DNA from: a virus | Lineage: Duplodnaviria; Heunggongvirae; Uroviricota; Caudoviricetes | Direction: 5' to 3' (one strand) | IMG/VR virus record: IMGVR_UViG_2778261692_000010 | DNA: 3,514 nucleotides | Shown: positions 1-3,514 of the stretch, in pieces | Layout: each line of letters begins with the position of its first letter | Position numbering within the stretch: position 1 is the stretch's first letter | Notes under the pieces: model-generated | The model's input: the letters and a program-made list of their open reading frames with translations, nothing else | The model's database searches: none | What the model was told of the DNA's origin: nothing | Program-made: the position numbers and the translations under genes

Positions 1-84
1 ATGGCGGGTTATTTGTCCTGGTTATTCCCCCGTTGTAAAATCTCTCCTAAACTTAACGGTACGGCACCACACTTCGGGGATGAA

Positions 85-276
85 ATGTTCGCGCTGGTAC
101 TTTTTGTTTGCTACCTGGATGGCGGTTGTGAAGATATTGTTGTGGATGTCTACAACACGGAACAGCAGTGTCTTTATTCTATGAGCGATCAACGGATCCG
201 CCATGGCGGTTGTTTTCCGATTGAGGATTTTATAGATGGTTTCTGGCGACCAGCACAGGAGTATGGTGATTTTTAA
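85..276 (+). CDS. yebW: Small uncharacterized protein, YebW-like (63 aa)
   Basis: ORF track gives 1..276, but the 63-aa product from the ATG at 85 (MFALVLFVCYLDGGCEDIVV...QEYGDF) matches my recollection of E. coli YebW. GGGGA at 76..80 sits 4 nt upstream of the ATG. TAA stop at 274..276. Synteny with pphA immediately downstream on the opposite strand. The start could instead be the ATG at 1; not resolvable from sequence alone. Confidence 0.6.
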   Translation: MFALVLFVCYLDGGCEDIVVDVYNTEQQCLYSMSDQRIRHGGCFPIEDFIDGFWRPAQEYGDF

Positions 277-933
277 TTATTGCAATTGCACAAGAGTCAG
301 TTCGCCCCCAAAGACAGCACCGGTATCAATATAATGCAGGTTGCCAATATCCACGCGATGTCGCAACGGTGTATGACCAAACCAGAAATGATCAGCACCT
401 GTAATTCCCTGCCCTTTTTGGCGTTCACCTAATCGCGAGCGGCTCCACAAGACCTGATGCAAATCAACGTCCTTTTGCCATTCATAAACATCATCTGGAT
501 AATCGGCATGAGCAATAACATGTTTGCCGGTACGACTGTGTACTTCAAGAATAAAGGGCAAATGCTGACATTTTTCCAGCGCCGTTTTCGCTTGTTTCTG
601 TTGATTATCTGCCAGCGCAATAAACCAGTCGCCGCCATTCATCAACCACAAAGACATCTGCTGGGATGCCAGCGCATCCATCGCCATCTGTTCATGATTG
701 CCTCTTACCGCACAAACCCAATGTTGTTCCAGTAACTGCAGACAACGTAAACTTTGCGGCCCACGATCGATAACGTCTCCTACTGAGATAAGTAAATCTC
801 GCCACGGATCAAAACGACAATGCCATAATTTGCGGCGCAACTGCTCAAGACAACCGTGTATATCGCCAGAAAGCCAGATATGTCGCCATTGATGACCCGC
901 AATTCTCTGATAAACGGGCGCAGGCTGTTTCAT
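277..933 (-). CDS. pphA: Serine/threonine protein phosphatase 1 (PPP-family metallophosphoesterase, lambda-phosphatase-like)
   Basis: 218-aa product starting MKQPAPVYQRIAGHQW... carries the metallophosphatase signature motifs GDIHG (aa 23-27), GDVIDRG (aa 52-58) and GNHE (aa 78-81). The ORF track begins one codon earlier at 934..936, which is TTG on the minus strand; the ATG at 931..933 is the likelier start, with GGAGG 9 nt upstream. Stop (TAA, as tta at 277..279) abuts the yebW stop. Matches my recollection of E. coli PphA/PrpA. Confidence 0.9.
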   Translation of the reverse strand: MKQPAPVYQRIAGHQWRHIWLSGDIHGCLEQLRRKLWHCRFDPWRDLLISVGDVIDRGPQSLRCLQLLEQHWVCAVRGNHEQMAMDALASQQMSLWLMNGGDWFIALADNQQKQAKTALEKCQHLPFILEVHSRTGKHVIAHADYPDDVYEWQKDVDLHQVLWSRSRLGERQKGQGITGADHFWFGHTPLRHRVDIGNLHYIDTGAVFGGELTLVQLQ

Positions 934-1067
934 CAATATTTTCCTCCCGCGCTAAAGATCACATAATCTTAACAAGAATGTTAAAAAACGCTGGACTCAG
1001 ACAGTAGAGTGTGTGTTATGGTTGACTATAAAGTCAGCGAAGGAAATGCTTCTGGCTTTTAACAGAT

Positions 1068-1100
1068 AAAAAGAGACCGAACACGATTCCTGTTTTCGTC
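1068..1100 (-). ncRNA. sdsR: Truncated 3'-terminal fragment of sRNA SdsR/RyeB (terminator hairpin region); likely prophage attachment core
   Basis: Plus strand AAAAAGAGACCGAACACGATTCCTGTTTTCGTC is the reverse complement of a U-tract plus hairpin. It matches my recalled E. coli SdsR 3' end (RC AAAAAGAGACCGAATACGATTCCTGTATTCGGTC) with 2 substitutions and a 1-nt gap or third substitution near its end. It lies about 135 bp beyond the pphA start, where sdsR is expected. Similarity ends at about 1100; the rest of the sRNA is not in the window. Comparison sequence is from memory, not a search. Confidence 0.5.
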
Positions 1101-1397
1101 AACAAACAACAAAATCTTTTAGAATTAATGTGTTAAATAAATTTATGCTCATCTTTTAATCTCTAACACGTACTATTACATATTAATACATTCAATTAGT
1201 TACCATTTTTTTCGAGTTTTTTAGAGAAATTTTCGGGAATATTTCAGGTCAATCCATGCATACACAAGCAATTCCTGTATTGAATAATTCCGTAGCAATT
1301 ATGTAAAATCATCTCCGGCTGATTTTCATTCAAACTCGCGCTATCGAACGTCCATCAGCCAGCCGTGGCACGTTCTTGCATACGACGTGCTACGGTT

Positions 1398-1952
1398 TCA
1401 TTTATCTCCGACTGGAAACTTCTTATACAAAGTCGATACGCCAACATCATAAATGATCGCCACCTTCTGGCGAGGAACTCCTGATGCAATTAGTCGCCCG
1501 GCCTGCGCCCATTGTTCTGGTGAAAGTTTGGGACGGCGACCGCCAATTCGTCCCTGTGCGCGAGCAGCTTCCAGTCCAGCTTTTGTTCGTTCAACAATCA
1601 GTTCACGCTCCATTTCAGCCAGGGCACCCATGACATGAAAAAAGAAACGGCCCATTGGGGTGCTGGTATCAATAGCATCCGTCAGGCTGCGAAAATTAAC
1701 GCCACGTTCGCGCAACTCCTCAACCAGAATGACCAGATGCCGCATACTACGCCCCAGCCGATCCAGCTTCCAGACAACCAGAGTGTCACCTGCCGATAAT
1801 GTCCTGAGCAGTTTTTTCAGTCCCGGCCTTTCGGACTTTGTACCGCTTATCTTGTCTTCAAAAATCAGCTCGCATCCTGCACAGTTCAACGCATTACGTT
1901 GTAGATCGGTATTCTGGTCATTTGTTGATACGCGTACATAGCCAATAAGCAT
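1398..1952 (-). CDS. pin: Site-specific DNA invertase, serine recombinase (Pin/Gin/Cin/Hin family)
   Basis: 184-aa product MLIGYVRVSTNDQNTDLQRNAL... has the catalytic serine in YVRVSTNDQ, a DRLGR motif and a C-terminal helix-turn-helix; near-identical in my recollection to e14 Pin and Mu Gin. Start chosen at the ATG at 1950..1952 (minus strand), which has AGGGAGA (1959..1965) 6 nt upstream. The ORF track's upstream extension to 1988 (MASFLLLSGRST) is probably not translated. Stop TGA at 1398..1400. Confidence 0.9.
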   Translation of the reverse strand: MLIGYVRVSTNDQNTDLQRNALNCAGCELIFEDKISGTKSERPGLKKLLRTLSAGDTLVVWKLDRLGRSMRHLVILVEELRERGVNFRSLTDAIDTSTPMGRFFFHVMGALAEMERELIVERTKAGLEAARAQGRIGGRRPKLSPEQWAQAGRLIASGVPRQKVAIIYDVGVSTLYKKFPVGDK

Positions 1953-1978
1953 GGTAGATCTCCCTGACAAAAGCAGGA

Positions 1979-2500
1979 ATGATGCCATTTGCTCGTTATT
2001 TCTGCATTTTCATAAACGTTGGTTTGGGAGAAGGCTCTGCATTACCTGTTGGTGTCCCTGTTCCGTGGCCTTCAGCCACACCGCCAACAGGCTGGCTGAA
2101 ATGCAACGGAGCAGCTTTTTCTGCTGAAGAATACCCGGAACTGGCAAAGGCTTACCCGACAAATAAATTGCCAGATTTACGTGGTGAGTTTATTCGTGGC
2201 TGGGATGACGGGCGTGGTATTGATGCTGGACGTGCTTTATTGAGCCTTCAGGCTGGGATGCTGGAAAAACACCGCCATATTGTTGTTGCCAATGATGGTT
2301 ACGACACAAAAGATGAATGGGAACTGGCTACGATTTTCAAAAAGACATACACACAAGGACGGGGACTTGATGCCACAAATACAGGAGGGAGTCTGATCCC
2401 ATCACCGACACTTCATTCACGAGGGAGTATCGGTAATACTGGCGGGAATGAAACCCGTCCACGAAATATTGCATTTAATTTTATCGTGAGGGCTGCATAA
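1979..2500 (+). CDS. Tail fibre protein, C-terminal variable (receptor-binding) cassette; promoterless fragment read away from the invertase
   Basis: Product contains ...ALPVGVPVPWPSATPPTGWLKCNGAAFSAEEYPELAKAYPTNKLPDLRGEFIRGWDDGRGIDAGR..., which I recognise as typical of Mu S / lambda Stf / e14 StfE C-terminal regions. There is no N-terminal shaft domain. An in-frame stop lies at 1955..1957, 24 nt upstream of the ATG, and the first ~18 codons span the crossover site, so the ATG at 1979 is unlikely to be a real start. Stop TAA at 2498..2500. Confidence 0.8.
   Translation: MMPFARYFCIFINVGLGEGSALPVGVPVPWPSATPPTGWLKCNGAAFSAEEYPELAKAYPTNKLPDLRGEFIRGWDDGRGIDAGRALLSLQAGMLEKHRHIVVANDGYDTKDEWELATIFKKTYTQGRGLDATNTGGSLIPSPTLHSRGSIGNTGGNETRPRNIAFNFIVRAA
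2007..2032. other. 26-bp crossover site for the Pin-family invertase (hix/gix/pix-like), one end of an invertible segment
   Basis: TTTTCATAAACG TT GGTTTGGGAGAA has imperfect dyad symmetry: two 12-bp half-sites (TTTTCATAAACG and, by reverse complement, TTCTCCCAAACC) around a central dinucleotide at 2019..2020. Its reverse complement matches about 20/26 positions of hixL as I recall it (TTCTTGAAAACCAAGGTTTTTGATAA). It lies 55 bp from the pin start codon and inside the start of the tail-fibre cassette ORF, as expected for these switches. Confidence 0.7.
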
Positions 2501-3102
2501 TGGATAACGCCGTATTAAATAGCGAGCTTATTGCCACGAAGGCGGGGAATATTACCGTCTATAACTATGATGGTAAAACTCGGGAATATATTTCCACTTC
2601 AAATGAATATCTTGCCATTGGTGTCGGTATCCCTGCATATTCCTGTTTAGATGCCCCTGGCACACATAAGGCGGGTTATGCTATCTGCCGTTCGATGGAT
2701 TTAAATTCATGGGAATATGTGCCAGACCATCGCGGTGAAATCGTCTATAACACCGAAACGGGAGATGCCAAAGAAATCACAGCACCGGGTGATTACCCCG
2801 AAAATACAACCACTATCGCCCCATTAACGCCATACGATAAATGGGATGGTGAGAAATGGGTGACCGATACTGAGGCACAGCATAGCGCCGCAGTAGACGC
2901 GGTAGAAGCACAGCGTCAGTCACTGATTGATACTGCAATGGCTTCCATTAGTCTGATTCAGCTGAAATTACAGGCCGGGCGGAAACTGACGCAGGCAGAA
3001 ACAACCCGGCTTAACGCTGTGCTGGATTACATTGACGCGGTGACGGCAACAGATACCAGCACCGCGCCGGATGTCATCTGGCCTGAACTGCCGGAGGCGT
3101 AG
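2500..3102 (+). CDS. tfa: Tail fibre assembly protein (Tfa/U family chaperone)
   Basis: 200-aa product with Tfa-like N-terminus (NITVYNYDG...) and the characteristic C-terminal motif DTSTAPDVIWPELPEA. Start ATG overlaps the upstream stop (TAATG at 2498..2502), indicating translational coupling; GAGGG at 2488..2492 lies 7 nt upstream. Stop TAG at 3100..3102. Confidence 0.85.
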   Translation: MDNAVLNSELIATKAGNITVYNYDGKTREYISTSNEYLAIGVGIPAYSCLDAPGTHKAGYAICRSMDLNSWEYVPDHRGEIVYNTETGDAKEITAPGDYPENTTTIAPLTPYDKWDGEKWVTDTEAQHSAAVDAVEAQRQSLIDTAMASISLIQLKLQAGRKLTQAETTRLNAVLDYIDAVTATDTSTAPDVIWPELPEA

Positions 3103-3514
3103 GCCATTCAATATCTGGCGCACTGGAAGTATCGACCAGCTCCAGTGCGTCCAGATAATCCAGCCACAGATTATATTGCGCCAGTTCCTCACCTTTCAGA
3201 CGACCAATAGCCGCTTTACCAGGCCATTGTTTACTGTTCATATAATCGTTGGCCTGATTAATCAGTTGCTGCTTTTCCAGTTCGGCTGCAGCAATCTGTT
3301 CCTCAGGTGTTGGTGGTGGAATTTCAGACCATGCAGGAAAACCATTTTCTCCAGCGATACGGATTTTTCCTTCCGGCGGTAATCCGGAAAACTCAATATA
3401 CACCTGCTCATCAACTTCAACAGCATCATCTGGCCATGAGTCAGCTTGAGTGTAATCCTCTTTCATTTCCAGTGGATAGAAAGAGTTTGTAGTCGCGGAA
3501 TATATGTAATTCAT
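3074..3514 (-). CDS. tfa: Tail fibre assembly protein (Tfa/U family), second copy, convergent; 5' end at the window edge
   Basis: 146-aa product ends in the Tfa motif DTSSAPDIEWPTPPAVQAR. The N-terminus MNYIYSATTNSFYP resembles the conserved IY..TN.F start of Tfa proteins, so the ATG at 3512..3514 may be the true start, but the frame could continue past the window. Stop TGA at 3074..3076. Overlaps the other tfa by 29 bp. Confidence 0.8.
   Translation of the reverse strand: MNYIYSATTNSFYPLEMKEDYTQADSWPDDAVEVDEQVYIEFSGLPPEGKIRIAGENGFPAWSEIPPPTPEEQIAAAELEKQQLINQANDYMNSKQWPGKAAIGRLKGEELAQYNLWLDYLDALELVDTSSAPDIEWPTPPAVQAR

Follow-up and report, generated by a model that had tools for sequence, protein, structure and literature searches.

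A probable attR junction of a temperate phage in the terminator of the small RNA gene sdsR, next to pphA of Escherichia coli

Introduction

The stretch of DNA analysed here, 3514 bases long and referred to as the window, begins in chromosomal genes of Escherichia coli and ends in tail-fibre genes of a phage, which raises the question of where exactly the host DNA stops and by which route the phage DNA came to lie there. About 2.4 kb of the window belongs to the element; the integrase, attL and the second copy of the core lie outside it. The initial annotation, made from the letters alone, suggested a chromosome-prophage junction inside the ryeA/sdsR (ryeB) small-RNA locus beside pphA and interpreted it as an attR-type end.

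The same locus is an attachment site in Salmonella. Passages in three later papers (PMC7380047, PMC3333887, PMC3603311) credit Balbontin et al. 2008 with the finding that phages and islands attach at the last ~23 bp of ryeB, and the initial annotation, which had named this site, is borne out by them at second hand. According to the relevant passages, lysogeny alters the levels of RyeA and RyeB in Salmonella (PMC7380047, PMC3333887), and in lysogens carrying PhiW104 (DT104) at the ryeB site the expression of ryeA is lowered and that of ryeB is raised (PMC7380047). Islands named after the 'RyeB' site also occur in a systematic island catalogue (PMC10111431). No explicit description of the E. coli case was found in the literature searched.

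Results

Layout of the window

The features of the window are listed in Table 1. Many IMG/VR provirus contigs begin exactly at window base 1, inside the open yebW frame; as a result, proviruses called automatically for this element contain about 1.09 kb of host sequence, comprising yebW, pphA and the ryeA promoter.

Table 1. Coordinates of the features of the 3514-base window.
Feature	Position	Strand	Basis and remarks
yebW	85-276		Last 192 nt annotated in RefSeq; ORF open from base 1 (91 aa)
pphA, serine/threonine phosphatase, host gene beside the junction	277-933	-	ORF; Metallophos domain; pphA in identical RefSeq loci
Non-coding stretch, 464 bp	934-1397		Between pphA and pin
ryeA (sraC) -10 hexamer TATGGT	1017-1022	+	Mutagenic oligo RyeA-p3 (PMC6610125); alignment with the SraC_RyeA 5' end starts at 1064
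Host-derived last 26 nt of sdsR/ryeB: U-tract, 3' arm of the terminator stem, loop	1068-1093	-	Identical to K-12; alleles G1073, C1082
Putative core-type half-site CGAACAC (host B)	1078-1084		Analogy with lambda Int
Interval holding the strand exchange, ACGATTCCTGT	1083-1093		Only uninterrupted attB/attP identity; four-way comparison
Putative core-type half-site GTTTTCG (phage C')	1092-1098		Analogy with lambda Int
Phage P' arm, AT-rich, non-coding	1094-1397		From core to pin stop codon; absent from K-12; GC 0.22-0.38
Candidate arm-type Int-binding block, TTCGAGTTTTTTAGAGAAATTTTCGGGAATATTTCAGG	1211-1250	+	Repeats common to the P and P' arms of pPE4
Conserved two-hairpin module, non-coding	1317-1395		GGCTGA...TCAGCC 1317-1360; CCGTGGCACGT...ACGTGCTACGG 1363-1395; ends at pin stop codon
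pin, serine DNA invertase, first phage gene inside the junction	1398-1952	-	Resolvase (E = 8.7e-52) and HTH_7; pinE in related genomes
Tail-collar fibre tip	1979-2500	+	Domain search
Pin-proximal crossover site of the invertible tail-fibre segment, AACGTTGGTTTGGGAGAAG	2015-2033	+	One copy in the window
Tail-fibre assembly gene	2500-3102	+	Convergent with the next
Tail-fibre assembly gene	3074-3514	-	Convergent with the previous

From 1953 to 3514 the window holds a tail-fibre segment of the Mu G / e14 P type that is invertible by Pin; its alternative fibre tip and the first assembly gene point away from the second assembly gene, and the overlap between the assembly genes measures 29 bp. An inverted-repeat search revealed no second Pin crossover site within the window, its partner lying beyond the window end; the O111 prophage described below has two inverted copies ~1.85 kb apart within its tail-fibre genes (L003 45550-45568 and 47399-47417). 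The Din-family segments (Mu Gin/G, P1 Cin/C, e14 Pin/P) are built in the same way, with pin followed by inverted alternative cassettes of fibre tip and assembly genes and by a crossover site; this likeness gives context only and is outside the mechanism of the junction.

The boundary between host and phage DNA

An alignment of positions 930-1300 with the chromosome of the prophage-free strain K-12 MG1655 showed identity from pphA through position 1093, a T in place of the K-12 A at 1094, TTCG common to both sequences at 1095-1098 and unrelated sequences afterwards; K-12 has no counterpart of 1100-1400 at this site. The prophage boundary is 1093/1094, with host DNA up to 1093 and phage DNA from 1094 on, and the breakpoint does fall inside the ryeA/sdsR locus, as the initial annotation had proposed. 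The distance from the start of pphA, given there as about 135 bp, agrees with the 134 nt counted between the start codon (931-933, minus strand) and the SdsR 3' end at 1068, and the abrupt loss of similarity, followed by an AT-rich tract (GC content 0.22-0.32 over 1100-1300) and then by pin and tail-fibre genes, was reproduced by alignment and domain searches. The resemblance to the SdsR 3' end, which had been drawn over 1068-1100, has to be shortened, as 1068-1093 is host-derived and identical to K-12, whereas everything from 1094 onward comes from the phage.

The homologous bases in K-12 belong to the 3' end of SdsR_RyeB (Rfam score 114 bits, minus strand) and, on the plus strand, to the 5' end of SraC_RyeA (175 bits). 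Within the window, SraC_RyeA (RF00101) scored 25.4 bits, below the gathering score of 37, with a true match over the first ~40 model positions only; SdsR_RyeB (RF00111) gave no match even at E <= 1 in a search where the best match alone was kept among overlapping families of one clan, and of the full-length RNA of ~100 nt just 26 nt remain here. The Rfam comparison, another point raised at the outset, shows a truncated locus at the pphA end. The segment 1068-1093 is a displaced 3' fragment of sdsR left at attR, and not a degenerate small-RNA gene.

Folding of the terminator region indicates what has happened to the hairpin. The SdsR terminator folds with -15.8 kcal/mol in K-12 and in the version rebuilt by the phage alike, and the remnant at the junction folds with -5.3 kcal/mol (z = +0.56), no better than shuffled sequence, so the remnant is neither a small-RNA gene nor a terminator. 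The initial annotation, which assumed that substitutions in both hairpin arms weaken the stem, was right about the effect, the stem being destroyed (-5.3 vs -15.8 kcal/mol), but not about the cause; the stem is lost because one of its arms is now the phage's own core-type arm, and not through mutations accumulated in the remnant. C1082, taken for a substitution, is the native allele of K-12 and E. coli and accounts for a G-U wobble pair in the terminator of SdsR, while T1094 and the missing G, also counted as substitutions, are part of the core arm brought by the phage.

The promoter of ryeA is located on the host side. The oligo RyeA-p3 replaces TATGGT in TGTGTGT-TATGGT-TGACTATAAAG, corresponding to window positions 1010-1033 (PMC6610125); judging from this -10 position, the start site would be at about 1029, and the ryeA promoter together with the first ~64 nt of RyeA (about 1029-1093) would remain on the pphA side.

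Junctions in complete genomes and in the free phage

A megablast search with positions 900-1400 matched 900-1098 in all 5426 complete E. coli genomes, and the match extended beyond 1098 in 228 of them only (4.2%). The interval pphA-sdsR-yebY was uninterrupted in 5189 of the 5426 genomes and split in 237. A search for the attL-type junction (int end, P arm and sdsR, with at least 80% of the query covered) found it in exactly 228 genomes, a number equal to that of the attR-type junctions. The closest complete E. coli genomes to the whole window showed 95-97% identity over 78-90% of its length, and none was at 100%; the IMG/VR loci compared did not include an exact copy of it either.

Two lysogens related to the window illustrate the complete arrangement. 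E. coli O111:H2 12A contains a 42-kb prophage between yebY and pphA, whose yebY end carries the excisionase and tyrosine integrase genes and whose pphA end carries pin; its int-side junction reads ...ACAATTAAAAAAAGACCGAATACGATTCCTGTATTCGGTCCAGGG..., and SdsR is intact there (Rfam score 118 bits). Over 900-1400, the identity between RM8082 and the window is 100%, and the far end of the RM8082 prophage, 42 kb off, carries xis, int, the P arm and an intact sdsR beside yebY. The other part of sdsR and an integrase had been expected at the distal end of the prophage, and this is where both were found in the two lysogens, ~42 kb away. Thus, a second copy of the core adjoins the integrase in these lysogens, and the window itself is colinear with the empty site up to a short core, which is followed by foreign DNA. 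The sdsR gene at the attL end is complete in related lysogens, its last ~26 nt being supplied by the phage, with A and T instead of the host G1073 and C1082.

The free form of the phage was also found. In PP818812 (L004 1100-1545), int is followed by an uninterrupted attP ...ACAATTAAAAAAAGACCGAATACGATTCCTGTTTTCGTCAACAAACAAG..., in which the P arm known from attL is joined to the P' arm of the window; the IMG/VR contig L024 has an uninterrupted attP next to an intact int, ~98% identical, so that P arm, core and P' arm are continuous in both. Domain searches with the integrase of PP818812 (phage pPE4) revealed PF00589 Phage_integrase (E = 1.1e-16), PF22022 Phage_int_M and PF09003 Arm-DNA-bind_1 (E = 6.5e-07), and the O111 prophage has a near-identical integrase.

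PP818812 was deposited as Actinobacillus phage vB_Apl-pPE4, with Actinobacillus pleuropneumoniae as the host, and the core of its attP is the enterobacterial sdsR terminator; the stated host looks doubtful, or else the phage came from an enterobacterial contaminant or lysogen.

Taken together, these data indicate with high confidence (probability about 0.93) that the region 937-1397 is the attR of a temperate phage, ~42 kb long in related lysogens, that integrates by a lambda-type tyrosine recombinase into the sdsR terminator between pphA and yebY.

It is unlikely that the junction in the source strain is the end of a decayed, non-excisable remnant, reduced to the pin and tail-fibre end, and not of a complete temperate phage. 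Such a remnant would fit the fact that nothing but this end is visible and that no complete genome is exact over the whole window, and related prophages do contain pseudogenes (pin is truncated and genes are frameshifted in RM8082, and O111 has an internal stop). The equal counts of attR-type and attL-type junctions argue against decay, as do the full 42-kb element with int and xis in both lysogens examined and the window itself, where pin and the core region are intact and the junction has exactly the sequence seen in a full-length lysogen.

Integration of a temperate phage is also preferred to the rather improbable scenario that the element came with a pre-existing lysogenic region of another strain, by transduction or homologous recombination, which would make the junction silent on integrase activity in the recipient. 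The near-identical host flanks among lysogens, the occurrence of P' arms of different sequence types with the same junction and the mosaic internal modules of the prophages are compatible with such a transfer. It bears on the history of the strain only, however, since the relationship between attP, attB, attL and attR shows the Int-mediated origin of the junction, and the diversity of the P' arms (79-99% identity among 34 variants), combined with an invariant core, argues for repeated independent integrations. Finally, the possibility that the resemblance of 1068-1100 to sdsR is fortuitous or a conserved intergenic feature, and that the AT-rich tract is native to E. coli, is practically negligible, for although the match is short (26 nt) and there is nothing else, the flank agrees with K-12 at 100% as far as 1093 and is unrelated to it beyond 1098, the 5189 genomes mentioned above have no interruption, and a free phage genome carries the AT-rich tract in continuity with its integrase.

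The target, the sdsR terminator, is conserved in all of at least 120 species-representative genomes, nearly all of them from Enterobacterales, and varies only at two polymorphic positions. Among the matches listed for these genomes (at least 120 loci), there were no lysogens of other species and no Salmonella locus, and the sites were of the attB type only.

Strand exchange and core sites

The position of strand exchange was approached by a four-way comparison of attB (K-12), attP (pPE4 and L024), attL (O111 and RM8082) and attR (the window). Within a stretch of 31 bp, attB and attP differ at three positions, namely 1073 (G in the host, A in the phage), 1082 (C and T, respectively) and 1094 (A and T, respectively), and share 11 bp of uninterrupted identity. 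At these three positions the window has G, C and T, and the attL sites have A, T and A; among 39 IMG/VR junction contigs, position 1082 is C in 34 of the 34 flanked by E. coli DNA and T in all three of the attP type. This segregation of alleles in the window, the attL sites and the IMG/VR contigs places the exchange within ACGATTCCTGT, an interval that rests on alleles from other lysogens and phages.

By analogy with lambda Int, the overlap region would be the 7-nt terminator loop GATTCCT (1085-1091), with Int cutting on both sides of it, and the arms of the terminator stem would serve as inverted core-type sites with the consensus CGAAnAC in B, B', C and C'. All four half-sites fit this consensus: CGAACAC in the host, with CGAATAC on the other strand, and CGAATAC in the phage, with CGAAAAC on the other strand. 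A role of the stem arms as core-type sites would explain why the phage arm keeps the host-stem-like TTCG at 1095-1098. The copy of the core at the far end is expected to read GACCGAATACGATTCCTGT, followed by the sdsR body, and the predicted sequences are ...AAAAAAAGACCGAATACGATTCCTGTTTTCGTCAAC... for attP and ...AAAAAGAGACCGAACACGATTCCTGTATTCGGTCC... for the attB restored by excision.

A second core-like copy, ATTCCTGTATT, was noticed at 1271-1281. It matches 1086-1096 at 10 of 11 positions and is identical to the attB stretch; approximately 0.5 matches of this type are expected by chance in a region of that size (an estimate), the copy is not conserved in pPE4, and it was treated as a chance occurrence.

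Several IMG/VR contigs show the core in other surroundings. In L025 and L042 (junction at 1005), the same core and P' arm adjoin another host flank, TATAGATAAAAAGA, with allele C, and this flank probably belongs to another enterobacterial species. In L027 and L031 (junction at 2732), the T allele lies beside a diverged or truncated C-terminus of an integrase (54-68% identity), suggesting that this core serves either a second lineage of integrases or an element that has been rearranged.

The P' arm and the two-hairpin module

The P' arm is contiguous with int and the P arm in the free phage PP818812. A search for ORFs of at least 30 aa in 1094-1397 gave none except a spurious 44-aa ORF (1355-1489, minus strand) overlapping pin. 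The motif ATTTCGGGGA is present twice in the P arm of attP, and related copies were found at window positions 1229-1250; the block 1196-1250 is almost invariant among the 34 P' arm variants. Perhaps the segment 1211-1250 holds arm-type Int sites, as the shared repeats point to it as a candidate. No exact match to the IHF consensus WATCAANNNNTTR was found anywhere in the window, and ATTCAATTAGTTA at 1189-1201 is one mismatch away from it.

The end of the P' arm is occupied by a conserved module of two hairpins, the minus strand of which folds with z = -3.8. Its homologues are found downstream of the tail-fibre genes of HK97, phi80, HK633, 2H10 and many Stx phages, whatever gene precedes (e.g., L006 1501-1609, L008 1501-1607, L005 2501-2603 and L007 2098-2186). 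Compensatory changes were found in 5 of the 20 predicted pairs, in both stems; a comparison of the strands gave 311 vs 306 of 319 cells paired and 10 vs 5 G-U pairs. A simple terminator scan of the module revealed nothing on either strand. The partial match to CssrB (RF02799), a Shigella small RNA, reached 31.8 bits vs a gathering score of 76, aligned the 3' hairpin only (1364-1420, minus strand) and skipped 129 positions of the 180-nt model.

The module is annotated as a part of attP in HK633 and stands directly after sib in HK97. The geometry is lambda-like, with int, att and then ~230-300 bp, and a role as a sib/tI retroregulator was considered, but HK97 has its own annotated sib immediately upstream, and this assignment was rejected. 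The module is probably a terminator or a boundary element at the late-gene end of lambdoid genomes.

In one more IMG/VR contig (L015), unrelated DNA separates the first 47 nt of the hairpin module from the rest, which follows farther on; this suggests an insertion inside the P' arm.

Discussion

The junction uses the same attachment site and the same mechanism as those published for Salmonella enterica, and in this respect it is already known and ordinary. As in the ryeA/ryeB hot spot of that species, the site, located within ryeA, consists of the last ~23 bp of ryeB, the element lies between the side of the pphA homologue and the body of sdsR, and the 5' part of ryeA is replaced by lysogeny; the differences are that the host here is E. 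coli and that its attB has the alleles G and C.

The system also resembles that of lambda. The integrase of pPE4 has the catalytic, central and lambda-type arm-binding domains, attL has int and xis beside it and attR the tail-fibre end, repeated motifs occur in the AT-rich arms, and the core consists of imperfect inverted half-sites around a short identical segment. Unlike lambda, which integrates at an intergenic gal-bio site, the phage described here targets the terminator hairpin of a small RNA, and its core and arm sequences are unrelated to those of lambda; the functions of the sites in the present case are deduced by comparison.

Phages integrated in the 3' ends of tRNA and tmRNA genes carry a replacement 3' end, according to a review (Williams 2002) as cited in a passage of PMC3603311. 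The same principle is seen at sdsR, where the RNA gene is rebuilt at attL by a phage copy of its 3' end, a displaced 3' fragment is left at attR, and the crossover has at its centre a stem-loop with a dyad symmetry suited to a tyrosine recombinase. In contrast to tRNA and tmRNA genes, the target here is an Hfq-dependent small RNA with its terminator inside the antisense gene ryeA, and for this reason one of the two overlapping genes is not restored.

Consequences of lysogeny for three host genes can be predicted from this arrangement. A rebuilt, working sdsR gene would be present at the far end. At attR, phage DNA would be fused to a stranded piece of ryeA made up of the promoter and the first ~64 nt of RyeA, and the part of ryeA complementary to sdsR would lie downstream of int, at a distance of 42 kb, so that the native RyeA antisense 'antitoxin' is predicted to be no longer produced from the ryeA promoter. 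Most pphA transcription in K-12 reads through from the sigma-S promoter of sdsR (PMC6610125), and in lysogens, where 42 kb would separate pphA from this promoter, the read-through link is predicted to be broken.

The terminator of sdsR appears here as a compact, highly conserved attachment site, and the main value of the present analysis is for annotation, as it gives the exact prophage boundary (1093/1094) and identifies the sdsR-like piece as a displaced 3' fragment. As a tentative and rather doubtful extension, lysogeny by this phage family, found in ~4% of E. coli strains, might rewire the SdsR/RyeA pair of small RNAs, which is similar to a toxin-antitoxin pair, together with pphA, a stationary-phase change undescribed in E. 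coli. SdsR would then gain a terminator made by the phage, with an A-U pair in place of the G-U wobble and a longer U-tract; RyeA would lose its sigma-70 promoter and may be driven by read-through from int; and pphA would lose the sigma-S-dependent read-through promoter and may receive phage transcription from pin and the late genes across the unfolded remnant of the terminator. Such an uncoupling, if it has a phenotype, would carry the Salmonella report over to E. coli without a new principle, and the lysogens would be natural ryeA-promoter and pphA-regulation mutants.

Follow-up and report, generated by a model that had tools for sequence, protein, structure and literature searches.

The closest described case of prophage integration at a site of this kind is Salmonella enterica DT104, in which lysogenisation of ryeA/ryeB by PhiW104 is accompanied by lower ryeA and higher ryeB expression, according to a review citing Balbontin et al. 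(2008; J Bacteriol 190:4075) (PMC7380047). [quoted passage not shown] In the review's account, the attachment site, which lies inside ryeA, is the same as the one analysed here and consists of the final ~23 bp of ryeB/sdsR, part of the terminator stem; as here, the phage regenerates the 3' end of the sRNA, and ryeA is parted from its original 5' portion and promoter. In contrast to PhiW104, the host here is E. coli and the prophage is a different one, with a pin/tail-fibre end. Moreover, the published description, as relayed by the review, deals with ryeA on the attR side, its 5' part coming from the phage, whereas the present stretch contains the reciprocal attL product. No description of an attL-side chimeric transcript in E. 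coli was found in the literature, where Balbontin et al. (2008) was represented by the review.

Prophages residing in the 3' ends of tRNA and tmRNA genes are comparable in that the integrase targets the hairpin-forming 3' end of a small RNA gene, and in that attP carries a near-copy with which the gene is made functional again at attR, attL being left with a dead remnant. However, the target considered here is transcribed on both strands, and its "dead" junction keeps a live promoter on the opposite strand. A third point of comparison is the lambda tI/sib region, with which the present locus shares a stable hairpin on the arm parted from int in the prophage, ~270 nt past the att core in the int direction.

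The window, i.e., the whole stretch of 3,514 nucleotides from the IMG/VR record IMGVR_UViG_2778261692_000010, contains, according to its list of open reading frames, the 3' part of yebW, pphA, an intergenic region, a pin-type invertase, and inverted tail-fibre and tail-fibre-assembly genes. Positions 1-1093 are E. coli yebW-pphA-ryeA DNA, with six mismatches to K-12 MG1655 and none past position 781; therefore, the host is E. coli or a very close relative. No full-length match to the window was found among complete E. coli genomes, the tail-fibre region being the variable part. In RefSeq, K-12 ryeA is located at 1923066..1923337 on the plus strand and sdsR at 1923104..1923207 on the minus strand, which, with the alignment offset, puts the start of ryeA at position 1030 and the 3' end of SdsR at position 1068. 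The locus had been correctly recognised from the sequence, including the antisense arrangement in which RyeA starts on the pphA side of SdsR: the RefSeq genes map here, and K-12 identity extends to 1093. The host/phage boundary also lies within the interval then proposed for a chimeric transcript (1030-1400). Position 1094 is a T where K-12 has an A, 1095-1098 (TTCG) are common to both, and the two sequences diverge completely from 1099. The features on the host side and at the boundary are the following:

277-933, minus strand: pphA (phosphoprotein phosphatase 1), the flanking host gene, equal to K-12 pphA and annotated as pphA in near-identical genomes.
1014-1022, plus strand: ryeA sigma-70 promoter, with the extended -10 TG at 1014-1015 and the -10 hexamer TATGGT at 1017-1022, identical to K-12 and located with primer PM_RyeAF.
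1028-1030, plus strand: RyeA transcription start sites, 1030 being the annotated K-12 5' end and 1028-1029 the presumed places of the other two.
1030-1093, plus strand: RyeA 5' segment of host origin, 64 nt, kept at attL, with 100% identity to K-12 RyeA +1 to +64.
1068-1098, minus strand: remnant of the sdsR 3' end (terminator), forming the att core homology; 1068-1093 are host DNA and 1094-1098 host-like phage DNA.
1083-1093, no strand: crossover segment ACGATTCCTGT, bounded by 1082 (C in the host, T in the phage) and 1094 (A in the host, T in the phage).

The crossover was placed by comparing four sites, K-12 attB, the present attL, the attR of strain AH19B041 and the attP of phage PP818812, which align over a common core with reciprocal arms. 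The segment ACGATTCCTGT is within the 3' half of the SdsR terminator stem, and the breakpoint (1083-1098) falls in the last ~23-30 bp of sdsR, as described for this integration hot spot. In strain AH19B041, the junction of which is 99.8% identical, pphA and yebY are separated by a prophage of ~42 kb that carries xis and int on its yebY side, adjoining attR. The sequence of this attR is ...AAAAAAAGACCGAATACGATTCCTGTATTCGGTCC...; behind it, the sdsR and ryeA sequence is intact and reaches 118 bits with the Rfam model of SdsR and 180 bits with that of SraC_RyeA. In the free-phage record PP818812, int is followed by ...AAAAAAAGACCGAATACGATTCCTGTTTTCGTCAACAAAC... and then by the same arm as in 1094-1390. 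This record is labelled as an Actinobacillus phage, yet has an E. coli-type att region. The sequenced stretch itself ends within the tail-fibre genes, and int is known from AH19B041, where it is next to attR, and from PP818812, where it adjoins attP. These alignments mark the interval as the attL junction of a ~42-kb lambdoid prophage residing in the sdsR terminator, and there is no doubt about the chimeric architecture of the locus. Of 5426 complete E. coli genomes, 228 have the same junction, with the exact attL arm beside the ryeA promoter, O26, O111:H8, O45:H2 and O55:H7 strains among them. Since 5191 of the 5426 have an uninterrupted attB, this arm type accounts for nearly all occupied sites.

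We propose that a tyrosine integrase inserted the prophage into the last ~26 bp of E. coli sdsR, in the terminator stem. Such an insertion would split the bidirectional sdsR/ryeA locus, so that the promoter, the start sites and the first 64 nt of RyeA would stay beside pphA and the SdsR gene together with the RyeA body would be displaced ~42 kb to attR, where the phage would provide a new terminator half. The native SdsR terminator folds at -15.8 kcal/mol and the phage-rebuilt terminator at attR at -17.9 kcal/mol, with seven U, whereas at attL neither strand of the remnant keeps a comparable fold, the hairpin being degraded (-7.3 and -4.5 kcal/mol). All combinations of hairpin and tail were scored with a d'Aubenton-Carafa-type function (d, below), which gives the attL remnant -26.5 against +8.9 for the native sdsR terminator. 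The remnant is followed on the plus strand by AACAAACAAC and, therefore, cannot stop transcription in the RyeA direction.

The K-12 promoter from which such transcription starts has been characterised experimentally. In the study of Choi et al. (2019), primer extension revealed three neighbouring start sites for RyeA, and the furthest downstream coincides with the annotated 5' end (PMC6610125). RACE served to locate the 5' end of the RNA that accumulates, processing trimming 1-2 nt (PMC6610125). The promoter is sigma-70 dependent, a fragment from -80 to +10 is active as a CAT fusion, and changing the -10 box from TATGGT to CTCGAG abolishes activity (PMC6610125). The reverse complement of the mutagenic primer PM_RyeAF from that study reads GACAGTAGAGTGTGTGT-CTCGAG-TGACTATAAAGTCAGCG and carries CTCGAG at 1017-1022, so the wild-type -10 hexamer is the TATGGT at these positions. 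The spacing of the TG and the -10 box was read from the sequence, and no confident -35 was assigned. The -80 to +10 fragment corresponds to 950-1039, all of it host DNA identical to K-12, and the identity is unbroken over ryeA -80 to +64, within a segment (782-1093) without any mismatch. By sequence, this is the sigma-70 ryeA promoter on the pphA side with its TATGGT box. In this part the locus is like the native K-12 RyeA/SdsR pair, its promoter, start sites and first 64 nt being identical.

The promoter had previously been sought in TTGACT (1022-1027) and TATAAA (1027-1032). Both hexamers are present, and the reservation that they make no convincing -35/-10 pair was justified, as they overlap and a consensus scan reports no promoter there. 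They are, however, the wrong hexamers, located between the experimentally defined -10 box and the start site (PMC6610125). The supposition that the promoter survives on the pphA side of the insertion is correct: it lies at 1014-1022, upstream of the junction at 1083-1098, rather than downstream of it, the position that would have spoken against a chimeric RNA. Because the fragment sufficient in K-12 is untouched, transcription should start in the lysogen.

In K-12, the ryeA promoter is active even in stationary phase. Its output at attL could drop via convergent transcription from pin, or via Int/IHF bound at attL. An extreme form of this idea is that the promoter is all but shut off in the lysogen, whether the nucleoprotein complex at attL occludes it, H-NS spreads from the arm, or minus-strand read-through from pin collides with its transcription, so that no chimeric RNA accumulates. 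It would fit with the reduced ryeA transcription that the review gives for Salmonella after lysogenisation at this att site (PMC7380047), and with an AT-rich arm that begins just 64 bp downstream of the start site. Nevertheless, the reported drop refers to the ryeA body with its phage-replaced 5' portion and not to the orphaned host promoter, and here the promoter and 80 bp upstream, a fragment that sufficed in the reporter, are unchanged. We consider such silence very improbable.

Beyond the junction, transcription would enter phage DNA:

1094-1360, no strand: P' arm of the phage attP, AT-rich and non-coding, contiguous with the core and int in the free phage PP818812.

The G+C content of this arm is 25-30%, and the arm is identical in five lysogens in which the adjacent cargo differs (pin, nleG7, tail fibre, acetyltransferase). 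The 7-mers TTCGAGT (1211-1217) and TTTCGGG (1231-1237) recur in the P arm and may be arm-type Int sites. Checked against PP818812, no conserved ORF of at least 20 aa exists in 1094-1360; a small ORF at 1256-1306 (16 aa) was discarded, not being conserved in the free phage. Promoter-like matches inside the arm (four, against 2.3 +/- 1.6 expected) are not above chance for AT-rich DNA. The terminator scan revealed no plus-strand terminator near threshold in 1030-1360, with no candidate above d = -33, and transcription should therefore enter the arm. From the K-12 start sites at 1028-1030, RNA polymerase would pass over the terminator remnant, degraded and lacking a U-tract on this strand, and proceed into the AT-rich arm.

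The composition of the arm, G-poor at 25-30% G+C, is such that Rho or H-NS could stop or silence transcription before the hairpin described below. The corresponding alternative holds that the ryeA promoter fires and that termination is early and heterogeneous in the P' arm, by Rho on untranslated G-poor RNA and/or H-NS on AT-rich DNA, leaving only short unstable RNAs, with neither a discrete sRNA nor an antisense to pin. It agrees with the 78-nt windows starting at 1082-1134 (~1082-1211), which hold 3-7 G and 11-13 C (C/G of 1.9-4.3), with the folding of the whole 391-nt RNA, no better than that of shuffled sequences (z = -1.6), and with the lack of a conserved ORF in the arm, so that ribosomes would not shield the RNA. 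However, absolute C is low (~15%), native RyeA reaches its own terminator despite being an untranslated RNA of 272 nt (PMC6610125), and the action of Rho and H-NS is not reliably predictable from sequence. On balance, early termination appears unlikely, and we favour transcription through the arm as far as the hairpin that precedes pin. The features at this end are:

1361-1397, plus strand: conserved phage hairpin, a borderline candidate terminator, from folding, score and covariation.
1396-1405, plus strand: U-rich tail UUUCAUUUAU on the 3' side of the hairpin, the complement of the last pin codons and stop codon.
1398-1952, minus strand: pin-type DNA invertase (serine recombinase), the last prophage gene at this end (Pfam Resolvase, 8.7e-52; HTH_7, 1.7e-14).
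1030-1405, plus strand: predicted chimeric RyeA'-phage transcript, ~370-376 nt if the hairpin stops it, proposed from the promoter and start-site evidence, the lack of an earlier terminator, and the hairpin.

The plus-strand fold of the hairpin has an energy of -21.5 kcal/mol (z = -4.4), which none of 200 shuffled sequences equalled. The minus-strand fold is weaker (-15.5 kcal/mol, z = -1.5) because two G-U pairs turn into C-A mismatches. The hairpin is thus the stable, G+C-rich stem-loop expected of an intrinsic terminator. It was absent from the output of the consensus scan, the loop of 9 nt exceeding the limit of that tool (8). For UUUCAUUUAU the tail score is 3.24; three U directly follow the stem, and the U-tract is interrupted. 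The scores of the relevant terminators compare as follows:

K-12, plus strand: validated ryeA terminator, d = +23.
K-12, minus strand: validated sdsR terminator, known to be leaky, d = +8.9.
1363-1395 plus TTTCATTTAT, plus strand: the hairpin, d = -4.5, the best plus-strand score in 1020-1560.
1020-1560, plus strand: next best candidate, d = -33 or lower.

The hairpin plus its tail would be the first plausible stop, transcripts ending at ~1397-1405 to give an RNA of ~370 nt. With a score below that of the leaky sdsR terminator and an interrupted, non-conserved U-tract, this predicted 3' end is uncertain.

The hairpin itself is conserved. Its inner stem and loop, CACGTTCTTGCATACGACGTG, are present in more than 120 IMG/VR contigs, among which the outer stem shows covariation (CCGTGG/CTACGG, CCGCAG/CTGCGG, CTGCGG/CCGCAG and CCGCGG/CCGCGG). 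Its 3' flank is a mosaic breakpoint beyond which the sequence follows the neighbouring gene, and the U-tract is not conserved in related phages. As the tail in other phages differs according to which gene adjoins it, its U-richness here is incidental to the pin coding sequence, and the idea of a dedicated plus-strand terminator is weakened by this mosaic flank. Unlike lambda sib, to which it is not homologous, the present hairpin lacks a conserved U-tract; in HK97, the annotated sib (21042-21091) is a separate element located directly upstream of the HK97 copy of the hairpin, which lies immediately beyond it with a remnant of the same pin codons. A match of the minus strand at 1364-1420 to Rfam CssrB (RF02799) was also rejected: it reaches 31.8 bits against a gathering score of 76, covers the terminal hairpin only and skips 129 model positions. 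For CssrB, the literature search brought up nothing but unrelated papers on chemistry.

The gene that follows, annotated pinE in the near-identical strain AH19B041, is convergent with ryeA and begins 1 nt past the hairpin with its stop codon at 1398-1400, so that the hairpin and tail (1361-1405) end just inside pin. The earlier suggestion that the transcript would be antisense to the 3' end of pin unless terminated is limited by this strong hairpin with its U-rich tail: a fraction of the transcripts would run on antisense into pin, some read-through being expected because the terminator is borderline. A stronger version would have most transcripts pass the hairpin as a long RNA antisense to pin, perhaps reaching into the invertible tail-fibre segment, lowering pin by transcriptional interference or RNase III and with it the inversion frequency, as a functional host-promoter input to the phage switch. 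The borderline score of the hairpin (d = -4.5), the convergent orientation of pin at a distance of 1 nt, and the interference that the ryeA promoter exerts on a convergent promoter in K-12 (PMC6610125) are in line with it. In contrast, the hairpin is stable (-21.5 kcal/mol) and has three U right after it, and the same arm is found with non-pin cargo in other lysogens, showing no sign of selection for a pin-specific role. Extensive read-through with such a function is, in our view, quite improbable.

The limited transcript ending at the hairpin, which we prefer, retains little of RyeA. Host sequence antisense to SdsR amounts to 26 nt (1068-1093), or up to 31 of 104 nt with the host-like phage bases. 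To the phage-modified SdsR 3' end of the lysogen, 28 of these 31 positions match, the longest perfect run being 11 nt, and all of them are in the SdsR terminator hairpin. The Rfam SraC_RyeA model (RF00101) matches 1064-1184 with 25.4 bits (E = 0.07), below its gathering score of 37, and only model positions ~1-40 align convincingly. Compared with native RyeA, the chimera is without +65 to +272, including 78 of the 104 nt antisense to SdsR and the Rho-independent terminator next to yebY (d = +23), which is absent from the stretch and is found at attR in lysogens. Three of the four defining RyeA features tested (the gathering score, full antisense to the 104-nt SdsR, and its own terminator) are lacking, and the near-total loss of SdsR complementarity means that the chimeric RNA is not a functional RyeA. 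Unlike native RyeA, it cannot act as an SdsR antitoxin or add to promoter interference at sdsR, and it is most likely devoid of RyeA antitoxin or antisense activity. The label "RyeA/SraC" applied to it previously is appropriate for its origin and not for its function, and orphan-promoter read-through product would be a better name.

Taken together, the best explanation, which we hold to be reasonably probable, is that the ryeA promoter orphaned at attL would produce a hybrid host-phage RNA of ~370 nt, a by-product without RyeA activity. The RNA with a host 5' and a phage 3' part, as first envisaged, is probably made, the architecture that it requires being in place (an intact promoter and no early terminator) even though the promoter hexamers had been misplaced. 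A search of the literature for published E. coli transcript data across the junction returned nothing usable. A function for this RNA is unlikely; it is most likely a neutral by-product, of the kind to be expected at a known insertion hot spot.

A broader possibility is that the orphaned promoter acts as a captured host promoter driving the prophage end, freed from SdsR-mediated decay and from collision with the sdsR promoter (PsdsR). It would then give an antisense input to pin and a sense input toward the type III effector nleG7 in O26-type lysogens, in which the arm is identical and nleG7 is in sense orientation relative to the ryeA promoter; the SdsR/RyeA toxin-antitoxin pair would be uncoupled and pphA cut from its main promoter, with four outputs rewired in ~4% of E. 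coli genomes. We regard this as distinctly improbable. According to studies in K-12, RyeA transcription restrains SdsR, a toxin-like sRNA controlling tolC, mutS and yhcB, and PsdsR drives pphA. If the chimeric RNA exists, integration into this bidirectional sRNA locus does more than "restore" the target gene: SdsR would be regenerated at attR with an even better terminator, and RyeA would lose its promoter, which would now feed the prophage end. SdsR dosage and pphA expression would then set lysogens, including those of the O26, O111, O45 and O55 lineages, apart from non-lysogens, as might the expression of the cargo at the prophage end.

In the AH19B041 lysogen, attR, the prophage end that carries sdsR and the body of RyeA, contains two elements contributed by the phage, which are given here with the native counterpart of the first.

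AH19B041 attR locus 43165-43193: phage-rebuilt SdsR terminator, with seven U after a perfect 11-bp stem, -17.9 kcal/mol
E. coli K-12 locus 1610-1640: native SdsR terminator, five U, -15.8 kcal/mol
AH19B041 attR locus 43130-43157: promoter-like TTTGCA-16-TACAAT in the phage P arm (the int-side arm), also found in attP of the free-phage record PP818812 (about 1190-1220)

The rebuilt terminator is stronger than the native one, both in energy and in the number of U, and read-through past sdsR may therefore be lower in lysogens. The promoter-like element lies directly 5' of the body of RyeA, where the Rfam model begins at 43155, and is a candidate replacement ryeA promoter supplied by the phage. 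In addition, int is co-oriented, and thus its read-through could cross sdsR in antisense. The same P arm also holds a partial core-like duplicate, AAAAAAGACCGGAATACAG (about 43075-43095), which precedes the true core by about 80 bp and could represent a former att duplication or an additional core-type site for Int.

The attP of PP818812.1, labelled as "Actinobacillus phage vB_Apl-pPE4", is 86% identical to the E. coli sdsR-specific arm and core. Since an sdsR-specific attP is unexpected for a Pasteurellaceae host, this suggests that the record is wrongly labelled or is a prophage of E. coli origin.

On the other side, the prophage sits between the sdsR promoter and pphA (window 277-1098). According to Choi et al. 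2019 (PMC6610125), the main driver of pphA is the sdsR promoter, acting via read-through of the sdsR terminator. The terminator remnant left upstream of pphA at attL is wrecked (d'Aubenton-Carafa-type score d = -26.5 vs +8.9), and pphA transcription in the lysogen may rely on minus-strand read-through out of pin and the phage arm.

Beyond the attL arm, the following features were located.

Window 1361-1397: hairpin of lambdoid phages, also at 1564-1597 of the HK97 locus and in >120 IMG/VR loci (L010-L129)
Window 1979-2500 (+), 2500-3102 (+) and 3074-3514 (-): pin-adjacent tail-fibre C-terminal and tfa cassettes, in opposite orientations

The hairpin is very widespread among lambdoid phages; its inner stem and loop are invariant, and its outer stem covaries. 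Its position coincides exactly with a mosaic breakpoint, where the int/att module meets the tail-fibre or pin module; in most phages, it forms no canonical intrinsic terminator on either strand. The opposed cassettes (window 1953-3514) have the arrangement typical of an invertible host-range segment, and no other part of the window varies as much among E. coli genomes.

In E. coli E2865 (1501-3039 of its locus), the same attL arm is followed by the plus-strand type III effector gene nleG7 (2389-3039). A consensus scan found no terminator between this arm and nleG7; therefore, the ryeA promoter left at attL could in principle contribute to sense transcription of an effector gene.

Follow-up and report, generated by a model that had tools for sequence, protein, structure and literature searches.

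An e14 P-type invertible tail-fibre segment, very probably two-state, at the right end of a temperate myovirus prophage in Escherichia coli sdsR

In phages Mu and P1 and in the e14 element, inversion of a DNA segment swaps which variable C-terminus is fused to a constant tail-fibre N-terminus. The e14 element is a defective lambdoid element in icd, with mcrA next to pinE. Its invertible P segment goes back to Plasterk and van de Putte 1985, as cited in PMC4272514, and this e14 homologue of the locus described below flips in culture (PMC4272514; PMC12529663). Inversion of the e14 P segment creates StfE2, in which the stfE leader is joined to the StfP C-terminus and which blocks T2 adsorption, and a 16-bp repeat has been reported at this experimentally inverted segment (PMC12529663). 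Invertible tail-fibre segments are also known from P2-like prophages, for example in EPEC E2348/69 (PMC4272514).

Here we analysed a stretch of viral DNA of 3,514 nucleotides (hereafter the window). We conclude with high confidence that the window contains, of an invertible tail-fibre segment with two states and of the Pin type (Gin/Cin/Pin), the end next to the invertase, and that the segment is carried by a temperate myovirus prophage in sdsR. In essence, the switch is an e14 P segment carried by an apparently intact phage, and it is of a well-known, ordinary kind. The features of the window are listed in Table 1.

Table 1. Coordinates of the features identified in the window
Feature	Position	Strand	Evidence or remark
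E. coli chromosome: yebW, pphA, start of ryeA/sdsR	1-1098		K-12 match
attR core	1067..1098		Final stretch in common with uninterrupted K-12 ryeA/sdsR; prophage DNA from ~1099
Right end of the prophage	1099-3514		~42-kb temperate myovirus prophage, integrated in the sdsR 3′ end
pin, small serine DNA invertase, intact, 184 aa	1398..1952	-	Pfam Resolvase and HTH_7
Region homologous to the P1 cin recombinational (Fis) enhancer, putative	1863..1934	-	Homology only
pin-proximal 26-bp crossover site, TTTTCATAAACG-TT-GGTTTGGGAGAA	2007..2032		Central dinucleotide at 2019-2020
Collar-type variable tail-fibre C-terminal cassette, stfE-like	2020..2500	+	Phage Tail Collar domain, 1e-15
Hypervariable stretch within the cassette, probably the receptor-binding tip	2239..2449	+	Alignment gap
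tfa, tfaE-like tail-fibre assembly chaperone, 200 aa	2500..3102	+	Caudo_TAP, 1e-31
Second tfa, 146 aa	3074..3514	-	Caudo_TAP, 6e-38

Comparison with K-12 placed the end of chromosomal identity at position 1098. At the other prophage junction, read in NZ_CP066032, the K-12 match runs in from the yebY side, and the two K-12 matches overlap by 32 bp at the sdsR 3′ end; the prophage locus is sdsR, between yebY and pphA. The gap between pin and attR consists of only ~300 bp of AT-rich DNA, with no mcrA. A search of the window against Rfam at a permissive threshold returned sub-threshold matches only (SraC_RyeA at 1064-1184, CssrB at 1364-1420, and SAM-SAH), the first of them because ryeA is truncated at attR. 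Judged from the sequence, the switch is one without a structured RNA component.

A reading made earlier from the sequence alone had proposed a Pin-family invertase, and the gene was found to be intact. Its open reading frame spans 1398..1988, the ATG at 1952 is the likely true start, and the 184-aa product begins MLIGYVRVSTNDQ. The two Pfam domains were detected at 1e-51 (Resolvase) and 2e-14 (HTH_7), and the best match among solved structures was Mu Gin 3UJ3 (E 5e-93, residues 1-181 aligned), with a second Gin structure, 4M6F, matching at this E value too. Pin carries the catalytic Ser9 motif YVRVSTNDQ together with a C-terminal helix-turn-helix, the combination that defines small serine recombinases of the Gin/Hin/Cin/Pin (Din) group, and it is 95% identical to e14 PinE, 81% to P1 Cin, and 77% to Mu Gin.

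The putative enhancer was located through the P1 record, which annotates this element at nt 19-90 of the cin coding sequence, an interval that aligns with 1863..1934 of the window pin. Identity over this stretch amounts to 69/72 with e14 (96%), 55/72 with cin (76%), and 54/72 with gin (75%), only slightly above that of the rest of pin, in a stretch that doubles as the coding sequence of the catalytic motif, and this homology is confounded with coding constraint. Synonymous-codon conservation was only slightly raised, an excess too small to serve as evidence for an enhancer. A consensus promoter and terminator scan of the window, in which site counts lay within ~1.3 standard deviations of the shuffle mean, yielded no convincing promoter for pin and none for the cassette; on the plus strand, nothing resembling a promoter was found from 1953 to 2006, which is weak evidence for the promoterless cassette of the earlier reading.

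The crossover site had likewise been called from the sequence, and it holds up at 2007..2032, with 54 nt between the site and the pin ATG (67 bp when measured from the site centre). It agrees with the site next to pin in K-12 e14 at 26/26 positions, against 0 chance matches in 200 shuffles, and it includes the 16-bp repeat TTGGTTTGGGAGAAGG reported at the e14 P segment. When the window was scanned with a loose gix/cix/pix half-site pattern, this site was the sole match (chance expectation 0.00), and the homology breakpoint between the window and the flipped genomes fell within 2014-2033. The internal dyad symmetry is only 8/12 by manual count; we set it aside as weak evidence, and the case rests on identity to a known site and on the breakpoints, by which the identity of the site is established.

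The cassette lies in an open reading frame, 1979..2500, that reads away from pin and has the crossover site within its 5′ end. This frame, which opens at 1979 or 1982, starts with a short leader that precedes the crossover site and is not fibre sequence, and then runs through the cassette; the ATG lies upstream of the site and is therefore not the fibre's own start. Alignments of the cassette to contig L002 and to e14 both end at ~2238-2252 and restart at 2450, and the hypervariable stretch in between is probably the receptor-binding tip. The ATG of the 200-aa tfa overlaps the cassette stop codon (TAATG), the two genes being translationally coupled, and this tfa shares ~89% DNA identity with e14 tfaE. 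The second tfa is convergent with the first, the two overlapping over 29 bp at the 3′ end of the first. The cassette, the coupled tfa, and the convergent second tfa were all part of the sequence-only reading, and the domain matches in Table 1 agree with it on each.

The second site and the constant part of the fibre were read from proxy contigs. Exact matching with the 200-aa tfa, the 172-aa cassette protein, and PphA, whose allele is too common to discriminate, retrieved contigs that differ from the window at 4 or more positions and none that is identical throughout. Two of these, L016 (used as the main proxy) and L018, differ from the window at 4 bases, all within pphA, and are 100% identical to it in the phage part. 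Both contain a second site, TTCTCCCAAACC-AA-GGTTTTCGAGAG, in inverted orientation at 1868 bp centre to centre, which corresponds to 3875-3900 in window-equivalent coordinates, i.e., 361 bp beyond the window end. Its inner half-site is the same as that of the first site and the central dinucleotides match (TT versus AA), so that, with the partner taken from the proxies, the locus has the two inverted 26-bp sites with matching non-palindromic centres that characterize Din systems. The inverted partner was also found in L001, L002, L010, L011, and L015, in each case outside the window itself. An inverted second site beyond 3514 had been predicted at a distance of 2-4 kb: the site exists, and the segment, at ~1.9 kb, is slightly shorter than guessed. 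The source contig would carry this second site, TTCTCCCAAACCAAGGTTTTCGAGAG, ~361 bp beyond 3514, inside a fibre open reading frame of ~229 aa. A multi-site shufflon of the Min/p15B type was ruled out, as only two sites within 7 mismatches occur in the proxies.

In L016 and L010, the second tfa lies directly downstream of a 229-aa fibre gene, which encodes a Gp53-like_C domain, contains the second site, and itself immediately follows the genes for the baseplate wedge and baseplate J. The constant N-terminal part of the fibre, found in the proxies beyond 3514 where it had been expected, comprises only ~108 aa. In the orientation present in the window, the Gp53-like tip and the 146-aa tfa are fused, and the collar cassette and the 200-aa tfa are unfused. 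The window-identical contigs thereby support the earlier suggestion that the latter pair is the silent set, and they place the expressed set beyond 3514, with the Gp53-like tip in the 229-aa fibre gene and the tfa at 3074..3514 belonging to the fused set. The anatomy of the locus is established at this level.

We then compared the two orientations directly. Before inversion, L016 aligned with L009 in three pieces, the middle one (1880 bp) being reversed at 99.9% identity; when L016 was inverted in silico at the central dinucleotides, the two contigs became collinear in one 14.2-kb alignment. The inversion joined the collar cassette in frame to the 108-aa constant part, producing a 272-aa fibre with a Collar domain, followed by the 200-aa tfa. 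This simulated fibre differs at 2 residues from the real L009 protein and is also found as a real protein in L003. The C-termini are exchanged in frame, each with its own chaperone (229 aa plus the 146-aa tfa versus 272 aa plus the 200-aa tfa), as in a tail-fibre switch. Other E. coli genomes (L003, L009) carry the flipped arrangement, likewise at the pphA locus, with the segment 99.9% identical. Among complete E. coli genomes, with at least 80% query coverage required, the pin-collar junction was present in 82 and the pin-Gp53 junction in 34, and both sets include pphA-locus genomes. These comparisons demonstrate that the fusions are in frame and that both states occur naturally, the two orientations being found across different genomes. 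The switch is probably active, as far as such comparisons indicate, and we infer that it also flips within the source strain.

In the mechanism that we propose, Pin would bind the two inverted 26-bp sites, at 2007-2032 and, 1868 bp away, inside the fibre gene, and would presumably make staggered cuts at the central TT/AA, whereupon the segment would be inverted. Fis bound to the putative enhancer in the 5′ part of pin may aid this inversion, by homology with Gin and Cin. The ~108-aa constant N-terminus would remain fixed and would be fused either to the Gp53-like tip with the 146-aa tfa or to the collar tip with the 200-aa tfa; the window is in the Gp53-fused state, with the collar cassette and the 200-aa tfa currently unfused. 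The expected outcome would be two receptor specificities among the progeny phage, a form of host-range bet-hedging.

The same features could be left over in a decayed remnant, in which pin, one site, and the cassettes survive while the prophage is defective, and in which the segment may flip without changing the host range of any virion. e14, which shares the site and whose Pin is 95% identical, is itself a remnant of this kind, and some relatives of the present prophage are decayed: pin is frameshifted in L013 and L007, NZ_CP066032 has structural genes with frameshifts or interruptions, and a deletion has removed most of the prophage in NZ_CP025903. In the window, however, pin, both tfa genes, and the cassette open reading frame are intact, and the fibre, wedge, baseplate J, and spike genes are intact in three contigs that match the window identically or near-identically in the phage part (L016, L018, and L015). 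The nearest relatives have a full tail and baseplate module, one complete genome carries int through pin, and near-identical tail modules are present in the deposited phage genomes vB_EcoM-606R2, -611R5, and -683R1. The remnant, which the sequence-only reading had named as its own alternative, is therefore unlikely, although the source prophage could be defective even if the switch still turns. It is also conceivable that the two database orientations reflect fixed ancestral arrangements or assembly artefacts, with no ongoing inversion, given that the two-state evidence all comes from comparison between different genomes and that at least one short-read contig (L017) is oddly joined right at the centre of the crossover site, possibly through mis-assembly. 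We regard this as extremely improbable: flipped genomes share the segment at 99.9% identity while their flanks differ by 1-2%, a misfit with old fixed arrangements; the repeats, at only ~26 bp, are too short to confuse assemblers, and both states occur in complete genomes; and the e14 homologue, with the same site, flips in clonal cultures.

A host-serving role would follow if the pin-proximal open reading frame, consisting of the leader MPFARYFCIFINVGLGE and whichever cassette adjoins it, were translated alone and one orientation blocked the adsorption of other phages. The precedent is e14 StfE2, which acts against T2 (PMC12529663); the window agrees with e14 in its leader start (1979/1982) and in the site, and gene callers give a leader-fused open reading frame of 129-130 aa in the flipped genomes L003, L009, and L008. 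The Gp53-like tip, however, is ~36% identical to StfP, so the T2-specific effect is not transferable, and the consensus scan gave no promoter-like site for the pin-proximal frame. The leader would be conserved in any case through its overlap with the region upstream of pin, and the phage tail operon, complete as far as can be seen, accounts for the switch with no need of a host function. Such a role thus appears distinctly improbable, and it is very doubtful that the leader-cassette frame is an expressed, phase-variable host-protective protein like StfE2, with the switch doubling as a lysogen defence; if it were, the near-identical cassette pair common to unrelated prophages would spread through that benefit.

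Read as a Pin-type tail-fibre switch of the phage itself, the locus matters little beyond annotation. The e14 P-segment module, studied only in the defective K-12 remnant, is also present on an apparently complete inducible-type myovirus prophage, on which its presumed original role, host-range switching, is directly testable. The cassette pair, moreover, is mobile between prophages whose backbones are unrelated. In genome assemblies, the locus legitimately occurs in two orientations, which are not to be taken for mis-assembly.

Among the known systems, the e14 P segment with PinE shares the pin-proximal site and, at the distal site, the outer as well as the inner half-site. The order of pin, stfE-type collar cassette, tfaE-type tfa, convergent tfa (again with a 29-bp overlap), and fused fibre is the same, with ~91% DNA identity over pin and the 5′ part of the cassette and ~89% over tfaE. 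The carriers differ, being an apparently complete ~42-kb myovirus-tailed prophage at sdsR/pphA here and the 15-kb defective e14 at icd there. The fibre N-terminus is unrelated save for the last ~30 aa before the site, the identity of ~36% between the Gp53-like tip and StfP applies to the aligned C-terminal part only, and the hypervariable core of the collar cassette (2239-2449 here) differs. The segment measures 1868 bp centre to centre here and 1797 bp in e14 (PMC12529663), values that were perhaps measured differently and are not directly comparable. We ruled out that the element is e14 itself: the switch module is common to both, but integration in sdsR, the lack of mcrA, and different baseplate genes set the two elements apart.

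The Mu G segment follows the same logic, with a constant Sc part, two Sv/U sets, and an invertase that lies outside the segment with its 5′ end adjoining the site; 67 bp likewise separate the gin ATG from the crossover point, Gin is 77% identical, and gix shares the AAAC..GGTTT core with the window site. The central context of gix is C-TC/GA-G versus TT/AA here, the G segment is ~3 kb with much longer S proteins, and the transposable Mu is an unrelated type of phage. In the P1 C segment, Cin is 81% identical, its annotated enhancer aligns with the window pin, and cix has 19/26 positions in common with the window site (manual count), the TT/AA centre included; the 3′ end of cin adjoins cixL, whereas the 5′ end of pin adjoins the site here, and the C segment is 4.2 kb long. 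The same cassette pair (window 2014-3514) recurs, in either orientation and at 96.4-99.7% identity, in P2-like E. coli prophages (L004-L006), where the fibre N-termini joined to it are of the P2 H type. These prophages have a different tail module and a longer constant part, with fibres of 392-537 aa, and two of the three show greater divergence in the invertase, which has 88% DNA identity in L006 and gives no megablast match to the window pin in L005.

ORF listing and Pfam scans of the window recovered all of the elements described by the sequence-only reading, at the positions it had given.

Features called in the window by ORF listing and Pfam scans
Feature	Position	Strand
yebW	1-276	+
pphA	277-933	-
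Resolvase/HTH_7 protein (pin)	1398-1952	-
ORF with Phage Tail Collar domain	1979-2500	+
Tail-fibre assembly gene (tfa), Caudo_TAP	2500-3102	+
Second Caudo_TAP gene	3074-3514	-

The collar ORF ends in a stop codon that overlaps the ATG of the first Caudo_TAP gene (TAATG), and the two convergent Caudo_TAP genes overlap by 29 bp. The first position of the window is an upstream ATG for YebW, giving 91 aa, and the RefSeq version (63 aa) starts 84 bp further in; gene callers were divided between the two forms. The Pin protein (184 aa; catalytic motif YVRVSTNDQ) aligned from end to end with two structures of Mu Gin, 3UJ3 and 4M6F (E 5e-93), and was 95%, 81%, and 77% identical to e14 PinE, P1 Cin, and Mu Gin, respectively.

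The pin-proximal crossover site at 2007-2032, TTTTCATAAACG-TT-GGTTTGGGAGAA, matched the corresponding site of K-12 e14 at 26/26 positions, and was the sole match in the window to a loose gix/cix/pix half-site pattern. In a shuffle control for the 26-bp site, 200 shuffles yielded 0 matches at ≤3 mismatches. Its dyad symmetry was modest (8/12 positions by manual count). The site contains TTGGTTTGGGAGAAGG, the 16-bp repeat of the experimentally inverted e14 P segment (PMC12529663), and its centre lies 67 bp from the pin ATG, the same spacing as between gin and the boundary of the Mu G segment. For the DNA past 3514, we used the related contigs L016 and L018 as proxies; only four bases distinguish each of them from the window, all within pphA, and their phage parts are therefore identical to it. 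These contigs carry a second, inverted site, TTCTCCCAAACC-AA-GGTTTTCGAGAG, at the window-equivalent position 3875-3900, 1868 bp from the first (centre to centre). The inner half-sites of the two are identical, and the central dinucleotides agree when read as an inverted repeat. The second site falls within a fibre gene of 229 aa whose product has a Gp53-like domain at its C-terminus; this gene lies directly 3′ of those for the baseplate wedge and baseplate J proteins. Because the proxy contigs have only two crossover sites at ≤7 mismatches, we rejected a shufflon, and the segment is a simple two-state switch.

We then cut L016 in silico at both central dinucleotides and reversed the segment between them. 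This inversion placed the collar cassette of the window in frame behind the 108-aa constant N-terminus (which ends ...ALENLGLGE), and the resulting 272-aa fusion differed by 2 residues from an actual protein of L009, a contig in the flipped state. Before inversion, L016 and L009 aligned in three pieces, with the middle 1880 bp reversed at 99.9% identity; after inversion, they formed one collinear 14.2-kb alignment. The flipped state is present at the same pphA locus in both L003 and L009, and since the window aligns to them one way over 1-2033 and the other way over 2014-3514, the breakpoint lies inside the crossover site. In complete E. coli genomes, a query of attR, pin, site, and collar cassette in the window orientation reached a coverage of at least 80% in 82 cases, and the flipped query did so in 34. 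Both lists include matches reaching into attR-proximal phage DNA, so that some genomes of each state carry the module at the pphA locus. The inverted second site, the fibre gene around it, and the inversion test support the invertible tail-fibre host-range switch proposed by the sequence-only reading. Its assignment of the expressed and silent sets also held: the fibre now bears the Gp53-like tip with its 146-aa chaperone, and the collar cassette with its 200-aa chaperone is unfused.

Two related assemblies depart from this pattern. In L013/L007 (GCA_002993545.1), otherwise collinear, a 1-bp deletion frameshifts pin (L013:9418-9971), and the gene is called only as a 71-aa C-terminal fragment; because of this frameshift, the switch there should be locked in the orientation of the window, unless another Pin acts in trans. 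In L017 (GCA_024459055.1, 6454-11913), the baseplate-to-constant-fibre stretch stops exactly at the crossover centre and is followed by ~270 bp without a match in L016, a pin 5′ fragment, and the whole segment, which runs precisely to the distal crossover centre and there gives way to e14-type icd-flank DNA. Either the crossover sites of two prophages in one host recombined, or the short-read assembly was joined wrongly at the segment that both share.

That the two orientations are instead fixed arrangements or assembly artefacts is very improbable, as both the 99.9% identity of the flipped segments and the shortness of the repeats fit poorly with it. Decay of the module to a remnant in the source genome deserves more weight, given that some relatives have decayed, but it too is unlikely, because the fibre and baseplate genes are intact in contigs whose phage part is identical to the window. 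The pin-proximal leader ORF might also serve host defence, as claimed for e14 StfE2 (PMC12529663); however, no promoter for this ORF was found and the distal tip has diverged from e14 StfP (36% identity), which makes such a role rather doubtful here.

For the switch by inversion, the mechanism established for Gin, Cin, Pin, and Hin provides the model. By homology, Pin dimers would bind the two sites, the bound sites would synapse with a Fis-bound enhancer, and cleavage at the central 2 bp would be followed by rotation; Pin-type inversion has been described for e14 (PMC4272514, PMC12529663). In P1 cin the enhancer is annotated at nt 19-90 of the coding sequence, and the aligned stretch of pin (1863-1934) has an identity of 96% with e14 and of 75-76% with gin and cin. 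Because this stretch also codes for the catalytic motif and its excess of synonymous-site conservation is small, the Fis enhancer is inferred here as a putative element.

The window is collinear with K-12 up to 1098, within the ryeA/sdsR small-RNA locus, and in NZ_CP066032, a complete genome with the same element, the opposite junction matches K-12 from the yebY side. Given this end of collinearity and the 32-bp overlap of the two K-12 junction matches at the sdsR 3′ end, 1099-3514 is the right-hand end of a prophage that has integrated into sdsR, a locus characterized as an insertion hot spot (Balbontin et al. 2008, as summarized in PMC7380047). Integration took place within ryeA, where the sRNA gene sdsR (ryeB) has its 3′ end; a core of ~32 bp is duplicated, and the boundary is at ~1098/1099. 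The window thus keeps only the first ~69 nt of ryeA (1030-1098), which accounts for a sub-threshold Rfam SraC_RyeA match. Integration should change ryeA/sdsR expression beside pphA, by analogy with the Salmonella phage PhiW104, for which such a change upon integration has reportedly been described. Between attR and the pin 3′ end lie ~300 bp of AT-rich phage DNA without an ORF (1099-1397), including two overlapping promoter-like sites on the + strand (1261-1288 and 1280-1309) directed into pin antisense. CssrB, a Shigella sRNA encoded on the chromosome, has a sub-threshold Rfam match at 1364-1420 on the - strand (31.8 bits; gathering score, 76), which extends over the stop codon of pin and the next 34 nt. 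The match may be due to chance, or the Shigella family may have been built on the 3′ end of a pin gene.

In NZ_CP066032 the element is ~42 kb long and ordered int, xis, recET, immunity, Q, lysis, terminase, head, contractile-tail module, baseplate, fibre, invertible segment, and pin. Among deposited phage genomes, the nearest are those of Escherichia phages vB_EcoM-606R2, -611R5, and -683R1 (97% identity over the baseplate-to-pin region). The cassette pair (2014-3514) also occurs at 96.4-99.9% identity, in both orientations, in P2-like prophages and a further phage type with a DNA polymerase A / prim-pol replication module (L004-L006 and L008; segment 9508-11015 in L008). The fibre N-termini to which it is fused there are unrelated, and some of the copies adjoin more divergent invertases. 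L016 and L009 are 99.9% identical in the segment and ~98% in its flanks, which suggests recent lateral exchange of the whole pair between prophages.

The module is in all essentials the e14 P segment: the sites, the gene order, and the 29-bp tfa overlap are the same, and the Pin proteins are 95% identical. The element is not e14 itself, as its site is not icd and it has no mcrA. Unlike in e14, the carrier is another and apparently complete one, the fibre N-terminus is different, the distal cassette has diverged (36% identity to StfP), and the hypervariable core of the collar cassette (2239-2449) is a different one. The switch is one more case of a thoroughly known kind.

What the first reader, a model, noticed from the sequence alone, without database searches (positions are those of the whole stretch)
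2007..2032. Crossover site embedded in coding sequence, with a central TT dinucleotide
Seen: the site is translated in-frame as part of the cassette ORF (roughly residues IFINVGLGEG), and the frame is open from 1958 across the site. Established: in Gin/Hin systems strand exchange occurs at the central 2 bp, and the site doubles as the fusion joint between constant and variable tail-fibre parts. The half-sites here differ from each other and from hixL/gixL as I recall them, so this may be a distinct pix variant.
Basis: partly seen in the sequence, partly recalled or inferred. Interest (0 to 1): 0.5.

Follow-up and report, generated by a model that had tools for sequence, protein, structure and literature searches.

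The report
Canonical Pin invertase crossover site pixR
The 26-base site is a real recombination site, but it is letter-for-letter the long-known pixR site of the E. coli Pin tail-fibre inversion switch, here sitting in a prophage next to pphA, so it is ordinary rather than a new variant.

Summary
Window 2007-2032 (TTTTCATAAACG TT GGTTTGGGAGAA) is a unique 26-bp imperfect dyad. It is read in frame as IFINVGLGE within ORF 1979-2500, and that frame is open from 1958.

The "distinct pix variant" idea fails. The reverse complement is 26/26 identical to the curated e14 pixR site and to the site beside pinE in K-12.

There is no second site in the window. In genomes 99% or more identical it lies about 1.87 kb to the right, at predicted window positions 3875-3900. 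It is 26/26 identical to curated pixL, inverted, with the same central dinucleotide.

Near-identical genomes carry the 1870-bp segment in both orientations. All four junctions are consistent with exchange within 2019-2033.

This copy is the invertase-proximal site, 54 nt upstream of an intact pin gene that is 95% identical to PinE. In this orientation it joins the antisense pin leader to the tail-fibre cassette that is not fused to the constant part. The real constant-variable fusion joint is the distal pixL.

Verdict: a known Pin (Din-family serine invertase) switch in a prophage between yebY and pphA. Low interest.

The parts
2007..2032 (.). pixR: the invertase-proximal 26-bp crossover site, TTTTCATAAACG TT GGTTTGGGAGAA. 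Its reverse complement is TTCTCCCAAACC AA CGTTTATGAAAA.
   Evidence: 26/26 identical to curated pixR and to K-12 e14 L011 4606-4631. Unique in the window.
2019..2020 (.). Central dinucleotide TT (AA in the conventional orientation), the presumed point of the 2-bp staggered cleavage and exchange.
   Evidence: Comparing the four junctions in both orientations places exchange between 2018 (G in pixR, C in pixL) and 2034, that is within 2019-2033. The exact cleavage position is inferred from the family (table legend; P1 cix annotation).
1398..1952 (-). pin, a serine DNA invertase of 184 aa, starting MLIGYVRVSTNDQ.
   Evidence: Pfam Resolvase (8.7e-52) plus HTH_7 (1.7e-14). 175/184 aa identical to K-12 PinE. 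Relatives are annotated pinE.
1953..2006 (-). 54-nt leader between pixR and the pin start codon. On the + strand it supplies the short N-terminal stub (MMPFARYFC) of ORF 1979-2500.
   Evidence: Same 54-nt spacing as between gixR and gin in Mu, with shared motifs. No promoter reached the scan threshold on the - strand here.
1863..1934 (-). Inferred recombinational (Fis-dependent) enhancer inside the 5' end of pin (nt 19-90 of the gene).
   Evidence: The P1 record annotates the Cin enhancer at nt 19-90 of cin. The pin, pinE, gin and cin genes align without gaps there, with shared blocks GTATCAACAAATGA and GCAGGATG. This rests on homology only; Fis binding was not tested.
2021..2500 (+). Variable tail-fibre cassette A (Collar domain), currently at the invertase-proximal position and not fused to the constant part. 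It is called as ORF 1979-2500 and corresponds to stfE of e14.
   Evidence: Pfam Collar 1.2e-15. In flipped relatives the same cassette is fused to the constant part, giving a 272-aa protein. 112 identical residues over a 182-column alignment with K-12 StfE.
2500..3102 (+). Tail-fibre assembly chaperone gene that travels with cassette A.
   Evidence: Pfam Caudo_TAP 1.3e-31. Relatives are annotated tfaE.
3074..3514 (-). Second tail-fibre assembly chaperone gene, belonging to cassette B. In the window's orientation, cassette B is the one fused to the constant part.
   Evidence: Pfam Caudo_TAP 5.9e-38. In L010 it lies downstream of the 229-aa fused fibre gene.
2019..3514 (.). Left 1.5 kb of the invertible P-type segment. 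The full segment is 1870 bp in L010; the distal pixL is predicted at about window 3875-3900, beyond the window's end.
   Evidence: L010 (99.4% identical over the whole window) has pixL at 11376-11401, and L010 position minus 7501 gives the window coordinate.

Best explanation
Window 2007-2032 is pixR, the invertase-proximal recombination site of a Pin-type (Din-family, Hin/Gin/Cin/Pin) serine-invertase switch. The switch sits at the right end of a prophage integrated between yebY and pphA in E. coli.

Proposed mechanism: Pin dimers bind pixR and its inverted partner pixL, about 1.87 kb away inside the tail-fibre gene. With a Fis-bound enhancer inside the 5' end of pin, they form an invertasome, cut both sites with a 2-bp stagger at the central TT/AA, rotate, and religate. 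This flips an 1870-bp segment that carries two convergent cassette-plus-chaperone pairs.

The conserved inner half-site GGTTTGGGAGAA encodes Gly-Leu-Gly-Glu in the same phase in both cassettes. Whichever cassette lands at pixL is therefore fused in frame to the roughly 112-codon constant part, giving a 229-aa fibre or a 272-aa fibre. In the window's orientation the Collar-domain cassette sits at pixR, joined only to a short stub that is antisense to the pin leader.

Shown here: the identity of the site, the partner site, the intact invertase, the in-frame fusions, and both orientations in near-identical genomes. Inferred from the family: the 2-bp cleavage chemistry, the Fis/enhancer dependence, and the host-range consequence.
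For: - The reverse complement of the site is 26/26 identical to curated pixR. The next best curated sites are pixL (21/26) and hixL (20/26).
- The same 26-mer lies next to pinE in K-12 e14.
- The adjacent gene has Resolvase plus HTH_7 domains and is 95% identical to PinE.
- The partner site CTCTCGAAAACC TT GGTTTGGGAGAA is 26/26 identical to curated pixL, is inverted, and has the same core. It occurs in L010, L001, L002 and L020.
- L010 and L009 differ by a clean inversion: segment 1869/1870 identical, flanks 718/719 and 700/700 identical.
- L024 is 100% identical to window 1-2033 but has the other cassette at pixR.
- Both kinds of pin-side junction are common in complete E. coli genomes: 860 and 536 of 5426.
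- The fused proteins of 229 and 272 aa read through the site in frame.
- The site-to-start-codon geometry matches Mu gixR-gin.
- Inversion of the homologous e14 P segment by PinE has been shown experimentally (PMC4272514; PMC12529663).
Against: - The partner site is not in the window, so for this exact genome its presence is inferred from relatives 99.3-100% identical in the shared parts.
- The exchange point is resolved only to 15 bp (2019-2033), not to the dinucleotide.
- The enhancer is assigned by homology alone, and a strict Fis-motif scan did not pick out the two expected sites.
- No sigma-70 promoter for pin reached the scan threshold.
Confidence: 0.93

Rival explanations
1. pixR is also a functional fusion joint. 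The ORF that starts in the antisense pin leader (ATG at 1979 or 1982) and crosses pixR would be a real gene whose C-terminal domain is swapped by inversion, as reported for StfE/StfE2 of e14. In that system the inverted form blocks phage T2 adsorption. The switch would then control two proteins at once and serve host defence rather than, or in addition to, phage host range.
For: - Kirigo et al. 2025 (PMC12529663) report that StfE2, the pin-proximal ORF after inversion, blocks T2 adsorption when produced, and that inversion is needed for protection.
- The stub MMPFARYFCIFINV is conserved here, and the frame stays open across pixR in both orientations: 173 aa in the window, 130 aa in L009.
- PGAP calls the ORF a 'phage tail protein'.
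Against: - StfE2 activity was shown by plasmid expression, not from the native position.
- The AGGA upstream of the ATGs at 1979/1982 is only 0-3 nt away, which is a poor ribosome-binding geometry.
- K-12 annotates stfE as a pseudogene.
- The cassette that would form the StfE2 equivalent here matches StfE2 at only 44 of 133 aligned positions.
- In Mu and P1 the invertase-proximal cassette is treated as unexpressed (annotations).
Confidence: 0.25
2. The site is a relic: a decayed prophage end where inversion no longer happens, and the site is conserved only by descent.
For: - Some relatives have damaged modules: pin is truncated to 71 aa in L007, tail genes are frameshifted in L001, and the cassette is partial in L002.
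Against: - In the window, pin is a full 184-aa ORF and the site is intact.
- Genomes 99-100% identical in the flanks carry the segment in both orientations.
- Contig L022 starts exactly at the central TT of the distal site, as expected if the assembler met both junctions in one culture.
Confidence: 0.05
3. The match is a chance resemblance to the invertase consensus within ordinary coding sequence.
For: The loose Din consensus at up to 3 mismatches is expected 0.22 times per window by chance.
Against: The site is 26/26 identical to pixR, lies next to a pin gene, has an inverted partner, and both orientations are observed.
Confidence: 0.01

Closest known systems
e14 P-segment inversion system of E. 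coli K-12 (pinE, pixL/pixR, stfP/tfaP/tfaE/stfE; Plasterk & van de Putte 1985, as cited in PMC4272514)
   Same: - pixR and pixL are each 26/26 identical.
- Pin is 95% identical at the protein level.
- Same gene order: invertase | site | cassette, tfa, tfa', cassette | site | constant part.
- The sequence of the constant part just before pixL is the same.
- Cassette A plus tfa are 88-91% identical in DNA over most of their length.
   Different: - The host element differs. Here it is a prophage between yebY and pphA: in relative L014 it is about 42 kb with a Rac-like early region and a contractile-tail module. e14 is a cryptic element at icd.
- The segment is 1870 bp, against 1828 bp between the equivalent positions in K-12.
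- Cassette B differs: the flipped pin-proximal ORF of L009, which carries it, matches K-12 StfE2 at 44 of 133 aligned positions.
- About 200 bp in the tip of cassette A (window 2253-2449) does not align with e14.
Mu G-segment / Gin (gixL, gixR)
   Same: - The invertase lies outside the segment and is transcribed away from it.
- There are 54 nt between the site and the start codon in both, with shared leader motifs.
- Two convergent pairs of S-variable part plus chaperone, and a fusion joint inside the tail-fibre gene.
   Different: - The gix core is GA and the sites match the window's site at only 17/26.
- The cassettes are unrelated in sequence.
- The Mu fibre is much longer.
P1 C-segment / Cin (cixL, cixR) and p15B Min (mix sites)
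   Same: - Same AA core.
- The enhancer is annotated at nt 19-90 of cin, which aligns with a well-conserved stretch of pin.
- The tail-fibre constant/variable logic is the same.
   Different: - cin is transcribed towards the segment, and cixL overlaps its 3' end.
- The cix sites match at 19/26 and the mix sites at 18-19/26.
- Min has six sites, whereas only two are found here.
Salmonella Hin / hix flagellar switch
   Same: A 26-bp site with an AA core (hixL 20/26), a Din-family invertase, and a Fis/enhancer mechanism.
   Different: It switches a promoter rather than coding cassettes, and hin lies inside the invertible segment (established knowledge, not tested here).

Membership tests
Din-family (Hin/Gin/Cin/Pin) invertase crossover site | A 26-bp imperfect dyad matching TTC-N4-AAAC-N4-GTTT-N4-GAA | tested here: met
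   1 mismatch to the consensus, and the only match in the window. The half-sites agree at 8/12 positions.
Din-family (Hin/Gin/Cin/Pin) invertase crossover site | An adjacent gene for a small serine recombinase (Resolvase catalytic domain plus C-terminal HTH_7) | tested here: met
   Window 1398-1952 (-): Resolvase 8.7e-52 and HTH_7 1.7e-14. The N-terminus is MLIGYVRVST, as in Gin and Cin.
Din-family (Hin/Gin/Cin/Pin) invertase crossover site | A second site in inverted orientation with an identical central dinucleotide | tested here: inconclusive
   Absent from the window itself. Present in L010, L020 and L022 (99.3-99.4% identical over the window) and in L001 and L002, with the same TT/AA core, about 1.87 kb away. 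For the source genome itself this is inferred.
Din-family (Hin/Gin/Cin/Pin) invertase crossover site | The segment between the sites is found in both orientations, with breakpoints inside the sites | tested here: met
   L010 against L009 and L003: a clean inversion with the four junctions resolved to window 2019-2033. L024 is 100% identical to window 1-2033 but has the other cassette at pixR.
Din-family (Hin/Gin/Cin/Pin) invertase crossover site | A 2-bp staggered double-strand cleavage at the central dinucleotide, with a phosphoserine link | not testable with these tools
   This needs biochemistry. Sequence comparison narrows the exchange point only to 15 bp.
Din-family (Hin/Gin/Cin/Pin) invertase crossover site | A Fis-dependent recombinational enhancer in cis | tested here: inconclusive
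   Window 1863-1934 is homologous to the annotated P1 Cin enhancer. A strict Fis-motif scan found no properly spaced pair. Binding cannot be tested here.
e14 pixR specifically | Sequence identity to the curated pixR (TTCTCCCAAACC AA CGTTTATGAAAA) and a position next to pin | tested here: met
   26/26. The site ends 54 nt upstream of the pin ATG, the same leader arrangement as in K-12 e14.
Tail-fibre constant/variable fusion joint (Mu S, P1 S type) | The site lies inside a tail-fibre gene, with a constant N-terminal part upstream and a variable part downstream | tested here: not met
   This holds for the distal pixL, not for this copy. Upstream of 2007 there are only 16 codons of open frame after the stop at 1955-1957, antisense to the pin leader. 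The constant part of about 112 codons is at the other site.

The most novel reading that the evidence does not exclude
The pin-proximal ORF crossing pixR (1979-2500, and its 130-aa counterpart after inversion) might be expressed and act on the host cell surface. It would be a switchable anti-phage adsorption blocker, as claimed for StfE2 of e14. In that case pixR would be a second working fusion joint, and this prophage would carry a different StfE2-like cassette (gp53-like C domain, matching StfE2 at 44 of 133 aligned positions) with its own phage specificity.
Probability: 0.2. Interest if true: 0.45.

Novelty: already known. Interest (0 to 1): 0.1.

Why it matters
It matters little beyond correct annotation. 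The site marks one boundary of an active tail-fibre (host-range) inversion switch. That explains three things: why ORF 1979-2500 looks like a tail-fibre gene without a proper N-terminus, why assemblies of this region differ in orientation or break at this point, and why the same cassettes turn up in unrelated prophages. If the recent StfE2 report extends beyond e14, such pin-proximal ORFs could be switchable phage-defence factors. That would be the only angle worth an experiment.

Tried and rejected
1. I searched the window for a second site three ways: the exact site at up to 3 mismatches, the Din consensus, and inverted repeats. None was found, because the partner lies beyond the window's end.

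2. The genome-contig scan with TTCTCCCAAACCNNNGTTT was badly chosen. Only the E. coli and Shigella loci had inverted pairs, all with an AA core. It says nothing reliable about taxonomic spread.

3. A strict Fis-motif scan of the pin 5' region gave one hit inside pin (centre 1815) and one in the pin leader (centre 1998), with no pair at the expected spacing. The enhancer assignment therefore rests on homology to the P1 annotation only.

4. The sigma-70 scan found no pin promoter near pixR, so I make no claim about promoter overlap or autoregulation.

5. My first in-silico inversion of e14 was off by one base and gave frameshifted products. It was corrected.

6. The original paper by Plasterk & van de Putte 1985 (PMC554175) is not held in the library. 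The curated site sequences come from Table 3 of PMC3241671.

7. No genome 100% identical to the whole window was found. The best full-length match is 99.4% (L010/L020).

Full report
**What is in the window**

The 3514-bp window is E. coli chromosome at the edge of a prophage. It contains, in order:
- yebW (1-276, +; DUF1482).
- pphA (277-933, -; Metallophos).
- A 460-bp intergenic stretch.
- A serine invertase gene (1398-1952, -; Resolvase plus HTH_7).
- The flagged site (2007-2032).
- An ORF with a phage Tail Collar domain (1979-2500, +).
- Two convergent, overlapping tail-fibre assembly chaperone genes (2500-3102, + and 3074-3514, -).

Every complete E. coli genome matches part of the window, mainly the core genes yebW and pphA. 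Only 17 of 5426 match 80% or more of it. In those relatives the genes are annotated pphA, pinE, "phage tail protein" and two tail-fibre assembly proteins. These are followed by a gp53-like tail-fibre gene and baseplate genes.

In one relative the element is a full prophage of about 42 kb between yebY and pphA. It has an integrase, a Rac-like early region, and lysis, head and contractile-tail modules.

**Checking the observation**

- The site reads TTTTCATAAACG TT GGTTTGGGAGAA, with TT at 2019-2020.
- The stop at 1955-1957 leaves the frame open from 1958.
- The site is translated (I)FINVGLGE in the frame of ORF 1979-2500.
- The two half-sites agree at 8 of 12 positions.
- It is the only sequence in the window that matches either itself (up to 3 mismatches, 0 expected) or the Din-family consensus (1 mismatch, 0.22 matches expected at up to 3 mismatches).

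The description is accurate and the site is not a chance match.

**What the site is**

Table 3 of PMC3241671 lists the curated hix, gix, cix, pix, mix, nix and bix sites. The reverse complement of the window's site, TTCTCCCAAACC AA CGTTTATGAAAA, is 26/26 identical to pixR of e14. The next best matches are:

| Curated site | Match to the window's site |
|---|---|
| pixR | 26/26 |
| pixL | 21/26 |
| hixL | 20/26 |
| cix sites | 19/26 |
| gix sites | 17/26 |

The same 26-mer sits next to pinE in K-12 MG1655, and the window's invertase is 175/184 aa identical to K-12 PinE.

**The partner site and proof of inversion**

The window has no second site. I fetched contigs that encode exactly the window's Tfa or Pin protein.

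- L010/L020 (the same record) is 99.4% identical to the window over its full length and has the same orientation.
- In L010 the partner lies at 11376-11401 on the minus strand. It reads CTCTCGAAAACC TT GGTTTGGGAGAA, which is 26/26 identical to curated pixL, is inverted, and has the same core.
- Translated to window coordinates, this is about 3875-3900, some 360 bp past the window's end.

L009 and L003 carry the same prophage at the same locus with the segment flipped. The four junctions are:

| Genome | Junction 1 | Junction 2 |
|---|---|---|
| L010 | pin-leader \| pixR \| cassette A | constant \| pixL \| cassette B |
| L009 | pin-leader \| pixR \| cassette B | constant \| pixL \| cassette A |

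These junctions are shown. Between L010 and L009 the 1870-bp segment is 1869/1870 identical, and the flanks are 718/719 and 700/700 identical. The two genomes differ essentially by one clean inversion.

The outer half-sites stay with their flanks: position 12 is G on the pin side and C on the constant side. The cassettes first differ at the second base past the end of the site. Exchange is therefore mapped to window 2019-2033, which includes the central TT.

L024 is 100% identical to window 1-2033 yet has cassette B at pixR. Across 5426 complete E. coli genomes, the pin|A junction is found in 860 and the pin|B junction in 536. Published work shows the homologous e14 segment inverting within clonal cultures and under PinE expression (PMC4272514; PMC12529663).

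**Where this copy sits in the switch**

The inner half-site GGTTTGGGAGAA encodes Gly-Leu-Gly-Glu at the start of both cassettes and in the same phase. Either cassette is therefore joined in frame to the constant part of about 112 codons at pixL. This gives a 229-aa fibre (gp53-like C domain) in the window's orientation and a 272-aa fibre (Collar domain) in the flipped one.

pixR is the other boundary. It ends 54 nt upstream of the pin start codon, the same spacing as between gixR and gin in Mu, with recognisable shared leader motifs. The frame "open from 1958" is only 20 codons, antisense to that leader, so it is not a constant tail-fibre part.

In this orientation the Collar cassette at 2021-2500 and its chaperone gene (2500-3102) are in the non-fused position. 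The minus-strand chaperone gene (3074-3514) belongs to the fibre that is currently fused.

**Mechanism**

I take the standard Din-family mechanism as by far the most likely. Pin dimers bind pixL and pixR. They synapse at a Fis-bound enhancer. Both sites are cleaved with a 2-bp stagger at the central dinucleotide. [quoted passage not shown]

This rests on established knowledge of the family (legend to Table 3; Hin work; P1 crossover annotation). It was not tested here.

The P1 record places the Cin enhancer at nt 19-90 of cin. The homologous stretch of pin is window 1863-1934, and it contains blocks identical in pin, pinE, gin and cin. A strict Fis-motif scan did not confirm two properly spaced sites, so the enhancer assignment is inference only. 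No promoter for pin was identified.

**A qualification to "silent cassette"**

Kirigo et al. 2025 (PMC12529663) report on e14. After inversion, the pin-proximal ORF (StfE2: the same stub plus the StfP C-terminal gp53-like domain) blocks T2 adsorption when it is produced. They also report that inversion is required for protection.

My in-silico inversion of K-12 reproduces their 125-aa StfE2. The equivalent ORF in the flipped form of this prophage is 130 aa and matches StfE2 at only 44 of 133 aligned positions.

The ribosome-binding geometry in front of the ATGs at 1979/1982 is poor, and K-12 annotates stfE as a pseudogene. I therefore keep this as a minority rival reading (about 0.2-0.25).

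**Comparison and novelty**

This is the Pin system itself, not merely something that works like it: the sites are identical, the invertase is 95% identical, and the architecture is the same. What differs from e14 is:
- The carrier prophage and its integration locus.
- The identity of cassette B.
- A divergent stretch of about 200 bp in the tip of cassette A (2253-2449).

The same pin-plus-cassette module also occurs in P2-like prophages, with different constant-side half-sites (L004-L006). That is the familiar modular exchange of tail-fibre inversion regions.

None of this is new. Hundreds of deposited genomes carry the site, and annotation pipelines already name the gene pinE.

**Verdict**

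- Observation: confirmed.
- Interpretation: partly supported.
- Novelty: already known.
- Interest: 0.1.

Noticed in passing
window 1863-1934 (- strand): This stretch of pin is homologous to the enhancer annotated at nt 19-90 of P1 cin. The blocks GTATCAACAAATGA and GCAGGATG are identical in pin, pinE, gin and cin, so it probably holds the Fis-dependent enhancer embedded in coding sequence.
   Followed up: partly
L022 position 1 (contig JBRTFW010000003.1 of GCA_053187805.1; 99.3% identical to the window): The contig starts exactly at the central TT of the distal pix site (TTGGTTTGGGAGAAGCGG...). L023 and L024 also end inside the segment. Such assembly breaks are what a mixed-orientation culture would produce.
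   Followed up: partly
L007 11376-11401 and 8900-9115: In this relative the distal site has G instead of C at position 12 (CTCTCGAAAACGTT...), so it matches pixR at that base. Its pin gene is called as only a 71-aa HTH_7 fragment. This could be a point mutation or gene conversion in a locked switch.
   Followed up: no
L004, L005, L006 (sites at 9508-9533 and 11376-11401): The same cassettes, chaperone genes and inner half-sites occur in P2-like prophages. There the constant-side half-sites differ (TTCTTGCATACC, TTCTTGATTACC, TTCTCACATACC) and the fibres are longer (392-537 aa). The inversion module has moved between unrelated tail types.
   Followed up: partly
window 2253-2449: About 200 bp in the distal half of cassette A aligns neither with e14 stfE nor with L001, although both flanks are 88-98% identical. 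This is a mosaic hypervariable patch, presumably the receptor-binding tip.
   Followed up: no
L018 4387-4412 and L021 4012-4037: Other relatives at the same locus have variant distal sites (TTACCACAAACC TT GGTCTGGGAGAA; CTCTCGAAAACC TT AGTTTGGGAGAA) and further cassette types. All keep the TT core.
   Followed up: no
window 3074-3102, with inverted repeat 3021-3038 / 3147-3164: The two convergent chaperone genes overlap by 29 bp at their 3' ends. Their C-terminal coding regions form an 18-nt inverted repeat that is 83% complementary, which reflects the shared C-terminal Tfa motif.
   Followed up: no
window 937-1397: This is a 460-bp AT-rich non-coding stretch between pphA and the end of pin. 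It should contain the prophage/chromosome junction (attR). I did not locate the junction.
   Followed up: no
window 1-276: yebW is open for 91 codons here, and is called as 91 aa in L010 and L003. RefSeq annotates a 63-aa product in other strains, so this is a start-codon annotation difference.
   Followed up: no
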